Virus record (IMG/VR): IMGVR_UViG_3300005973_000002
Source: a virus
Lineage: Duplodnaviria > Caudoviricetes
Length of the DNA stretch: 64,000 bases
Strand: one strand, 5' to 3'
Shown: piece after piece, positions 1 through 64,000 of the stretch
How positions within the stretch are numbered: position 1 is the first letter of the stretch
How the letters are laid out: each line of letters opens with the position of its first letter
Translations under genes and position numbers: made by a program
The notes under the pieces: model-generated
Seen by the model: the letters and a program-made list of their open reading frames with translations, nothing else
Told to the model about the DNA's origin: nothing
Databases searched by the model: none

Positions 1-524
1 AGATCTTCAGGGTGTTTCCCACCTGTAAGCTTTGCAAACTTACCCATACCAGATGTTGCAAGCTTGTTAATCATAGTAGGTGTAACACCACCAAGCTCTT
101 TGCCAATATCCTTGAGTGAAACATCTCCAGTTTGATACTTGGCCTTTTCATCATCTTCTTCTGATTCATCCCGAGTGTCAAGATCATCAGCAGCAGAACC
201 AAGCTTAGCTGTAAGATCAACTTTGGCCTTCCAGAGATTAACCAAGTTCCTTGGAGAAGAAGGGAAAAGTTTACCACCTTTTGCAGAACTAATATAGTCT
301 AAAACATTGTTCTGAGTTACAGAAGGATCATACCAAGGCTTATCTTCATGCTTGACAGGATCAAAATACTGCCTCATGATCCATGCCTTAAATTCACCCA
401 TTTGAGATTTAGGCACCTTATTAAAGAGGGGATTGACGTCTTCTTTCAAAGCCCTCTGAACCTCTTCCTTGACAAGTTCTGCAATACGATTGCGAAGTGT
501 TGTTACTGGAGTCTTCTTAGCCAT
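1..524 (-). CDS. Hypothetical protein, runs off the window start; acidic helical leader and an HTH-like segment
   Basis: Not in the ORF track. My translation from ATG 524 is open to base 1: MAKKTPVTTLRNRIAELVKEEVQRALKED...VSLKDIGKELGGVTPTMINKL. TACTTAT motif upstream at 573-567. Confidence 0.75.
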   Translation of the reverse strand, partial: MAKKTPVTTLRNRIAELVKEEVQRALKEDVNPLFNKVPKSQMGEFKAWIMRQYFDPVKHEDKPWYDPSVTQNNVLDYISSAKGGKLFPSSPRNLVNLWKAKVDLTAKLGSAADDLDTRDESEEDDEKAKYQTGDVSLKDIGKELGGVTPTMINKLATSGMGKFAKLTGGKHPED

Positions 525-613
525 ATAACCTTTCCCCGTTTCTCAGTGAGGTACGCACTATACCTCATAAGTATCGTGGTGTGAACCCTTTTCTTAAGGG
601 GTTATTTTTATAG

Positions 614-898
614 TTATGCTACGTCGTCATCTGAGGAATTCCGACCACGCTCACGTTCACCGACACCTTCAGCTGTGACTTTGCCGTTGTTGCTGGTCCA
701 TCGTCTACCAAAATAAAGTGCTAAAATGGGTGACAAGTAAGCCATGGCAGTTGCTGCGTCAAAAGCTGGTACTGGTACGCCAAAAGGCGATGCAATAAGC
801 CAAGCTAATAACCAAAAAGTTACAGTAACGAAAGAAATAACCGACATTGTCAAGGAAGCACTTGGCTCACCTTCAGTATTTTTGATCCAAATTCCCAT
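614..898 (-). CDS. Small two-TM membrane protein, putative holin
   Basis: 94 aa with two hydrophobic stretches and a charged C-tail; adjacent to lytic transglycosylase genes; SD GAGGT. Confidence 0.5.
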   Translation of the reverse strand: MGIWIKNTEGEPSASLTMSVISFVTVTFWLLAWLIASPFGVPVPAFDAATAMAYLSPILALYFGRRWTSNNGKVTAEGVGERERGRNSSDDDVA

Positions 899-899
899 T

Positions 900-922
900 T
901 TTACCTCTTGTTGAGGTAAATA
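900..922 (-). promoter_or_regulatory. RBS-sequestering hairpin overlapping a TATTTAC late-type motif
   Basis: Minus-strand RNA UUUACCUC-AACAA-GAGGUAAA forms an 8-bp stem 1 nt before the AUG; the motif at 922-916 overlaps the 5' arm. Confidence 0.6.
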
Positions 923-959
923 TATTGTTATGAAAGTTTAGGTATAATATTTCAAATTA

Positions 960-1646
960 TTAAAGATCAAATTCAATTCCATATAATACATCTTCACACA
1001 TTAGCGGATGTATTTCACAGACATCAACATCTTCAATAGCTTCGGCATTTTGTTGAAGTTCCCTCATGTTTCGCAGTACGTGCCTTGCAAAACGAGGAGA
1101 GTTTCCACAACGACCACCAATATATCTTTGAAGACCTCGTCTAACATTGTTTGAACAGCGTTCAATAGAAGCTCTTAATATTGTCGCAGAATTTGCAATG
1201 ATAGACTCTTGACAAGCATCCGGTTGCTGCCGACATGTCCGTCTATAATCAATGCTAGTAAAAAATCGATCGTATCGTCGATAACTTGTATCAAAGGGAA
1301 TCCCCATAATTCCGCTTGCTAAATTTTCTTCAATATTAAATGGATTAAAATTAGAAGCTTCAATAGCTAATCCCAACAAAAGCCATGGATCTAAATCGTT
1401 TCGCCTCGCCTCTCTGAAAATCAAATTGACTAAAGCTTCAACACGACTTTCACAGCCCATTGGCGCATATTCGTCTCTGCAAAAATTCATATATTCACCA
1501 TTGGGCAACCTTAGGTGATTCAATACTACTTCTTTTGCTTTGTTTTTTTGATTATATGAATACATCGTGTCCATTGGGTCATCACCGACTTGTGCAAATG
1601 TCGTCGATGGTATTAAAAAGAACAATATCAACATAATTTTTTTCAT
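960..1646 (-). CDS. Secreted SLT-family lytic transglycosylase paralog, probably catalytically altered
   Basis: Signal peptide MKKIMLILFFLIPSTTFA; DPWLLLGLAIEASNFNP aligns to the neighbour's DPWLLAAIAWHESRFNP but has Ala at the catalytic Glu; GIMG replaces GLxQ. Confidence 0.7.
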   Translation of the reverse strand: MKKIMLILFFLIPSTTFAQVGDDPMDTMYSYNQKNKAKEVVLNHLRLPNGEYMNFCRDEYAPMGCESRVEALVNLIFREARRNDLDPWLLLGLAIEASNFNPFNIEENLASGIMGIPFDTSYRRYDRFFTSIDYRRTCRQQPDACQESIIANSATILRASIERCSNNVRRGLQRYIGGRCGNSPRFARHVLRNMRELQQNAEAIEDVDVCEIHPLMCEDVLYGIEFDL

Positions 1647-1727
1647 GTAAATTCTCATATGCATTAATAACTGGCGACCACACTATCATGCAATGTTGAT
1701 CTTGTTGAACACCAATACTCTTCTAAA

Positions 1728-2474
1728 TCATTCCTTGACGAAAATGCGTTCATTATTCGGTTGCGTAAAAACAAAAAAATTATTTTCTACAATCGCCTTT
1801 GCTCGGTTTGTAATATCTGCCATGGCAGCAAATACGGCTCTGGGGTATCGACGAGGTCCATTGCATCTACCTGAATTGTACATTCTTAACCCATCATGAA
1901 CGGAGCCACAATGTTCGATAGAACGCTTAAGCCAATACACTGCTCGCTCTACAATCGGTCGTTGACAGGAACCAAATTCTCTACGGCATTGTTGTCTATA
2001 CCAACGTTGTCGAACGAATTGAAGCCCTTGAGACCAGCGAGACCGACGAAGTATCTGCACTAAACCCACAGCGCCTTCACTAGATTCAGCAAATGGATTG
2101 AACCGAGATTCATGCCAGGCAATGGCTGCAAGTAACCAAGGATCAAATCCTGCCTGTATTGACACATCAAAAATGTAGTCAACCAGCACAGAAATTTCTT
2201 TTTCGCAACCATAAGTTAGTTGACGACAGTGTCTAGCGTATATTTGACTATCATCTGCCGGTCTAGTCCACACTGTTAGTTTTTGCAGAACAGCATTTGT
2301 CATAAGCGTCCTATCCACAGCAAATTCAGCTTGATCTATTTCAGAAATTTCATATTCGTATGAATAGCATCCTTCGCCGCTTCTTTCATCACATTCGGTT
2401 GCCTGTGCGACTCCAATTGACGTGGTAAAAACAACTGTCAAAAAGGCAGTCATTGCCACTTGAAAAGTTTTCAT
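1728..2474 (-). CDS. Secreted SLT-family lytic transglycosylase
   Basis: Signal peptide; AIAWHESRFNP (catalytic Glu), GAVGLVQI and YNSG motifs; Cys-rich. Confidence 0.85.
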   Translation of the reverse strand: MKTFQVAMTAFLTVVFTTSIGVAQATECDERSGEGCYSYEYEISEIDQAEFAVDRTLMTNAVLQKLTVWTRPADDSQIYARHCRQLTYGCEKEISVLVDYIFDVSIQAGFDPWLLAAIAWHESRFNPFAESSEGAVGLVQILRRSRWSQGLQFVRQRWYRQQCRREFGSCQRPIVERAVYWLKRSIEHCGSVHDGLRMYNSGRCNGPRRYPRAVFAAMADITNRAKAIVENNFFVFTQPNNERIFVKE

Positions 2475-2477
2475 ATT

Positions 2478-3191
2478 TCACCTAAGTTGGTTGAGAATGC
2501 AATTCTCAATACGAGGGATTACCCTACTAGCCCAATCGTTTGCACCCTCAAAAGTAAAATGTAAGCCATCCCCCGTTCTACCAAAAGTTCCGGTGATATC
2601 TCTTGATTCAATATAATGTTCTGGTCCAACTACCTCATGAATAATTCTTGCAGCTTGATCTCTGCCTCGTTGTTTTTCTCTCGCTCGTTCGTCATCTCCG
2701 ACAATTACAGCAGGGGATATCCAACAGTAACTAACTGTTTGCCCCGATGGCTTGTTCGCCTCAGCTTTTTCTCTAATATATTCCCAGAGCTGCTCAACCT
2801 CATTATGATAATTTGGATTTCTGGACCGTTGCCAATCATTGCCACCAAGTTCAATTAAAACTAAAGTAGGTTGATGATTCCCCATAAAACGATTAATATT
2901 ATGTCGATGTACCCACCAATTTCTCACGCCCCAACCAGGTTGTCCTGCACGAGCATAATAACTAGCACCTGCGCCAGTAACGTGTGCAAGCATTGCCACT
3001 CCAAAAGAACCAGCGACTTGTGAATTTCCCAAAAGAAAAACTCTCTGATTGTCAATAGGAGATCTCGGGGAGCCTTGAGCCTCAACATATTCATTTGAAT
3101 ATGAGTCCTCCTGGGCTAAACTTGGCAAGGCTACGACTAATATTAGTGTTGCAAAACTAACAAAATAAACTATGGCACTTAATCGTTTCAT
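2478..3191 (-). CDS. Secreted SGNH/GDSL hydrolase
   Basis: Signal peptide; block I LGNSQ, block III ELGGND, block V DGLHF. Start moved to ATG 3191 (SD GGAG). Confidence 0.85.
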   Translation of the reverse strand: MKRLSAIVYFVSFATLILVVALPSLAQEDSYSNEYVEAQGSPRSPIDNQRVFLLGNSQVAGSFGVAMLAHVTGAGASYYARAGQPGWGVRNWWVHRHNINRFMGNHQPTLVLIELGGNDWQRSRNPNYHNEVEQLWEYIREKAEANKPSGQTVSYCWISPAVIVGDDERAREKQRGRDQAARIIHEVVGPEHYIESRDITGTFGRTGDGLHFTFEGANDWASRVIPRIENCILNQLR

Positions 3192-3232
3192 CAAAACTCC
3201 GACAGTTAAACTGTATCGCTCACACATAAATT

Positions 3233-3508
3233 TTAACGTTTTTCTTCATGAAGATATAACACATTGCTTTCATCTGCCACAACAACTTCAAAGTTATTGC
3301 GTGATAGATCGTAAGATACGCCTACAGGTACTTTCCACACAGAGTTAGACTCTTTTTTTTGCATTTTTTCTTGCAGTGCTTCTAAATCACGTATAATCAA
3401 CTCTATTCTTGCAGGTGTAAGAAGTTGTCCAAGATGCTTTTCATAAAGCTGACTTGTATACCACATCAACGCTTTTGTCATGTGAGATTTTATGATTCTT
3501 AACTTCAT
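3233..3508 (-). CDS. Hypothetical protein
   Basis: 91-aa ORF tightly packed in the minus-strand run. Confidence 0.6.
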   Translation of the reverse strand: MKLRIIKSHMTKALMWYTSQLYEKHLGQLLTPARIELIIRDLEALQEKMQKKESNSVWKVPVGVSYDLSRNNFEVVVADESNVLYLHEEKR

Positions 3509-3524
3509 ATTCTATAGTATTAGC

Positions 3525-3761
3525 TCATTTGTCAGACTTGTTCGATTTTGCTTCATGTAGTCGAATCATCCACCAATTAGCGATTCCACCCATAAGAAAA
3601 CAAATTCCATTGGCAAGAAAAAGCTGTGCATACACGTGAGATAAACCGATAAAAAAACATACAAGTGCAAAAATCATGTTCAGGACAACCATAAACAAAC
3701 AAAACTTGTACATGCGATGAGGGTTTAGAATTTGTTTTAATTTATTGATCGTCTTCATCAA
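3525..3761 (-). CDS. Hypothetical two-TM membrane protein
   Basis: 78 aa with two hydrophobic helices. Confidence 0.6.
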   Translation of the reverse strand: MMKTINKLKQILNPHRMYKFCLFMVVLNMIFALVCFFIGLSHVYAQLFLANGICFLMGGIANWWMIRLHEAKSNKSDK

Positions 3762-4035
3762 ACTTTATACCAAAATAATTGATTGGTACTACCATACCCG
3801 GATTATCATCTGATATGAATAAGCAATAGTGAAACCACCAGTCAAATGTGTTGGGATAGATATAATCTCTGCTACGACAGTTCCGACATGACCATCCCAA
3901 ACTGCATCTGTAGACCAAAACATACCCCTCTGTATCCGGGTTTTTTGTTGAGCATCTTTTTCTCGAAGATAACCCCGTCTTTAACTTTTCTCATTTAATA
4001 GCCTGATGATATTCTTCAGTGTATACGGTATAGGA

Positions 4036-4716
4036 TTACTTTAATCCTGTTATTTTACCACGATAATAATCTTTGTAGGATATTTTCTTACCAGTAATGT
4101 GACAACTTACAATGTTGTGCTTTACCTGGATGGTGCGAATCTTATCTCCACGCATTCCGGAGCCGACCTGTTCTTGACGAATTTGCTCACGCTTTTTCGA
4201 ATATATTTTTTTCTTTTCACTTAAGAGCTTTGCTTTTAAGATTGCAAGAGCATTTTCTCGGTTAGTTTTTTGACTTTTTGAACTCTCAGCTCTTACAGTA
4301 ACACCAGATGGTAGATGTGTTAACTGAACAGCGGTTGCATTCTTGTTTCGATGTTGGCCACCAGGCCCACTTCCGCAAGTAAACGATTCTTTTAAATCCT
4401 TAGGATCTATATGAATTTCCTGCTGCTTTGCCTCAGGTAACACAGCTACCGTAATAGTGCTGGTATGTACTCGCCCACGTTTTTCGGTTGGTGGTACACG
4501 TTGCCAACGCAAGCCACCAGCTTCACTTTCAAAGAATCTTATTACTCCTTTTCCAGAAACCTTAAAAACAACAATATTTTCGTTAATTGTTATTTCTTCT
4601 ATAGAAAAATTCATAAGATTACAAGCTTTCCCATAAATTCCAAATTGTACGTGTATCAAATCACGGGCATCGGCACCACCCTCTCCGGGCCTTATTTCTA
4701 CAATTATACTTTCCAT
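4036..4716 (-). CDS. Peptide chain release factor 1-like protein lacking N-terminal domain 1
   Basis: RVPPTEKRGRVHTS (PxT motif), GPGGQH (GGQ), SQxxNRE, GSGMRGDKIRT; 226 aa; SD AGGAG. Confidence 0.9.
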   Translation of the reverse strand: MESIIVEIRPGEGGADARDLIHVQFGIYGKACNLMNFSIEEITINENIVVFKVSGKGVIRFFESEAGGLRWQRVPPTEKRGRVHTSTITVAVLPEAKQQEIHIDPKDLKESFTCGSGPGGQHRNKNATAVQLTHLPSGVTVRAESSKSQKTNRENALAILKAKLLSEKKKIYSKKREQIRQEQVGSGMRGDKIRTIQVKHNIVSCHITGKKISYKDYYRGKITGLK

Positions 4717-4742
4717 TTTTTTCTCCTATTTGGAGAGAGGAA

Positions 4743-4910
4743 ATAGATATCAACACCAGACCAACTCCATGTCCTGAATGTTCTTCTGAAGAACCATTTC
4801 GTAATGGGTTCTATCGTGGACGTGCTGGTGTCAAACAAGCTCAACGTATGATTTGTAAAACTTGCAACTATAAATGGAAGATAAAGGTCAAAGCCAATCC
4901 AATAAGCTGA
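4743..4910 (+). CDS. Small InsA/IS1-like zinc-ribbon peptide; start codon uncertain
   Basis: Not in the ORF track. Translates ...PCPECSSEEPFRNGFYRGRAGVKQAQRMICKTCNYKW...; only an ATA follows the SD-like GGAGAGAGG. Confidence 0.45.
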   Translation: MDINTRPTPCPECSSEEPFRNGFYRGRAGVKQAQRMICKTCNYKWKIKVKANPIS

Positions 4911-4984
4911 TTTGTACAAGCTTGTACGAGTTATCACACTCAGCAGCACGGATTTCTACGATAATTGACATTTTCTTCTCCTGT

Positions 4985-5060
4985 TGGTGCCCAGGAAGGG
5001 ATTCGAACCCTCACTGTGCCGGTTCTGAGCCGACTGCCTCTGCCATTGGGCTACCTGGGC
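4985..5060 (-). tRNA. trnL: tRNA-Leu(CAG), 76 nt, short variable loop, encoded CCA
   Basis: Acceptor GCCCAGG/CCTGGGC; anticodon stem GTCGG/CCGGC with loop CTCAGAA; 5-nt variable loop; T-loop TTCGAAT; A73; CCA. Confidence 0.9.
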
Positions 5061-5098
5061 GTGCGACAGCGTACCCTATAAGTATACTGTCTTTTACT

Positions 5099-5185
5099 CT
5101 ATTGTTCCAAACTTAGGAATAGCCGATCAATGCCAATGGTCCAACCGACACCTTCACAATTTTCGCTCCTTAAAAGATTCCTCAC
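5099..5185 (-). CDS. 28-aa mini-ORF resembling class II aaRS (HisRS-type) motif 3
   Basis: GTG overlaps the upstream TGA (GTGA); MRNLLRSENCEGVGWTIGIDRLFLSLEQ. Confidence 0.35.
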   Translation of the reverse strand: MRNLLRSENCEGVGWTIGIDRLFLSLEQ

Positions 5186-6005
5186 TCTTTCAGTCTGAGC
5201 TTCTTCAATTCTCGGGAGCTAATTTGACGAAGTTGCCAACAATATACGCTCTTTCCATAAGTCTGTTCACACTTGCGAGCGCCCTCACGTCCATCATATC
5301 CCTCAGTAAAATTAGAAACTTTGAGATAAACGTCGTAAAAATCTCCATGACGCCACATTTCACGAACAAATTCCCGTCCTCCGTAACCGATTCGTCGATC
5401 TTGGTACGATTCAGCCTTGGGAATCTTTTTTAGAGCGGTCTTGTACCAGATTCCGTGTTTACGAACGTAAATCTTTCCCTGATATTTAAATACGTCAGGG
5501 TTATCTTTGCGAGGTTTTCTTTTTGGCAATCGAGGAGCACGACGAAGGATGCCATCAGAATCAACATAAAAGGAATTGTCTCGACCACGATCGATTACCT
5601 CGTGTTCCAAACCCCAAACGTCAAGCGCATAGAGTTTGCCATCATCCTTGTAATAGGCAACACGATCAACATATCCCCAAAGATGTTGATAAATGTGTGC
5701 ATTCACAGCATTATCGTTAGGGCAAACCTTTCGAATTTCCGAGTAAACGTCATCCCACTTACGGCCAATCGAACTACGCAAAAATCGAACCAGAGGACCA
5801 AGGTGTTCGCCAAAAGACTTGTCACCACGGGCACGCTTGCCAAACATAGATTCCTTACGAGGAAGGGACCACTCATCGTAGTCACCTTTCGTAGCTTGTT
5901 GAATCTTTTTTTTAGAACCTTTTCTTTTATTAAGAGCTTTTTTTTGTTAATCCAACCCTGATAGCGAGGTTCCTCGCAGAGTACCTTTTTGAAATCTTTT
6001 CTCAT
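5182..6005 (-). CDS. Hypothetical protein, joined across a -1 frameshift
   Basis: ORF 6005 (MRKDFKKVLCEEPR) joins the -1 frame at an A8 run (plus-strand T 5938-5945) to give ...ALNKRKGSKK...RKESMFGKRARGDKSFGEHLGPLVRFL (about 274 aa). Confidence 0.65.
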
Positions 6006-6117
6006 AAACCTTTTCTCCTGCTAAAGTACATATCAACCATATCCCTGTCGAATGGGTTGTAGTCTCAAAATGATTACTTTGCAGTAGATGGTTCACTGAT
6101 TTCTCCAAAAGAGGCGA

Positions 6118-6423
6118 TCACTTAGACTGAAGTACCAATCCTCGGTCGAAACCGCCTCGAAGTTGTAATTTTTTAATTCTAGTTTGCTCTATTTCAACAG
6201 AATTGTGTCCAAGAGCCTTAGCCAAGGAGTAAACGACTTCTATCACATCAGCCATTTCTTCTAAACTCGGTTCAGCAACAAGTTCAGAAGCTTCCTCAAT
6301 TACCTTGTCAAGTAAGAGAGGGATTTTTTCATTGTCATGACACGAGATAATTTCAAGGTTATCAGAGAGACCGCCATTATCATCAATAATTTTAGGTATC
6401 TTATCTCGTATTAACTTTCTCAT
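6118..6423 (-). CDS. MazG-like / PRA-PH nucleoside triphosphate pyrophosphohydrolase
   Basis: MRKLIRDKIP start; EEASEL...EEMADVIEV...RGGF. True start is ATG 6423; the longer ORF call reads through the tRNA. Confidence 0.85.
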   Translation of the reverse strand: MRKLIRDKIPKIIDDNGGLSDNLEIISCHDNEKIPLLLDKVIEEASELVAEPSLEEMADVIEVVYSLAKALGHNSVEIEQTRIKKLQLRGGFDRGLVLQSK

Positions 6424-6432
6424 GTTATGAGT

Positions 6433-6523
6433 TGGCGGAAGGCAGAGGACTTGAACCCCAACGGTTGTTGACCGTCCATCCGCTTTCGAGACGGCGGCGA
6501 TCACCCGGATCGCTTTACCTTCC
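6433..6523 (-). tRNA. trnS: tRNA-Ser(CGA), long variable arm, encoded CCA
   Basis: Acceptor GGAAGGT/GCCTTCC; loop CTCGAAA; long variable arm; T-loop TTCAAGT; G73; CCA. Confidence 0.9.
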
Positions 6524-6540
6524 AAAGGTTTGTGTAATTA

Positions 6541-6816
6541 TTATTTGTCTTCCAATTCGCCAAGGATTTCTCCAGTGCTTATGCTATATTCATAGCGTGA
6601 TGGAGGTAATGTAAAAGTTGCCACAAATTGATCATAACAATCTTCACAAATGTCCCAAGCATGCTTTTGCATGTCTTTGCGAGACCAAAATCCCCAATGA
6701 ACCTCTAAGGAGGCGTAATCTTTCTCAGTTTCATGGTCACACTGACTCCCACACTTGTTGCAGTAAACTGCATCAGTCTCTTGAACTTGGATAGTTTTTA
6801 TCGTAAATGTTTTCAT
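6541..6816 (-). CDS. Hypothetical protein with two CxxC motifs
   Basis: CNKC and CEDC; 91 aa. Confidence 0.7.
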   Translation of the reverse strand: MKTFTIKTIQVQETDAVYCNKCGSQCDHETEKDYASLEVHWGFWSRKDMQKHAWDICEDCYDQFVATFTLPPSRYEYSISTGEILGELEDK

Positions 6817-7016
6817 TATTTTCGCCTAAAGGTCCAAACCCAGGCAGCAATATGCTCAACGATATCGTTGTGCAGGGCTGATTTTGTAGCGAATTCTCGT
6901 ATCACCTGTGCGTTTTCCCACGCATCTCTGGAGATGCCCTGCATCTTCGCTGATTTAGCTGATAGCATCAACCTTTTTCTAGCTTCAATTTTGGACTGAA
7001 CATCTATTTCAGACAT
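6816..7016 (-). CDS. Hypothetical protein
   Basis: 66 aa; stop and start overlap with the neighbour. Confidence 0.6.
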   Translation of the reverse strand: MSEIDVQSKIEARKRLMLSAKSAKMQGISRDAWENAQVIREFATKSALHNDIVEHIAAWVWTFRRK

Positions 7017-7029
7017 AATGGAGATTAGA

Positions 7030-8205
7030 TCACTTTACAAGTTTTGTAAACAGCTCAGTCTCACGTCGTTCAATTTCTTGTCCGATTTCTCGTCCCTTTA
7101 AACCCTGAGCCATCAACTCTTGTCCACTCACGGATGGTTCGTATTTAATAAATGCATCTACCAAATTCATGTCCGGCTCACCACTAAGTTGAGCAAATTC
7201 CTTCAAGTCCTCAGGAGAAAGTCGTGTCGGCTTCCACAATTTTTTCAAATGATAAGCATTCTCGGGAGAAAGGTTTTGAAAAAGATTAAGAAAAGCAATT
7301 TGCCTAGTTTCAACTACACTGTATTTTAAGTTGTTTAACTTTTGAGACAAAACTTTAGGATTGTTATCTCGTGTAAGAAGAGCAAGTTGCACTGGGATGT
7401 TCTTTGTTTCTTCATACCACGTGTTTAGCTTTAACCCAGGTAAAATCTTTTCCCATAAATTGAAAGAGTCATAAAGACGATGTAAGGCCCTGACGGATTG
7501 GGCACTCTTAATGCTTTTCAAGAATTCATCTCTGATTCTTTCAGGCGACACACCCTCTAAGGAATTATTTGCCCTAATGGCGTCTTCGGTCGGTTTATCA
7601 AGCCCAGCACCCATACGAGCTGCAAATCTAATAGCTCGCAAAATTCTCAGTCTGTCCTCATCAAATCTTTCTGAGGGATCTCCAACAGCTCTAACCACAC
7701 CTTTTTCTAGATCTTCAAGACCGCCTACCAAGTCCACAACTTCTTGACTGTCGATGTCATAAAAAAGTGCGTTAATTGTAAGATCACGACGTTTCACATC
7801 ATTTTCAATAGTAGTAAACTCAACTGCATCGGGTCGTCGACCCACCAAAGACTTAAATTCTCGATATTCTTCTGGAAAAAGTTGTGCGGCTTTATTTTTC
7901 CAATTAGCCGACTCTGTCAACTTGTTTGTGGTTGTTGGGGTAAATGTGATAAAGATACCATCTGTAGGATCACCCTCCACGACACTGATACTATCAGTGC
8001 TGTACTCATCGAAAATTTTATAGTGTTCATCCCACCAATCTTCTTCGGGTGTACCTGCTTCATATCGACATCCGAGTGTATGAGTTTCAATGAACCAGCC
8101 ATTTACAATAACAGTATCACCACAAGTTCTTGCAGTCTTCAATTTAGCCAGAAGGTCATTTCCAGCCTTTTGAACGGTTGCAGGTAAATCTTCATACTTG
8201 GTCAT
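7030..8205 (-). CDS. cca: CCA-adding enzyme (class II tRNA nucleotidyltransferase), C-terminal piece with a 121-aa foreign leader
   Basis: GRRPDAVEF, DVKRRDLTINA (motif B), DLVGG, RAVGDPSERFDEDRLRILRAIRF (motif D), SPERIRDE. SD GGAG 8 nt before ATG 8205. Confidence 0.9.
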   Translation of the reverse strand: MTKYEDLPATVQKAGNDLLAKLKTARTCGDTVIVNGWFIETHTLGCRYEAGTPEEDWWDEHYKIFDEYSTDSISVVEGDPTDGIFITFTPTTTNKLTESANWKNKAAQLFPEEYREFKSLVGRRPDAVEFTTIENDVKRRDLTINALFYDIDSQEVVDLVGGLEDLEKGVVRAVGDPSERFDEDRLRILRAIRFAARMGAGLDKPTEDAIRANNSLEGVSPERIRDEFLKSIKSAQSVRALHRLYDSFNLWEKILPGLKLNTWYEETKNIPVQLALLTRDNNPKVLSQKLNNLKYSVVETRQIAFLNLFQNLSPENAYHLKKLWKPTRLSPEDLKEFAQLSGEPDMNLVDAFIKYEPSVSGQELMAQGLKGREIGQEIERRETELFTKLVK

Positions 8206-8926
8206 CAACATATCTCCACATAAAACCACCAGCTTGTTTCCTGTACTTTTTGTTTCTGGCAGCACAGCTAATGTTTCTAATTCCCAAGTCTTTTTGAGCT
8301 TTATCAACACTTTCCCAAATTTGGATCATTTCACCGTCTAAAGTCATTTGCATTACTTTTTTCTTGTTCCAAGCTGATTTTCCTCTACGAGCTTTAGAAA
8401 TCTTCTGCTTTTGTGCTTCTGTACAAGGTTTTCCAAGTCTTCTGGTGTTACCTATAAGTGACTTGGAAATATTTTTCTTGTGTACAGAAGTTAATTTTCG
8501 ACCCTTATGCTGTCTAGCAACTTGTGCTATTTTTTGCTTCGCCTTCTCACTGTGCTTATAACCGTGAGATCCAACCTCTCCTCCAGAAGTGACATTTGTT
8601 AAATCACAACCTTTGTCTTTGAAATATTGAATCCAATACCGCTCTCGTTCTGTCAACAAACTTTCTTCACATTTTTCAATGGCAATTATCCTCAGTTTGG
8701 AGAGCAATCCTTTTCTCTCCAATAATCGCAACCAATTATTCTTATGCGAGTTATTCTTGTTCCTTCGATGCTTATGCTTAGAGAGTCTAACGTTTAGCTT
8801 TGATACAGTTTTACCAACATATCTGACCTCATTAGTCATTGGGCATACGAGCGAGTAGACGCAGCCTTTTCTTCCAGTTTTCTGGCTGTTTTTCTTGGAT
8901 GAATTTAACGAAACTTTCATAATCAT
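8192..8926 (-). mobile_element. GIY-YIG homing endonuclease with NUMOD3/NUMOD1-type DNA-binding modules
   Basis: GCVYSLVCP...YVGKT, RLSKH, ERERYWI, CDLTN, GGE; HSEKAKQKI repeats; C-terminal KKVMQMTLDGE...AGGFMWRY. Confidence 0.9.
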
Positions 8927-9779
8927 CTTTTAAATATGAATCTTCACGGAAAGTTGCTATTTCATATTCATTGCCCTCAGGGGTTATAACATTGATAACA
9001 CCAAATGCCTTCCCAACTTCCATTGTTTTGTACTCTGGGAATTTCCTGATTATTTCAAGAATGCGATTAGGATTAGCATCTGTGGCCACATCATAATCCT
9101 TAGGTTCTTTACCCAGCAATGCATCCCGTACTGCTCCACCTACAACGTAAAGTTGATGTCCAGCTTTTGAAAAGATTTGTGATAATCTTTGAATGTCAGC
9201 AGGTATTTTCATATTAAAGGGCTTTCGCACTGATTCAACTAAGAAATTGAAATTTTCATTTAAAATTTCATCAATAAGCCATTTAACGCTTTCGTTTTTA
9301 GCCTCAGTTTCTTGGTTGTCTTTTTTTGGCACCTGATCCAGTGGCGAAGGTTGCTTTTTCTGCAAATATTTTTTAAACTTGCGCTCCCGTTTTTTGCGAG
9401 GTACAGTGTAATGTTTTTTTAACAACTGATCAATGGTAGATTGGTACCAGCGCTTTGCCTGTCCAGCAAGTTTGTTGTCATCTACAAAATGATCAATATA
9501 AAGACGCACTCCGTGCGTATCACCGGATTGACGTGGGTCCATATCTGGATCCATTTTAAGCAAGCCTGACAACTGGTCGAGTTTCTTGGTTGGAGAGTAT
9601 CCTCCCCTGACTGATGACACGGAAAACTTAGCAAGTTTAGTCAAATCATCATGAATTTCGGGAAAATTTTTCTTCATGTGATTAACGTAATCTTGCGATA
9701 GCTCCTCACGGTGTTCGAGCATGACTTCATCAAGCACTTCCTCAATCAAATATACAAGGTCTTTCTTTTTCATGGACAT
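8832..9779 (-). CDS. cca: CCA-adding enzyme, N-terminal piece with a roughly 180-aa N-terminal extension
   Basis: LYVVGGAVRDALLG..PKDYDVAT (motif A), VGKAFGV, EIATFREDSYLKD, then a 30-aa unrelated tail and stop. Confidence 0.9.
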   Translation of the reverse strand: MSMKKKDLVYLIEEVLDEVMLEHREELSQDYVNHMKKNFPEIHDDLTKLAKFSVSSVRGGYSPTKKLDQLSGLLKMDPDMDPRQSGDTHGVRLYIDHFVDDNKLAGQAKRWYQSTIDQLLKKHYTVPRKKRERKFKKYLQKKQPSPLDQVPKKDNQETEAKNESVKWLIDEILNENFNFLVESVRKPFNMKIPADIQRLSQIFSKAGHQLYVVGGAVRDALLGKEPKDYDVATDANPNRILEIIRKFPEYKTMEVGKAFGVINVITPEGNEYEIATFREDSYLKDDYESFVKFIQEKQPENWKKRLRLLARMPND

Positions 9780-9808
9780 AACTAAATATTATTTCTAAAA
9801 CTAACAAC

Positions 9809-10120
9809 ATGAATGATTGGATTAAAACTGAAGACGGCAAAAAAATTAAAACATTATATAATGGAAAAATTGCCGTTGTTGGACCAGAAGATACATCTAG
9901 TATTGTTCCTTTGTTTTGTTCTTGTTGTAATTTTCCAATGAGAACTACTGATGATAGTGTCAGTTATCGTAAATATGGCGTTTGTAGCAAATGCGATAAT
10001 CGTTGGACTTCAAAACCTGGGGTGACGTGGCCTGAAGGACCTGATAAATCATCTGTGGACTGGCGAGAATATCTTGAACACAGACTGATACTTGAAAAAC
10101 CTGTAATAAACTTCAAATAA
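9809..10120 (+). CDS. Hypothetical protein with CxxC pairs
   Basis: CSCC and CSKC; 103 aa. Confidence 0.7.
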   Translation: MNDWIKTEDGKKIKTLYNGKIAVVGPEDTSSIVPLFCSCCNFPMRTTDDSVSYRKYGVCSKCDNRWTSKPGVTWPEGPDKSSVDWREYLEHRLILEKPVINFK

Positions 10121-10171
10121 TAAAACTACTTGTATGTCACGCTCTAATTATCTTGAGCCAAGGATATAAAG

Positions 10172-10570
10172 ATGGAAACCGATTACAAGAAACTTCTTAG
10201 AATCTCACAAGTTCTCAATAACACATTTGGTACTGATGGACCTGGATACCAACATATAAGCGGAATGAATGTCAGGCTTGATCCAATCGACAGCGGGCTA
10301 CTGAAAGCACGTTGTATTATGACCGTTACTTTTCGTTCCGATCAAATGATGAGAGAAAGACTTCGCAAACACAGAGATGAAGCTGTTGCTATGATCAAAG
10401 GAGCACTTGATCGCTTCAAAGACGATTATCAAGCTCGATTTGACGAGGAAATAAGTTACGAAATGGATGATAAAGCTCTTGAAGAGAGCACAGAGTTTAT
10501 TCATGTTTCCCAATACACAGCTTTGAGTCGGGCTTTTTATAGAGTTAATACTCTAGTACGAATAAAATAA
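10172..10570 (+). CDS. Hypothetical protein
   Basis: 132 aa; SD AAGGA. Confidence 0.75.
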   Translation: METDYKKLLRISQVLNNTFGTDGPGYQHISGMNVRLDPIDSGLLKARCIMTVTFRSDQMMRERLRKHRDEAVAMIKGALDRFKDDYQARFDEEISYEMDDKALEESTEFIHVSQYTALSRAFYRVNTLVRIK

Positions 10571-10581
10571 TTTCCAATGGT

Positions 10582-11361
10582 ATGAATAACCAAATTTATA
10601 AAAAATGTCAAAAGGATTTTGAATTCTACTGTGAATACTCACTGAGTATCGAATCACCGATTTATGGCGAAGTGCCATTTAAAATAGGCGAAGTGCCATT
10701 TAAACTATTTGATTACCAAAAATATGTTTCCAGACTCTTAGATAATAAGAAAAAAATGGTGGTTGTTACACCTAGGCAAATGGGTTTTACCAGTTTAGTT
10801 GCTGCTCGCTGCTTTTGGGAAATACAGTCTAAACCTAATATAAATGTGTTGGTTGTTGTACCAGGACATCACATGGTTAAATATTTTATGTCCATAATTG
10901 ATCGTTGGATCTCATACGGGAAGTATTTCAAACAAAGTCCTAACGGTCATTGGTCTACAAAAGTTGGAGAAATCAAATGTATTGCCAACAACAGCACCTT
11001 AACATGTCATTCTTCAATATCGACATTTCATAATATTCGTGGAAAATCTATTGACATACTGGTGCTGCTTGATTTTGCCTGGTGTGATACCGCACAGGAA
11101 ATAATAAAAACATTATTTCCGGCGTTGACGCCAAGTTCTAAAGTTTTGATGGTTTCTACACCTGCAAATACTTCCAAGGTGGAATCAGCAAAAGTCTTCA
11201 AAGAATTTTATTTCGATGCCCAAAAGGGCAAAAATGATTTTTATCCATACCGAGTGCCCTGGTGGTCCAAACCAGGGCATAGTATAAATAAGTTCGCCGA
11301 TATCGTTAGTAACTTTAGCATTAATGATTATGATTATGAAATCTTAGCAAAGTTTGACTAA
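10582..11361 (+). CDS. Truncated, degenerate terminase large-subunit ATPase-domain paralog
   Basis: FKLFDYQ (Q motif), TPRQMGFTS, RGKSIDILVLLDFAW, LMVSTP; no nuclease domain; 259 aa. Confidence 0.8.
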   Translation: MNNQIYKKCQKDFEFYCEYSLSIESPIYGEVPFKIGEVPFKLFDYQKYVSRLLDNKKKMVVVTPRQMGFTSLVAARCFWEIQSKPNINVLVVVPGHHMVKYFMSIIDRWISYGKYFKQSPNGHWSTKVGEIKCIANNSTLTCHSSISTFHNIRGKSIDILVLLDFAWCDTAQEIIKTLFPALTPSSKVLMVSTPANTSKVESAKVFKEFYFDAQKGKNDFYPYRVPWWSKPGHSINKFADIVSNFSINDYDYEILAKFD

Positions 11362-11364
11362 AAT

Positions 11365-11387
11365 CTCAAGTCACATACTTACTTGAG
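11365..11387 (+). promoter_or_regulatory. Hairpin containing a TACTTAC motif just before the terminase start
   Basis: CTCAAGT(11365-71)/ACTTGAG(11381-87) 7-bp stem; motif at 11376-82; ATG at 11390. Confidence 0.55.
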
Positions 11388-11389
11388 TA

Positions 11390-13081
11390 ATGCCAAGGAG
11401 AAAAAATCACAAAGGAAAGAGCAAGGCTCCTTCCAAAAAGATACAAATGCAAGAAATTGTGAAGTGTGGCTCAGATGCTGCTTACTTCATCAATAATTAT
11501 GTAAAAATCCCACATCCAATTAAGGGAATGATTCCCTTTAAGACATACCCATTCCAGGATGACTGTTTAAAAGCATTTCAACAAAATAAAAACGTAATTG
11601 TAAACAAAAGTCGTCAGTTAGGATTATCAACAATTGTAGCTGCTTATTCTCTTTGGATGGCTCTTTTCCAAAAGGAAAAGAGCATTCTTGTTATTGCTAT
11701 TAAACTTGAGACGGCAAAACTTTTCATCAAAAAGGTTGAGGCTATGCTTGCCGGTTTGCCGGATTGGCTTGTTATGCCACAAATCCGAGCACAATCCGTT
11801 AGATATATCATCTTCTCTAACGGTAGTAAAATTCAAGCAATTCCAACATCTCCTGGAGCTGGTCGTGGTGAAGCCCTTTCTTTACTCATTGTCGATGAAG
11901 CTGCGCACGTTGAAGGAATTGATGATATTTGGCTTGGTCTACAACCAACGCTTTCTACTGGTGGTTCATCTATCTTGATTTCAACACCTTCTGGTGTTGG
12001 TACTCTGTTCCACAAAATTTGGACAGCCTCTAAAGAGGAGAGAAATGATTTCCACGCTATCGAACTTCCTTGGACTGTTCACCCTGAACGAGATCAAGAA
12101 TGGTTCGAAGAGCAAAGAAGAGGCATTATTGAAGCACACGGAGAGCGTGGCGTAGCTCAAGAACTTCTATGTTCCTTTGCAGCATCAGGTGACACGTTTC
12201 TTAGAAGCGATGTCATGGAAAAAATATATGTTGACATCAAAGACCCAATTTCTTATTGGGGGCCAGAAGGTGTTGCCAAAAAAGATACGTGGATTTGGAA
12301 GCATCCAGTAACAAATCACAAATATGTAATTGCTGCTGACGTAGCAAGGGGCGATGGCGAAGATTTTTCAGCGTTTCATGTCATTGATATAGATGCGGAT
12401 GAGGTTGTAGCTGAATTCAAAGGTAAAGTTGCACCGGATAAATTAGCAGAAATGCTTGTACAAGTTGGCATGAGATATAACATGGCAATGATCTGTCCTG
12501 AGAAGAACTCTATTGGCATCGGTTGCGTTCTTAAATTAAAAGAACTCAACTATCCGAATCTTTATTATGACAAATTACACAAGAATATTTACATGGTTTA
12601 TTCGACTATGGACACTGAAAACGAAATACCAGGCTTTGATACAAACCCTAAAACTCGTATAGAAGCACTTGTAAAACTTGAAGATGTACTAAGAAACAGA
12701 AGACTTAAAACATATTCTAAACGTCTCTATGAGGAACTCCAAACCTTCATCTGGAAAGGTAATAAGCCAATGGCGCAAAAGGGCTATCATGACGACCTTG
12801 TTATGGCTCTTGCTATTGGTAATTCTTTATATGAAGCTAGTGGTACAAACACTTATAGTAACGACGATTTAGCCAAAGCCATGATCGCAGGTATGTCTGT
12901 AGCACACAACTCTATGGATTCAAACCCAACTCCAAATTCAACTCCGATGCCACCAGTTATGACCGACGGTTCTCTTTCCAGTTTTCTCGATCAAGCGAGA
13001 GCAAAATCTATGCGAAACTCCAAAATTCAAAATTATAACGATCCGTACTGGCAGCAATTTAATTGGCTTTGGAAAGATTGA
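11390..13081 (+). CDS. terL: Terminase large subunit (T4 gp17-like)
   Basis: YPFQ, KSRQLGLST, LLIVDEAAH, ISTP; nuclease motifs IAADVARG and YHDDLVMALA. Confidence 0.95.
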   Translation: MPRRKNHKGKSKAPSKKIQMQEIVKCGSDAAYFINNYVKIPHPIKGMIPFKTYPFQDDCLKAFQQNKNVIVNKSRQLGLSTIVAAYSLWMALFQKEKSILVIAIKLETAKLFIKKVEAMLAGLPDWLVMPQIRAQSVRYIIFSNGSKIQAIPTSPGAGRGEALSLLIVDEAAHVEGIDDIWLGLQPTLSTGGSSILISTPSGVGTLFHKIWTASKEERNDFHAIELPWTVHPERDQEWFEEQRRGIIEAHGERGVAQELLCSFAASGDTFLRSDVMEKIYVDIKDPISYWGPEGVAKKDTWIWKHPVTNHKYVIAADVARGDGEDFSAFHVIDIDADEVVAEFKGKVAPDKLAEMLVQVGMRYNMAMICPEKNSIGIGCVLKLKELNYPNLYYDKLHKNIYMVYSTMDTENEIPGFDTNPKTRIEALVKLEDVLRNRRLKTYSKRLYEELQTFIWKGNKPMAQKGYHDDLVMALAIGNSLYEASGTNTYSNDDLAKAMIAGMSVAHNSMDSNPTPNSTPMPPVMTDGSLSSFLDQARAKSMRNSKIQNYNDPYWQQFNWLWKD

Positions 13082-13109
13082 ACCAGGTTAGGATATTTAA
13101 GAATAAACA

Positions 13110-14110
13110 ATGTCAAACTATATCTTTTCAGCATCATTATCGCCAGGCAATGGAGCCGACGCTTTTTTCTTTTAAAAGAAACGTTAGTTGCTGCTGGTTT
13201 TACTGTTCCATCATCAAGCGATGGTTCTTCCCTTTCGGCTGGCGATATTATTAACACTTCTGCGGACTTAAATAACAACAATGCTTGGTTCATTGTTCGT
13301 CAGCCACAAAGTGCTACTTCGTCTCATGGCGGTGTACAGCGAGAATATGCTTTTCAACGTGGAACAACTTCAAGAACCTGGAGAGCAAAATATTCTTATA
13401 GCGCAAGTTTCACAGGTAGTGCTAATGCTACAACAATGCCTACTGCTGCTGATGAAGTACGTTTAATCGGCTCTGAGCTTCCTTCATTTGCATTTGACTC
13501 TAATACACTTTTAACAGATGGCACCTATAGACTTAATATTGCTGTTGATCAAGAACCGCCACATTCGTTTTACTGGGTTACCTTTCCTAATGGTGGTGGC
13601 GATCCAGGCAACTGTTTATTAGTTGATGGAATGCTTAGCGGTACTTTTGCGCCAGGCGACAATGATCCATATGTGCAATATTGGGCTGATATTAGTGTAT
13701 TAAGCGGCGAGGTATCAACAGGAGGACCTGCTCTTTCCATAACAGCTTCAGCCATTACAAGCCCGGCATGTTGGACTCGCAAGGGTGAGTCTGATGAAGT
13801 TTATGGTGGAATAGGACTGCTGATATATACTCTGTACGATACCCTTCAGCGTGAATTTGTTGACGGCTGTGGAACAACAAATGGTCATAATGGTAAAGAT
13901 GATCTTTTGCCAGCAATATGGTTTAGATCAGCTAATTCAAACCCGACGGGACCTGGTGGTTACAAAGGCGTTAGTTCATTACTTAAAATTCCATCTGGTC
14001 CAGATCGATCAACCGGGGACACCTATTCAACCACAGCGTCCGGCTCAAAAGACTTTATAAGATTAGGTGATATGGCATTGCCTTGGAACGGAACTGATCC
14101 AACAATATAA
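13110..14110 (+). CDS. Probable virion structural protein, joined across a -1 frameshift
   Basis: ATG 13110 gives MSNYIFSASLSPGNGADAFF then TAA; the -1 frame continues LLKETLVAAGFTVPSSSDG... into ORF 13436; Gly/Ser/Thr-rich; TATTTAA at 13094. Confidence 0.6.
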
Positions 14111-14118
14111 TTTAAACT

Positions 14119-14373
14119 ATGGCAAATTTTGATAGCGCAGAACCGGTTAGTAGCTCTCTTTCTTTGATATTGTCAAGTGACAATACTAAAGCAAATACCG
14201 GAATTGGAGGTAATACCTTTGCCAAATTCGAAGTTATAACTCAGGAAGTTCAAGTAGGTGGAGGTACAACACTGACGCCCATCTATCGAGGGCTTGTAGG
14301 AAGTAACTACGTAATTTCCCTGGGATCTCCACCAGTTGGAGCCACATTTGTTACCATTGTTGGATTCCAATGA
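14119..14373 (+). CDS. Hypothetical small structural-like protein
   Basis: 84 aa, Gly/Ser/Thr-rich. Confidence 0.65.
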   Translation: MANFDSAEPVSSSLSLILSSDNTKANTGIGGNTFAKFEVITQEVQVGGGTTLTPIYRGLVGSNYVISLGSPPVGATFVTIVGFQ

Positions 14374-14630
14374 TCCAAAAGTGATCTAGTTTCAATTACT
14401 TAGAAAACCACAAGGTATCCATTTCAATTTCTGTTAATTAAACTCAAGATCGTTCGTCAATTCGTTCGAATCGAACTTATAGACAGAACTCCTCTGCCAA
14501 GTCAGAGTATTTCTTAGTCTAATCGAACTATAGCCGATCAATCTTTCGTTTTAAATCTTAATTTATTAATTTAACAAGTTTAAATTAAACTATAGATCTA
14601 CTGGAGGTAGGAATTCCAGGTTCAAATTCA
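14374..14630. other. Non-coding AT-rich region with short direct repeats; candidate replication origin
   Basis: TCGTTCG x2 (14450, 14462); AATCGAACT(T)ATAG x2 (14469, 14521); AACTATAG again near 14588; AT-rich tract about 14548-14590. Confidence 0.35.
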
Positions 14631-14632
14631 GG

Positions 14633-14661
14633 TTGAATTGCTCATAACACTATGGTATCAT
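14633..14661 (+). promoter_or_regulatory. Sigma70-type promoter
   Basis: TTGAAT-17 nt-TATCAT. Confidence 0.55.
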
Positions 14662-14667
14662 GCCTTC

Positions 14668-14883
14668 ATGAACAAAACTGGAGAAGTTTGGCTATGTCCA
14701 GCTTGTGAGACCAATGCTAGATCTTGCAGGATCTGTGATGGATCTGGATTTTTAACTAATCTGGAATTCCTTCATTATGAAGCAAGCAAGTTACCTAAAC
14801 AGGCAAACAAACTGAGCAACTCTTGTAATGAGAAACAAACTCTACTTACACTAGACTTGTCTGAATTCGAAAGCGAGAAATAA
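14668..14883 (+). CDS. Small zinc-finger protein
   Basis: CPAC...CRICDGSG (DnaJ-like Zn motif); start moved to ATG 14668. Confidence 0.65.
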   Translation: MNKTGEVWLCPACETNARSCRICDGSGFLTNLEFLHYEASKLPKQANKLSNSCNEKQTLLTLDLSEFESEK

Positions 14884-14887
14884 ACTT

Positions 14888-15778
14888 ATGACGATGAAAG
14901 TTCAGGAACATACCATCCAGGTGGAACGTAAGGATCATCCAAATGCAACACGATATCCTTGCCGTTCAACTCATGAAGTCCTTGAGGCAGGTAGAAAACT
15001 TCTAACCTCCCTTCCCCCAGCTGATCTTGATCTTTTGTCTGAAAGACAGCTCATCGTTGATGAAGAAGATACTGAAGAACTCTTTGATGAATTCAAAGAG
15101 AATGACATTATCGGATTGGGAGTTGTAAAGCCTGATGGATTCTACGCAAATACCTACAGAATTGAAAAGATCCACAAGGGTGAAGATTGGATGGAATGCG
15201 AAAACGCCTATACTAAGTTAACTGAAGAAATTTCTTTTCAGGACGTTTCCGTTGGAATGGCTCTGGGCTTTGCAGAGATCCTTTATAGGGATGACAAACC
15301 TTTTGGTGTTTCCAGCCATTATGACTTCACCATCAAGTACGAAGTCGATGAGGTTGAAGATGAAGAAGAAGACAACTCCGGAAATAGTACCGCTTCGGCT
15401 GGAAGACATGACGGAAGCGCAGATGCGAAACGTGAAGGCACTGTTGAACGAATCGAAGAAAATTCTACAACGTCCGAGACTTCGAAAGAGGTATCTGAAA
15501 GTGCTATTGAACCTTCGCTTGACTTCAACGAATGTTGCTATGCTTTTGGATTCGACGCATCCACAATGACACATTATGTGGTAATAACGCCAATCAAATT
15601 GTGGAATGACGAGAATTTGATTTGCAACCAAGGATCAGCTGATCACTTAGCCAAAAAGCTTGGTTTACTTCCTTTCAAGGAAAGCATGTACGAATATGAA
15701 CATCAGTATAATGAATCACAACTTCGACAGCTTATGACAGCTTTTAGAGCACAAGAAATCACTGCTCTAATTGCATAA
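14888..15778 (+). CDS. Acidic hypothetical protein
   Basis: 296-aa ORF. Confidence 0.8.
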   Translation: MTMKVQEHTIQVERKDHPNATRYPCRSTHEVLEAGRKLLTSLPPADLDLLSERQLIVDEEDTEELFDEFKENDIIGLGVVKPDGFYANTYRIEKIHKGEDWMECENAYTKLTEEISFQDVSVGMALGFAEILYRDDKPFGVSSHYDFTIKYEVDEVEDEEEDNSGNSTASAGRHDGSADAKREGTVERIEENSTTSETSKEVSESAIEPSLDFNECCYAFGFDASTMTHYVVITPIKLWNDENLICNQGSADHLAKKLGLLPFKESMYEYEHQYNESQLRQLMTAFRAQEITALIA

Positions 15779-15851
15779 TATGTCTCGAAATTTGGTAACT
15801 CAGTGCAAGTATTCGAAAATGGTGCTATCCTGAATTGTACAGGAGATAAAA

Positions 15852-16304
15852 ATGACAGAACGTAAAGTTGTAATCATGCGTGGTCCATCCGGTTCAGGAA
15901 AGTCCACCTACATCAAATCTCATCTGCCCAATGCATATGTGTGCTCGGCAGATCACTTTTTCTATGATGACGAGGGCAATTACTCGTTTGATCCGAGTAA
16001 GCTCGGTGCAGCACACGAGACATGCAAGCGCAAGTTCAAAAAGGCTCTACAACAAGGTAAGTCGCTCGTCGTCGTCGACAATACCAACACGAAGATGTGG
16101 GAAATGAAGCCCTACATCATGGCAGCCAAGAGCGCAGGATACGAAATCGAATTCGTGAGGCTTAATACGCCCGCTGATGTGGCTGCATCCCGAAACGTTC
16201 ATGGTGTACCGCTTGACGCTGTAAAGCGTATGGCTGACCGAATGCAAGATCTTCCACCCGACCTAGCACGCAAGGAAAAGGTTGTGGAAGGTGTCAGTCA
16301 ATAA
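15852..16304 (+). CDS. P-loop kinase (AAA_33 / polynucleotide kinase-like)
   Basis: MRGPSGSGKST, SADHFF, VVVDNTN, RNVHGVP; SD AGGAG. Confidence 0.9.
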   Translation: MTERKVVIMRGPSGSGKSTYIKSHLPNAYVCSADHFFYDDEGNYSFDPSKLGAAHETCKRKFKKALQQGKSLVVVDNTNTKMWEMKPYIMAAKSAGYEIEFVRLNTPADVAASRNVHGVPLDAVKRMADRMQDLPPDLARKEKVVEGVSQ

Positions 16305-16599
16305 TAACGTGCTCAAAGAAATAAGACGCTTGAGTCAAAGTATTAGATCCTATCTTGGTCAGATGCTTTGGTACAAGTGTATTGAATACGATAGCAAGTT
16401 TAATATGTTTGCATTGCTTTGGAAGCCTGTAATGATTGTCTCGGTATCCGAAGTTTGTTTAGGTGAACAACCCTATTTTATAACAATAGTTTTCTATCTC
16501 GATGGGGAAATAAAAAAGTTGCGAGTATTCAGTAATCATCAATTTCACAGTTATTTCAAAATAGATGACCCTCGAAGAGAGACAAAAGTTCTTAAATGA
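16282..16599 (+). CDS. Hypothetical protein (paralog family with 16809 and 17086)
   Basis: KPVMIVSV...IVFYLDGE matches the neighbours; start uncertain. Confidence 0.6.
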   Translation: MWKVSVNNNVLKEIRRLSQSIRSYLGQMLWYKCIEYDSKFNMFALLWKPVMIVSVSEVCLGEQPYFITIVFYLDGEIKKLRVFSNHQFHSYFKIDDPRRETKVLK

Positions 16600-16819
16600 A
16601 CATTACACTGGTCGATTAGTTCAGCTTCCCAACAACATTGGGCTTACTACGAAATTCAAAATCGCAAGAGAAAATCTAATTTACGTCGGAATACTCATAA
16701 AAGAAAAAGTTTCTATAAGAAGATGGCAAGGTGACACTACTTCACTTGTGAAGTGGATAAATGAAAAATCTAATGAAATTCAGAACAAAGAGAACAAAGC
16801 AAAAGAAAATGGGAGCTGA
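16565..16819 (+). CDS. Hypothetical protein
   Basis: 84 aa, overlapping both neighbours. Confidence 0.55.
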   Translation: MTLEERQKFLNEHYTGRLVQLPNNIGLTTKFKIARENLIYVGILIKEKVSIRRWQGDTTSLVKWINEKSNEIQNKENKAKENGS

Positions 16820-17102
16820 CACTCGTAGCTCAGACCTTTATTTTGAAGCCTTCTCTTATGTCATGAAAAATGTCGTGGGCGGTCTTTATTTTAAAAATGG
16901 CAAACCTGTACTGATTTCCAGTGTAGAAGTTATCGACTCTTATAACAAAAGAGTAGAAATACATTATCTTATTGACTCAAAAACTAATGATTGCACCGTT
17001 GACTCAATAGATGAATTTCATAATATGTTCCTAACAAAAGAAGAATACGAAAAACGACAAAGTGCGCTAAAAATATTTGGATTTGATGAAGAAACCGAAT
17101 GA
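16809..17102 (+). CDS. Hypothetical protein (paralog family)
   Basis: LYFEAF..VVGG..KPVLISSV..YLIDSK..LTKEEYEKR. Confidence 0.7.
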   Translation: MGADTRSSDLYFEAFSYVMKNVVGGLYFKNGKPVLISSVEVIDSYNKRVEIHYLIDSKTNDCTVDSIDEFHNMFLTKEEYEKRQSALKIFGFDEETE

Positions 17103-17469
17103 AATAAAACCGATTAAAGATATCGATAAGATATACTTCAATGCTGTTCAAGAAGCATTAAATGAGCTTGTCGGACAAGTTATGCACCGACGTAGCAACG
17201 ATTACGAGCCCTTGCTGATAGTTTCAGCAAAAGTTGAAAGTCTTGGCCGAAAAGATCTTTTGAAAATTGAGCTTTTGATAGATGAGAAAGTTCACAAGGT
17301 TTCTTACGAAAACTGGAAAAGTTTAAGAAAAGACCTCATTACTAATGAAGAATATGAAGCTCGAAAAGATGGAATTGAAGCCTTGCAGAGAATGCGAGAA
17401 GCTTTTAAAAAAGTTTCAATGAAACGATTAGGTCGACGACCTTCTAAACAACACATTAGATATAAATGA
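17086..17469 (+). CDS. Hypothetical protein (paralog family)
   Basis: IYFNAV..LVGQ..EPLLIVSA..LLIDEK..ITNEEYEAR. Confidence 0.7.
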   Translation: MKKPNEIKPIKDIDKIYFNAVQEALNELVGQVMHRRSNDYEPLLIVSAKVESLGRKDLLKIELLIDEKVHKVSYENWKSLRKDLITNEEYEARKDGIEALQRMREAFKKVSMKRLGRRPSKQHIRYK

Positions 17470-17744
17470 ATGCTTCCCTTTCAGTAGTAAAACCACATAT
17501 TGGAAAATTATTTAGAGCAAACACTAAATTAAGTTCGATATTTGCTCATACGACATCTGTTGTAAAGACAGTGCCTAAAGATGCTGTGTTGTTGTTGTAC
17601 AGTGTTGAAGACCTTGGAGTTGTAACATATGAATTGCCCAACCAAATAGTTTGTCATTTTATTTACCAAGACTGTCGCTTTGTTGAAGTATTTAAACATA
17701 GTGGTGACTTATTTGACAAAATGTGCCTTATCAACAATGACTAA
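17466..17744 (+). CDS. Hypothetical protein
   Basis: 92 aa; stop and start overlap with the upstream gene. Confidence 0.6.
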   Translation: MNASLSVVKPHIGKLFRANTKLSSIFAHTTSVVKTVPKDAVLLLYSVEDLGVVTYELPNQIVCHFIYQDCRFVEVFKHSGDLFDKMCLINND

Positions 17745-17795
17745 AGCTATTGAGGTTTACAAAAAAACCAAGCTCTATATAATAAGAAGATGTTC

Positions 17796-17867
17796 GGGCG
17801 ATTAACTCAGTGGAAGAGTGGCTGCTTTACACGCAGTAGGTCGGCGGTTCGAATCCGTCATCGCCCA
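17796..17867 (+). tRNA. trnV: tRNA-Val(TAC), no encoded CCA
   Basis: Acceptor GGGCGAT/ATCGCCC; loop TTTACAC; T-loop TTCGAAT; A73 followed by CAA. Confidence 0.95.
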
Positions 17868-17871
17868 CAAA

Positions 17872-17998
17872 GCAATGCTCGCCAGAGCCCCGAGAATAAA
17901 CTCGATTCCTTAAAAATTAAGGTGTGATTGACCTAATCAATTTAGCTATGGAGTCCCTGTGCTCCTATTCGCAGGGTGGTCGGGGCGAGCACTATTGT
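17872..17998 (+). ncRNA. Candidate structured ncRNA of unknown class
   Basis: Closing helices TGCTCG/CGAGCA and CCGA/TCGG; inner hairpins CCTTAA/TTAAGG, TGATTG/TAATCA and CCCTGTG/CGCAGGG; GATTCC/GGAGTC pairing. Confidence 0.55.
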
Positions 17999-18000
17999 GC

Positions 18001-18032
18001 AAAAAAAGACGGGCTTGATCCCGTCTTTTTTT
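18001..18032 (+). terminator. Intrinsic terminator, possibly bidirectional
   Basis: AAAAAAAGACGGG-CTTGAT-CCCGTCTTTTTTT. Confidence 0.9.
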
Positions 18033-18042
18033 ATGGAGTGAT

Positions 18043-18279
18043 ATGAGTTGGCCAAATGAATTATCGAAAATTTCGGGACTGCAATCTTCTCTTTTTAGAA
18101 GACTTGAGGTTAGAAGAAGGTATATCAAATTTCTCAATTCTGGTATTGTTCATATTCATGCTAATGATATCGCAGAGAAAAAACGTTGGAGTCAAAATGT
18201 GTATTTACCTTCTTTTGTCATAGCACCCACTAAACCAGTCGAATATATTAAAATGAACTTCCATCTCTTCAACAAATAA
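18043..18279 (+). CDS. Hypothetical protein
   Basis: 78 aa; SD GGAG. Confidence 0.55.
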   Translation: MSWPNELSKISGLQSSLFRRLEVRRRYIKFLNSGIVHIHANDIAEKKRWSQNVYLPSFVIAPTKPVEYIKMNFHLFNK

Positions 18280-18410
18280 AATGAAGATGATGCTTGATAA
18301 ACATTACTGTAAACGAGTTTTTTACTAGACATGATATTTCGTTTAGCTGATAATCGATTTCTAAATGTCTTGAAATAGTATGATGAATGTGATGGTATAG
18401 ACGAGTCCCA

Positions 18411-18650
18411 TTGGCAAAAAACAACTATATGCAGCAGGTAGCTCAAGTAAAAAATAAAGCGGAATGGACTGGTTATGTAATTGGAAACGAAAAAAACCAT
18501 GAGCGCTGTGAAAGACGTATTAGAAACACTGATGTTCTAATTAAGCTGCCAATTCCAACAGAACAATTGCCTGAATGGGTTAAGCAACGTCGTGATTTTA
18601 TCGAAAACATCGATAAAATCGATGAAGTCTTTAAGAAAATGACGAATTAG
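18411..18650 (+). CDS. Hypothetical protein
   Basis: 79 aa; start uncertain. Confidence 0.5.
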   Translation: MAKNNYMQQVAQVKNKAEWTGYVIGNEKNHERCERRIRNTDVLIKLPIPTEQLPEWVKQRRDFIENIDKIDEVFKKMTN

Positions 18651-18661
18651 ACTGAACTGTT

Positions 18662-19570
18662 ATGATTGCACCTAAAGTTTTCTATATTCCTCAAAAAGTT
18701 GATTATGTAGTTGTCAGTGACATGTTTGCTGAAGATTACCCAGGCGGCGCCGAGTTAACGCTCGAAGCTCTAATGTCAAAAGCCCCAGGCCAAGTATATA
18801 AGCTACATTCACAGCTTGTTACAACTGAATTGATTGAGAATCACAAGGAGAAAGTGTGGATTATCGGAAACTTTTCCCAAATGTCAAAAACCAGTCTAAT
18901 AGAATTGGTAGCATCGGGGGTAAAGTTTTTTGTAATTGAGTGTGATTACAAATATTGCAAACACCGCTCTTCACACCTTCACAAGCTTCAGGAAAAACAA
19001 GAATGTAACTGTCATACTCAGCAGCACGGCATATTTGTTCGTGCTCTTTATCAGAGGGCACAAAAAGTATTCTTCATGTCCGAAGCGCAAATGAACGAGT
19101 ATGTCCATTTGTTCCCACAAGCAAAGCCAAACAATTTTATTGTTCAAAGTTCCACATTTAAAGACGAGACACTTGACAAATTAAAAGAATTGCGTGAGTT
19201 GAGAAAAACTAGAAAACCTAACGAGCGCTGGGCAATTATGAGCGGCGGTTCTTGGATTAAAGCCGAAAGAGCTACTATAGAGTGGTGTGAAAGCAAAGGA
19301 TTAGAGTATGATTTAATTGGCGGCCTCACACATTCAAGTTTTTTAGAAAAGCTTTCTACGATGAAAGGACTGGTATTTAGACCAGCAGGATATGATACAT
19401 GTCCACGACTCGTTATTGAAGCAAAGCTTCTAGGACTTGAGCTTGAACTGAATGATAATGTTCAACATAAAGACGAGAGTTGGTTTAGTGGTTCTATCAA
19501 TTGCACCGAAAAATACCTCAAGGACCGAACCAAATTCTTTTGGGATAAAGTAAATGAAAAAGATATCTAA
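18662..19570 (+). CDS. Glycosyltransferase-like protein (GT-B type)
   Basis: GGAELT N-terminal motif; VFFMSEAQ; DTCPRLVIEAKLLG (GT4-like E-x7-E variant). Confidence 0.65.
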   Translation: MIAPKVFYIPQKVDYVVVSDMFAEDYPGGAELTLEALMSKAPGQVYKLHSQLVTTELIENHKEKVWIIGNFSQMSKTSLIELVASGVKFFVIECDYKYCKHRSSHLHKLQEKQECNCHTQQHGIFVRALYQRAQKVFFMSEAQMNEYVHLFPQAKPNNFIVQSSTFKDETLDKLKELRELRKTRKPNERWAIMSGGSWIKAERATIEWCESKGLEYDLIGGLTHSSFLEKLSTMKGLVFRPAGYDTCPRLVIEAKLLGLELELNDNVQHKDESWFSGSINCTEKYLKDRTKFFWDKVNEKDI

Positions 19571-19898
19571 AAGCTCGAAAATTGACAAGAACCTACCACC
19601 TCCCCAAGCACTATCCAAAGAAGAAGCCAGAAGATTGCTAAAGGAGGGTCAAAAAGCTGTCAAATCTTTTGACAAGCCAAAATTACCAGGTGATTATGAT
19701 ATCGATTCAGGATTTTCAAAACTACGTGGGCAACGCTTGGAAAGAAAATGTGTGGTTTGTTCAGAGTCGTTAGAACATGTTTTTCATAAAGTAAATTCAC
19801 GTCCCGATTTTATCGGTTCTGGTTATACGTCCTGGCAACTTAAATGCACACGTTGTTCGAGCTGTGGTTTAAAGTATGATCTGGTTGGTATAGAGTAA
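19554..19898 (+). CDS. Hypothetical protein with Zn-ribbon Cys pairs
   Basis: CVVC and CSSC. Confidence 0.6.
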   Translation: MKKISKSSKIDKNLPPPQALSKEEARRLLKEGQKAVKSFDKPKLPGDYDIDSGFSKLRGQRLERKCVVCSESLEHVFHKVNSRPDFIGSGYTSWQLKCTRCSSCGLKYDLVGIE

Positions 19899-19919
19899 TT
19901 TTGCCTAACAGGAGATTGT

Positions 19920-20867
19920 ATGCCAGAATATAATGATGTTTATATTGTTCCACAATATTCGGATGTGACATCGAGAAGCAGGGTAGATACAACATCAGTT
20001 TTAGACCCCAAACACCGCAAGACGACTATTAAAGTTCCAGTAATTTCGGCAAATATGGACACTGTTACTGATGGCTATATGGCGCTCAAAATAGCAGAAG
20101 CTGGCGCCTTAGGTGCAATTCATCGTTTTATGTCAATTGGTGACAATGTTGAAGAGTGGGTGAAAGCCAAAGGAATGCCCTGCCTTGTCTCGGTAGGAGT
20201 TTCTGAGAGAGCAAGAGAACGGGCCGAAGCCTTATATGCGGCCGGCGCTAGATATTTTGTCATTGATATTGCTCACGGACATCATTTCTTGATGAAGCAA
20301 ATGATTTCCTTTTTTAGAAAGGAATTGCCAGAAGCATATGTTATGGCAGGAAATGTAGCAACACCTTCGGGCGCTGAAGACCTTGTTAGGTGGGGTGCAG
20401 ATGCTATAAAAGTTGGCATTGGGCCTGGAGCAGCTTGCACGACTAAAAATGTCACTGGAGTTACCATCCCTCAGTTTTTAGCTGTGAGATATTGTGCCGC
20501 CGCTGCTAAATCAGTAGACCCACAGACAGTGGTTGTCGCTGATGGTGGAGTAAAAGAAATAGGCGATATAGCCAAAGCCCTTGGTGCAGGAGCAGATTTT
20601 GTTATGTGCGGACGCATGTTTGCAAGTTGCCCCGAGGCACCTCATCCGGGTGTATACCGTGGCATGGCTTCTTTGGATGCTATGAAAAATGTAAGACTAA
20701 GTGATGAGCTGCCTACACCAGAGGGCAAAACACTAGCTTTGAAAACTGATAAACATGTAGATGAAGTTGTTTCTCTTATTGCTGGTGGCCTAAGGAGTGC
20801 TTTCTCTTATTCAAACTCATTAACTTTAAATGAATTTCACGAGAAATGTAAGTTCGGATATAGATGA
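19920..20867 (+). CDS. guaB: IMP dehydrogenase / GMP reductase family, no CBS domains
   Basis: [33 protein letters not shown] (catalytic Cys), [11 protein letters not shown]. Confidence 0.92.
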
Positions 20868-21779
20868 TTGAATAACATGACTGCAAAAAATCCAAATAAA
20901 ATACAACTTTCACTGTTCGAAGATACTACAATTTTACCAACACAAAAGTTTCATATTTCATATTCTGAACTATCTGATTGGTATGAATGTTCTTATCGAC
21001 ACAAGCTAAAACATGTAGAAAAAATTGATCTAGACGGTCCGTCTATTCACACCACCTTTGGCTCGGTTCTTCATGATGCTCTAGAACAATATGTAAAAAC
21101 TGGCAAAACTCCTTCGACTGATGAGACAGTTAAAAAACTTAAAGCCGGCATAGCTGAGCTTATGTTCACTGAGAATGCAGTTACAGCAGAGGAGGCACAA
21201 GAGTTTATTGATGTCGTAGAACCTATATTGGAACAAGCTCCAAAGTGGTTGGATGAGGAATTTCCTGGTTGGAAACTCGTATCAGCTGAAGAAATGTTAT
21301 TTGAGCCAATTGAAGGTCAAAAAAACAAACACTTCAAGGGATACATCGATCTTGTTATCAAAGTACCTAAAAAGAAGAAGGGTAAGGGAACCCGACTAAG
21401 TGGAATTAAGGGTGAAGTGGTTGCTGGGGAGTGGGTTTATTGGATTATTGACTGGAAGACAACCAATTGGGGTTGGCGAGCTGAACAAAAGCGTTCTTTC
21501 CAAAAACACATGCAGTTAATATTCTACAAGCATTTTTGGTGTGCAAAACATGGAATTGACCTGAAAGAAGTTCGTTGCGGATTTGCTTTTCTGCGTAGAC
21601 GAGCACGGAAAGACGGAACAAGAATTGATATTCTTCCTGTGTCTGTTGGTCCCAAAGCTATAGAGAAAGCGTTGACAACGCTACATGATTGTCTCAACCA
21701 AATTCAAGCAGGAATGCATATTAAAAATAAGATGTCATGTCGATTCTGCAAATATGCGGGTACAAAACACTGTCCATAA
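20868..21779 (+). CDS. Cas4/AddB-like PD-(D/E)xK exonuclease
   Basis: SYSEL...C, FGSVLH, GYIDL, IIDWKT, QL..Y; C-terminal CRFC...C Fe-S ligands. Confidence 0.85.
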   Translation: MNNMTAKNPNKIQLSLFEDTTILPTQKFHISYSELSDWYECSYRHKLKHVEKIDLDGPSIHTTFGSVLHDALEQYVKTGKTPSTDETVKKLKAGIAELMFTENAVTAEEAQEFIDVVEPILEQAPKWLDEEFPGWKLVSAEEMLFEPIEGQKNKHFKGYIDLVIKVPKKKKGKGTRLSGIKGEVVAGEWVYWIIDWKTTNWGWRAEQKRSFQKHMQLIFYKHFWCAKHGIDLKEVRCGFAFLRRRARKDGTRIDILPVSVGPKAIEKALTTLHDCLNQIQAGMHIKNKMSCRFCKYAGTKHCP

Positions 21780-22182
21780 GAATCTACTTGTTATTAAAAG
21801 TAGATTAATAGTATTTAAAATCAGACTAACCTACACAGTTAAGTGGACCTGGATATTCTCTCCAGCTTGGAACTTAACATTAGCACCACTATCACTGTTT
21901 ATTTTTGTTATTTCTTTTATAAATTTACCGACAAATTCACTGTTGGTATTCTTATCTTCTTCTTTAGGAATTTTGTACGCAGTTGGGGTTCTGTTGTTTT
22001 TAATTTTGAGTCATTGGCAAATGTTTCGTCGAATTTGGAATTTTCATAAAAAACATTCACAATGATGCCATAATCCATGTTTGGAATTGGCAATAAACAA
22101 TTTAACAACTTTTCTAATAGAAATTAGACTATTACAAGAAAACACTAAAAATTTTGCTTTAAGCAAATAACTGAGGCAATAA

Positions 22183-23190
22183 ATGAAAATTTCGGGATAC
22201 TGCACAACTAGGAATTGTGTTCAGATGGATTACCCATTTGTAGAAGCAATTGAAAGCTTGCTGGACTTCTGTGATGAAGTTGTTGTAGCAGACAGTTCAG
22301 ACGGTACAGATAACACGCTTAATAAGCTCGAAGAGCTTATGGATAAACATTCTAAACTACGTGTAGTTCATGTGGATGTTCCATGGGATGCTCCAAACCA
22401 TGGTATTTACGACGGCCAAATGAAAGCTGTTGCTCGTTCTAAATGCACAGGAGATTATCTTTGGCAATTAGATGTTGATGAGATCGTTGAGCCTGGCTCA
22501 AGAATGAAAATTGAAAGCTTAATCAACCAAGCAGCTCCGTTTATGGATCAAAGCCCAATAATTGCATTGCCAGTTGTAGAATATTGGGGTTCAAAGGACA
22601 AAGTAAGAATCGATGTAAACCCATGGAAATGGCGACTCAGCAAGAATCTTCCTTATATTACCCATGGAATCCCTAAGCAATTGAGAAAAGTTGAGAATGG
22701 GCTTTTGTATGCCAAGAAAGGCACAGATGGTTGCGATTACATCCATGCTGAAACGGGAGAGATAATTGCATTTTCTAATTTTGTGACACCGGAAGTCGAG
22801 CAGCTACGTCGTAAAGCTATCACTGATGAAAATGCTGCAAGGGACTACCAAAACTGGTTTAATATGATTAACACTCACCTTCCAGTGACACATCACTTCT
22901 CATGGTTTTCAATTGAATCAAAGATTCTAAAGTTCAAGCACTTTTGGAATGATTCTTGGTTGTCACTCTATAACGAAAAGAAACCTGAGGGTTGGAATCC
23001 ATTTTTCGCTGACAAATCACTTGAAGAAGCTTCAGTTAAAGAAATAAAAGCTCTTGGAAAGAAATTGGCTACTGAAACTGGTGGGCATATTTTTCACACG
23101 CCTTGGAATGGCACTAAAACAAATCATGTCACTCTGGAGTGTGACATTCCACCAGTTATCAAAGATTGGTGTAAGAGACACAGCCAATAA
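22183..23190 (+). CDS. Glycosyltransferase family 2-like
   Basis: DFCDEVVVAD, SDGT, QLDVDE (DxD). Confidence 0.85.
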   Translation: MKISGYCTTRNCVQMDYPFVEAIESLLDFCDEVVVADSSDGTDNTLNKLEELMDKHSKLRVVHVDVPWDAPNHGIYDGQMKAVARSKCTGDYLWQLDVDEIVEPGSRMKIESLINQAAPFMDQSPIIALPVVEYWGSKDKVRIDVNPWKWRLSKNLPYITHGIPKQLRKVENGLLYAKKGTDGCDYIHAETGEIIAFSNFVTPEVEQLRRKAITDENAARDYQNWFNMINTHLPVTHHFSWFSIESKILKFKHFWNDSWLSLYNEKKPEGWNPFFADKSLEEASVKEIKALGKKLATETGGHIFHTPWNGTKTNHVTLECDIPPVIKDWCKRHSQ

Positions 23191-23199
23191 GGATAGCAA

Positions 23200-23949
23200 A
23201 TGACCGATCCAAAAATCTCAGTAATTGTAGCAAATTACAATCATGAAAAATACATCGAACAAGCAGTTAAATCGCTTTTAAATCAGACTTATCAAAATTT
23301 TGAGGTTGTCATCGTTGATGATTGCTCAACTGACAATAGCAAGGAAGTTATCACTGAACTAATAAAACTAGACAAACGAATCATTCAGCCGCTTTTCCTT
23401 GACAAAAATACTGGTAAATGGAACGCACTAAATCAAGCTATTGCACAGAGAGCATCGGGGCAATTGATAACCACACAGGACGCAGACGACGCTTCTACAC
23501 CGCAAAGATTAGAATGGACGCTAAGAGTCATGCAGAAAATGAACAGCTATCATACGCTTTGTGGATTTTATAACTGTGGCTCTCAAGAAGAAATGGATAA
23601 AGCTGAGAGTCGCCTCATTAAAAGCCCTGGACCTCATGAAGATATGGTCATGAACCATCAAGAGGTTCTGAAAAGCGTCTTTACCGGATATTACACCCAA
23701 GGCATTAATCACTACTTTACTGGGCAGTATGAAGTTCATGGTGCTAGCGCATTGTTTTATAAACAACTTTGGACACATGGAATGAAATTCATGCCGGGAA
23801 ACATGGGACTTCGTTGTCAAAAAGCAGAAGACAGCGATTTCAACACCAAATTGACTTTATTGCTCCAGAGAACAAGTATTTTGAAGGTCCCACTTTATTG
23901 TTATCGTCGTGGAACGACGACAAACCCTGCATATTTAGAGGGATTGTGA
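23200..23949 (+). CDS. Glycosyltransferase family 2
   Basis: ISVIVANYN, VDDCSTD, QDADD, AEDSDF. Confidence 0.9.
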   Translation: MTDPKISVIVANYNHEKYIEQAVKSLLNQTYQNFEVVIVDDCSTDNSKEVITELIKLDKRIIQPLFLDKNTGKWNALNQAIAQRASGQLITTQDADDASTPQRLEWTLRVMQKMNSYHTLCGFYNCGSQEEMDKAESRLIKSPGPHEDMVMNHQEVLKSVFTGYYTQGINHYFTGQYEVHGASALFYKQLWTHGMKFMPGNMGLRCQKAEDSDFNTKLTLLLQRTSILKVPLYCYRRGTTTNPAYLEGL

Positions 23950-24035
23950 CATTTTGAAAGAGTCGGATTGAATACTTGTTGCTTCTACACTATAGTTTAA
24001 AATAAACAATAAGAAAAACTGGAGACCTTAAAACA

Positions 24036-24064
24036 TAGTTATCCTTGCAATAAAGAAGGATGAC
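24036..24064 (+). promoter_or_regulatory. RBS-sequestering hairpin overlapping a TAGTTAT motif
   Basis: GTTATCCTT(24038-46)/AAGGATGAC(24056-64) 9-bp stem hides SD AAGGA of the GIY-YIG gene. Confidence 0.6.
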
Positions 24065-24066
24065 AA

Positions 24067-24846
24067 ATGAAAAAAGAGTTTGCAGGAAATGCGAATAAGG
24101 GTGGTGTTTACCAAATTCGCAACCTAACCAATGATAAAATTTATATTGGTTCTGCTAAGTCGTTTAAAAAACGAGCAAATCAGCATGAAAGTCGTCTAAA
24201 CGCAGGCAAGCATCACAATAAGCATTTGTTAGCAAGTTGGAACAAACATGGAGAAGATGTTTTTCTGTTTGAGATTTTGGAAGTTGTAAACGGTTCCACA
24301 AGAGAGAGAAGAAAGCGAGAACAGTATTTTATTGATCAATACCTCAACAACTGGGAAATATGTTATAATTTGAATAGACATGTAAATCAAAAGGTTGGTC
24401 CCTGGTCCAAAAATCCTGAACTTACAAGATTAAAAATGAGGATGGCCAAACTTGGCAAAGTTAGAGGCCCTCACTCTAAAGAAACAAGAGAAAAAATAGG
24501 AAAAGCAAATTCAAAAAAGAAACGAACCGAAAAGGAAAAAAATCATTTACGTATTGTGATGTCCGGTAGAAAACAACCTGAAAAGGTAAAACAGAAAATT
24601 AGCAAAACAATGAAAGAAAAGGGTTTAAGGCCGCCTTCTTGGAAAAATAAAAAACATTCTATAGAAACGAAACTTAAATTGTCAAAAAAGGTCCATCAAA
24701 TGGATATTAATGATAATCTAATTGCAGAGTTTGTTTCTATTTCAAAAGCTTCACAAAGCACAAAAATTGCTATTTCAAGTATTGTGAAATGCTGTAAAAA
24801 GCAAAGAAAAACAGCTGGTGGGTTTGTTTGGAAATATGCAAATTGA
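24067..24846 (+). mobile_element. Free-standing GIY-YIG homing endonuclease
   Basis: GGVYQIRN...YIGSA, R..H, REQYFID, CYN; NUMOD3 repeats; NUMOD1 C-terminus. Confidence 0.9.
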
Positions 24847-24891
24847 CTTTATTGCTGTACTGAATACGTTTGAATAAACGTATTTACAAAT

Positions 24892-25140
24892 ATGCTTATA
24901 TCACTTTCTAATTCACTCGATCATTATCAAAAACAGCTTGCAGAGCTAAAAGCGCTTTTTGTTGAAGTGTTGTGGCAGTTCCGCAGTGGGCAAATGGACC
25001 TATCAAAGTCAACCATAAACAAGATCGTTCACGAAATTGCTGTTCATGAGACAAGGATCAGAACGATAAGAATTGCTGAAAGGCTCGGTTTTACTAAACA
25101 ATTTGTACAAACGAAATACAAAGAACGTCAGACTGCGTAA
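24892..25140 (+). CDS. Hypothetical protein
   Basis: 82 aa, helical. Confidence 0.5.
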   Translation: MLISLSNSLDHYQKQLAELKALFVEVLWQFRSGQMDLSKSTINKIVHEIAVHETRIRTIRIAERLGFTKQFVQTKYKERQTA

Positions 25141-25678
25141 TGCTTCTATCATGTTCGACAACGAAGAAGGTTCCAAAGGAAAGACTAGAAAAAACCGTGT
25201 TAAAAATCTGAAAAAATTTGGGTTAGAAGTAGGAAAGCTTTACCAATTCAATGGCAGATTTCGCAAAGTCTATAGAACCAAACAGCCAAACGCCACCTAC
25301 CAAGAGCGCATGGAGAAGGATTATAAAGTTTATAAAGGCGACCATCTGATATTCATCTCAGCAGATCTTTGGGTTACTTCAACCGTTAAACGGGTTCGTT
25401 CACTCTCAGAAGATTTAAAAGAAGTGAAAGCAAGGCTAGAAGCTAAAGGCATGAAGGTTATTCGTACCGAGGGCTATCGAATGTCAGGTTCCAATTGGAG
25501 AAGAAGGTGGATAAAGGATAATGAAAATCCAAGATATTATTTCGTCTTTTACAAAGTACCTGAAGAAAGATTTAGTGGACGACTTTATATTGGACATAGC
25601 GAGAAGTTCGGATGGATCAACATTTCACAGATGACAAAAGAAGAAATAATGAGTCAATTTCAAAAGATTGATATTTAA
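25073..25678 (+). CDS. Basic hypothetical protein; start uncertain
   Basis: 201-aa ORF. Confidence 0.7.
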   Translation: MLKGSVLLNNLYKRNTKNVRLRNASIMFDNEEGSKGKTRKNRVKNLKKFGLEVGKLYQFNGRFRKVYRTKQPNATYQERMEKDYKVYKGDHLIFISADLWVTSTVKRVRSLSEDLKEVKARLEAKGMKVIRTEGYRMSGSNWRRRWIKDNENPRYYFVFYKVPEERFSGRLYIGHSEKFGWINISQMTKEEIMSQFQKIDI

Positions 25679-25694
25679 ATGCTTGGGAAAAAAT

Positions 25695-26603
25695 ATGATA
25701 GACGTAACTTGGAGAAAATTTAGGTCATGGTCCGGTGCAAAGATAGCCGGAGTAAAAGATTTTGAGCTTAACTCAGAACAGAAAAAACGTCATATGTGGC
25801 GAGCTGTTTGGCTTACGGCTCAAGTCGAAGGTGGTGGCAAATTTGGTGCTGTTCAATCATATGATGGTGCAGGTATTTCTGCTGGACTTGAACACAAGAT
25901 TGCAGTTCTGCCCAAAACAATGAAACAAGGTTCGCTTTGGGGTCTGCTTCGAAAAATGGAAGTAAATGCACCTTGCACTGCTCTTGATCGCCTTTGGGAT
26001 GCGCTTAAACAAGAAAACATGTACGTTGCGCAAGATGGCTACCTGAGAGAATGGAAATCAGGGAAATTGATTTCTGCTAAAGCTATTAGAGATTTGGTAG
26101 CACCGCCTAATGGACGAACACCACGCAGTGGCCCAGATTGGGAAAGGTGCAAGCAGTGGGCAATTCTTTTTCATGATCTGTTTTCTGATGAAGCAACTTA
26201 TGAGACTCAGGTCAATTCAACTATCGAATATCTTGTTTCTAACAATAAAAGAGATGAAGAAGAGGCTTATGAGGTATCAGTAGGGGTTAGTCATCCAACT
26301 GCTGCAATTCATGGTAAAAATATCTCAGATGAGCATGATCTCGCTTGGTGTGTTTATCACAGCTTTACACCAAATGCTCCAAGCCTAGCCAGAAGGCGAC
26401 TCGCTGCTTCAAAACCCGATGGAACCTCTGCATGGCCCAAACGTTTAATTAAAACGCTTGGAATGACCAATTATGGTAGATGGCATGACACGTTTGATGG
26501 CGGCAATCGTTACGATCGTACCCGTGTCTATGCTATACGTAGTGGTATGTGGCCTGAAAATTTATTCAATGGCCCAAATGCGATAATGCCACAAAATCTA
26601 TAG
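25695..26603 (+). CDS. Hypothetical protein, possibly a lysozyme-like peptidoglycan hydrolase
   Basis: QVEGGGKFGAVQSYDGAGISAG resembles E...N/Q-x-Y/W-D-x-A-x-x-S-x-G muramidase-type motifs (from memory). Confidence 0.4.
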   Translation: MIDVTWRKFRSWSGAKIAGVKDFELNSEQKKRHMWRAVWLTAQVEGGGKFGAVQSYDGAGISAGLEHKIAVLPKTMKQGSLWGLLRKMEVNAPCTALDRLWDALKQENMYVAQDGYLREWKSGKLISAKAIRDLVAPPNGRTPRSGPDWERCKQWAILFHDLFSDEATYETQVNSTIEYLVSNNKRDEEEAYEVSVGVSHPTAAIHGKNISDEHDLAWCVYHSFTPNAPSLARRRLAASKPDGTSAWPKRLIKTLGMTNYGRWHDTFDGGNRYDRTRVYAIRSGMWPENLFNGPNAIMPQNL

Positions 26604-26731
26604 ACATCAAGCTAATTGCTTAGCTATAGATAATTTCTTAAAATTGCTGTTTATCTTCTTTTGCGGACGAACTATACTAAAATACAGGTTGATACTTATG
26701 GTTCTGTTTGAACCTAGCGCAAAGGATATTA

Positions 26732-28480
26732 ATGAGCAATTACCCCAAGAAATTCGTTGGGCTTCATAGCCATAGCACATTCTCGATTGGGGATGCTATC
26801 GGCATGCCTCAAGATCATATTGACTTTGCCAGAGAAAACGGCATGGATGCGATAGCTCTTACTGATCATGGAAACATGAACGGATATTCGCATCAATATT
26901 TTCATGGGCAGAAACTTAAGAAAGAAGGCATAAACTTCAAGGCCATCCCTGGAATTGAAGCATATTTTGTTGATTCACTTTCAAAGTGGCGTGAACTTTA
27001 CGAGTCGGATAAAGAAAAGAAAAGACTCAAGAAGCTGGCTGAAAAGGGGGATCAAGATGCCTTGGAGGCGCTAAAGCGCAAAGGTGAACTTCTAGGAGAT
27101 CCATTTGCCGAAACAAAAGAACAGATGGATGAAGACATGGCTGGAGGCACAGTCGTTGAAAACGAAGAAGAATCAAAATCCAACAAGTTCAAAGACCCGA
27201 TTAAACAGCGCAATCACCTTGTTCTTCTCCCAAAAAACAACGAAGGGTTACAAGCACTATTCCAGCTCGTCACCGAGTCTTACATAAACGGCTTTTATCG
27301 TTATCCTCGAATCGATCTTGACCTACTTAAGAAGTATTCAAAAGGAAACATCATTGCACTTACAGCCTGTATTGCTGGTGTTCCAGCTCGCAAGGTGTTT
27401 GATCACCAGACAGAACCCGACTGGGAAAAATGGGGACCAACGCAAGAAAACTTCGAGCTGATTCAAAAAGATTTGAAAGAAATGGCTGACCAGTTCAAAT
27501 GGGCTCTCGGTGATGAGAATTTCTATTTGGAAATTCAGTTTAACGCACTTGGTGCGCAGCATCTGGTAAATCAACATCTTATTGAATGCAGCAAGAGAAC
27601 CAACACACTATTAGTTTGCACGGTTGATGCTCACTATTCCCACCCTGACCACTGGAAGGAAAGAGAAATTTACAAGATGATGGCTTGGTCTTCAAAGGGC
27701 CAGGCGATGGACAAATCCAAACTGCCCCAGAAAATCGATGAGCTTAAGTGTGAACTTTACCCCAAGAATGCTGAACAAGTTTGGGATTCATACAAGCGAT
27801 ACACTGATGGAAAAGGGTGGGATTTTTATGATGATGATGTAGTCCGAGAAGCAATTGAACGTTCGCACATTATTGCTCACGAGCAAATTGACACCATAGA
27901 TCCTGACACTTCTGTGAAACTACCTTCGATTTCATCAATGGTTGACGAATGCAGCATGAAAGAAATCGTAAGCAAGTACGGCAAAGAACTTGGCGATGAT
28001 GAAATTGCGTTTCAAGAATTGAAACGTCAGGCAATAGCTGGTATCAAGTCTCGTGGACTCGCAAATAACCAAGAATATGTTGATAGGCTCAAACACGAGT
28101 TACGTGTCGTGAAGTACCTTGGATTCTCCAAGTATTTCTTGACTTACTCCAAGATTATGGAAATAGTTTCTGAACACATGCTTATTGGTAACGCACGTGG
28201 ATGTTTCCTTCCAGGCTCTCGTGTTATGATGGCAGATGAAATGTTTGCCGAAATTGAAAATATTCTTGTCGGAGACAAAGTTATAGATGCCTTTGGTAAG
28301 GAGCAGACAGTTGAAAACACATTTGAATACGATGTGGATGAAGAGTGTATTGAACTGGAATTTGATGATGGCAGAGTGATTAAATGCACGAAGGACCATG
28401 AAATTCTAACGACAAATAGAGGTTGGGTAGAGGCTCAACATCTAACAGAAGAAGATAATGTGGCAGAAGTTAAACTTTAA
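26732..28480 (+). CDS. dnaE: DNA polymerase III alpha, N-terminal piece (PHP domain plus part of the palm), fused to a split-intein N-part
   Basis: LHSHS, ALTDHG, HLVLL, YLEIQ, DAHY, GFSKYFL; ends ARG followed by the intein. Confidence 0.95.
   Translation: MSNYPKKFVGLHSHSTFSIGDAIGMPQDHIDFARENGMDAIALTDHGNMNGYSHQYFHGQKLKKEGINFKAIPGIEAYFVDSLSKWRELYESDKEKKRLKKLAEKGDQDALEALKRKGELLGDPFAETKEQMDEDMAGGTVVENEEESKSNKFKDPIKQRNHLVLLPKNNEGLQALFQLVTESYINGFYRYPRIDLDLLKKYSKGNIIALTACIAGVPARKVFDHQTEPDWEKWGPTQENFELIQKDLKEMADQFKWALGDENFYLEIQFNALGAQHLVNQHLIECSKRTNTLLVCTVDAHYSHPDHWKEREIYKMMAWSSKGQAMDKSKLPQKIDELKCELYPKNAEQVWDSYKRYTDGKGWDFYDDDVVREAIERSHIIAHEQIDTIDPDTSVKLPSISSMVDECSMKEIVSKYGKELGDDEIAFQELKRQAIAGIKSRGLANNQEYVDRLKHELRVVKYLGFSKYFLTYSKIMEIVSEHMLIGNARGCFLPGSRVMMADEMFAEIENILVGDKVIDAFGKEQTVENTFEYDVDEECIELEFDDGRVIKCTKDHEILTTNRGWVEAQHLTEEDNVAEVKL
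28202..28477 (+). other. Split intein N-fragment (92 aa)
   Basis: Block A CFLPGSRV; block B CTKDHEILT; stop directly after; 24 D/E versus 8 K/R. Confidence 0.92.
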
Positions 28481-28592
28481 ACACCAGAAAAAAACACTTG
28501 AAGCGTTAATAAACGCTGTTTCTATTGTTCGGTAAAATTAATAGGTAAAACACCCCCAGGAGTGTTTCCAATAAACAAGCATAATTAAAAAT

Positions 28593-29512
28593 ATGGGTGG
28601 AAAAGTAACTTGTCCTAAGTTAACAAACGAACAAATTAAAGTTGTCAAGCAATTAAAGATCCATGTCTCACAGAAGAATTACTCAAACCGTATCTTTTAA
28701 AATGGGATTTGTCTTGGCATTCATTTAAACGTAGATTACGACGTTCTGGCTTAAGCCAAACATTTGCTTATTCCTGGAATGAGTTTCAAACTAACCCAAA
28801 ACTTCATAGCAAATACAATAAAAACAATCTCTATATAAGGTGCCCTTGTGGCAAAGATTATGTTTGTATAGTTTTTGGTTTTGTTAATAGAAAATACCAA
28901 GTTCCAGTTTGTGATGAATGTTATAAAACACAATATTCTTATGATGAAGAGTGGCGACAGAACAACAGTAAGGCACAGCTAATAGCCCAAAATAACCCAA
29001 AAACAATTGCCAAACAAAGAGCTTCGCAGAAGAAACGACATGCTCAACCTGGTATGAAAGAAAAATATAGAAAAATTGGGCTAAAACTGTGGGAAGATAA
29101 GAACTATCGTAAAAAAGTAATCAAAAATTCTTCCATAACCATGTCTGGTATTTACAAGAAAATTGAATATCAGAGTTCATATGAACTTGCTTTCATAATG
29201 TGGAACCTTGAACAAGGCAACGACATTAAACGGTTTGATTTGGAAGGTATTCCTTATTTGTGGGAAGGCAAAGAGCATAGATACTATTCTGATTTCATTG
29301 TTAATGAAAACAAAATAGTAGAGGATAAAGGTAAAGGAAGCATCTATAACAAACATAAAGAATTGTGCGCTACCAAAAACAAAGCATTGAAAGTTTGGTG
29401 CAGAAGCAATAGCTTTTATGATAGACTTGTATTTGATACAGACCTTTCAAAAGACCTAATCAAGAAGGCGAGAAAATGGCACAAGGAGAACTCCATTGGC
29501 AAAATTAGTTAG
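28593..29512 (+). mobile_element. Free-standing PD-(D/E)xK (TnsA-like) putative homing endonuclease between the dnaE halves; 5' frameshift
   Basis: CPC..CDEC Zn motif, basic repeats, YQSSYEL, IPY, RYYSDF, VEDKG. ATG 28593 joins ORF 28709 only by a -1 shift at about 28637-28657. Confidence 0.7.
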
Positions 29513-29603
29513 AAAAACACCCTTTCAATACAAGGGCAAAGTTCACGATCTTACCGTAAGTGAAAGCCACTCTTACAATATTGAAGGTTTAGGTGTTCAT
29601 AAT
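29496..29603 (+). other. Split intein C-fragment (36 aa), Ser+1
   Basis: MAKLVRKTPFQYKGKVHDLTV...GVHN followed by S; blocks F and G. Confidence 0.92.
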
Positions 29604-31820
29604 TCAGCCGGCGGGTCTTTGCTTTCATACGTGTTAAACGTGACTCAACTTGATCCGATCAAGCATGGTCTTTTGTTCGAGCGTTTTCTTACCAGATTTA
29701 AGAAGGGCTTCCCAGACATCGACTCTGATTTTGCTGATCGAGAAAAGGCTGTTAAGCTAATCACAGAGCACTTTGGAGAAGAAAACGTCATTCCAATTTC
29801 AAACTTCAACCAGCTTCAATTGCGTTCCCTTATTAAGGATTTGTGTCGCTTGAACGGTGTTCCATTTGATGAGGTGAACAAATATACGAAGAAAATTGAG
29901 GCTGAAGCACTTTCAGAAGCTAAAAAGAAGCCAGGATTTGACGCACAGCAGTGGACCTTGACTTTCGATGAAGCTGATGATAAATCCGAAACCTTCCGCA
30001 AGCTTATGAAGGAATACCCGGATTTAGAGACACACATCAAAGTGCTCTTCAAGCAGATGCGAAATGTAAGTCGACATGCTGGCGGTGTCATTATCACTGA
30101 AAGTCCTGAACAACACATGCCGATTATCAAAAGTGGCGGTGTTTTACAAACGCCTTGGCAGGAAGGTCTTAACTTCCGTCATCTTGAGGGATTCGGGCTG
30201 TTAAAGTTCGACATCCTTGGCCTTGGAACACTCCGCATGTTTGAGAACTGCATTAAGCGAATCTTGAAGAAGCAGGGTATTAAGTACCCAACTTTCCGTC
30301 AAGTTAATAAGTGGTTCTATGAAAATCTCCATCCAGACAATAACTCGCTTGATGATATTGAAGTCTACAAGAATGTGTATTGGGAAGGCAATTGGGCTGG
30401 TGTTTTTCAGTTTGTACAGCCGCCTGTACAAAAGTTCGTAAAGAAAATGAAACCAGAAAGCATTCTGGACATCGCAACCGCAACATCTATCTTCCGCCCA
30501 GGTCCGCTTGGTATTGGCGCTGATAAGATGTATTTGAAAAACAGAAAAAACCCTGAAAGCATCCTTTATAAGCATCCACTACTCGAAGAAGTTCTTGCAC
30601 CAACTTGCGGTCTTCTCGTATTCCAGGAGCAGTTGCAACTCATTTACCACAAGCTTGCGGGTGTTCCATTAGAAGAAACGGATGGCATTCGTAAAGCTCT
30701 CTTGAAGAAGGACAAGTCTAACAAGAAAGAGCAAGAAAGATACTTGCGTGAATTACGAGAAGAATTTGCTAATAAAGCACTTGAAACTAATAATATTCCT
30801 AAGTCTACCAGCTATGACATTTTCGAGGAAATGGCCACATTCGTAGCGTATTCATTCAATAAATCTCACGCTACAGCATACGCAATTACATCATATCAGT
30901 GTGCATGGTTGCTTACACGCTACCCTGAGGAGTGGGTTGCTTCTTATATTGATTATTGTGCCACAGAAAAAGGTACGGTTACAGGTAAAGAGTCTCCTCT
31001 ATCGGTAGCACTTGGAGAGGCTAAGGGGTTGGGCTTTAAGATCGGTAAACCAGATATCAATAAGTCCGAGATTGATTACCAGGTAAAAGACAAGACTCTG
31101 GTGCCCAGCTTCCAAGCATTGAAACATGTAGGTTTGCCAGCCCTTAGAGAAATTGATCAATATCGCCCATACGAAAAGATTGAAGACCTCTTGTGGAATC
31201 CTGATGAAAGCTGGCGTCATAGCAAGTTCAACAAGAGAGCAATGTCTACGCTTGTAAAGCTAGAGGCTTTCAATTCTATGGGACTGGTTGGACCAGATAA
31301 AGAATTCAAAAACTATCGACAACTTTACTATGTTTTGGTTGATCAGGTTGATGAAATTAAGCGAGCCTGCAACAGAAAGAAAGCGCCAAGACCACCAGAA
31401 GTTCTAGCTAAACTTATAAGGGAAGCTCAAGAGCTTGAAGATTGGTCAGTTGATGAAAAGATCAAACACAGTCAAAATCTATCAGGAACTGTGGACATCA
31501 GTTTAATTCTAACAGAGCAAATCAGAAGTTATCTTGAGTCACAGGGAATTGGTTCGGTTGATGAGTGGAAGTTTGATAATCAAGTTCTATGGTGTGTGGT
31601 AAAGCGAAGCATGGTAGCCAAGACTAGAAACGGAAAACCATACCTTCGTATGAAAGTTTATGGTGAATCTGGCCAAGAACAGCATTGTTTCGTTTGGGGA
31701 TACAAGCCTGGGCAGCACGGCATAGTCCCTAACAACACTTTGATAATTGGCAAGTTCAAAAAAAGTGATTTTGGTCTTTCAAGTTTCTATGCTAGTATTG
31801 ATGTTCTTGAACGCAAATAG
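29496..31820 (+). CDS. dnaE: DNA polymerase III alpha, C-terminal piece, preceded by a split-intein C-part
   Basis: SAGGSLL, FPDIDSDF, RHAGGVII, KFDILGL, FRPGP, YSFNKSHA; SD AAGGAG; TTG start. Confidence 0.95.
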   Translation: MAKLVRKTPFQYKGKVHDLTVSESHSYNIEGLGVHNSAGGSLLSYVLNVTQLDPIKHGLLFERFLTRFKKGFPDIDSDFADREKAVKLITEHFGEENVIPISNFNQLQLRSLIKDLCRLNGVPFDEVNKYTKKIEAEALSEAKKKPGFDAQQWTLTFDEADDKSETFRKLMKEYPDLETHIKVLFKQMRNVSRHAGGVIITESPEQHMPIIKSGGVLQTPWQEGLNFRHLEGFGLLKFDILGLGTLRMFENCIKRILKKQGIKYPTFRQVNKWFYENLHPDNNSLDDIEVYKNVYWEGNWAGVFQFVQPPVQKFVKKMKPESILDIATATSIFRPGPLGIGADKMYLKNRKNPESILYKHPLLEEVLAPTCGLLVFQEQLQLIYHKLAGVPLEETDGIRKALLKKDKSNKKEQERYLRELREEFANKALETNNIPKSTSYDIFEEMATFVAYSFNKSHATAYAITSYQCAWLLTRYPEEWVASYIDYCATEKGTVTGKESPLSVALGEAKGLGFKIGKPDINKSEIDYQVKDKTLVPSFQALKHVGLPALREIDQYRPYEKIEDLLWNPDESWRHSKFNKRAMSTLVKLEAFNSMGLVGPDKEFKNYRQLYYVLVDQVDEIKRACNRKKAPRPPEVLAKLIREAQELEDWSVDEKIKHSQNLSGTVDISLILTEQIRSYLESQGIGSVDEWKFDNQVLWCVVKRSMVAKTRNGKPYLRMKVYGESGQEQHCFVWGYKPGQHGIVPNNTLIIGKFKKSDFGLSSFYASIDVLERK

Positions 31821-31832
31821 GATTAATATGTC

Positions 31833-33017
31833 ATGAACTTTGTAGCAAACTTTCCAAAAGAAATAGTTTTTAGATTGGTATTGCCAAATGAGGATGAATA
31901 TTTTATAACCAACAACAATTGGTTTGATTTACCTGAAGCACATCCTTGTCAAAAGGATGTGCAAAAGTTTCAATTTGAAACGATACCCGCATATCCTTTT
32001 ATAGTGAGAACTAAAAAAGAACTGAAAAATTATAAAAAAGACCATAGATTTCATATTCATGAAAATAAACCAGTGGAAATTAAGCTAGCTGGTTATGAAG
32101 ACGAAGGAACAAAATCGCAAACAAGATTGGAAGCCCAGGTGCAACTGCCCTCAGGACATTCTGTTTCTATTAGTCAAGATGTTTTTATCAATGCTTTGCT
32201 AAAAGGTGGTTTAGGACCTGGCGGAAAGCTGCCTGGGAAATATGTGTTTGCTACTGTTAACAGAAGAGTTAAATTGGTTCAAGTTGACTCTGGGCTCTAT
32301 AATGCCATCTGCAAACAAGTTAAAAACCGTTCTCGTAAACCCTTAGCTATGGAACAAATGGACGTTGGAAAAGTTTATAAAACTGCTGCGGGAACCACGG
32401 GCTTGTTTCTTGGGTTTGTTACTACCGAAACTATGAAGGTGGATTTACCATCAGACGCTAAAAGATACTGGTCCATCCTGGATCTTCAAAGAATCAATTT
32501 AGAACCACTTGCGGACTTTGGAGTACGATTTTTACCACAAAAATTAGCATCCTTATGGTACTTGATTAATATTAATAAGTGGTCTGGTGGTCAACTAACT
32601 CAAGATGAATTACTTGAGAAATTACTCAAAGATATAACAAACGAAAAACTTAATAAGATTCAAGTAAATAAAACTCATCGTTATGTTGAAGAAGTTAAAG
32701 GATACCATCTTGACTTTCCATTTGACATTGTAACAGCCATTCGTTCTATAGCTGTTAGGAAGGCCGAAACTTTAATTCATAAAGCACGAATCAGAAGAAC
32801 CAATCCACAATTTGTAAATTACAAAAGTAAATTTGACGAGTCGACCGTTAAAAATAAGCCAGACATACTCCGGCACTATGATGCTTGTTTGATTGAACTT
32901 GACGCTGCTCTCGCAAACATGTCATTGTTCGGCTCGGGGCTTGTACGTTCAGAACCTTTTAAAATGTTTGAACGTTGGGAAACGAAGCACGATAAATTCA
33001 AAAAGGCGAAGAAATGA
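31833..33017 (+). CDS. Hypothetical protein, paralog of 33014
   Basis: Shares VxLPxG, GG.LPG.YVFA, VG.VY.T and FLGF with the neighbour. Confidence 0.8.
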   Translation: MNFVANFPKEIVFRLVLPNEDEYFITNNNWFDLPEAHPCQKDVQKFQFETIPAYPFIVRTKKELKNYKKDHRFHIHENKPVEIKLAGYEDEGTKSQTRLEAQVQLPSGHSVSISQDVFINALLKGGLGPGGKLPGKYVFATVNRRVKLVQVDSGLYNAICKQVKNRSRKPLAMEQMDVGKVYKTAAGTTGLFLGFVTTETMKVDLPSDAKRYWSILDLQRINLEPLADFGVRFLPQKLASLWYLININKWSGGQLTQDELLEKLLKDITNEKLNKIQVNKTHRYVEEVKGYHLDFPFDIVTAIRSIAVRKAETLIHKARIRRTNPQFVNYKSKFDESTVKNKPDILRHYDACLIELDAALANMSLFGSGLVRSEPFKMFERWETKHDKFKKAKK

Positions 33018-34201
33018 TACTGAAATCTGACATTCCTGAAACGGTAAATTACCTTCCAGAGAAAAAGATTCGCAACTTTAAATTTGAGTGGGATCTTCGT
33101 GATGACAAATACAATGGTGATTTTGACAAACACTTTAACGGTGTATTCGGAAGAGACTGTACGGTTCTCGTGCCAAATAGTAAGGCCGCTTCAAAGAAAG
33201 AAATTGTTAGCCTTCCAAATAAGCCAATGAAGGGACTTAGGTTCGTTGGTCGTTCACGTTATTCCACAAATTCTGATCATGTTTTAGTGCTCCTTCCTAA
33301 TGGTTATGTCGTTGAAATGGGCTTAGATTCATTTACTGAGGTTGTCTTAAACGAAGGTTTGCAACTAGGCGGGGTCATTCCAGGAGAATGGATTTGGGCA
33401 AGAGTGCTTGGTTCAATGAAGTTGATTAGAATCGGTACCGGCTTTCATCAATCGGTTCTTGATTATCTTAAAAGAGAATCAAAACCTGAATACAAACTTC
33501 AACAATTGAATGTTGGCAACATTTATGCAACCGCAGATAAAAAATTTGCAGTTTTTTTAGGATTTATTAACACTTTTTCAATGCAAGTTCGTTGCCATCC
33601 AGATGATAAAGAATATATAAGTTGGCGAAACAACCAATACGATATAGATTGGCAAAAAAAGAAAAAGCTAATACGATATGATGTTAATTTTAAAAAAGTT
33701 GATTTGGCCACTTTATGGTTTGATCTTTGGTATGAAGAATCTAACTTATTCGACAGAAGAAGTCAAATAGAACACCAAATTAAGAGTTTTAACAAATATT
33801 CTTTCATAGTAAAAAAGAAGCATGACTATGTTGAAGAATTAAAACTAAAAAAACTATCAATCCAAGATGACATTATTCTCTCGATTAGAAAGTCGACGGA
33901 GAAAGCAGCGATTCAGTCATTAAAGTTTCAAGCCGCTATGGAGAGTACCCAGCATAATCACAGCTATGGATTCACCCAGCAGCCGGATAAGATTGATCTT
34001 AATTCATATAACCCAAGTTACGAAGCAGCAACTTATATTCGTTCTGAAGCAATGAAGGCTTGTATGGTCCCATTTGGTGTTGAACCAATAATTCCTGACA
34101 TATTGAAAAAGTTCAATCCCTTTCTAAGACAAGAAAATTCAGAGTTGTCCAAGGCTCTTGAAAAAGAAAAACTCTTTAAGAGAAAGAATAAAAAGAGCTG
34201 A
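33014..34201 (+). CDS. Hypothetical protein, paralog of 31833
   Basis: VLLPNG, GGVIPGEWIWA, VGNIYAT, FLGF. Confidence 0.8.
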   Translation: MILKSDIPETVNYLPEKKIRNFKFEWDLRDDKYNGDFDKHFNGVFGRDCTVLVPNSKAASKKEIVSLPNKPMKGLRFVGRSRYSTNSDHVLVLLPNGYVVEMGLDSFTEVVLNEGLQLGGVIPGEWIWARVLGSMKLIRIGTGFHQSVLDYLKRESKPEYKLQQLNVGNIYATADKKFAVFLGFINTFSMQVRCHPDDKEYISWRNNQYDIDWQKKKKLIRYDVNFKKVDLATLWFDLWYEESNLFDRRSQIEHQIKSFNKYSFIVKKKHDYVEELKLKKLSIQDDIILSIRKSTEKAAIQSLKFQAAMESTQHNHSYGFTQQPDKIDLNSYNPSYEAATYIRSEAMKACMVPFGVEPIIPDILKKFNPFLRQENSELSKALEKEKLFKRKNKKS

Positions 34202-34238
34202 CAATAGTCGGATTTTTCCTTTATCTATTCGTAACCCA

Positions 34239-34271
34239 TACTTATTCATGTTGCCTAAGAGGACCAACATG
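34239..34271 (+). promoter_or_regulatory. TACTTAT motif followed by a hairpin hiding the SD and ATG of sod
   Basis: CATGTTG(34247-53)/CAACATG(34265-71) stem plus inner CCT/AGG. Confidence 0.5.
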
Positions 34272-35180
34272 GATTTGAAAAAGATCATTGAGACTTCAGT
34301 AAAGGAGTCCTTGAGAAAGTCAGGAAAGCTTCCTGAAAGCAACAGAACTCAGAAGCCAAAGCTTCAAGAGGCTGTTAAAAAGCCACAGCCAGTTCTGAAG
34401 GAAGCACTTGTAGCAACACCTCAATCATTCAATCTTACAACTGAGCGACTTTCTGAAGAAACAAAACGAGCACACGAACAACTTTATCAGGGTTATGTTG
34501 AGAAATTCAATAGGTCAAGCTCTGGACTTGATGCTGTTAACATTCATGATGCAAACGCAAATCGAAGTGATTACAGATCACTAAAAAATGATGAAACCTA
34601 TAATCTCAATGCTATGAAGCTTCACGAGCTTTATTTCAACAACATCTCTGATTTGTCATCAGAGATTGGAGTTGATTCTCTCCCCTACATGCGTCTTTCA
34701 AGGGATTTTGGTACATTTGAAAAATGGCAGTTTGACTTCATGGCTGCTTGCAAATCAGCTAGAAACGGTTGGGGACTTGTTGTTTACGAACCATATAAAG
34801 GCGTTTACATGAACGTTATTGTTGACCTTCATAATGTAAACATTCCATTGGGCACCATTCCTGTGTTAGTAATAGACATGTGGGAACATGCTTATTACAA
34901 CGATTATCAAAACAATAAAGATGATTATCTTGTTGCAATGATGCGAGAAATAAACTGGAACGTAGTAGAAGCTAGGATGGTTTTAGCAGAACGTTCAGAT
35001 TTAAGTGCTCTTTACATGATTAAACCTGTTTATAACATGGAACCTAAAAAGATGCTAGATACTGCCACCTCTCCACCCATTGACCGAGTAACTACTTCGG
35101 GACAAGTGGAAGTACCTAGCACTTCACCACCTGGACCTGAAGTAATTGCACCAAATCTTAGACGGGAGCCACAGCAATGA
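34269..35180 (+). CDS. sod: Fe/Mn superoxide dismutase with N- and C-terminal extensions
   Basis: Metal ligands in AHEQLYQGY, KLHELYF and IDMWEHAYY; start moved to ATG 34269. Confidence 0.92.
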   Translation: MDLKKIIETSVKESLRKSGKLPESNRTQKPKLQEAVKKPQPVLKEALVATPQSFNLTTERLSEETKRAHEQLYQGYVEKFNRSSSGLDAVNIHDANANRSDYRSLKNDETYNLNAMKLHELYFNNISDLSSEIGVDSLPYMRLSRDFGTFEKWQFDFMAACKSARNGWGLVVYEPYKGVYMNVIVDLHNVNIPLGTIPVLVIDMWEHAYYNDYQNNKDDYLVAMMREINWNVVEARMVLAERSDLSALYMIKPVYNMEPKKMLDTATSPPIDRVTTSGQVEVPSTSPPGPEVIAPNLRREPQQ

Positions 35181-35860
35181 AGAACACCCAAAATCTCAAG
35201 AGGCTCTTGGAGCAACTTCTTAATGAAGCCGAACCAGTTGAAAGACCTAAGTCCATGGCTGACTTTGCGCCAACTGAAGATAAGCCCGTTTCGTTGGATC
35301 AGGCCATAGATCGCTATTTTGTCCAGTATGAACGTGAATCTATTCCTACCAGTGAAATGTTTGAAAGTAATGTAAGCAAGCTAATTGGATATCTTTTTGA
35401 ACAGGATATAGAAGAACCAGAGGGCGAAGACGTTGGAGCAGGTGATGAAGGTGGGCTTGACATTGACGCTCCAGCCGGTGATTTGGGTCTTGGAGCTGAT
35501 GCTGATCCAGCAGGCGGCGAAGACCTTGGGTTTGGCGATGATGCAACCCCACCAGCAGGTGAAGGAGATGACGCCGAGCAACCTGTGGTAAACACGCCGC
35601 AAATAAACCTACAAGACTTTACAAGAAGCGTTGCTAGACTTGTCAACAATGCACAATCTTTAATAGATTTTAGAACGCTTATCTTGAACAGAGCTGAAGC
35701 TTACATCAGAAGCAACTACAATGAAAGAACGGCTAATGAAATGATGAGCATTCTTGATAACCAGTGGGATCTAAGGCCAGAATCTGTAGAGACTAGCTCA
35801 ACTCCTTCTTCAGAATATCCTCAACCACGAACGGCGGTCACCGGCCCCATGGGTGGATAA
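35177..35860 (+). CDS. Acidic hypothetical protein, probably virion-associated
   Basis: Leader LKRLLEQLLNE; Asp/Gly/Ala-rich low-complexity middle. Confidence 0.75.
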   Translation: MKNTQNLKRLLEQLLNEAEPVERPKSMADFAPTEDKPVSLDQAIDRYFVQYERESIPTSEMFESNVSKLIGYLFEQDIEEPEGEDVGAGDEGGLDIDAPAGDLGLGADADPAGGEDLGFGDDATPPAGEGDDAEQPVVNTPQINLQDFTRSVARLVNNAQSLIDFRTLILNRAEAYIRSNYNERTANEMMSILDNQWDLRPESVETSSTPSSEYPQPRTAVTGPMGG

Positions 35861-36154
35861 ATGTCCATCAAAAAAACAAAAATAGTTTTTGACTTTGATG
35901 CTGATTCGCTCAAGGAACTTCGAAGAGTCCTTTTTGCGAAAGGTCTCAACCCACAACAGTTCCTAACTTATATAGTAGAGTTAGTTTCCATGAGAGATTC
36001 CCGCATTTTGGGAATCTTGGATGAAGCTATATTAAACAAGGATATACATCGTGGTAAAGGTCGTGCAAACACGACTGATGCTGAAACGATTTATGAATTA
36101 ATCAAGCAAGAACTTGATGAACAACAAAAGAATGGGGTGAACCATGACTCTTAA
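35861..36154 (+). CDS. Hypothetical protein
   Basis: 97 aa. Confidence 0.7.
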   Translation: MSIKKTKIVFDFDADSLKELRRVLFAKGLNPQQFLTYIVELVSMRDSRILGILDEAILNKDIHRGKGRANTTDAETIYELIKQELDEQQKNGVNHDS

Positions 36155-36488
36155 GAGCAAGGTCGTAAAAGCACTCGAAATTTTACTTTCGGATGAAGAA
36201 TCGAAATTTTCTGTAGGAGGTGAGCAAACTTATGAAAATCTTCTTGCTCAGTTTACAGATAATAATGATTCTCAAAAGATAAGAGAGTTGCAAAATGTAG
36301 TCTATGGGTTAAGCTCTAAAGTAACTTTGTTGACTGATAAAGTTCATGAACTCAATGACCAGATTGTAAATCTAACCACACTCCATGAGGAACTCATGTA
36401 TATCCTTGATCAAGGAATTGGTCAGCAGGAAGACAATGATACTTCGATGAGTCTAAACTTCAAAACAAAGAAGTATGAACTCAACTGA
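36144..36488 (+). CDS. Coiled-coil hypothetical protein
   Basis: Heptad-like C-terminal half. Confidence 0.7.
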   Translation: MTLKSKVVKALEILLSDEESKFSVGGEQTYENLLAQFTDNNDSQKIRELQNVVYGLSSKVTLLTDKVHELNDQIVNLTTLHEELMYILDQGIGQQEDNDTSMSLNFKTKKYELN

Positions 36489-36957
36489 AAAATCTACTGA
36501 AGGTAAAGAAACTAAACCAAAAGAAAAAAAGGAGTCAGGGAACAAAAAAGTTCTAAACTTCTTAAAGAAGATGTTCGGAGCCATTTGGGAATGGCTCAAG
36601 AGCAACTGGCTCCCTTTATTCTTAATGTTTGCAGTCGCTGCACTTTTTGCAAAAGGTTGCGAGCGAACTCAAACATATAATTCTCTTTTTGAGCAATATC
36701 AAGAGCAAAGTATTGACCATCAACGACAATTAAAAGAGTTGCGTGAACTTCAACAAGCTGAACGTGAAGAGCTGGATAGGCAGCTTCATCAATACTTTGA
36801 AAATATGAATCGCATCGAACGAGAATACAAACAAGAAATTCAGAGAATTGAGTCTTCAAGGGAAAGTAGGCGTGTTACCATCATAAGAGACCATGATAGG
36901 GACCCAACTACGCTAACAGATGAAGTTAGGCGTGTCTTTGGAATTCCCGTGGAGTGA
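36475..36957 (+). CDS. Single-TM coiled-coil protein, i-spanin-like
   Basis: Basic N-terminus, TM WLPLFLMFAVAALFA, long coiled coil. Confidence 0.5.
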   Translation: MNSTEKSTEGKETKPKEKKESGNKKVLNFLKKMFGAIWEWLKSNWLPLFLMFAVAALFAKGCERTQTYNSLFEQYQEQSIDHQRQLKELRELQQAEREELDRQLHQYFENMNRIEREYKQEIQRIESSRESRRVTIIRDHDRDPTTLTDEVRRVFGIPVE

Positions 36958-36961
36958 TCCT

Positions 36962-37609
36962 ATGAAAGATTCACGTTTATTAATATTTTTTACAGTTGTT
37001 TCCATGTTTGTCACAGCCTGTGGAGCGCCAGCTATCGCTCAAACCCCAGAGGTTTCTGTTTCTGAACAAACCTCTGGGACTGAAACAGAAGAAGTAGTCA
37101 CGGAAGCATCGAACGAACCCGAAACAGAAGTGTTGGTTGATTACGAACCTGCTCCACTTGATGAAGTAGAATTAGACCCGCCGCATAGAACCAATGGTGA
37201 AAATGGTGAAAGACAAACATATCTTGCAAATGGCGAACCTGCGCCTTTTGCAGGACTTCTGCTTAATCCAGAGGCTATTGCTTTTATTGTTTCGGAGTGG
37301 GAAGCTTATCAGCTTAGAGCTACAGCAGCATTACGTCTGCAACGTGAATCTGACATGAACAGATTGAGGCTAGAAGTTGGTCGACTTCATCTTAGATTGC
37401 AAACGGTTGAAAGAGAACGTGAAGTTGCAATTGAAGGACTTCAAAGAGAAAATCAACGACTTATACAAATACATGAAGATTATATTGAAGAGCAAACTGG
37501 TGGATTTTGGAATACAGATTTCGGTCAGGTATTACAATATGGTCTTATCGTAATCAGTTCGGTAGCAATAGGTGCTGTTGTTGGTTATGTTGCTAGCGCT
37601 TTACAATAG
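36962..37609 (+). CDS. Lipoprotein with coiled coil and C-terminal TM, spanin-like
   Basis: Lipobox VTA-C; APFAGLLL; C-terminal hydrophobic helix. Confidence 0.5.
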   Translation: MKDSRLLIFFTVVSMFVTACGAPAIAQTPEVSVSEQTSGTETEEVVTEASNEPETEVLVDYEPAPLDEVELDPPHRTNGENGERQTYLANGEPAPFAGLLLNPEAIAFIVSEWEAYQLRATAALRLQRESDMNRLRLEVGRLHLRLQTVEREREVAIEGLQRENQRLIQIHEDYIEEQTGGFWNTDFGQVLQYGLIVISSVAIGAVVGYVASALQ

Positions 37610-37617
37610 GAGGCGAC

Positions 37618-37953
37618 ATGGTTTTAAAGATTTATGGAGCTTCGGATGACCTGGTAGAAATTGAAGGTCACTTTTCCGAAGAAGTTGATTGCTATGATCA
37701 AAACGTACTAATAACCGTTGGTTGGACTGAGGCATCAGCCGGCAAAGATTCGCAAGGTGTTCATGTTTTAATGCGTTATGCTCCCAAATGGGTCAACGCA
37801 GGTGTGTGGACAGCAGAAGTTTCACCAATTGATGAAGATGTTGAAATACCATGGCCAGTAACGGTAAAACTTAGCGAAAGAGGGTATTCAGCTGAAGTTT
37901 CAATACTTTGCCCGGATGATGTTCCTGTTTCATTTAAAAAGTTAAGCTTGTAG
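37618..37953 (+). CDS. Hypothetical protein
   Basis: 111 aa; SD GGAGG. Confidence 0.75.
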   Translation: MVLKIYGASDDLVEIEGHFSEEVDCYDQNVLITVGWTEASAGKDSQGVHVLMRYAPKWVNAGVWTAEVSPIDEDVEIPWPVTVKLSERGYSAEVSILCPDDVPVSFKKLSL

Positions 37954-37998
37954 GTTTAACATTATTTTATGCGATGAAAGTATGAACTTGAGGTAAAC

Positions 37999-38616
37999 AT
38001 GAGTCAACAAGAACTTATTGAAAAGCTTGAGAAGAACTATGACCTTTTCGTTAGTCTCGTAGGTCGAATTAAAAATGAAGACGCCAGAGAGGCGCTTCTA
38101 GCGTTGTGTAACGAACAAAAAGATAGACTGGCAGCGGCACCAGCTTCTACACGTTTAGACTATGTTGGAGCATATCCTGGTGGTTTGGTTGAATACAGTC
38201 TAAGTGTATTGAAAATAGCCAAAGATCTAAACAAGGTTTTCGGTGCTAATATTGACACGGATTCACTTATTATTACGAGTTTGTTTCATGACCTTGGAAA
38301 GCTCGGCGACACTGAAAATGACTACTACGTAGAACAGGAATCTGATTGGCACCGAACAAAACTTGGTATGATGTATGATTTCAATCCTGAAGTTTCACGG
38401 ATTCCCGTCTGCCAACGTTCGTTATGGTGGTTAAATGGTGCTGGGTGTCCTCTTTCTTTAGATGAAGTCGCAGCTATCTCTAGCCTTCATCATATGAATC
38501 AAATGTATGCATCCGAAGTCTATGAATCGCCGATGTTGTCTGTGATTCTACAGACCGCAGTCCGTGTTGCGTGCATAAATGGCAAAGGAAAAACTTCTGT
38601 CCTTGACAAGGGATGA
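37999..38616 (+). CDS. HD-domain protein
   Basis: APAS, AYPGGL, LFHDLGK; the first His ligand appears to be replaced (VEYS). Confidence 0.75.
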   Translation: MSQQELIEKLEKNYDLFVSLVGRIKNEDAREALLALCNEQKDRLAAAPASTRLDYVGAYPGGLVEYSLSVLKIAKDLNKVFGANIDTDSLIITSLFHDLGKLGDTENDYYVEQESDWHRTKLGMMYDFNPEVSRIPVCQRSLWWLNGAGCPLSLDEVAAISSLHHMNQMYASEVYESPMLSVILQTAVRVACINGKGKTSVLDKG

Positions 38617-39012
38617 ACTACCCAAGCTCATTTATGAGTATAAGTTTCACTTAGCCTGTAGAAGGGTAGTGAAATTTAGTAGCAGTATTGCTAACATTCT
38701 ATCGAACCGCTAAAACTGCAAAATAATACTATTCTTGGAAGAATTTTGGAGTGGTTTAAGCGATGAAACAGGGCCTAAAATTACCCTCTTTTTGTGGGTA
38801 AATTTTTTTTCTACACGCTCGTAAGTGCCTGAAATCATTGAGGATAAATCTTAAGTTTATATTCGTCAACTTAGGCATTTAGAGGGTGCAGTACAATACT
38901 TATTAGTACCTGAGAGACAACCGTTTCAATGGTAATTTCTCAAATCTAATAAACTAATATAACAAATAAATACAATAACTTTAAATAAGAAAAATAAATA
39001 GGAGAAAATAAA
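38617..39012 (+). promoter_or_regulatory. Long SSB leader: structured 5' part and A-rich unstructured operator-like part
   Basis: ACTACCC/GGGTAGT and AAGTGCCTGA/TTAGGCATTT helices; 38942-39012 nearly G-free with AAATAA-type repeats before SD AGGAG. Confidence 0.5.
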
Positions 39013-39888
39013 ATGGCATATAATCTTGATGCAATTAAGCAGAAGATCGCTGACCTCAATGGCGGTCGTAAACCTGGTGACAAGAAAAGAGCAAACAGAC
39101 CTAAGCTGGCTTGGTTCAAGCCAAGTCTTGGTCCAAGTGATTCTCCAAACTCGTATGAGATTCGTTTCCTTCCATACACAGATGCAAACGAGCAGCCCTT
39201 TCAAGAAGTAAGTTATTACGATAACAAGCAGCTTCATGAACATCGTCTTGTTGCTCCTGCACAGTTCGGTATGAAGGACCCTATTTTTGAGTTACTTGAT
39301 GAACTTAGAAAAGAAGGCACCCGTGAGTCTTGGAGACTTTGGGGAACGCTTCGTCCAAAAGACCGTTTTTATGCACCAGTTCTTGTTCGTGGTGAAGAAG
39401 ATAGGGGTGTTCAGGTATGGGAATTGAATGCTAAAATTCTCAAAGATATTTACTCGGTTCTAGCGCATCCCGATTATGCGGATGAAAACATGATGGATGT
39501 TGAGAATGGTTTCGACTTTACGCTCAACGTTACTGATTCGGGTAAGAAGTTCAACCAATACACAATCAAGAATTACGATATTCAACCACGACGCAAGCCA
39601 AGCAAGCTTGCTTCAACGCAAAAAGCTCGTGATGAACTTGTTAACTCTGTTCCAAATCTTGAAGAATATTTCAAGAGCATGGTTCGTGACCCTGAGTATC
39701 TTGATAAAGTAGTAGAGAATTTCGTAGCAAAGACACTTGGTTCAACATCGGATGATAATGATGAGGATACAAGTTCTGACAATTTGAGCGTCGCTCGGGG
39801 ACGAAATTCATCAGATGAAGATGAAAAGGCTCTAAAGAGTATTGATGATGCATTCGATGACTTAGATGACGAAGATTCACCATTCTGA
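39013..39888 (+). CDS. Single-stranded DNA-binding protein (T4 gp32-like)
   Basis: WFKP, IRFLP, DPIFE, RFYAPVLVRGEE, DVENGFDF; acidic C-tail. Confidence 0.9.
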   Translation: MAYNLDAIKQKIADLNGGRKPGDKKRANRPKLAWFKPSLGPSDSPNSYEIRFLPYTDANEQPFQEVSYYDNKQLHEHRLVAPAQFGMKDPIFELLDELRKEGTRESWRLWGTLRPKDRFYAPVLVRGEEDRGVQVWELNAKILKDIYSVLAHPDYADENMMDVENGFDFTLNVTDSGKKFNQYTIKNYDIQPRRKPSKLASTQKARDELVNSVPNLEEYFKSMVRDPEYLDKVVENFVAKTLGSTSDDNDEDTSSDNLSVARGRNSSDEDEKALKSIDDAFDDLDDEDSPF

Positions 39889-39910
39889 GTTTCGGTAAAG
39901 ACTGAGTAAT

Positions 39911-39944
39911 AAGAGCCCAGCCCTAAAAAGCTGGGTTTCTTTTT
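39911..39944 (+). terminator. Intrinsic terminator
   Basis: AGAGCCCAGC-CCTAAAAA-GCTGGGTTTCT followed by TTTT. Confidence 0.85.
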
Positions 39945-40001
39945 CTCAACTGTTTATACTTCAAACTTAGCTTGTTACCATCATTGAATAAGAGGTAGAC
40001 T

Positions 40002-41210
40002 GTGGCCAAAAAGAAAAAAGATGAAGAAGACAAAGATGATTTTACTCTGAACCTTATCAAGCAACTTAATAAAGAAAATGGCGAAAGAGTTGCTTTTAAC
40101 TTAAGGTCGGATGATGCACCCACCAATATCAAAAGGTGGATCAGTACAGGTTCTCAACAGCTTGATTTTATTATTGCAAACAAATTAGGTGGCGGCCTTC
40201 CTGAGGGGCGAGTAATTGAGATTCAAGGACCCACGTCAAGTGGTAAGAGTCACATTGCTTTTGAGGCTGCCAAAGATACACAGAGGCAGGGTGGAATTGT
40301 AGTCTACATTGATACAGAAAATGCCACAAGTTTAGATAATCTTCAAGCACTGGGAATTGATGTTACAAAAAGATTTGTATTTTGTCAAACGGCATGCACA
40401 GAAGAGATTTTTGCAATCATAGAATCAACGATTCTAAAAGCTCGTGCGATGATCAAGGATGTTCCAGTTACAATCATTTGGGACTCTGTTGCAGCTTCAT
40501 CGCCAAAAGCAGAACTCGAAGGTGATTATGACCAAAACACCATTGGTCTACAGGCACGTGTGTTGGGTAAAGGAATGCGCAAGATTGTCAATATCATCGG
40601 CAATCAAAATGTTACCTTGCTGCTCATTAACCAACAACGACAAAAGATAGGTGTGATGTTTGGTGATCCAACTACTACACCAGGTGGCATGGCCATCCCC
40701 TATGCTTCGTCAGTTCGAATTCGCATTGCCTCAGAAGGGCAAACCAAAATAAAAGATAAAAAGAATAACGTCATCGGTATCAAAGTAAAAGCTAAGACGA
40801 TCAAAAATCGTGTTGCTCGACCATTCCGTGAATGTGAATTTCAAATCATTTTCGGCGTCGGGGTTGTAGAAACCGAAGAAGTATTTGATCTCTTTAGAAG
40901 TCATTGTGATGCTGTGCAGAAAGCGACAAATAACGGAGTAGAGTTTGAGAAAACTTATGTCTCGGTAAATGGAACAGCTGCTTGGAAATACTTTACAGTT
41001 ACGGATGCTGACACTGGAGAACTATTGATTGAAGAGAAGTTTTACAAGACTGATTTCGGGAATGTTCTCTATAAGCCTGAGTACAAAAAGTACATGGATG
41101 CACTTTTTGAGAGTGCATTGAGAATGGATCCAAACGATATGAAACACCCAACCTTCTCTGGAATCAATTCGGATTCAATTGAAGAAGCGGAAGCGGTGCA
41201 GGGTGATTAA
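40002..41210 (+). CDS. recA: RecA/UvsX recombinase
   Basis: WISTGS, GGGLPEGR, GPTSSGKS, IIWDSVAA, INQ, TPGG. Confidence 0.95.
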   Translation: MAKKKKDEEDKDDFTLNLIKQLNKENGERVAFNLRSDDAPTNIKRWISTGSQQLDFIIANKLGGGLPEGRVIEIQGPTSSGKSHIAFEAAKDTQRQGGIVVYIDTENATSLDNLQALGIDVTKRFVFCQTACTEEIFAIIESTILKARAMIKDVPVTIIWDSVAASSPKAELEGDYDQNTIGLQARVLGKGMRKIVNIIGNQNVTLLLINQQRQKIGVMFGDPTTTPGGMAIPYASSVRIRIASEGQTKIKDKKNNVIGIKVKAKTIKNRVARPFRECEFQIIFGVGVVETEEVFDLFRSHCDAVQKATNNGVEFEKTYVSVNGTAAWKYFTVTDADTGELLIEEKFYKTDFGNVLYKPEYKKYMDALFESALRMDPNDMKHPTFSGINSDSIEEAEAVQGD

Positions 41211-41222
41211 TGTGAGTCAAAT

Positions 41223-41782
41223 ATGAAAAAGACGTCCGTAAAGAATATCCTGAAAAGGCAAGACCCGGCATTCGAACCGCTGTATTGGTCACGACTCCCA
41301 GGTAAATTTGTGGATAAATTCAGTGGTGAACAAATGATGAAGCTACCAATATCTGATCCTCTTCAGTGGAATAGAACATTAGTTGAAGTAGTGAAAGATG
41401 CAACCACTTTGATACACAAGAAATCCCTCAGCTTCCAGCTAATTTCCTAGTGTCTAATGGTCTTGGGTTTGTATTATTGGAATCCAGCGTGACTTATCGT
41501 CCCTTCTTGACCGAGGAAGAAGAAATGGATGTCGGAGTAAATTTTTCTGATGCTAAACAGATGGGTGTGCTCAATAGCAAAATAGCGATCTTTAAATCGA
41601 ACTGTATCCCAGAAAACCAAATCTTAGTGGCTTTGGCAGGAAATGGAACAGAAATTGTTACGCTTGAAGATCCTTCTTTGCTGGGAGTGCCCCATATTGA
41701 GGTAAAGACTTCTAAGAAACCACATAAGCAGGTTGGACAAGTTGAACATTGGGGTTTAATTGAGATTCTTGATGTTTTTTGA
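41223..41782 (+). pseudogene. Frameshifted fragment related to T4 gp23-like major capsid protein
   Basis: WNRTLVEVVKDATTLIHKKS, then in the -1 frame QLPANFLVS...LLESSVTYRP...MGVLNSKIAIFK...PENQILVA; resembles the capsid P-domain region (from memory). Confidence 0.55.
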
Positions 41783-41792
41783 TAGGTAACAC

Positions 41793-42320
41793 ATGTCTAA
41801 GAAAATAAAAGTAAGCTACAGAGCGGACTATAAAACGGATGACCCAAATTGGTGGACGCCAACGAATAGGGCGTTATTAGGTAATAACGTGGCAGTAGAG
41901 TTCAAACGGCTCAATGAGCAAGCAAAGATACCACAATATAAAACGGCTCAAGCTGCTGGTATGGATGTTGCCTCAGTTGAGCAGGTTGTGTTGCCATCGG
42001 GTAAATTTACAATGGTTGGAACTGGCCTTGCCATGGCACTGCCCGATGGTTACGAGGCACAAGTGCGCCCTCGTTCTGGCTTGGCTGCAAAATATGGGGT
42101 AACTGTTTTAAATGCTCCAGGAACTATTGATGCTGATTATCGTGGTGAGATAAAAGTAATTTTAATCAATCATGGGCCAGAAGACTTTAAAATTGAAATA
42201 GGTGATAGAATTGCACAGCTCGTAATCAAAAAAGTTGAACAGCTAAAAGTATTCGAAGTTGAAAAGCTCGATGACACCGAACGAGGAACGGGTGGTTTTG
42301 GTTCCACGGGAGTTAAATGA
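41793..42320 (+). CDS. dut: dUTPase (trimeric)
   Basis: AAGMD, RPRSGLA, GTIDADYRGE, RIAQ, RGTGGFGSTG. Confidence 0.95.
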   Translation: MSKKIKVSYRADYKTDDPNWWTPTNRALLGNNVAVEFKRLNEQAKIPQYKTAQAAGMDVASVEQVVLPSGKFTMVGTGLAMALPDGYEAQVRPRSGLAAKYGVTVLNAPGTIDADYRGEIKVILINHGPEDFKIEIGDRIAQLVIKKVEQLKVFEVEKLDDTERGTGGFGSTGVK

Positions 42321-42361
42321 AGATAGCCAACACTATCAATTGCAGAGTGAATGTGAACAAT

Positions 42362-42386
42362 GCCATTACTTAATTTAAGTAATGGC
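42362..42386 (+). promoter_or_regulatory. Perfect hairpin hiding the ATG of 42382, with TACTTAA in the 5' arm
   Basis: GCCATTACTT/AAGTAATGGC 10-bp stem; motif at 42367-73. Confidence 0.65.
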
Positions 42387-42927
42387 AAAATCACTTGGGG
42401 AAGTCCTAAACATAGCACCAGGTACTTTAATCAAAGGATTGAAAGTTACCAGCTGTGGTAAAGTCGTTTTTTGTATAAACGGATGGGAGTTTGAACAACG
42501 ACGATTGGTAAAATCAATCATAACCCCAAACGACAGAGAACGATTTTGCTATACCTATTACAAAAATTCAAAAGTAAATGAATGTATTTCCAATAAATCT
42601 ATTCACATAACCAATAGAACAAATATTTCATATAACACTCTTAGGAGTAATGGAGAATCCTTCTTTAAAGATGTTCAAACTTGGTTTGCACGGGGATTGA
42701 TTGACAACGGTGAATGTCTTGGTATGTCCCTTGGAGAAAATTTTATAGCTATTCAACCAGCACATTATGATATGTATCGATCTGATTTTTATGAGTTGTA
42801 CGTTTTTCACAAAATATTAAATGAAGGTTCAATCAAATGGATCGTTTTGCAAGCTAAACAGGTTAGTAAACAATTAATTCTGTGTCACAATCCAGGATTG
42901 ATGGACATTATCCTGGAGATGCTATGA
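42382..42927 (+). CDS. Hypothetical protein
   Basis: 181 aa. Confidence 0.65.
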   Translation: MAKSLGEVLNIAPGTLIKGLKVTSCGKVVFCINGWEFEQRRLVKSIITPNDRERFCYTYYKNSKVNECISNKSIHITNRTNISYNTLRSNGESFFKDVQTWFARGLIDNGECLGMSLGENFIAIQPAHYDMYRSDFYELYVFHKILNEGSIKWIVLQAKQVSKQLILCHNPGLMDIILEML

Positions 42928-43946
42928 ACCATAAAACAATGCGACCTTATATTTTTATTGATGGTCTTAACGTTTTCATTCGCCACTATCTTGTAAACGA
43001 AACCCTGAACTCAAAAAGTGAGCCCATTGGGGGTGCTGTTGGCTTTTTGAAATTTGTTGATTACATAACCCGAGTAATGACTCCCTCGAAAGTCTTTGTG
43101 GTTTGGGAGTCTGGTGGAGGTTCGGCAAGACGTCGAAGCATATTCAAAGAGTACAAAAAAGATCGAGGCAAAATAAAAGAATTAAAAAAGATTCACAACG
43201 GAACAGCATCGATTCGAGATCAACTTGCTAATGATGAAGAGTGTAAGATAAAGCAGCTTTCACTTATCTACAAGCTTTTGAAAAACACGCCAGTGTGTCA
43301 GGTGTTCGTTAGTGGAACTGAATGTGATGACATCATTGCATATCTTGTAAAACACCAATTTAGTAATAATGGTGACATCGAAAAAATTGTCGTATCAGGT
43401 GATAAAGACTTCTATCAGCTACTTGATGATGATACCGTAAAGATTTACGATCCTGCTCGTAAAACGCTCTTAGACGGTGATTGGGTATTTAAGAAGTTCG
43501 GCATAGCTCCAAGAAACTTTTGTTTGGCCAGGGCTCTTGTAGGCGATAAGAGCGACAACATTGAAGGTGTTCCAGGGGTTGGCCTAAAGACTGTTGCAAA
43601 ACGTTTTCCCGATGTTGCCGATCGAACTCGTGATTTAAATGTTGATGACATATTGAAAACATGCGATGAACAAATAACATCAAAAGCTAAACAAAAGGTT
43701 TTCAAACAGATCAAGGAATCCGAGTCGATAGTCCGACGAAATTGGAAGTTGATGTTTCTGTCATCGAACATGTTGTCCGGAAAAGAGATATCAAAAATCA
43801 ATTATGCAGTTGAGAGTCACGAGCCTAAGATGAATAAAGTAAATCTCATCAAGGAAGTGATAGCTAATGGCATTTCAATTGCATTTGATTACGATACATT
43901 CTCAACTCAAATGAGAATGATGGCAAGTGTTAGCGACTCTGAATGA
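42924..43946 (+). CDS. 5'-3' exonuclease / T4 RNase H-like flap nuclease
   Basis: FIDGLN, ECDDII, SGDKDF, GDKSDNIEGVPGVG. Confidence 0.92.
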   Translation: MNHKTMRPYIFIDGLNVFIRHYLVNETLNSKSEPIGGAVGFLKFVDYITRVMTPSKVFVVWESGGGSARRRSIFKEYKKDRGKIKELKKIHNGTASIRDQLANDEECKIKQLSLIYKLLKNTPVCQVFVSGTECDDIIAYLVKHQFSNNGDIEKIVVSGDKDFYQLLDDDTVKIYDPARKTLLDGDWVFKKFGIAPRNFCLARALVGDKSDNIEGVPGVGLKTVAKRFPDVADRTRDLNVDDILKTCDEQITSKAKQKVFKQIKESESIVRRNWKLMFLSSNMLSGKEISKINYAVESHEPKMNKVNLIKEVIANGISIAFDYDTFSTQMRMMASVSDSE

Positions 43947-44478
43947 TTTCTATTATCTTTTCGCCAGAATTAGCCAAGAGTAATTGAACCCCAAAATGTA
44001 ATGGATTTGGCAAATTTTTTAACTCAAACCGGTCTGCCGAGGAACTTTCCCAATTTAACGAAGGCTCAAATTCGGAAAGAACCACACCAATAAAGTTATA
44101 GTATTTGAAGTTGCCTGCTTTAAAAACATGAGCAGGTATCAAACGAATAGAACCCGAGTAACCGAGTTCTTCTTTTGCCTCTCTTGTGGCAGCTGAACTT
44201 GGTGATTCGCTTTCCCTGTCGATCTTTCCTCCAGGGATACCACACGTGCCAGGCTCATTTACATATTTGCTTCGAAGAGTCAATAATAAACGTCCAGTGT
44301 CTTTAGCAATGAGAAGAATCCCAGCTCCACGATTACCCCAGAATCTCGGATCATTGCCATGTGTAGCATGGTACTCGCCCTCTTTATCAGGAAGAAGGTG
44401 TGATTCGTCACTGTCAGAAATTTCTTCAAGAAATTTAAAAAGTGCGATTTCTATTAACTGTTTTAGTTTTGCACTCAC
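43930..44478 (-). CDS. NUDIX hydrolase with acidic helical leader
   Basis: GGKID...AATREAKEELG Nudix box; TATTTAT 7 nt upstream. Confidence 0.9.
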   Translation of the reverse strand: MSAKLKQLIEIALFKFLEEISDSDESHLLPDKEGEYHATHGNDPRFWGNRGAGILLIAKDTGRLLLTLRSKYVNEPGTCGIPGGKIDRESESPSSAATREAKEELGYSGSIRLIPAHVFKAGNFKYYNFIGVVLSEFEPSLNWESSSADRFELKNLPNPLHFGVQLLLANSGEKIIEIIQSR

Positions 44479-44697
44479 TCTGTATATAAATAGCTATTTT
44501 TTCCCTGAAAATACAAGAGTTACTAATAAAAATTTCTTAAAGACTCAACCGGAATTTTCTCACTCGAAGATCTCTTTAACCTACGATGCTTCAGCACCAC
44601 TCATTTTGTTGCTCGTAGGTTATTGTCTAATAAACTCTTGTTTATACACCTTTACGAGGATGGTAAAGTTTTCCCTACAGTACAATATTGAGGAGAT

Positions 44698-46095
44698 ATG
44701 ATGTCAGAAGAAATGCCTGAACAAACTACAAAATTCGCATTTGATAAAGCCTTCCAAGAGAAGATCGTACAAGCAATGCTTGTAGACCGTCAATGGGGAG
44801 CACAGTTCGCTGAGGTTGTGGATGTTGATTACTTTGATTATGGTTATCTGAAGCTTGTTTCGGCAGTACACCTTCGATATTACACTAAATACAAAGAGTT
44901 TCCATCAGTCGAACTCCTCATCACTCAATTGAAAGATGAGTTAAAAAACGACAAAGATGGTGTTCTCTTAGATCAAGTTAAGACTTTTCTAAAGCGAGTT
45001 AAAACAAACCAAGATTTGGGCGATTTACCATTGGTAAAAGAGAAGGCGCTAGATTTCTGTAAAAAGGTCCGTTTGCAGAAAGCATTGGAGCACAGCGTTG
45101 ATCTCATTGAGAAAGAAAATTATGAAAAAATTGTTGATGTGGTCCGTGAGGCAATTCATGCAGGCAATCATCATTCGCCAGGTCTTGATCTTTTTGAAGA
45201 TGTCGAAGCTAGATACTCAGAGACCTATCGCAGAACAATTCCGACCGGAATTCAAGAGTTGGATCAAAGAAAAATTCTGAACGGCGGTCTTGGTGCTGGA
45301 GAACTAGGTGTAGTTGTTGCACCAACAGGTGTTGGCAAGTCTCATGTGTTAGTTCACGTAGGCGCCCAAGCTATCCTACAGGGAAAAAACGTGCTTCATT
45401 ACACATTTGAGTTAAATGAAAGAGCAATGGGTATTCGATATGACTCACACATCATGGACATTGCCTCTCTTGAATGTTACGATTGCAAAGAGGAAATTAA
45501 CCAATACTATCAGGAAAACAGAGACAAGCTTGGTCGACTTCGTATCAAATATTATCCAACGTCTACAGCAACTGCAATGACACTTAGGACTCATATTGAC
45601 AAGCTTGCTTCCACACAGAAGTTTATTCCAGATGTTATAGTAGTAGATTATGCTGGAATTATGCGCTCGTCAGATAGGCACGAGCTACTAAGAATGGAAC
45701 TCAAAAAAGTTATGGAGGAACTGAGAGCCCTTGCTACAGAATTAGATGTTCCTCTCTGGACTGCAATTCAATCAAACAAAGAAGGTGCCCAAGCGGATAT
45801 CGTCGATCTTACTAACATGGCCGAAGGATACTCCCAGGCGCACGTGGCAGATTTCGTCCTTGGTTTGATGCGTAAATCAGCACAAAAAGCAACGGGATTT
45901 GGAAATATCTTTATTGCGAAAAACAGAGCTGGGATGGACGGCATCAAATACCAAATTCATCTAGACACCTCTAAATCAAAGCTGCGTGTTTTGACTGATG
46001 AAGAGATTGCAGATAGAGACTCTGTGACAGAAGAAGATGACGAAACGCAATCATTTCTTCGTCGAAAGCTTAAAGATATCCAGAGTAAGAAGTAA
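44698..46095 (+). CDS. dnaB: Replicative DNA helicase (DnaB / T4 gp41-like)
   Basis: APTGVGKS, IVVDY, WTAIQSN, KNRAG. Confidence 0.95.
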   Translation: MMSEEMPEQTTKFAFDKAFQEKIVQAMLVDRQWGAQFAEVVDVDYFDYGYLKLVSAVHLRYYTKYKEFPSVELLITQLKDELKNDKDGVLLDQVKTFLKRVKTNQDLGDLPLVKEKALDFCKKVRLQKALEHSVDLIEKENYEKIVDVVREAIHAGNHHSPGLDLFEDVEARYSETYRRTIPTGIQELDQRKILNGGLGAGELGVVVAPTGVGKSHVLVHVGAQAILQGKNVLHYTFELNERAMGIRYDSHIMDIASLECYDCKEEINQYYQENRDKLGRLRIKYYPTSTATAMTLRTHIDKLASTQKFIPDVIVVDYAGIMRSSDRHELLRMELKKVMEELRALATELDVPLWTAIQSNKEGAQADIVDLTNMAEGYSQAHVADFVLGLMRKSAQKATGFGNIFIAKNRAGMDGIKYQIHLDTSKSKLRVLTDEEIADRDSVTEEDDETQSFLRRKLKDIQSKK

Positions 46096-46118
46096 CAAGA
46101 TTTAATCAGTATTAATAT

Positions 46119-49100
46119 ATGGAGAAAAAAATGGTAACTTATGAAGAGGCTTTGAAAGAATCACTTGCATACTTCAACGGAGACGATTTAGCGGCGCAAG
46201 TCTTTCTTAAGAAGTATGCTTTACAGACGCCGGAAGGTGTTTATATGGAAAAAACGCCTGAAGATATGCACCGTAGGCTAGCAAAAGAGTTTGCAAGAAT
46301 TGAAGCCAAATACGAAAACCCGTTAAGTGAAGAAAAAATATACTCGTATTTGAAAAATTTTAAATATATAGTTCCGCAAGGGTCGCCAATGGCAGGTGTT
46401 GGCAACCCATACCAAGTGATGTCACTTTCTAATTGTTTTGTTATTGAATCTCCATATGATTCTTATGGTGGTATTTGCAAGACTGATCAAGAACAAGCAC
46501 AATTGATGAAACGTCGTGGTGGGGTTGGCTTTGACATTTCTTCAATTCGACCAAAAGGGTTGTTAACAGCTAATGCCGCAAAAACAACCGATGGCATTGG
46601 GTTGTTCATGGAAAGATATTCCAACACCTGCCGGGAAGTTGCACAGGGCGGTCGCCGAGGCGCATTAATGTTAACAATTTCGGTACACCATCCTGAGATT
46701 CGTACATTTGTAAACATTAAACGAGACCTTGGAAAAGTTACAGGTGCAAATATTTCAGTTCGCCTCTCTGATGAATTCATGCAAGCTGTTAAAGACGACA
46801 AAGACGTCGAATTACGTTGGCCTGTTGAAGAAAAGAAAAATCCCTCAGTCAAAGGCAGAGTCAACGCAAGACAACTTTGGCATGAAATAATTGAATCAGC
46901 CCATGCTAGCGCAGAGCCTGGACTTTTATTTTGGGACACTGTCAGGAACTGGTCTCCTGCTGACGCTTATGAAAAACTCGGATTTGGTACAACTTCCACC
47001 AATCCGTGTGGCGAAATCACCCTTTCTCCTTATGATTCTTGCCGACTTTTGCTGGTAAATGTTGTTTCTTTCGTTAAAGAACCTTTTACCAGCAAGGCAG
47101 AAATTGATTGGAAATTGTTTGCCGAAGTTGTGCAAGCTGCTCAAAAAATGATGGACGATATCGTCGATCTTGAACTTGAGTGTATTGACAAAATTCTTGA
47201 CAAAATTGAAAAGGACCCGGAGCCAGACGACGTCAAAGCTTTAGAAAAAGCTCTTTGGAACAAAATAAAGCAGTCAGCAGCTGACGGAAGAAGAACCGGA
47301 CTTGGAGTTACAGCCATTGGTGATGCGTTGGCTGCACTCAACATTCGTTACGGAAGCGATGAATCCGTTAAAATGGTAAATGAAATTTATAAGAATCTTG
47401 CAATTAATTCCTACCGTTCGTCGGTACGTATGGCTAAAGAACGTGGCGCCTTTCCTGTGTATGATTATGAGCTTGAAAGAAATCATCCATTTATCAATAG
47501 AATAATGGATGAAGATAAAGAACTAAGAAAAATGTGGGAAAAGTATGGCAGGAGAAACATTGCAAATACTACGACAGCACCAGCTGGTTCTGTCTCAGTT
47601 TTAACACAAACCACATCGGGAATTGAGCCAGCCTTTCTTCTTTCATACACCAGAAGACGAAAAATTAATCCAGATGATGTAGATGCAAGAGTTGATTTCG
47701 TTGATGACCTTGGTGATAAATGGCAAGAATACAAGGTCTATCACCATGGATTTAAAAAATGGATGGAGGTTACCGGAAAATCAAACCCAGAAGAAAGTCC
47801 ATATCATGGTGCAACCTCTAATGATATCAACTGGGTTAATAAAGTTCGAGCCCAGGCAGCAGCCCAAAAATGGATTTGTCATTCAATTTCTAATTGTGTC
47901 TCCGCCGATACGTCCATAATGACAAACCAAGGACTTTATAAAATAGAAGAGCTAGCTCAGCACGCTAAAGTTAAAAAATTTGCTCCAATCAAACAGGATG
48001 AACTTTATTCTAGGAACAAAAATGGTCTGGTCGCAAAGATAACCGAAGCATACAATAATGGGGTTGAACAAACTTTGCGAATTCAATGCGTTGGGGGTTA
48101 TGAAATTCAATGCACTCCAAGACATCAACTGGTGACGCTCAATTTAAATGGAGATAGAATATGGAAACGAGCAGACGAACTATCCCCAGGAGATATTGTT
48201 GTTGGGCAAAAGGGACATCAACTTTGGAATTCTAAGGTTGGCGAACAAACATTAGAGGAGCTGAACGGCAGCAAGTTCAATTTTGTTAAAAACATGCAAC
48301 ACAAATCAATTAAATTTCCAAAGAAAATGAGCAAAAAGCTTGCCCGACTTCTTGGTTATATGTGCTCTGATGGTTTTGTAACCAAAACCGGAATTGGTCT
48401 TTCGCAAAGTAGAAACAATGTAAGCGAAGATTTCCAGAATTTGATTGCTGATTTGTTTGTATTACAAACTACTGTCACAAAGGATAAACGTTCGAAAACA
48501 TTACATTCTTATCGGGTTAATTCAAAGGAACTTTCACAATTTTTCCAATGGCTTGGCATAACCAAGCATGACAAAATTGAAGTTCCAAGAGTTGTGCGCC
48601 TTGCTGGTAAAAGCCATGTCAAAGAATTCATTAAGGGATTGACCTTGGATGGCCATGTTACTAAGGACAATTTGTGTGTTGCAACATCAATTAGTAAACC
48701 AATGTTGCAGCAAGTTCAAATGTTGTTGTTGAACATGGGCATAGTGGCAAATCTGATCAAAACTCACAATGGTGGAAAAGTTACGTTCCCATCTGGAAAT
48801 GTAAGCAATACACAACCGGCTTGGTCTTTATATATTTCAGACAGTGCCGAAGCTGCACGTTTCTTACGAGCAGTCGGTTTTGCAGAGACAGATAAAACCA
48901 ACAAGGCAAAAACTCTCTTTAAGAAATCTTCTAGACTAAAATTGAAGGGCGAGGTACCTGATTTTGAATTTCGTAAGAAGTTCCGACAAGGTCCGCTTAA
49001 AAAACTCAAATCAAATTCATTGTATGAAAAGTTTCAGAGTCTTTCTCACCCATCAAAGGATGGTATGAAGCTTTCACGTGAGACGCTTTTGGAAATGGCA

Positions 49101-49943
49101 GACGTGGGTCTGAAATTGCCGGAAGAATTTATATCACAAAATTGGATTTTTTGGACAATCAAATCTGTTGAAGATGCAGGAATGGTTCAAACTTATGACC
49201 TTTCTGTTCCAAACGGAAATGCATACCTGGCCAATGGGTTTACTTCACATAACACAACAAACGTGCCTGAAGATACTACCATAGAAACCATTAAAAACAT
49301 TTACATGACTGGGTGGGAAACGGGATGCAAGGGTGTAACTGTTTACCGTGATAAGAGTCGTAGCGGTGTTCTTGTTAGCTCTTCTTCTACTTCACGTGAA
49401 AAAAAGAATTTCTCTGAGAATCATGCACCGAAGCGCCCAAAAGTTCTTCCGTGCGACATTTACCATGTTCAAGTAAAAGGTGAGAAGTGGAATTTCTTTG
49501 TTGGATTGTATGAAGACAAACCTTATGAAATCTTTGCAGGAAGAGCAAAACACATTCATCTGCCAAGAAGTCGAAAGAATGGTGTTATAAAAAAGAATGG
49601 TCATTACAATCTTTACACTGGAGATGGTGAAAATGAATTGAAGATTGAAGACTTGGCCACGGTTTTTGAAAATCCAACTGAAAGTGCCTTTACTAGAACC
49701 GTATCTCTTTCATTAAGACATGGTGTTCCAATCCAATATCTTGTTGAACAAATAGAAAAGGGAGCTGATAAAGAAAATGATATGTTCTCTCTTTCAAAGG
49801 GATTGATGAGAATTCTTAAAAGGTACATTAAGGATGGCACCAAACCTTCAACAAAGAAATGTCCAGAATGTGGTTCAGCAGAACTCGCATACCAAGAAGG
49901 ATGTTTGACTTGTAAGTCATGTGGTTATTCTAAATGTGGGTAA
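46119..49943 (+). CDS. nrdJ: Class II (B12-dependent) ribonucleotide reductase with intein
   Basis: SLSNC, TNPCGE, APAGS, TSGIEP, KGVTVYRD; C-terminal Zn ribbon. Confidence 0.95.
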   Translation: MEKKMVTYEEALKESLAYFNGDDLAAQVFLKKYALQTPEGVYMEKTPEDMHRRLAKEFARIEAKYENPLSEEKIYSYLKNFKYIVPQGSPMAGVGNPYQVMSLSNCFVIESPYDSYGGICKTDQEQAQLMKRRGGVGFDISSIRPKGLLTANAAKTTDGIGLFMERYSNTCREVAQGGRRGALMLTISVHHPEIRTFVNIKRDLGKVTGANISVRLSDEFMQAVKDDKDVELRWPVEEKKNPSVKGRVNARQLWHEIIESAHASAEPGLLFWDTVRNWSPADAYEKLGFGTTSTNPCGEITLSPYDSCRLLLVNVVSFVKEPFTSKAEIDWKLFAEVVQAAQKMMDDIVDLELECIDKILDKIEKDPEPDDVKALEKALWNKIKQSAADGRRTGLGVTAIGDALAALNIRYGSDESVKMVNEIYKNLAINSYRSSVRMAKERGAFPVYDYELERNHPFINRIMDEDKELRKMWEKYGRRNIANTTTAPAGSVSVLTQTTSGIEPAFLLSYTRRRKINPDDVDARVDFVDDLGDKWQEYKVYHHGFKKWMEVTGKSNPEESPYHGATSNDINWVNKVRAQAAAQKWICHSISNCVSADTSIMTNQGLYKIEELAQHAKVKKFAPIKQDELYSRNKNGLVAKITEAYNNGVEQTLRIQCVGGYEIQCTPRHQLVTLNLNGDRIWKRADELSPGDIVVGQKGHQLWNSKVGEQTLEELNGSKFNFVKNMQHKSIKFPKKMSKKLARLLGYMCSDGFVTKTGIGLSQSRNNVSEDFQNLIADLFVLQTTVTKDKRSKTLHSYRVNSKELSQFFQWLGITKHDKIEVPRVVRLAGKSHVKEFIKGLTLDGHVTKDNLCVATSISKPMLQQVQMLLLNMGIVANLIKTHNGGKVTFPSGNVSNTQPAWSLYISDSAEAARFLRAVGFAETDKTNKAKTLFKKSSRLKLKGEVPDFEFRKKFRQGPLKKLKSNSLYEKFQSLSHPSKDGMKLSRETLLEMADVGLKLPEEFISQNWIFWTIKSVEDAGMVQTYDLSVPNGNAYLANGFTSHNTTNVPEDTTIETIKNIYMTGWETGCKGVTVYRDKSRSGVLVSSSSTSREKKNFSENHAPKRPKVLPCDIYHVQVKGEKWNFFVGLYEDKPYEIFAGRAKHIHLPRSRKNGVIKKNGHYNLYTGDGENELKIEDLATVFENPTESAFTRTVSLSLRHGVPIQYLVEQIEKGADKENDMFSLSKGLMRILKRYIKDGTKPSTKKCPECGSAELAYQEGCLTCKSCGYSKCG
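47895..49253 (+). mobile_element. Contiguous intein (453 aa) with LAGLIDADG homing endonuclease, Thr+1
   Basis: SN then CVSADT; CTPRH; LLGYMCSDG and FIKGLTLDG; TYDLSV...TSHN then TTN. Confidence 0.93.
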
Positions 49944-50030
49944 TTTGAAGCACTAGTCCACTGTTGTAACAATTTGCCACCTTCCCCTATTTATATTCTG
50001 TACCAATGTTGAGGTTCAGAAGGAAGCAGT

Positions 50031-50885
50031 GTGGGAAGGTGGCATTTTTTTAGTAGTCTAACGTGTATCGCTACACTAATAAGTCTGACCCTTGTGATGG
50101 GGTGTGGTAGTTCACTATCCTATCTATCCCGTCCAGGCAATCCAGAACAATATGAGCATTACAGAAATGCTACCGTGGCACTCGTAGAACTTACCTCGGG
50201 TGGGAACATGGTTGGTCCAAATTGTTCTGGTTTTTTTATTTCTCCTAGACGATTAGTGACCGCCGAACACTGTGTTGTGGATCAAGGACAGGTGCTTGAA
50301 TTTGCACCAGGCGTAGGACGCAGAATAATACCCGTAACACCTGAACCAACTATAGGTCGTGAAATTCTTTTCGTGTCATACGAAGATGAAGAAGACTTTT
50401 TCAGCAGGGAACACAGACCAAGCCGAGGTCCAAACTACCATCGTTCAAAAGTTATTGCTGTTGATACAGAAAACGATGTTGCCATCCTAGAATTAATTGA
50501 CGGCGAAGAGGATTGGGTAAGTTGGTTTGAGATGAGAAATCTTGAACAAGAGCCTGTGCTTGTAGGTGAAAGAGTCTTTGCCATCAGTGATCCCGTTGGG
50601 CAAACTTTTATGCTCGGCGAAGGAATCATTTCCAGAGTAAGAGTGATAGAAAACAAGGTCAGAATTTTTCATCAAGTGAGAGTAGGGCCAGGTTCTTCAG
50701 GAAGTGTCCTTTTGGATAGACAAGCAAGAGTTATAGGTGTAAACGTAGCTATTTCTCGTAACAACATATTGACAATAACCATACCTGCTACATACATCCA
50801 AGCTCAATTGAATACCCTTGAAACCCAGCGTGAGTCTCAAACAGTAGATGAAAATGCTGGACTTTCGGAGGATTTACATGAATAG
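50031..50885 (+). CDS. Trypsin-like serine protease with lipoprotein-like signal
   Basis: TAEHC, DVAIL, GSSGS triad; LVMG-C. Confidence 0.88.
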   Translation: MGRWHFFSSLTCIATLISLTLVMGCGSSLSYLSRPGNPEQYEHYRNATVALVELTSGGNMVGPNCSGFFISPRRLVTAEHCVVDQGQVLEFAPGVGRRIIPVTPEPTIGREILFVSYEDEEDFFSREHRPSRGPNYHRSKVIAVDTENDVAILELIDGEEDWVSWFEMRNLEQEPVLVGERVFAISDPVGQTFMLGEGIISRVRVIENKVRIFHQVRVGPGSSGSVLLDRQARVIGVNVAISRNNILTITIPATYIQAQLNTLETQRESQTVDENAGLSEDLHE

Positions 50886-51750
50886 ATTTTTATCATTTTT
50901 GTTTGCTTTTATTTTATCGGTTGGATGCTCAAATTCATCAGTTGGTAGTTATAGATACATTGACAATATCAATAATGTAGTGCATCTACAGCACTCTGTT
51001 GTTGTTATTGTAAACAAAAATGAAAATGGTAGATTGAGCACTCCACAATGTACAGCCTTTTATGTGTCACCTAGACGATTAGCAACAGCTCTTCACTGTG
51101 TTCAAAATTCCACTGCTCAAATGGCTACAGTAGCACCAGGTATTATAATACAAATTAATGAAGATGCAGAATCTGAACCAGTAATTGGTCGTGAAGTCTT
51201 ATTTGTAGATTGGGAAGAACATCGTAGGTTTATTCAAAATTTTGATTCAAATAGCGATCCAATAGCAAGGCATTCAACAGTTGTTGGAGTTGATCCCGAA
51301 AATGATATTGCGCTAATTGAGTTAAAAGAAGAAGAAGAAAGTTCAAGACATTGGCTTTCACTTGCCACTGATGTTAATGTAGGTGAAAAAACCTACACCA
51401 TGGGTATGCCGAGTAATCAAATATGGTTGTTGTCTGAGGGAATTGTTTCCTCAATTAGGGTTTTTCCAGACGAACGGCGTCGCATTTTATTTCAAGGCTT
51501 GGTAGCCCCAGGGGCTTCTGGTAGCCCTGTTATTGATAACTTTGGGCATGTTGTTGGTGTCACCATACAATACGTTAGAGAAGTACCGGATCTGGGGGTT
51601 GCGTCGTCGAGTCATGATTTGTTACAGCTAATGGAGCAAAACATTCAAACCGTTATTACTTTACCAATGAACAATTTAGAAGAACAAGAAGACCCAACAA
51701 CTTGCGATTCAAGTGTTTCTTCTTGTTCATTGCCAGATTCTGAAGAATAG
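50878..51750 (+). CDS. Trypsin-like serine protease paralog with lipoprotein-like signal
   Basis: TALHC, DIALI, GASGS; LSVG-C. Confidence 0.88.
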   Translation: MNRFLSFLFAFILSVGCSNSSVGSYRYIDNINNVVHLQHSVVVIVNKNENGRLSTPQCTAFYVSPRRLATALHCVQNSTAQMATVAPGIIIQINEDAESEPVIGREVLFVDWEEHRRFIQNFDSNSDPIARHSTVVGVDPENDIALIELKEEEESSRHWLSLATDVNVGEKTYTMGMPSNQIWLLSEGIVSSIRVFPDERRRILFQGLVAPGASGSPVIDNFGHVVGVTIQYVREVPDLGVASSSHDLLQLMEQNIQTVITLPMNNLEEQEDPTTCDSSVSSCSLPDSEE

Positions 51751-51758
51751 TTATATGC

Positions 51759-52445
51759 GTGATTTACACGTCTAATAGCTTACTTGAAACTTTAATAACA
51801 AAAGAAGTTTCTTCAATTCTTGAATCATTCAGAGGCTTTGATTTAGAAAAGTTAAAGCGATTAGAATATCCAAGAGAAATGACAGAATATGCCAGAAAAT
51901 ATCTTCCTAGGCTCGGCGCTGGTTCCTCTAGAGAAGTTTTCGGTTGGAAAGCTGGTAAAGTAATAAAGATAGTTCATTCCCATCATAACACTTTTCAAAA
52001 TAAAGAAGAGATTGGAGTGTATGTCAATAATCCAAATTTGCGACCGTATCTTGCCAAGATATTCGATTTCGATCAGCAGAATTATTATTGGATAATAGCT
52101 GAAGGTGTGCAGGTTATCATTGATAATGCACACTTACGTAACAAATTTACTTTACCCGAACAAATATTAACTCAATTTATGCTTCGGATGAGGAAAAACA
52201 ATCTTCCGTTTGAGGAAGTTTTAGAAGAGGCACTTGAAAGCTATAATGAAAGCTATGCTGATTTCTACGTAAAGGGTCCAAAATCTGTATCTAAAGAAGA
52301 TTTAAATTCGCTTGATTTAGAGCTGTATAAAAAATTTTTTGACTTAACTAGAATGGGCATCGATGATATCGATCGCTATGACCACTGGGGCATGACAACA
52401 TCTGGACGCATTGTTGTAGTTGATTATGGATTGACGAATGAATAA
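51759..52445 (+). CDS. Protein kinase-like fold protein
   Basis: LGAGSSREVF, VIKI, NKEE, DIDRYDHWG, VVVDYG. Confidence 0.75.
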   Translation: MIYTSNSLLETLITKEVSSILESFRGFDLEKLKRLEYPREMTEYARKYLPRLGAGSSREVFGWKAGKVIKIVHSHHNTFQNKEEIGVYVNNPNLRPYLAKIFDFDQQNYYWIIAEGVQVIIDNAHLRNKFTLPEQILTQFMLRMRKNNLPFEEVLEEALESYNESYADFYVKGPKSVSKEDLNSLDLELYKKFFDLTRMGIDDIDRYDHWGMTTSGRIVVVDYGLTNE

Positions 52446-53379
52446 TATTAAACTAAAAAGCCTAATTGAAAGTTTGGCTACGGACATTATTTTTGAAGCT
52501 ATCAATAAGTCGCCAAATGTATTTTGGCTGGTGACAGGAGTTAGTAATAGAAATCCCGAACGTATGGAGCAGCTTGCATCGGGAATCTTGCCAGGCGTTA
52601 AAGGCATTTCCGACAATAAAAAGATTCTCATGCATTTCCTTGGTATAGGAAGGAATGCAGTTTTAGTCATGCCTGCTTCAAAAGTTATTGAATTAAACGA
52701 CATATACAAAATTGACTACGAAGAACCTGAAGATTTGCTTGACAACGATATGATGCTGTTGTCAAGAATTTGGAACAAAGAACATGGAACCCCGATGGGT
52801 CGTCGAGGTGTTTTAGTAAATTTATCAGATAGGATTGCTGAAATTTTGAAGAAGAATTCAGACAGGAACATTTCTTCTATTGGCTCGGCAATTACAGGCG
52901 GTTACATTTCTCTGGAATCTAATGTACCGGAAATAAACAGTGTTACAGATCTTGCGGAGCATGTTAGAGAACGAGTTTTGGAAGGTTCTAACCAATTTAA
53001 CAGAGAAAAAAGAGAACGACTTCCTTTACAGTGGTGGAAACGAGTGGTTTCTGACGCTGTAATTGCTGGTATGCGCACATATCGCTCCGAAGGTGAGTGG
53101 GTAGTTGAAAATGATACACTCAGGGTTCCCGAAGGTTCTAGGTTGCTCGTAACGGTTACCAAACGTCCTCAAGATTTTCCTGGAGAGGTGCGAGCGCAAT
53201 TAAAAATGGGTGAGTTCCCAGGCTTTAAAGGAATAACACAAGCGCATATTTATTCCGGGCATATCATCGCAACTGTTTACAAGTATGGTTTAGATAAACG
53301 ATATGATGTAAGGTTTATAGATGCAAAGAAGTTTGAAGAAATTCAACTTAAACTACAGATGAAGCACCAATACGGATGA
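52438..53379 (+). CDS. Hypothetical protein with acidic helical leader
   Basis: 313 aa; LKSLIESLATDIIFE. Confidence 0.8.
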   Translation: MNNIKLKSLIESLATDIIFEAINKSPNVFWLVTGVSNRNPERMEQLASGILPGVKGISDNKKILMHFLGIGRNAVLVMPASKVIELNDIYKIDYEEPEDLLDNDMMLLSRIWNKEHGTPMGRRGVLVNLSDRIAEILKKNSDRNISSIGSAITGGYISLESNVPEINSVTDLAEHVRERVLEGSNQFNREKRERLPLQWWKRVVSDAVIAGMRTYRSEGEWVVENDTLRVPEGSRLLVTVTKRPQDFPGEVRAQLKMGEFPGFKGITQAHIYSGHIIATVYKYGLDKRYDVRFIDAKKFEEIQLKLQMKHQYG

Positions 53380-54044
53380 AACATTTAATCAAAATGATGG
53401 TAGAACAAGTTCTTGACGAACTTATCAGTTCAAAGGAGCCTACGGTTTACTTTGACATGGATGGTGTGCTGGCTGATTTCCAGGGTAAAGTTGAGCAAGA
53501 CATTGCCTATCAACGAGCCAAACAAGAATTTGAAAATTTAGCAGCCAAAGCTAAGCCGGAATTGCTTTCAGTACATACTGACGATTTAAAGGACATCTTC
53601 AAAGGCCGACAAGAAGATCCGGTGATGGCTAAATTAAAAAAGCTTTGGAATAAAAAACGCAATGCTTCATATGCCGTTGCTGGAAAACTTGGTCATTTTA
53701 AAAATCTTGATATTTTACCTGGCGCTAAAGAAATGATGATGGCAGCAGCTGATCTAACTAGAAAAAAGCCACACATCCTTACAGCTCCGATGGAAAGTCA
53801 TTCCAGATGCGAAGAAGAGAAAAGAGAGTGGGTTGACGAGCATTTAGCAGGTTTGTTTGATCAGTTTCATTGCACCCAGGACAAACATAATTTTGCCAAC
53901 AATGAGTGGGATATTCTTATTGATGACCGACCAAAATATGTAAATAAGTTCCGTGACGCCGGGGGTACTGCAATACTACATGTTGATCCAGGTGAAACTA
54001 TACAAAAGCTGCAAGAGTTGATTGCTAATTTGAAGGCGCAATAG
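53376..54044 (+). CDS. HAD-family 5'(3')-deoxyribonucleotidase-like
   Basis: YFDMDGVLADF, ILTAP, EKREW, LIDD. Confidence 0.88.
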   Translation: MKHLIKMMVEQVLDELISSKEPTVYFDMDGVLADFQGKVEQDIAYQRAKQEFENLAAKAKPELLSVHTDDLKDIFKGRQEDPVMAKLKKLWNKKRNASYAVAGKLGHFKNLDILPGAKEMMMAAADLTRKKPHILTAPMESHSRCEEEKREWVDEHLAGLFDQFHCTQDKHNFANNEWDILIDDRPKYVNKFRDAGGTAILHVDPGETIQKLQELIANLKAQ

Positions 54045-54064
54045 CGTGAAGGGTATTTGTCTAC

Positions 54065-55921
54065 ATGACCAAGTCACTTGAAAAATTGATTGAAGAGCTT
54101 GCAAAGGAAGCGTTGGATGAGGCTAATGCTATTTCTGCTGGTGGTGGTTCTTTACAACCTTCAGGCCAAGTAAGTGGAACCGGGGGAAACCCTCTTGGGA
54201 GAGATATGTCTGATCAACATGAAATAATGTGGTCGGGCGACGAGCCAGAAAAAAAGAAAAGAAGTTTAAAAGAAGAGGTTCTTGAGGAAGACGATCTCGA
54301 CGAGATAAGCGCTATTGGCACTGGAGCTGTTGTAGGTTATACCTTACCTCTTGGTATGAAACCTGACCATGAAACAATGGGGACCAAGAAGAAGAAAAAG
54401 AAAAGACCTAGACGCTGGTATGACGTGCATAAGGAATCACGAAATCGAACGAGGAAAAACGAACAGGTTCGAATTAAAGTATATAATGAAAAAAAAGAAA
54501 AAGTCGCTACAGCAGCAATAAAGTTTGATGGTAAAATTGCATTTTTAGATAGTGTATTCGTTGTCCCTGAGTATCATAAACAAGGGATTGGAAAACAACT
54601 TTACAAGGAAGCCAATGTTGAAGCAAAAAAACAATTTGGAGTTCCTTTAACATCAAGTGATTTCTTGACTCCGCATTCAAAAAAGATGTGGTATCACTTA
54701 TCCAAAGAAGGCGCTGCCAACAAGGTTAGTGAATCTTATCAAATGAAAGAAAGAGAGCTTGATGAGCAAGTTAGGATGCCTGGCAAATACAATTGGGGGC
54801 TGCATCCAATAGAAGGGCCACACTGGTGGAAGCATTTTTCAAAAACAGCAGACAAGATGGTTTTTGCACCTCACGCACTGACTCAAGAAGCATATGAAGA
54901 GCATAATTTGGACATTGAAGACAAAGGTATATGGGGACCAGCATCAATGTTGCGTGGACCTTCCAGACTGGTACTAGCCTACCCTAAAGAAAAAAAGATA
55001 GATATTCTTACAAACCTTAGGGATCCCAGACTAGCTTACCTACTTTCTACGAGTTTGAAATATATTCCAGAGCTTGCCGACTTCAAAGTTTATTTGGCAT
55101 CAAAATCCCCCATGTATGATGAAGACAAATTTTTGGGTAACCCTAAAGAGTTGTTAGCAAAGATTAAAGTAATTTCTGGAAGATCGCCACAATGGTCACG
55201 AGACGATGATAAAGTAGAATACACTGAGTTCAAATTTGAAGTCTTGGAAGATGTAGATGATGTTGATTGGTATCATGCAACAAGCCTTAAAAACTTAGAT
55301 TCAATAAAATCAAAAGGACTATTAACATCAAAGGAGTTTGAACAAGGCACTGGTTGGACACAGCTCAATCTACATTTGCAAGACGCAGTATATTTGACCT
55401 CTGATGAAGACTATGCACTAAGAATTGCTGAAACATTATTGGCTAGAACTGGAGTACCAGGTCTTGTCTTGAAGGTTTCAGGGCAAGCCCTAAAAGATAA
55501 AGAAAAGCTTATTGTTGATGAAGACCGTCTGAGAAATCAATATGACAGTATGTTATCCGCCGGTGAATTATTGGCTGGCATGCCTGATTATTTAAGTTCT
55601 GTGTTGGATTCGAAACTCGAAGCAGTTGGATACAAAGGAAAGATTGATCCTGGGTTCATTTCACCAGCATATGTTGTTGATGTTGAAAGAGATGAAGAGG
55701 GTAATTTTGCGGGCGAAGAAGCTGACATCTACACTTGGCAAGAGTGGAAAGCAAACTCAAGAAAGGTTGATGAAGAGTTTATTGGAAAACGAGGTGGTGT
55801 AAGCTATTTCCAAATTGGGGGTTCTTTGCCTGACCATCTATACAATAGAACCGATGATGGCAAACCAACGAGAGATCCGGGGGTTGTAGGACTTAAAAGA
55901 CCTAAAAAAAAGAAAAAATGA
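54065..55921 (+). CDS. Multi-domain protein: leader, GNAT acetyltransferase, ADP-ribosyltransferase-fold domain
   Basis: VFVVPEYHKQGIGKQLY (GNAT); WYHATSLKNLDSIKSKGLL...AVYLTSD...LVLKV (ART fold). Confidence 0.75.
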   Translation: MTKSLEKLIEELAKEALDEANAISAGGGSLQPSGQVSGTGGNPLGRDMSDQHEIMWSGDEPEKKKRSLKEEVLEEDDLDEISAIGTGAVVGYTLPLGMKPDHETMGTKKKKKKRPRRWYDVHKESRNRTRKNEQVRIKVYNEKKEKVATAAIKFDGKIAFLDSVFVVPEYHKQGIGKQLYKEANVEAKKQFGVPLTSSDFLTPHSKKMWYHLSKEGAANKVSESYQMKERELDEQVRMPGKYNWGLHPIEGPHWWKHFSKTADKMVFAPHALTQEAYEEHNLDIEDKGIWGPASMLRGPSRLVLAYPKEKKIDILTNLRDPRLAYLLSTSLKYIPELADFKVYLASKSPMYDEDKFLGNPKELLAKIKVISGRSPQWSRDDDKVEYTEFKFEVLEDVDDVDWYHATSLKNLDSIKSKGLLTSKEFEQGTGWTQLNLHLQDAVYLTSDEDYALRIAETLLARTGVPGLVLKVSGQALKDKEKLIVDEDRLRNQYDSMLSAGELLAGMPDYLSSVLDSKLEAVGYKGKIDPGFISPAYVVDVERDEEGNFAGEEADIYTWQEWKANSRKVDEEFIGKRGGVSYFQIGGSLPDHLYNRTDDGKPTRDPGVVGLKRPKKKKK

Positions 55922-56135
55922 AGTCTGAAGGGCTTTGGCACTCTTGTGAAACCGTTTGGAAAGAATGAAGTGTGCCAAAAATTTTGACATTGCAACCAAA
56001 TACATTCATGAATAGAAATTTATTCATATTTTTATGAACGGCAGTTTGAGTATATGTAATATTATAGTTGGGACATAGCATCATGATGTGTGTGGAATCC
56101 TGACGTTGTTCAAAGTTTTTCTCTACTTAAAGAGG

Positions 56136-57944
56136 ATGAAGCCGAGTCTTAAATCGATATTTTTTGGTGAGGGAATTGTACCGCAAGGTGATGCTGATGA
56201 GCGTCCGCTCCATGGGGCTCCTGTTTATTACTATCCTACAGGTCGTTCTCTGCCAAAAAAACTCCAGGATCAAGGGGCTTTGAAAAAGGCCAGGAAATGG
56301 AATGAAGATAACAGTCTTCTTGACGTTGATAACCTTGAGAAAAAAACTAAAAAGAAGAAGCGCTGGTACGCCTCTGAGGCGAAAAGCAAGAACACAAGTG
56401 CAAATTCAAACGAAACTTCTCTCAAAGAGTTTAATGCTTTATCAACTGCGGCAATCGAAGCTTCTAATATCCCACCAGGAGCTTGGGATAGAGACGATGC
56501 TCCTCGTATTGACCAAAAAAAGATCAAGAAAAATAAAGAATATGTTAAAAAACTAGACGTAACTGAAGTTGAAGGTAAAAACGGGATTGATGTTCACATC
56601 GATCACATGGATCCGCAATATAAAAGACAAGTAAGTATCGTTAAAAATCCCGAAGACCCAATTGAATGGAAAGAACCTGAATATCTTGATGGTCGAGGTG
56701 AGCATCGTATTTCACAATTGGGCTACGCCAAGATTGCTGATCGTCAAGGTGATCTTAAGATGGATGTATATCTGGCGCCCTACGATCCAAATTGGCGGCG
56801 CTCTGAAGATATGATGCAGCAGGTAATCAAGCATTGGATCGCAAATCATGGCAACCGTGATCGTATTATGCCTGAACCAGATGCTACAATGTTTGTTTCA
56901 ATCAAAGAAGAATGGGAATCACTCAAGAACGAACTTTTTTCTGAGGCTGCTCTTGACAGCAGTGAAAACATCGAGCAACATTTGAAAAAACGAGGCTTGG
57001 ACCCTGAAAAAACAAAGGTTATTATAGACATTGCTACAAACACCGCAGTGTTTCTGCTCTATAACCTCTCGGGTAAATTAATTGGTTACCAACAGTATTT
57101 GCCATCAGGGTCGAAAAAAACCAAGGCTGGCGAGGATCCAAGATTAGCTAAATATTTTACCTGGATTTCACGTGAAGGTGAAACAAACAAAAGAAAAGCA
57201 TTAGGCGTATGGGGACTTGAAAGTGTTGATGAGCGCCCATTTATTTTTATTACCGAAGGCATCTTTGATGCTATAAAACTTCAAAACGAAGGTTTGCCTG
57301 CGATAGCATCTTTGACCAATGATCCAAAGCTCCTTCGTCCTTGGTTGAAAGCAATGCAAAAGTACATAATTGTCGTTGCTGATAACGATGCAGCAGGAAG
57401 AAAGCTTAAAAAGCTTGGCGACCTTGCTCTAACAACACCGGAACCATACAAAGATCTTGGAGAGATGCCACAAAACAAAGTCAGGGATTGGTTGTCGACA
57501 GCGGTACCAACCTCAATTTTAGAAAATAAAAATATTGCAAATGAATTGTGGCGTACTCTAAAAGAGTATTACCCGCACGACCCAGCCGTCAATTACCACG
57601 AAACTGAACCAGGTGTTGAAGGTGAATTTTACTCGATGACTGAAACATATTACCATGGAACAAATCGAGAATTTGCTCCGGGTGATTACATCTTGCCGCC
57701 TGCTGAGACTGGTGAAATTTCTGAAAAGGGAAGAAAAAAGAACTTGGACAAGGTGTTTTTCACTTTGGACAAAGGCAGTGCAAAGATATATGCCGGTCGA
57801 GCTACCAAGTCCTTTGGTACTGGCAGTCCTAATATTTACAAGGTTCAACCTATTGGTTCGATCGAATGGCTTAACAAACAAAAAGGCACAACTGTTTTGA
57901 TGGCACCAATGGCAAAAGTCATTGAAAAGGTTAGTAATCAGTAG
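56136..57944 (+). CDS. Multi-domain protein: leader, DnaG-type TOPRIM, Arr-type ADP-ribosyltransferase
   Basis: ITEGIFDA, ADNDAAG, KDLGE; YYHGT...GDYILP...VFFT...IYKVQP. Start moved to ATG 56136. Confidence 0.75.
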   Translation: MKPSLKSIFFGEGIVPQGDADERPLHGAPVYYYPTGRSLPKKLQDQGALKKARKWNEDNSLLDVDNLEKKTKKKKRWYASEAKSKNTSANSNETSLKEFNALSTAAIEASNIPPGAWDRDDAPRIDQKKIKKNKEYVKKLDVTEVEGKNGIDVHIDHMDPQYKRQVSIVKNPEDPIEWKEPEYLDGRGEHRISQLGYAKIADRQGDLKMDVYLAPYDPNWRRSEDMMQQVIKHWIANHGNRDRIMPEPDATMFVSIKEEWESLKNELFSEAALDSSENIEQHLKKRGLDPEKTKVIIDIATNTAVFLLYNLSGKLIGYQQYLPSGSKKTKAGEDPRLAKYFTWISREGETNKRKALGVWGLESVDERPFIFITEGIFDAIKLQNEGLPAIASLTNDPKLLRPWLKAMQKYIIVVADNDAAGRKLKKLGDLALTTPEPYKDLGEMPQNKVRDWLSTAVPTSILENKNIANELWRTLKEYYPHDPAVNYHETEPGVEGEFYSMTETYYHGTNREFAPGDYILPPAETGEISEKGRKKNLDKVFFTLDKGSAKIYAGRATKSFGTGSPNIYKVQPIGSIEWLNKQKGTTVLMAPMAKVIEKVSNQ

Positions 57945-58632
57945 TTTCCAACCCCGCCTTTTCTATAATTGACAATCCGACATTGGAAAGAAGAACTGTT
58001 TGGTTTTTCGTATTTATTTCTCCAACATAAACCAAAGTAGTTGGTTCTGTTAGCCAACTTTCTTTTGTTTCGTCAGCATCTGGAACACAGTGTTCGAAGT
58101 CACTGGAAAGATAGTGCGGCAATCCAGCGGGCGTTACTTTACCACGACCCCGAGGGCCTCTGTCCAACCACTGTCTAACGGTTGCGTTAGCTGGTGCTTT
58201 AATTTCACCAGCCTCAAGTTTGTCTTCGAGCCATTTTGACATCGCAAAATCGGTATTGTACTGCATGTCATCAGTTTTAGGACAACCTTCTTGTTTTGCT
58301 TTAACATCCGGTTGACCAAATCCTGCATATAAATGTAGCCATTCACCTGGGGCATGTTGTCCTTCAATAGATTCAAGTGCATTTTTCACGTCAGGTGCTA
58401 CAGAAATTCGACTCGTAAAATCATCTTCTATAATGTTCCCTTCATCATCTTCGTAAGGATAGCGTGGCAATCTTGGAGTAAAGGTGAACGAATCCTCGGT
58501 AGACAGCTTTGCAGATGATATGTGAAAAAACCCGAATACTTTCTTAAGTTTTTCAGCGTCTACCAATTGTGGCGATATTCCTTCATAAAGAAAACGTTTC
58601 CACTTCTCTTCCCACGATTGTTGTTTACGCAT
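57931..58632 (-). CDS. Hypothetical protein
   Basis: 233 aa; TACTTAC 4 nt upstream; WKRFLYE leader. Confidence 0.75.
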   Translation of the reverse strand: MRKQQSWEEKWKRFLYEGISPQLVDAEKLKKVFGFFHISSAKLSTEDSFTFTPRLPRYPYEDDEGNIIEDDFTSRISVAPDVKNALESIEGQHAPGEWLHLYAGFGQPDVKAKQEGCPKTDDMQYNTDFAMSKWLEDKLEAGEIKAPANATVRQWLDRGPRGRGKVTPAGLPHYLSSDFEHCVPDADETKESWLTEPTTLVYVGEINTKNQTVLLSNVGLSIIEKAGLETTDY

Positions 58633-58678
58633 ACAAGTAAGTAGTTACATCAAATTGGATACCTGGTATACTCGATCA

Positions 58679-59026
58679 ATGGGATTCCTAAGTAAATTCT
58701 TTAAAAAGAAAATAAAAAAACCGACAAGGGAAGTTTTAAAAGAGCTAATTCCTGGCGATTTAGTTTACATTAAGTTTAAAGCACCTCCCGATATTGGAAT
58801 TGTCAGTGGACATGACTTATCATTAATGAGGCTAAACCCCTTAGAAGCCTCTAAAAGAGAAATTGTGGGCACAATTTCTTTTAACAAAACAATGGAAGCT
58901 CCTTTGTTTTCTAGAGTAATTGAAATAGTAACCTTATCAAGTCCAGATATGCCTGGCAAAACCAGAAGAATGACATTCTTAGAAGATGAAATTGAGATTG
59001 TGAGGAAAATAAAAAATGAGCAATGA
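58679..59026 (+). CDS. Hypothetical protein
   Basis: About 115 aa. Confidence 0.65.
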   Translation: MGFLSKFFKKKIKKPTREVLKELIPGDLVYIKFKAPPDIGIVSGHDLSLMRLNPLEASKREIVGTISFNKTMEAPLFSRVIEIVTLSSPDMPGKTRRMTFLEDEIEIVRKIKNEQ

Positions 59027-59747
59027 TGCTAACGAAAACACATTTGGAGTTGACAATAAAGTTGAACTGATCGGGTATTATGGATCAGACCTGACTCATG
59101 CCTTGTCCGCTTGGACATCCACTTCACGTGATCTTGACACGGTAGACAAAAACGGCAAAACAAAACGAGAACGTGCTCCAGCATTACTCAACATGTTGGC
59201 CTCTGAGGGCCATCATTCTCCCTTTGAAAAAAGCTCACTGCATTTTTTAGTGACTTCAGATATCGCAAGCCACATTCATATTTTGAAACATCGTGTAGGA
59301 GTTTCTGTCAATGGAGAAAGTGCAAGATACAAAGAATTAAAAGATGATAAGCTTTACATGCCCTTGGAATGGCCAGAAGAAGAGAAAGAAAATTATCTTC
59401 GTCACATGGAAGAGACATACAGAAATTATCACAGATCATTAAAGTCTCTCACAGAACACTATATTTCAGTTGAAGGACTTGATAAGCGAAATGCTCGAAA
59501 ACGTGCTAAAGAGTGTGCAAGGTTTTACTTGCCTTATGGCAATCAAATTACTTGTGATGTAATGTTTAATTTTCGAAGTTTTGCTCACTTTATTAATCTT
59601 CGATATAGTAATCATGCACAAAGAGAAATTTGTAATCTTGCAAGACAAATGCTTGAGCAGGTTCAAGCAACAGGAGACTTTGACGAAACATTAAAAGCTT
59701 TTGGATTTGTAGACAACAATGGTGTAATCGTTCCACCATTTGAATAA
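59016..59747 (+). CDS. thyX: Flavin-dependent thymidylate synthase
   Basis: GHHSPFE, HILKHR, ESARY, AQREI. Confidence 0.95.
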   Translation: MSNDANENTFGVDNKVELIGYYGSDLTHALSAWTSTSRDLDTVDKNGKTKRERAPALLNMLASEGHHSPFEKSSLHFLVTSDIASHIHILKHRVGVSVNGESARYKELKDDKLYMPLEWPEEEKENYLRHMEETYRNYHRSLKSLTEHYISVEGLDKRNARKRAKECARFYLPYGNQITCDVMFNFRSFAHFINLRYSNHAQREICNLARQMLEQVQATGDFDETLKAFGFVDNNGVIVPPFE

Positions 59748-59977
59748 TGGTCAAAGGCGAACTCAAACGTGAAATCAAACGAACTGCTTTGCAAATAAGA
59801 CTTCTTGAAGATGCACTTTTGAAGTTCGCTACACAATTGAAGATATCTACCCTCAAACCTACAGGCGCCCTATCTTCGGTAACCAAATCATATGCTGATC
59901 TTCAATGGTTAAAGAAAAAAGTAAAGTATTTGAAAGTATTGTTATGGATAGAAGAAAAAAAAGAGGATACAGATTGA
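59747..59977 (+). CDS. Hypothetical protein
   Basis: 76 aa; coupled start and stop. Confidence 0.6.
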   Translation: MVKGELKREIKRTALQIRLLEDALLKFATQLKISTLKPTGALSSVTKSYADLQWLKKKVKYLKVLLWIEEKKEDTD

Positions 59978-60396
59978 TGATTCAATCTGGACTATCTGAA
60001 GAACAGTTTGAGGCTGCAATGAAGTTTGCATCAAACTGGCGTGATGATATGGAAAAAACAAACTTCTCTTGGAAAAATCGAACAAGAGGTGGGTGGGCAT
60101 CTGAACTCAGACGTCATGCTTATGGATATGTTATCAAAGTGGATGGTCATGGACACCATCGACATGTCTCTTCCCAATCAGAATCAGCAAACTTGCTGTT
60201 CAGACGTGTATCTGTTAGGCGACGTATATTCGGCATTGTAAAGGAAGATGAGGTTATAAAGGTCAAATCCGATCCTGAAAACGATCCGGGCTGTCCTTGT
60301 CTTCGCTGTACTCGCTTGGAAAAGTTTGGTTGGAAAAATGGAACAGCTCCAGAAATGTACACACTTTTCGAATTTGGGGAAATTGAAGGCCAATGA
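59977..60396 (+). CDS. Hypothetical protein
   Basis: Start moved to ATG 59977; CPCLRC. Confidence 0.65.
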   Translation: MIQSGLSEEQFEAAMKFASNWRDDMEKTNFSWKNRTRGGWASELRRHAYGYVIKVDGHGHHRHVSSQSESANLLFRRVSVRRRIFGIVKEDEVIKVKSDPENDPGCPCLRCTRLEKFGWKNGTAPEMYTLFEFGEIEGQ

Positions 60397-60674
60397 ATGA
60401 ACGGATAAGAACTTGGTTTTATCTCAATACTTCTCCAGAAATGCGACAAGATATGAAGGTCATATACAAACTAGATGAAAAGTTTTTTATACCTTTTATC
60501 GAGAGAGCGGGAGCTGAACACATCCTGAATAAGAATCTCAATTTCAGATTGCAATATCACGGAAGTAGTATGGGAGCTGATAGTTTAACTCATCATCATA
60601 TGTCTGTTGCTATTATTCAAGACAATGAAGCAATTTACAGCGAACAATACACTGTAACGAATAGGACAGCGTAG
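60393..60674 (+). CDS. Hypothetical protein
   Basis: 93 aa. Confidence 0.65.
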   Translation: MNERIRTWFYLNTSPEMRQDMKVIYKLDEKFFIPFIERAGAEHILNKNLNFRLQYHGSSMGADSLTHHHMSVAIIQDNEAIYSEQYTVTNRTA

Positions 60675-61547
60675 ATGAATAAAACTCAAACTAATTTTGT
60701 AATCTTTAGCAAAGACAGAGCTTGTCAGTTACATGCTTGCCTTGAGTCCCTGAGTAAACACTTCAAGAGTGATAAAGAACCAACAACTACGATTATTTAC
60801 AAGGCATCTACACCAGAGTTTGACAATGGATATGAAAAACTAAAACAGTCGTTTCCAGAAACTGATAATTTTGTTTGGGCTCCCGAGAAGGATTTCAAAC
60901 ATCAGACCGTTAAGGCAGTGCATGGATTTCCATGGGCACCGTCACAATTCACAATATTTCTTGTGGACGATATTATTTTCGTCAATGACGTCAATACGTC
61001 TGATAAACAATTTGAACTTATTCGTAATAATTCAATGATCGTTGGCATAAGTCTAAGACTTCACAATGGAGTAAATCATTGTTACGCAACAAACGAAATT
61101 CAAAACGTACCACGGTTTGTAAAAGATGTTGTTTGGGCCTGGGATCAATGTAATGGCGATTGGGGTTATCCAATGTCAGTAGATGGCAATGTTTACAACA
61201 CTGATTTCATTTCTTCTTTTGTTGACAGTCTTGATTATTACAATCCAAATACATTTGAAGCGGCTCTAGACTCAGTTAAGCATCAAACAAACATACCGTC
61301 ATATCTTTGTTGTTATCCAGAAGCTCCCAAGCTTATTAATGTTCCAGCCAATCGAGTTCAAAGTGCATATAAAAATCGATATGCAAAAGGATACACAGTT
61401 GAAGAGTTGAATAAATTTTATCTTGAAGGTAGAACAATTGATGTTGATGCTTATCAAGGTTTAAAGCCAAACACGGTTCATGTGCCAATCGATCTTAAGT
61501 TTAAAGATGATAGCAGCTACAATATGCAAGTAGCATTTACAGGATAA
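60675..61547 (+). CDS. Glycosyltransferase-like protein (GT-A fold)
   Basis: IFSKDRACQL, FLVDDIIF. Confidence 0.65.
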   Translation: MNKTQTNFVIFSKDRACQLHACLESLSKHFKSDKEPTTTIIYKASTPEFDNGYEKLKQSFPETDNFVWAPEKDFKHQTVKAVHGFPWAPSQFTIFLVDDIIFVNDVNTSDKQFELIRNNSMIVGISLRLHNGVNHCYATNEIQNVPRFVKDVVWAWDQCNGDWGYPMSVDGNVYNTDFISSFVDSLDYYNPNTFEAALDSVKHQTNIPSYLCCYPEAPKLINVPANRVQSAYKNRYAKGYTVEELNKFYLEGRTIDVDAYQGLKPNTVHVPIDLKFKDDSSYNMQVAFTG

Positions 61548-61548
61548 A

Positions 61549-61634
61549 ATGTACATTAATTTTCGACGTTGTATTCAAGAAGCAGGCGGACGCCTTTCAA
61601 AGGAGTAATTCATATTGGTGCTTTTGAGACCTGA
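61549..61634 (+). pseudogene. Orphaned 5' end of an FkbM methyltransferase gene
   Basis: MYINFRRCIQEAGG, frameshift, PFKGVIHIGA then stop; aligns to the first 24 aa of 62357. Confidence 0.75.
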
Positions 61635-61649
61635 TCATATTTAATGGAC

Positions 61650-62357
61650 ATGAAATGTATATTTGAAGGAAATGCTAATAAGGGTGGTGTTTATCAAATC
61701 ACAAACAAGATTAATAAAAAGACCTACATTGGCAGTGCCAAATGCTTTAAGAAGAGAGCTTACCAACATCGTTCCGCATTGAGAAATGGGAAACATCACA
61801 ACAAACATTTACAACGTGCTTTTAACAAGTACGGCAAAGAAGCGTTTGAATTTAGAGTGTTACAAGTGACTGAAGGCAATAGAGACAGTAGACTAAAAGA
61901 AGAACAAAAATATCTTAATAATTTTCTTCTAGAAGATAGATGGAATTTGTGTTATAATTTATTAAAACAATCTAATTGTGGAAATGGTTTCATCGAAAAC
62001 ATTGGCAAAATACCTTGGAATAAGGGAAAAACAAATATCTATTCCGAAGAAACCCTACTAAAAATAAGCAATTCTGTAAAAACAAGTGGAAACCCAAATT
62101 GGGGAAAGGCTCGTTCACAAGAAACTAAAGAAAAAATTGCAAAAAAGAATAAAGGTGAGAAAAACGGAATGTATGGTAAAATAGGAAAAAAACATCCACG
62201 AGCGAAGTCATACAATCTTCTATCTCCCGAAGGAAAGAATTTTAAAGGAATTGGTCTTAGAAATTTTTGTAATGAACATGGATTGGACCAAAGATCAATG
62301 TGGAGAGTCATTTCAGGTCAAAGAAATCATTACAAGGGATGGAGAAAGTGTAATTAA
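61650..62357 (+). mobile_element. GIY-YIG homing endonuclease, paralog of 24067
   Basis: GNANKGGVYQITN...YIGSA; NUMOD3 repeats; TATTTAA 5 nt upstream. Confidence 0.9.
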
Positions 62358-63001
62358 TGTATATTTCAATGAAACAATGTATTGAATCAATTGGTCATCC
62401 AATACGTGGAATTATTCACATCGGTGCGCACCGAGGTCAAGAGGCCGAAGACTATGCTAACAATGGCGTGAAAGAAGTTCTTTGGGTCGAGGCCAACAAG
62501 AAAATGATGAAGCACCTTTATGACAAAACATGCAATGTGCCTACCAAGTCACACTACTTTTGCGCAACCCTCTCAGACAGGGATAATGAAACAGTAACTC
62601 TAAATGTTACCAATAACGAGCAATCGACATCCATCCTTGAACTTGGAACTCATGCAACTATGTATCCCCATATCACCATCTCGGAAAGGATACAGGTTCA
62701 AACCAAACGATTTGAAACTCTTTGGAGAGAGAATGTAAATGAAATCGATTTAGACTCTTATGATTTTGTAAATATTGATGTACAAGGTGCGGAATTAAAA
62801 GTTCTAAAAGGCTTTGGTGAAATCTGGAATAGAGTTCCTATTAGAGCAGTATATGCAGAAGTTAATTTTGAACATGTTTACAAAGGTTGTTGCTTGGTTG
62901 AAGACCTCGACGAGTACCTTGGCGAATTTGGATTCCAAAGAGTGCTTACAGCCGCCCCTGAAGGAACATGGGGTGACGCCTTATATTTGCGGAGAGTCTA
63001 A
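62357..63001 (+). CDS. FkbM-family SAM-dependent methyltransferase
   Basis: IIHIGAH, WVEAN, SSILE-like TSILE, NIDVQGAELKVLKG, WGDALY. Confidence 0.92.
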   Translation: MYISMKQCIESIGHPIRGIIHIGAHRGQEAEDYANNGVKEVLWVEANKKMMKHLYDKTCNVPTKSHYFCATLSDRDNETVTLNVTNNEQSTSILELGTHATMYPHITISERIQVQTKRFETLWRENVNEIDLDSYDFVNIDVQGAELKVLKGFGEIWNRVPIRAVYAEVNFEHVYKGCCLVEDLDEYLGEFGFQRVLTAAPEGTWGDALYLRRV

Positions 63002-63074
63002 ATCCTTACCTGATCTTTGCAAAAGATACCGCACTCTTGTCCATTTTAGGAAGCAGGATCACAATCGTTTAGTA

Positions 63075-63131
63075 GATACCGGTTATGTTTATGCCCCATG
63101 TGTTCCATTGATTGTTACGCCGACGTTCTTG
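63075..63131 (+). other. 19-codon remnant matching the gp23-like capsid YAPYVP motif
   Basis: DTGYVYAPCVPLIVTPTFL; no clear start codon of its own. Confidence 0.5.
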
Positions 63132-63233
63132 AGCGGTAGCGGAAAGACAAAATGATACATAAAGGTCCAGATTCCCAAAATTAGAATGAGCACATATGTA
63201 AGAAAACAAGATCTTGCAATATGGAGGAGATGA

Positions 63234-64000
63234 ATGTCCGAACAAGAAACAATGACTGAAGAACAGCAAAGAGAGTTGCGAAATTCAATTTTCGCCGCTA
63301 AGAAAGCAGCTGAAGGTGCGCAAGGAGCGACTGAAGTATCGAGAGAGCAATACGCAAAGCAAGAGCTTGGGCTTGATATTCCGGTTGATGCAGTTCCACT
63401 TCCATCCGCTGGACAGATTTATCCAGCAGGTCACGCATTGCATGACGCCAAGAGAGTTGAATTTAGAGCAATGACAGCTCGTGAAGAGGATATTCTCATG
63501 AGCCGTGCATATATCAAGCGTGGTACGGTTATTACCGAACTTATCAAATCATGTTTAATCAACCGAAACGTAGATGTAAACTCAATGATTTCTGGTGATC
63601 GCAATGCATTGATGATTGCCATTCGTATTTCCGGCTATGGTGCAAACTACCAACCACAGTACACTTGCCCTAATTGTGAAACCATGAATGAACTCAATAT
63701 CAATCTTGCCGAGCTTCCAATTAAGCCTTTATCATTACAGCCAGCAGAAGCTTTTACTAACCTATTTCGTTTCAAACTTCCTAAAACCGGGAAAACCGTT
63801 GGTTTTCGTTTTCTAACGGGCGAAGAGGAAGAAAAACTTCTTAAAGCCATGGAAGTAAAAAAGAAAAAAGGAATTCAAAACGACAACATCGTAACCACTC
63901 GACTTCTTTCGTCGATTGTTGAAATTGACGGGGTAACTGATAGAAACCAAATCTCTAAATTTGTTCAGTATATGCCGGCACTCGATTCACTTTCTTTAAG
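63234..64000 (+). CDS. Baseplate hub protein (T4 gp26-like), runs off the window end
   Basis: Not in the ORF track. SD GGAGG; VPLPSAG..YP, MTAREEDIL, GDRNALMIAIRISGYG, CPNC, FKLP, FRFLT. Confidence 0.85.
   Translation, partial: MSEQETMTEEQQRELRNSIFAAKKAAEGAQGATEVSREQYAKQELGLDIPVDAVPLPSAGQIYPAGHALHDAKRVEFRAMTAREEDILMSRAYIKRGTVITELIKSCLINRNVDVNSMISGDRNALMIAIRISGYGANYQPQYTCPNCETMNELNINLAELPIKPLSLQPAEAFTNLFRFKLPKTGKTVGFRFLTGEEEEKLLKAMEVKKKKGIQNDNIVTTRLLSSIVEIDGVTDRNQISKFVQYMPALDSLSL

Follow-up and report, generated by a model that had tools for sequence, protein, structure and literature searches.

The gene for a class II CCA-adding enzyme on the minus strand of the window (the whole stretch of 64,000 nucleotides of phage DNA analysed here) is split within its flexible loop, and the locus consists of three overlapping ORFs. 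We consider it probable that the gene was split by a homing-endonuclease cassette and that the two resulting chains reassemble non-covalently into a working nucleotidyltransferase. This reading builds on the observed anatomy of the locus, the recurrence of the split at one site, presence/absence polymorphism, purifying selection, and the lack of intron and intein signatures.

According to this explanation, a free-standing GIY-YIG cassette would have inserted into the flexible loop of a phage CCA gene, between the sequences encoding TFRED and GRRPD. The cassette would be inherited as one unit, composed of a helical tail of ~35 aa, the endonuclease gene, a variable cargo (here an orphan 95-aa domain fused in frame) and a leader of ~25 aa. 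It may spread between phage CCA genes via homing or recombination, with the endonuclease decaying later. Overlapping and probably translationally coupled ORFs would yield the enzyme as two polypeptides, whose non-covalent reassembly would give a working nucleotidyltransferase with the cassette-encoded tail and leader in the interface.

Structure of the split locus

The three minus-strand ORFs encode the N-half (9779-8832, 315 aa), the endonuclease (8926-8192, 244 aa) and the C-half (8205-7030, 391 aa) and comprise the following features:

9225-9779, minus strand: N-half residues 1-185, lineage-specific N-terminal extension outside the cassette
8940-9224, minus strand: N-half residues 186-280, part of the head with motif A, C-terminal end TFRED (PolyA_pol profile, alignment)
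7843-8939, minus strand: mobile cassette, 1097 nt, replacing 9 nt coding for IGK (compared with unsplit P0003/L009)
8835-8939, minus strand: cassette-encoded C-terminal tail of the N-half, 35 aa, stop codon at 8834-8832 (aligned to 51 other tails)
8192-8926, minus strand: complete gene (244 aa) for a GIY-YIG/NUMOD3 homing endonuclease, starting at the junction (Pfam, PHROG)
8214-8217, minus strand: GGAG Shine-Dalgarno of the C-half, within the 3' end of the endonuclease ORF (read from the sequence)
7921-8205, minus strand: C-half residues 1-95, "ETHTLGC" cargo domain, fused in frame (74 representative homologues)
7843-7920, minus strand: C-half residues 96-121, leader (W-helix) directly 5' of GRRPD (kept in 16 split C-halves)
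7030-7842, minus strand: C-half residues 122-391, remaining head region with motifs B-E, neck, body, tail and stop codon (Pfam)

The N-half matches positions 1-77 of the 126 in the Pfam profile PolyA_pol (E 1e-17) and carries GGAVRD and DYD of motif A, while the C-half matches positions 74-126 of the same profile followed by PolyA_pol_RNAbd and carries RRD and EDRLRILR of motifs B-E; the break therefore falls at about profile position 75. The features that define the family (PF01743 and PF12627) are thus divided, with motif A in the N-half and motifs B-E and the RNA-binding body in the C-half. Instead of an unbroken reading frame there are two ORFs, with a 1097-nt insert separating TFRED from GRRPD. 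The catalytic motifs are all intact in the two halves according to Pfam and the alignments, and the C-half keeps every column that is invariant among 15 relatives. A reading of the sequence alone, made before this analysis, had recognised a CCA-adding enzyme in two pieces with catalytic halves that looked intact, and both points were borne out. Downstream of the cassette, the C-half is 85% identical to the unsplit relative P0003. The N-terminal extension, for which a Pfam search gave no match, is also found in the unsplit relatives P0003-P0005 (549 aa).

The endonuclease ORF has its own ATG and the C-half its own Shine-Dalgarno, located 8 nt 5' of the ATG at 8205; an alternative in-frame ATG at 8211 is the start in the database copy P0001 (393 aa). 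An open frame of >150 codons 5' of GRRPD is not expected by chance in DNA of 39% GC. The stretch 6500-10300 showed no differences across contigs of four independent hypersaline-lake runs, so the locus is not an assembly artefact, and the DNA contigs of these four runs contained the split form only; the stretch was found in no RNA run. The carrier is a large phage of a hypersaline lake.

The cassette and its components

At the insertion site, unsplit relatives (P0003) read TFRED-IGK-GRRPD. Comparison with P0003 places the start of the insert 15 nt earlier than the sequence-only reading had done (8939-7843, 1097 nt, rather than 8924-7843, 1082 nt), and the tail added to the N-half, comparison with unsplit relatives shows, amounts to 35 aa rather than 30. 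The GIY-YIG gene that had been proposed to start at the junction was confirmed: its ATG (8926-8924) lies 13 nt inside the insert, and its product matches GIY-YIG (PF01541, E 3e-8), NUMOD3 (E 1e-6) and PHROG 314, homing endonuclease (E 6e-17), so that both the catalytic domain and the DNA-binding module are present.

Of the 121 codons described earlier as fused to the C-half, the in-frame fusion and the own Shine-Dalgarno hold, but the first 95 codons encode an unrelated cargo domain which elsewhere occurs as free-standing proteins of ~100 aa. Many of the homologues of this "ETHTLGC" domain (n=74 representatives) are free-standing proteins of 75-135 aa, and the same fusion occurs in P0002/L001/L010. 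The domain was modelled by AF2 with a pLDDT of 92. No match was obtained in Pfam, PHROGs, the PDB (Foldseek) or AFDB clusters, nor by features in the ESM Atlas, where the best match by shape reached a TM of only 0.42; VIA-align wide likewise gave no fold match (best Z 4.9).

The two "docking helices" postulated at the break correspond to real conserved elements. The tail shows the pattern Y..D(L/Y)E.F..(Y/F)(L/I)......(Y/W)(E/K) in 51 N-halves, with conserved length and hydrophobic pattern, and the leader the pattern W..(I/A)A...(F/L)P.E(F/Y)..(F/Y) in 16 C-halves. The conservation of the tail is partly confounded, as its distal part overlaps the GIY motif of the endonuclease in another frame. 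Both the 35-aa tail and the 121-aa segment preceding GRRPD are absent from P0003 and 104 other unsplit relatives (loops of 5-9 residues), and among 122 proteins with both motifs no unsplit enzyme with a contiguous loop insertion of ~60 aa was found (loops of 5, 7 or 9 residues). The supposed quasi-symmetry of the added helices and the trimming of the C-half leader at an LTE/S site found no support. MAFFT alignments had also raised the idea that tail and leader derive from duplication and decay of the native sequence on the opposite side of the break. This idea was rejected, since hhalign comparisons of the 51 tails with the native post-break segment, and of the 16 leaders with the native pre-break segment, gave probabilities of ≤0.4%, no better than crossed controls.

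Recurrence, mobility and endonuclease decay

The breakpoint proved to be shared, as the sequence-only reading had suggested checking: a cassette at the same site, with N-tail, endonuclease, optional cargo and C-leader, was found in 12 of 80 related IMG/VR loci, and also on the metagenomic contigs L001-L006. The loci with a homologous cassette at the same site are:

L001, L002, L003, L005, L006, L010, L015, L032, L036, L039-41, L045, L050, L054, L057, L067

Homologous endonucleases lie between the halves in other split loci, and about 50 protein clusters (lengths 125-150 aa) represent tail-bearing N-halves. In the C-core tree the split enzymes are scattered among unsplit ones: nine split rows need eight split/unsplit changes, at least four of which are forced by well-supported branches. 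One allele pair consists of L005 (split) and L008 (unsplit), whose flanks are 99.1-99.5% identical on both sides; L005 contains a 1333-nt insert in place of about 30 nt, with an exact right border and nine mostly synonymous changes within a recoded stretch of 25 nt to the left of the insert. This presence/absence with a recoded flank at a fixed site is an observation on the cassette family (L005/L008) rather than on the population of the window itself. As to direction, such allele pairs may reflect either gain by homing or precise loss.

The endonuclease is intact in the window and in L001, L002, L006, L032, L039, L045, L050, L054 and L057. L005 has a frameshifted copy, in L003 a remnant of 67 aa is left, and L067 lacks the gene. 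In all loci scored for endonuclease state, including those in which it is decayed or absent, the halves are intact. No tail-bearing N-half was found in GenBank phage records, which, except for one 192-nt match, contained no DNA similar to the locus either, and the literature yielded no description of a phage CCA-adding enzyme in two pieces. Judged by the sequence comparisons, the insert in its entirety is a mobile cassette that recurs, not an accident confined to this locus.

Selection and assembly of the two chains

In the comparison of L032 with L054, dN/dS was 0.12 for the N-core, 0.19 for the tail, 0.16 for the leader and 0.15 for the C-core, and between L045 and the endonuclease-free L067 it was 0.10 for the N-core and 0.17 for the C-core. 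The earlier proposal to look for selection on both halves is thereby answered by values of 0.10-0.17 in split lineages. The less saturated pairs gave 0.18-0.19 for the tail and 0.12-0.16 for the leader, while in distant pairs several leader and tail values were ≥0.6, each from 23-35 codons. With a dN/dS of 0.1-0.2 in the less saturated pairs, tail and leader as well as the two halves are under purifying selection. In the lineage of the window itself the endonuclease ORF overlaps the entire tail in another frame; window and L001 are 65% identical in the tail frame and also 65% in the overlapping endonuclease frame, so this pair is uninformative on tail selection.

Complex prediction for the N-half and C-half gave an ipSAE of 0.79, compared with 0.00 for the best control; scores this high were obtained for 51 of 78 solved complexes and for two of 108 mismatched pairs. 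Residues 287-309 of the tail and 102-121 of the leader belong to the predicted interface, which was given as a list of residues rather than pairwise contacts. The prediction, which the sequence-only reading had put forward as a check, supports binding of the two halves, although the score may simply reflect two pieces of one known fold. The model in which two chains are held together by the newly acquired segments, favoured from the start, is thus also favoured by the comparative data and the complex prediction, and the cassette's own short peptide tails probably hold the halves together. We infer that the chains associate, that this association requires tail and leader, and that the enzyme retains full CCA addition.

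The last of these points is where the strongest competing explanation departs. The chains may assemble, but the broken and enlarged loop could alter specificity, such that the enzyme adds CC only, or the terminal A poorly, and a host enzyme cooperates. The insert sits in the flexible loop that links motif A to motif B and on which the change from C to A addition depends; exchanging this loop between enzyme families eliminates A addition but not C addition, and the loop is missing from natural CC-adding enzymes (PMC2910056). A break in this loop could therefore alter activity. Against this, the cassette has been maintained in many lineages whose two halves are under strong purifying selection, GRRPD and the remaining loop region are unchanged, and split alleles alternate with unsplit ones in near-identical genomes, which suggests that the insert has little effect on function. 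We regard altered specificity as unlikely.

A potential substrate is present in the window:

17796-17868, plus strand: phage tRNA-Val(UAC), 3' flank without encoded CCA (ARAGORN)

The tRNA-Leu and tRNA-Ser of the window end in an encoded CCA, and tRNA-Val(UAC) is likely to be a substrate of the split CCA-adding enzyme.

That only one of the three window tRNAs lacks an encoded CCA would also suit a gene killed by the endonuclease insertion, the halves being decaying remnants in a phage that relies on the CCA-adding enzyme of its host. Such a host enzyme is normally available, and one unsplit relative (L090) itself has an in-frame stop. We nevertheless consider a dead gene improbable, given that the catalytic motifs are intact in both halves, that dN/dS is 0.10-0.17 for both halves of split lineages, endonuclease-free ones included, that 51 N-halves have preserved their frames, the position of the stop codon and the length of the tail, and that the Shine-Dalgarno and the overlapping ORFs are retained.

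Absence of intron and intein signatures

Phage GIY-YIG endonucleases often reside in group I introns, and the junction bases are compatible with U/...G/. Removal of the insert from the RNA by a group I/II intron or other splicing, which the sequence-only reading had kept as its second model, gained no support and appears very improbable. An Rfam scan of positions 6800-10000 gave no intron family at E<10, and a scan of L001-L004, including a 376-nt endonuclease-free insert, gave no intron at E<1. With the endonuclease ATG only 13 nt inside the insert, there is no room for intron P1-P2. Moreover, the 3' part of the insert belongs to an open frame of >150 codons which codes for a domain with 74 protein homologues, and tail and leader evolve as proteins.

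Equally hard to credit is a split intein, made up of tail and leader, that ligates the halves: the order N-part, endonuclease gene, C-part does match that of fractured genes (Dassa et al. 2009, PMC2677866), but tail and leader total only ~60 aa, below the size of a HINT fold, the first C-extein position is the G or K of (G/K)RRPD without a conserved Cys/Ser/Thr, there is no terminal His-Asn, and no conserved nucleophile opens the tail across families. Searches of the window ORFs against Pfam intein/Hint gave no match at E<0.1, and the earlier statement that there is no intein thus stands, the defining features being absent by motif comparison and Pfam.

Comparison with known split genes

The closest parallel to the proposed non-covalent two-chain enzyme is the nrdA gene of phage Aeh1, whose splitting by mobE Friedrich et al. 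reportedly described in 2007. As at the CCA locus, a free-standing endonuclease gene inside the catalytic region turns one enzyme gene into two ORFs, and each half has a new tail that is missing from unsplit homologues. Function of Aeh1 NrdA is restored without RNA or protein splicing, and the CCA enzyme would regain its function in the same way. NrdA-a and NrdA-b owe their tails to the mobE insertion, and the enzyme needs these tails to be active (Crona et al. 2011, PMC3045599). The two systems also differ: the CCA-adding enzyme is a monomeric class II enzyme and the Aeh1 enzyme an RNR; the endonuclease is GIY-YIG/NUMOD3 here, whereas mobE is HNH; and the Aeh1 tails are oppositely charged, whereas the CCA tail and leader are amphipathic with little net charge. 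In contrast to the one transposition-like event reported for Aeh1 (PMC3045599), the CCA cassette is conserved at the same site in dozens of lineages, shows presence/absence alleles and all stages of endonuclease decay, and additionally carries variable cargo domains. What sets the CCA locus apart from the Aeh1 precedent, as far as the sequence comparisons indicate, is that the tails are a conserved part of a horizontally spreading cassette.

The T4 topoisomerase genes 39 and 60, split by mobA, provide another endonuclease-associated split into two chains with tail-like extensions, as at the CCA locus (PMC3045599), but T4 gene 60 needs translational bypassing, whereas the CCA locus has no evident bypass element and needs none. 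Fractured genes (PMC2677866) share with the CCA locus the order of parts, the origin from environmental phage-like DNA and, as proposed for the CCA cassette, a mobile element that neutralises its own insertion; since nucleophiles, His-Asn and a HINT-size domain are absent from the CCA cassette, any joining of the halves must be non-covalent. Separate CC-adding and A-adding enzymes, as in Aquifex and S. pombe (PMC7014341), likewise make CCA synthesis dependent on two polypeptides, but these are two complete paralogues with partial activities, whereas here one enzyme is cut between motifs A and B.

I-TevI, encoded in the td group I intron of T4, belongs to the same endonuclease family, and there too the insertion lies in highly conserved catalytic-site codons; at the CCA locus, by contrast, no intron RNA is detectable and the flanks of the endonuclease gene are translated. 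The recoded tract of ~25 nt on one side of the insert would be comparable to the distance between the cleavage and insertion sites of I-TevI.

Wider significance

Beside self-splicing introns and inteins, the cassette family might represent a third route by which a mobile element neutralises its own insertion, through matched docking-peptide ends (a "non-covalent intein") combined with a slot between endonuclease and leader that serves as a landing pad for cargo; we see the chances of this wider reading as evenly balanced. If it is true, the docking peptides would move together with the endonuclease gene and restore the severed enzyme non-covalently, and cargo domains landing between endonuclease and leader would become fused to the host enzyme.

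From one phage, Crona et al. (PMC3045599) proposed that tails supplied by mobile elements may be a general neutraliser of gene fragmentation. The CCA cassette family would be a natural test set for this idea, with dozens of independent lineages, matched split/unsplit alleles, endonuclease-free survivors and several tail variants, which opens it to direct testing through sequence comparison and simple co-expression. For the tRNA nucleotidyltransferase field, the locus offers a natural chain break and an addition of ~60 aa in the loop that governs the C-to-A switch. For protein engineering, the tail/leader pairs are candidate small heterodimerising tags, tuned by evolution for fragment complementation. 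Annotation pipelines list the split halves as two truncated "tRNA nucleotidyltransferase" genes.

Organization of the split gene

The CCA-adding enzyme gene of the window was confirmed to lie in two pieces, as the sequence-only reading had claimed, with a homing endonuclease ORF between them:

9779-8832, minus strand: N-half ORF, 315 aa; Pfam PolyA_pol profile positions 1-77 of 126, with GGAVRD and DYD
8926-8192, minus strand: GIY-YIG + NUMOD3 homing endonuclease ORF, 244 aa (Pfam; PHROG 314)
8205-7030, minus strand: C-half ORF, 391 aa; PolyA_pol positions 74-126 and the RNA-binding domain
7921-8205, minus strand: 'ETHTLGC' domain, residues 1-95 of the C-half; 74 representative homologues

The N-half consists of a 185-aa extension followed by the first part of the class II nucleotidyltransferase head and, as the two portions of the PolyA_pol profile fall in separate ORFs, the break is exact in profile terms. 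Both catalytic halves are intact, as had been proposed, every family-invariant residue being kept in the alignment with relatives, and the C-half has its own SD (GGAG, 8 nt ahead of the ATG at 8205). The endonuclease ORF runs over the last part of the N-half at one end and the first part of the C-half at the other, so all three ORFs make up a tight, probably translationally coupled unit. The window DNA is present in five hypersaline-lake metagenome runs, and the stretch 6500-10300 shows 0 differences among contigs of four runs; the split arrangement is thus not an assembly artefact.

The surrounding genes are those of a phage, with a T4-type large terminase at 11390-13081 on the strand opposite to the split gene and three tRNA genes, and the C-half protein was found on contigs of up to 438 kb.

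17796-17868, plus strand: tRNA-Val(UAC), no encoded CCA end
4985-5060, minus strand: tRNA-Leu(CAG), ends in CCA
6433-6523, minus strand: tRNA-Ser(CGA), ends in CCA

A 135-aa ORF (6118-6525, minus strand) overlaps tRNA-Ser on the same strand, and coding is improbable at least for its TTG start and initial ~30 codons.

Insert boundaries, leader and cargo

The closest relatives are the unsplit 549-aa proteins P0003-P0005, which are 83-85% identical in the C part and read TFRED-IGK-GRRPD at the break site, so that the foreign segment of the window spans 8939-7843 (1097 nt). Of the limits first proposed (8924-7843), the 7843 end stands, while the insert is 15 nt longer at its 5' end, and the insert-encoded tail of the N-half measures 35 aa instead of 30. 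The 185-aa extension (9225-9779, minus strand), which has no Pfam match, is common to P0003-P0005 and is therefore a lineage-specific addition to the enzyme, not part of the inserted cassette (tail, endonuclease, optional cargo and leader).

The 121 codons ahead of GRRPD are fused in frame to the C-half, as had been noticed, but they are composite rather than a single added segment. Residues 96-121 are a leader conserved in all split C-halves, and in most loci the C-half Met lies right there. Residues 1-95 form the separate 'ETHTLGC' domain, which is found elsewhere as a protein on its own (75-135 aa) and as part of giant proteins, its homologues ranging from 51 aa to 1683-3198 aa. Its near-invariant residues are G29, E40, H42, T43, G45, C46, H61, Y68, D71, G78, G83 and F85, and its AF2 model is confident (pLDDT 92); no known family or fold was matched in Pfam, PHROGs, PDB Foldseek, AFDB clusters, ESM Atlas or VIA-align. 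The leader has lost its own Met in the window and the related loci L001/L010, where the C-half must therefore be produced as a fusion with this domain. The same slot in other cassettes holds other cargo, some as separate ORFs of 67-130 aa; in L005 (4001-4570) a ~190-aa domain with weak ADP-ribosyltransferase-like matches (ART-PolyVal E 0.02, PARP E 0.08) precedes the conserved leader and is fused in frame to the C-half.

Recurrence and mobility of the cassette

The arrangement of N-half with tail, homologous endonuclease and C-half with leader was found at this site on other contigs too, in unchanged order, the first examples being L001 (69% identical, same 121-aa leader), L002, L003, L005 and L006. 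The breakpoint is common to homologs: among 80 related IMG/VR loci, 12 were split at this site, 67 were unsplit and one was cut by a contig end. Searching proteins with a single 150-aa N-half as query gave ~50 further N-half clusters (125-150 aa, ending 33-40 residues past TFR). In a maximum-likelihood phylogeny built from the C-core of the 114 top-scoring hits (quick search, midpoint-rooted), eight state changes were needed to account for the nine split rows, and well-supported branches forced at least four of them.

State of the endonuclease between the halves
Full-length: window, L001/L010, L002/L015, L006, L032/L036, L039-41, L045, L050, L054, L057
Frameshifted: L005
Remnant, 67 aa: L003/L004 (376-nt insert)
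Absent: L067 (325-nt insert)

These endonucleases are homologous to one another and, whatever their state, the CCA halves, tail and leader are intact in every listed locus. In the window and L001 the endonuclease lacks the customary M-K/R-K-G start ahead of the GIY strand and begins instead at the junction ATG, which adds 17-19 residues.

The clearest example is the pair of split L005 and unsplit L008, whose DNA flanks are both 99.1-99.5% identical; L005 carries a 1333-nt insert in place of ~30 nt, its right border coinciding exactly with the K-GRRPD codons. In the 25 nt left of the insert there are nine substitutions relative to L008 (seven synonymous), against ~0.1 expected. Judged from the sequences, this recoded flank is the pattern produced by co-conversion during homing, and it would also shield the cassette-bearing allele from cutting; its distance resembles the cleavage-to-insertion-site spacing of I-TevI. 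The same picture was seen at lower identity in another tail family (P0251/L090 against P0230+P0104/L006). The insert is almost certainly a mobile cassette.

Further features were observed around these genes. The unsplit allele L090 (321-1110), near the L006 lineage, has an in-frame stop in the body domain (GVSP*RIRDEF), which reflects a sequencing error or else the decay of this unsplit copy. A second GIY-YIG/NUMOD3 gene, only distantly related to the inserted endonuclease, lies immediately 5' of the CCA gene, in L005 (1594-2493) as well as in L008 (139-1137), and the locus looks like an endonuclease-gene hot spot. In L006 a 94-aa cREC_REC (PF20274) ORF (2255-2539) directly precedes the N-half; the same domain is fused to the enzyme N-terminus in the unsplit relative P0109 (504 aa). 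In Brevundimonas jumbo phages (GenBank ON529853, ON529851 and related ones), a single N-head match covers two annotated features ('tRNA nucleotidyltransferase' and 'hypothetical protein'), which may represent another kind of CCA gene interruption.

Predicted complex and alternative explanations

The complex prediction for N-half residues 186-315 with the whole C-half gave an ipSAE of 0.79 (three runs), compared with 0.00 for the best of three controls; the 0.79 mark was attained by 51 of 78 solved complexes and by 2 of 108 mismatched pairs. The prediction supports binding of the halves, with the caveat that fragments of a single known fold may score well because the predictor has already learned that fold. 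Among the confidently predicted interface residues are 287, 289-290, 293-294, 297, 299, 305 and 308-309 of the tail and 102, 105-106, 109-110, 112-114, 117-118 and 120-121 of the leader, with helical periodicity in both; tail and leader may touch each other, the prediction giving interface residues rather than residue pairs. Together with the sequence comparison, this supports the model favoured initially, a non-covalent two-chain enzyme held by the new segments. Such an enzyme is likely functional, and it is plausible, with somewhat better than even chances, that docking needs the tail and leader.

The split enzyme may have an altered specificity: its chain is interrupted between motifs A and B, inside the flexible-loop element that is needed to change from C to A addition, and A addition is lost when a foreign loop is put in (PMC2910056).

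Removal of the insert by RNA splicing, the other model initially considered, found no support: Rfam models matched no intron family in the window at E<10, nor at E<1 in four related loci, a 5' intron core has no room ahead of the endonuclease ATG, and the 3' part of the insert is a long open frame encoding a domain with 74 protein homologues. Joining of the halves by a split intein, already discounted in the sequence-only reading, is contradicted by a +1 residue of G or K, the absence of a terminal His-Asn, a first nucleophile that is not conserved across tail families, and a tail and leader of only ~60 aa together.

Selection on the halves, tail and leader

Nei-Gojobori dN/dS between split loci was below 1 in both halves (0.10-0.17), which contradicts a gene that died after insertion. 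For L032 and L054 (dS ~0.8-1.2) the values were 0.12 (N-core), 0.19 (tail), 0.16 (leader) and 0.15 (C-core); for L045 and the endonuclease-free L067, 0.10 (N-core) and 0.17 (C-core); and for L003 and L002, 0.18 (tail) and 0.12 (leader). Between the window and L001 synonymous sites are saturated (pN/pS 0.23-0.41). The short leader reached at least 0.6 in some distant pairs, so tail and leader estimates are noisy.

When aligned, the 51 tails prove conserved in length and show a recurring hydrophobic pattern, and they evolve faster than the core (tail identity 0.61 at core identity 0.8-0.9); W..IA...FP.EF..F just before GRRPD is common to 16 leaders. In the window's tail family the final ~15 tail codons share their DNA with the endonuclease GIY motif, read in another frame, and for the window the overlap with the endonuclease ORF extends over the whole tail, so part of the tail conservation is not its own; the most abundant tail family (L006) has no overlap of this kind. 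The idea that tail and leader arose by duplication of the native segments on the opposite side of the break, followed by decay, was rejected, the profile comparison being no better than controls.

Comparison with known systems

No publication describing a split phage CCA-adding enzyme turned up in the literature search, and the GenBank phage records showed no cultured-phage case. The closest known case is Aeromonas phage Aeh1, in which nrdA is split by mobE and insertion-born tails are essential for activity, and whose authors suggested that such tails may be a general mechanism (PMC3045599). The two-chain enzyme of the window appears to resemble it in its working and agrees with it in the sequence-level criteria, although the enzyme and the endonuclease family differ. 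The Aeh1 tails carry opposite charges, whereas window-type tails are amphipathic with little net charge. Unlike in Aeh1, tails, endonuclease and leader here form one conserved cassette, which recurs at one site in many lineages and also carries cargo.

What the first reader, a model, noticed from the sequence alone, without database searches (positions are those of the whole stretch)
17872..17998. Unexplained multibranch RNA between tRNA-Val and a strong terminator
Seen: about 125 nt, GC-richer than its surroundings, starting 4 nt after the tRNA and ending at the terminator. Its ends pair, it encloses three or four hairpins, and GGAG could alternatively pair with loop CTCC. It has no plausible ORF. 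I cannot match it to tmRNA, 6S, SRP or a known ribozyme. Inference: a co-transcribed novel ncRNA, such as a tRNA-processing element or a decoy.
Basis: partly seen in the sequence, partly recalled or inferred. Interest (0 to 1): 0.6.

Follow-up and report, generated by a model that had tools for sequence, protein, structure and literature searches.

The report
Pseudoknotted small RNA behind phage tRNA-Val
The stretch after tRNA-Val in this giant salt-lake phage is a real non-coding RNA, but only its last 50 bases (a small knot-like fold, an unchanging G-rich strand and a hairpin before the terminator) are conserved in relatives, and its job is unknown.

Summary
A segment of 47-49% GC in a roughly 33% GC background runs from tRNA-Val(UAC) to a strong intrinsic terminator. 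It folds better than shuffles (z -3.0; -5.05 with the terminator), has no conserved ORF and matches no Rfam family.

Comparison with three diverged relatives changes the picture. The closing stem and most inner hairpins exist only in this phage. What is conserved is window 17950-18000:
- an H-type pseudoknot, S1 GGAG/CUCC and S2 CCCUGUG/CGCAGGG, with 11 pairs all kept and three pairs changed on both sides;
- an invariant linker, UGGUCGGGG;
- a 4-bp hairpin, followed by an A-rich spacer of 8-10 nt and the terminator.

Two relatives carry this core with no tRNA nearby, at the end of a protein operon, so it is not a tRNA-processing device. In the window the closing stem overlaps the conserved hairpin.

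My best reading (about 0.4) is a stable small RNA. Here it would be released as the tRNA's 3' trailer, like E. coli 3'ETS-leuZ or T4 RNAC/RNAD, and would present the linker to an RNA or protein partner. I obtained no expression data, and only four lineages are known.

The scan had noted this same stretch once before (e1-5336821), but not on other DNA.

The parts
17756..17783 (+). Sigma-70-like promoter, TTTACA-16 nt-TATAAT, about 12 nt upstream of the tRNA
   Evidence: 11 of 12 matches. L001 has TTCAAA-18-TATACT at the same place. This is a consensus match only.
17796..17868 (+). tRNA-Val(UAC). Discriminator A is at 17867. Only the first C of CCA is encoded (ACA AAG follows).
   Evidence: ARAGORN; Rfam RF00005, 68.5 bits; sequence.
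17869..17949 (+). Variable 5' domain of the trailer. It holds the 5' strand of the window-specific closing stem (17876-17883, 17890-17893), hairpin CGAG/CUCG (17891-17904) and hairpin CCUUAA/UUAAGG (17908-17922). It aligns to L001 in sequence but these helices are not conserved, and it is absent from L003 and L094.
   Evidence: fold; alignment with L001; L003, L094.
17927..17941 (+). Hairpin AUUGA-CCUAA-UCAAU. It is the only 5'-domain helix shared with L001 (GUUGA-CCUAA-UCAAC, A-U to G-C).
   Evidence: It has no other copy in the window or in other loci.
17950..17976 (+). H-type pseudoknot. S1 is GGAG (17950-53) with CUCC (17962-65). L1 is U17954. S2 is CCCUGUG (17955-61) with CGCAGGG (17970-76). 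L3 is UAUU (17966-69).
   Evidence: 11 pairs, 44 of 44 cells paired, 3 pairs changed on both sides, and 2 of 500 shuffles reach the score. S2 alone is -7.8 to -10.8 kcal/mol. The U17960-G17971 wobble points to the + strand.
17977..17988 (+). Linker UGGUCGGGG (17977-85), invariant in all four lineages, followed by YGA. It is flush against S2. It is the candidate binding or seed strand.
   Evidence: invariant columns.
17989..18000 (+). Small conserved hairpin GCAC-UAUU-GUGC. L094 has GCAU...GUGC (C-G to U-G). It overlaps the 3' strand of the window's closing stem.
18001..18032 (+). A-tract, intrinsic terminator stem GACGGG/CCCGUC with a 6-nt loop, and U7. The 8-10 nt A-rich spacing from the hairpin is kept in all four lineages, although the terminator stems differ.
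   Evidence: One search scores L094's terminator.

Best explanation
The element is the 3' trailer of a stand-alone tRNA-Val transcription unit. It carries a small structured RNA module that is older than its link to the tRNA.

The module (17950-18000 plus the terminator) consists of an H-type pseudoknot, an invariant nine-base G-rich linker (UGGUCGGGG) that starts flush against the 7-bp helix S2, a 4-bp hairpin, an A-rich spacer, and an intrinsic terminator with a U-tail.

Proposed mechanism, all inferred. RNA polymerase transcribes tRNA plus trailer from the promoter at 17756-83 and stops at 18026-32. tRNA 3' maturation, which is needed because CCA is not encoded, cuts after 17867/8 and frees a trailer RNA of about 165 nt. 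In L003 and L094 the same module is instead the 3' end of the ORF113/ORF130-homologue operon. The pseudoknot and the terminator hairpin make the RNA stable and hold the linker in a defined position. The linker then binds a partner in trans: an RNA carrying CCCCGACCA-like sequence, or a protein. The RNA would therefore act as a regulator or a sponge/decoy.

In the window phage, the extra 5' strand (GCUCGCC...CCGA) can mask most of the linker and open the small hairpin. That would be a lineage-specific closed state.
For: Shown:
- The unit has a promoter, tRNA, element and terminator in the window and in L001.
- The core is conserved in four lineages whose neighbouring glycosyltransferase gene is only 68-78% identical in protein. 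It is 87% identical over 41 nt, while the flanks cannot be aligned.
- Every variable position inside the pseudoknot is either a loop base or a compensated pair. All 44 cells are paired, three pairs changed on both sides, and 2 of 500 shuffles are as good.
- G-U wobbles occur only on the + strand.
- The frame is not kept open in L001.
- The spacing to the terminator is constant although the terminator stems differ.
- The module occurs without a tRNA in L003 and L094, after homologues of ORF113 and ORF130.
- tRNA-Val lacks an encoded CCA, whereas tRNA-Leu and tRNA-Ser in the window carry it. The phage encodes a CCA-adding enzyme.

Precedents:
- E. coli 3'ETS-leuZ is a tRNA trailer that acts as an sRNA sponge (PMC8383071).
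Against: - There is no expression or processing data.
- Only four lineages are known, which amount to about three independent compensatory events.
- A nested alternative fold, in which the 5' flank pairs with the linker, is kept almost as well (96% of cells). The linker may therefore not be free.
- No target with at most one mismatch to the linker's complement stands out in the 64-kb window. The rest of the genome and the host could not be searched.
- L003 and L094 show no recognisable promoter in front of the core.
- L093, a relative at 68%, lacks the module altogether, so it is dispensable.
Confidence: 0.4

Rival explanations
1. It is a cis-acting element tied to the terminator. The pseudoknot, linker and hairpin would tune termination efficiency or read-through into the downstream glycosyltransferase/GMP-reductase-like cluster, or protect the 3' end of the upstream transcript. 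No trans-acting RNA would be involved.
For: - The module always lies 8-10 nt upstream of an intrinsic terminator.
- It always lies upstream of the ORF302 gene family, with nought to two small ORFs between.
- More distant relatives have just a terminator at this position.
- Two competing folds, pseudoknot and nested hairpin, are both compatible with the data.
Against: - No conserved pairing links the module to either terminator arm. The terminator stems differ completely between lineages while the linker is invariant (my own inspection).
- The small conserved hairpin insulates the module from the terminator.
- In the window and L001 the unit has its own promoter and a tRNA, so it is not simply an operon end.
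Confidence: 0.22
2. It is a riboswitch-like sensor. The pseudoknot would bind a small ligand and control transcription into the downstream DNA/sugar-modification genes.
For: - It is a compact pseudoknot aptamer-like fold with invariant unpaired bases, followed by a terminator and then biosynthetic-type genes: a GT-B glycosyltransferase fold, an IMPDH/GMP-reductase domain and GT2.
Against: - It matches no Rfam riboswitch class, even at E up to 10.
- There is no antiterminator or terminator alternative that is conserved.
- In the window and L001 it sits behind a tRNA in a separate unit, with one or two unrelated small ORFs before the cluster.
- It is found in only four lineages, although more than 300 relatives carry the same gene cluster.
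Confidence: 0.07
3. It is a dock for tRNA 3' ends. The linker's UGGU, placed flush against helix S2 as UGGN sits against helix A1 of a T-box, would pair with the ACCA-3' end of uncharged A73 tRNAs such as tRNA-Val. The RNA would sense, sequester or chaperone tRNA ends.
For: - In T-boxes UGGN is always immediately adjacent to a helix so that the tRNA end can stack on it (PMC7583486).
- The neighbouring tRNA-Val has discriminator A and needs CCA addition.
- Linker bases GGGCGA (17983-88) copy the tRNA's own 5' acceptor strand (and incidentally). L003 and L094 have GGGUGA, which could still pair with UCGCCC through a wobble.
- The phage invests heavily in tRNA biology: a CCA-adding enzyme and many tRNA-like RNAs noted by other readers.
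Against: - An eight-base match is a weak lead.
- The Rfam T-box model does not match.
- There is no Stem I or specifier, no Stem III purine string and no A1/A2 topology. Here the AGGG strand pairs upstream, not downstream.
- The UGGU is invariant, so co-variation with a discriminator base cannot be tested.
- Two of the four lineages have no tRNA nearby.
Confidence: 0.06
4. It is a self-cleaving ribozyme or another tRNA 3'-processing device, like the theta (HDV-like) ribozymes that sit directly after phage tRNAs.
For: - It starts right after a tRNA that lacks CCA, and it contains a pseudoknot. Theta ribozymes occupy exactly this position in gut phages (PMC10879173).
Against: - No P1/P3 nested double-pseudoknot arrangement within -8 to +11 nt of the tRNA end (theta ribozymes lie within +/-5 nt) is shared between the window and L001.
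- There is no hammerhead core.
- No Rfam ribozyme family matches.
- The conserved core lies 82 nt (window) or 178 nt (L001) from the tRNA end, and it exists without a tRNA in L003 and L094.
Confidence: 0.03
5. It is a decayed tRNA or tRNA-like gene, or has no function at all: a GC-rich remnant kept by shared ancestry.
For: - The window's 7-8 bp terminal stem followed by A resembles an acceptor stem.
- Other readers report many odd tRNA-like RNAs in this genome.
- Only close relatives share it.
Against: - ARAGORN and the Rfam tRNA model do not match.
- There is no T-arm or D-arm.
- The acceptor-like stem is not conserved.
- The core is far better conserved than its flanks, and its changes are compensatory.
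Confidence: 0.1

Closest known systems
E. coli 3'ETS-leuZ, the 3' external transcribed spacer of the glyW-cysT-leuZ pre-tRNA (Lalaouna et al. 2015, as summarised in PMC8383071)
   Same: An RNA lying between the last tRNA of a transcript and its intrinsic terminator. It is released by tRNA maturation and acts in trans.
   Different: There is no sequence or structural similarity. 3'ETS-leuZ has no pseudoknot, and its partners (RyhB, RybB) are known. Here release, stability and partners are all inferred, and the conserved core also occurs without a tRNA.
[quoted passage not shown]
   Same: Phage-encoded small structured RNAs co-transcribed with tRNA genes, with unknown function.
   Different: No detectable similarity: blastn of the region against 50,697 phage records hit only tRNAs. 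The window's RNA follows a single tRNA in its own unit rather than lying inside a tRNA cluster.
T-box riboswitch discriminator (helix A1, UGGN bulge, helix A2; PMC7583486)
   Same: The eight bases AGGGUGGU, with UGGU starting immediately after a helix and followed by three more unpaired bases. A terminator lies downstream.
   Different: There is no Stem I, specifier, Stem II or Stem III. The AGGG strand pairs with upstream rather than downstream sequence. No terminator/antiterminator competition is seen, and the Rfam T-box model gives no match. This is a resemblance only.
T2/T4 gene 32 mRNA pseudoknot (PMC3014915; Holland et al. 1999, cited there)
   Same: A compact phage H-type pseudoknot with two stacked stems. 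From my own recollection of the T2 structure, a single-nucleotide loop 1 crosses a 7-bp stem 2, as here.
   Different: The gene 32 pseudoknot sits at the 5' end of an mRNA leader. It nucleates gp32 binding on an A+U-rich tract over the ribosome-binding site. Here the knot is followed by a G-rich linker, a hairpin and a terminator, with no adjacent start codon.
Theta (minimal HDV-like) ribozymes next to phage tRNAs (PMC10879173)
   Same: A structured, pseudoknotted RNA immediately downstream of a phage tRNA gene.
   Different: Theta ribozymes lie within 5 nt of the tRNA end and have the P1/P1.1/P2/P3 nested double pseudoknot with a catalytic C. None of this is present.

Membership tests
Any Rfam 15 family (4227 models) | A covariance-model score at or near the family's gathering threshold | tested here: not met
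   Window at gathering thresholds: only the tRNAs. Window 17600-18200 at E up to 10: only terminator-driven chance hits of 27 bits or less. L001, L003 and L094 at E up to 1: only the tRNA plus terminator noise.
tRNA / tmRNA | Cloverleaf with D, anticodon and T arms, or a tmRNA tag and tRNA-like domain | tested here: not met
   ARAGORN finds only tRNA-Val, tRNA-Leu and tRNA-Ser in the window and none in L003 or L094. The Rfam tRNA model does not hit 17869-18000.
T-box riboswitch | Stem I with a specifier loop, and a discriminator (Stem III, helix A1, 7-nt UGGNACC bulge, helix A2) that competes with a terminator | tested here: not met
   RF00230 gives no match at E up to 10. Only the octamer AGGGUGGU is shared. 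Topology differs, because AGGG pairs upstream, and there is no conserved terminator competition (with my own inspection).
HDV-like / theta ribozyme | P1 starting within about 5 nt of the tRNA end, a 3-bp P3 directly before the P1 3' strand, and P1.1/P2 with a catalytic C | tested here: not met
   A script scan gave only window-specific P1 candidates built on the non-conserved closing stem, 100 nt apart, and none shared with L001. No Rfam HDV-family hit.
Hammerhead, twister, pistol and hatchet ribozymes | Conserved catalytic cores (for example CUGANGA...GAAA) | tested here: not met
   No CUGANGA in any of the four sequences and no Rfam hit.
YrlA / Y RNA | A long terminal stem with a Ro-binding site, a tRNA-like T-arm/D-arm module, and usually a neighbouring rsr (Ro) gene | tested here: not met
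   No Rfam Y-RNA/YrlA match. The terminal stem is not conserved. No TROVE/Ro domain was found among the neighbouring ORFs scanned. Only part of the 461-kb genome was visible.
tRNA 3' external-transcribed-spacer sRNA (3'ETS-leuZ type) | It lies between a tRNA and the transcript's terminator | tested here: met
   Window 17869-18032 and L001 1267-1541. This does not hold for L003 or L094, which have no tRNA.
tRNA 3' external-transcribed-spacer sRNA (3'ETS-leuZ type) | It is released as a stable RNA and base-pairs with other RNAs in trans | not testable with these tools
No whole genome or host genome is held.
Classical H-type pseudoknot | Two helices in which the loop of one forms the strand of the other, both supported by covariation, with loop lengths able to span the grooves | tested here: met
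   S1 has 4 bp and S2 has 7 bp. All 44 cells are paired, with double changes at one S1 pair and two S2 pairs. L1 is 1 nt across the 7-bp S2 and L3 is 4 nt across the 4-bp S1, which is sterically standard (established pseudoknot geometry). Caveat: there are only four sequences, and a nested alternative is not excluded.

The most novel reading that the evidence does not exclude
The invariant AGGG|UGGU, flush against a pseudoknot helix, is a free-standing T-box-like dock for the ACCA-3' end of uncharged tRNAs. A giant phage would then carry a small trans-acting RNA that reads or sequesters tRNA 3' ends. This would be a tRNA-sensing principle so far known only from cis-acting leaders in bacteria.
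Probability: 0.06. Interest if true: 0.85.

Novelty: new variant of a known kind. Interest (0 to 1): 0.38.

Why it matters
Giant phages carry large tRNA sets and tRNA-repair genes, yet almost nothing is known about the small RNAs that travel with them. T4's RNAC and RNAD are still unexplained after decades.

This locus gives a compact, well-bounded example: a 51-nt pseudoknot module with an invariant exposed strand. It appears both as a tRNA trailer and as an operon 3' end, and it is small enough for direct biochemical tests.

If the linker binds tRNA ends or a host factor, it would show how a phage uses a tRNA gene as a processing handle to deliver a regulatory RNA. If not, it is simply one more uncatalogued phage RNA motif with a narrow distribution.

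Tried and rejected
**Searches for more homologues**
- Exact and degenerate pattern scans of IMG/VR gave no hits.
- A scan of JGI metagenome contigs gave 54 hits, all GC-rich coding chance matches without the helices. That collection did not return the JGI contigs that do hold the exact motif (L012, L013). Absence there therefore says little.
- Two scans of GTDB genomes gave 0 hits and then 93 hits. All 93 were GC-rich chance matches, and none combined S2 with low GC.
- A covariance model of the core found nothing else in 275 kb of related loci.
- It also found nothing in five whole IMG/VR records of more distant relatives.
- A protein-guided search of IMG/VR with ORF302 reached only relatives at 64% identity or less, and these lack the element.
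Contigs for P0003, P0004, P0007, P0010 and P0017 were not fetched.

**Searches in known collections**
- blastn against 50,697 phage records found only tRNA matches.

**Searches that could not be run**
- No whole genome is held for the window, and the 461-kb ENA record is not searchable.

**Readings rejected**
- HDV-like/theta ribozyme and hammerhead.
- A small ORF: the frames are not conserved.
- Terminator/antiterminator pairing with the linker: partial complementarity appears in the window, L001 and L094 but not in L003, and I judged it to be G-rich chance.
- A functional link to ORF302: it folds as a GT-B glycosyltransferase, not an RNA-binding protein.
- Other copies of the linker, its complement, or the CCUAA hairpin in the window.

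Full report
**Context.** The window belongs to a very large phage.
- It encodes a T4-type large terminase, a DnaE split by an intein, an intein-bearing ribonucleotide reductase and a CCA-adding enzyme.
- The same sequence is found on contigs of up to 461 kb from several samples.
- No GenBank phage resembles it at the DNA level apart from the tRNA.
- No whole genome is held for it.

**The observation.**
- ARAGORN and Rfam place tRNA-Val(UAC) at 17796-17868.
- A near-consensus promoter, TTTACA-16-TATAAT, ends 12 nt before the tRNA.
- A terminator follows: stem GACGGG/CCCGUC, seven U's and an upstream A-tract, ending at 18032.
- Between them lie about 130 nt at 47-49% GC, in a 28-37% GC background.
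With the terminator, z is -5.05.
- No Rfam family matches, even at E up to 10.
- The only sizeable frame, 33 codons from 17948, is interrupted by TAA in the closest diverged relative.

**Homologues.**
- Pattern scans of the public collections failed. I therefore worked through the conserved downstream gene ORF302 (18662-19570), which has more than 300 relatives, and fetched their contigs.
- Five contigs are identical to the window across the element.
- Three diverged lineages carry related RNA:
  - L001 (ORF302 78% identical) has promoter, tRNA-Val, a trailer of about 235 nt and a terminator.
  - L003 (69%) and L094 (68%) have no tRNA. They carry only the last roughly 55 nt plus a terminator, directly after homologues of the window's ORF113 and ORF130.
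- Relatives at 65% or less have a bare terminator at this spot. L093 (68%) has nothing there.

**What is conserved.**
- The common core is window 17950-18000.
- Over its first 41 nt the four sequences are 87% identical, while the sequence upstream cannot be aligned between L003 and L094.
- The variable positions are informative:
  - S2 reads CCCUGUG/CGCAGGG in the window, CCCUGUG/CACAGGG in L001, CCCUAUG/CAUAGGG in L003 and CCCUAUA/UAUAGGG in L094.
  - S1 reads GGAG/CUCC in the window and L001, and UGAG/CUCA in L003 and L094.
- Counted formally, 11 pairs give 44 of 44 paired cells, and three pairs changed on both sides. Only 2 of 500 column shuffles reach the score. Partners slid by one to three columns pair in 27-61% of cells.
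- S1's 3' strand lies in the loop of S2, so the two helices form an H-type pseudoknot. L1 is 1 nt across the 7-bp S2 and L3 is 4 nt across the 4-bp S1, which is standard pseudoknot geometry.
- The pseudoknot is followed by UGGUCGGGG, invariant in all four lineages. Then come YGA, a 4-5 bp hairpin (GCAC...GUGC, with C-G to U-G in L094), an A-rich spacer of 8-10 nt, and terminators whose stems differ.
- G-U wobbles (U17960-G17971 in the window, U-G in L094's hairpin) fit only the + strand.

**What is not conserved.**
- The window and L001 align across the 5' domain, but the helices there are not maintained. The window's closing stem (UGCUCGCC with GGCGAGCA) has no counterpart in L001. In L001 the homologous 5' strand (GCUCACU) pairs locally with AGUGAG.
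- Hairpins 17891-17904 and 17908-17922 likewise have no equivalents in L001.
- Only AUUGA-CCUAA-UCAAU (17927-41) is shared, with one A-U to G-C exchange.
- L001 also has an extra insertion of about 95 nt.

**A caveat on the pseudoknot.**
- RNAalifold prefers a nested alternative. In it the bases 5' of S2 (YYY, GA, U) pair with GGG, UC and G of the linker.
- This alternative is kept in 96% of cells, but it shows only one-sided changes outside S2 and is broken in the window.
- A pyrimidine flank opposite a G-run pairs easily by chance. The G-C to U-A exchange at 17950/17965 favours S1.
- With four sequences, however, I cannot exclude the nested fold or a two-state RNA.

**Known families tested.**
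- tRNA, tmRNA and all Rfam families give no match.
- Theta/HDV-like ribozymes sit directly after phage tRNAs (PMC10879173). No P1/P3 arrangement near the tRNA end is shared between the window and L001, and there is no hammerhead core.
- YrlA-type Y RNAs give no model match, and the terminal stem is not conserved.
- For the T-box, the octamer AGGGUGGU equals the start of the T-box core as I recall it. In T-boxes UGGN always lies flush against a helix so that the tRNA ACCA end can stack on it (PMC7583486). None of the other defining parts is present, and the Rfam model does not match. I keep this only as the boldest reading that is not excluded.

**Surroundings.**
- ORF302 has no Pfam or PHROG match. 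It folds with pLDDT 90 as a GT-B glycosyltransferase, and its PDB matches include T4 alpha-glucosyltransferase bound to DNA.
- With the IMPDH/GMP-reductase-like gene, the PD-(D/E)XK nuclease and the GT2 genes that follow, it looks like a DNA or sugar modification cluster.
- None of the small neighbouring ORFs resembles an RNA-binding protein.
- I see no functional tie between these genes and the RNA beyond synteny.

**Mechanism.**
- Shown: the gene layout, the conserved fold, and independence from the tRNA.
- Inferred: the trailer is freed when the CCA-less tRNA-Val is matured. The pseudoknot and the terminator hairpin make it stable. The invariant linker is the working surface, binding an RNA or a protein. 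The closest precedents are E. coli 3'ETS-leuZ and T4 RNAC/RNAD.
- I put this reading at about 0.4. The rivals are a cis-acting role at the terminator (0.22), a riboswitch (0.07), a tRNA-end dock (0.06), a ribozyme (0.03), and a remnant or no function (0.1).
- That the core is a genuine selected RNA structure I rate at about 0.8.

**Verdict.** This is a real, uncatalogued small RNA motif of narrow distribution, with four lineages reachable here. The interest is moderate. The same stretch was noted once before in this scan, in an overlapping window (e1-5336821), and nowhere else.

Noticed in passing
window 18662-19570: ORF302 has no Pfam or PHROG family. It is predicted with pLDDT 90 to have a GT-B glycosyltransferase fold. 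Its PDB matches include GlgM, SenB and T4 alpha-glucosyltransferase bound to DNA. It has more than 300 metagenomic relatives, always followed by an IMPDH/GMP-reductase-like gene and a PD-(D/E)XK nuclease. This is probably a DNA or sugar modification cluster.
   Followed up: partly
window 17867-17872, 4985-4990 and 6433-6438: tRNA-Val encodes only the first C of CCA (ACA AAG follows), and the same is true in L001. tRNA-Leu(CAG) and tRNA-Ser(CGA) in the same window both carry a full encoded CCA. The phage's tRNAs therefore differ in their need for the CCA-adding enzyme at 7030-9779.
   Followed up: partly
window 17983-17988 and 17796-17801: The invariant linker contains GGGCGA, an exact copy of the first six bases of tRNA-Val's 5' acceptor strand. 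It could compete for the tRNA's 3' strand UCGCCC in the precursor. L003 and L094 have GGGUGA at this position. This may be coincidence.
   Followed up: no
L001 1345-1440: L001 carries an extra insertion of about 95 nt, GC-rich and hairpin-forming, between the shared CCUAA hairpin and the pseudoknot core. The trailer therefore tolerates large insertions upstream of the core.
   Followed up: no
window 15852-16304: A 150-aa P-loop kinase (AAA_33) lies 1.5 kb upstream of the tRNA unit. Its best PHROG matches are annotated as ATPase, polynucleotide kinase and RNA ligase. It could belong to RNA repair.
   Followed up: no
window 17947-17954 and 18033-18040: The octamer UAUGGAGU occurs twice: once as the 5' strand of pseudoknot stem S1, and once as the Shine-Dalgarno region of ORF78 just after the terminator. 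L001 does not share this, so it is probably chance.
   Followed up: no
Metagenome-contig collection: The pattern scan of the JGI metagenome collection did not return the JGI contigs (L012, L013) that contain the exact motif. A negative result from that collection is therefore not evidence of rarity for this phage clade.
   Followed up: partly
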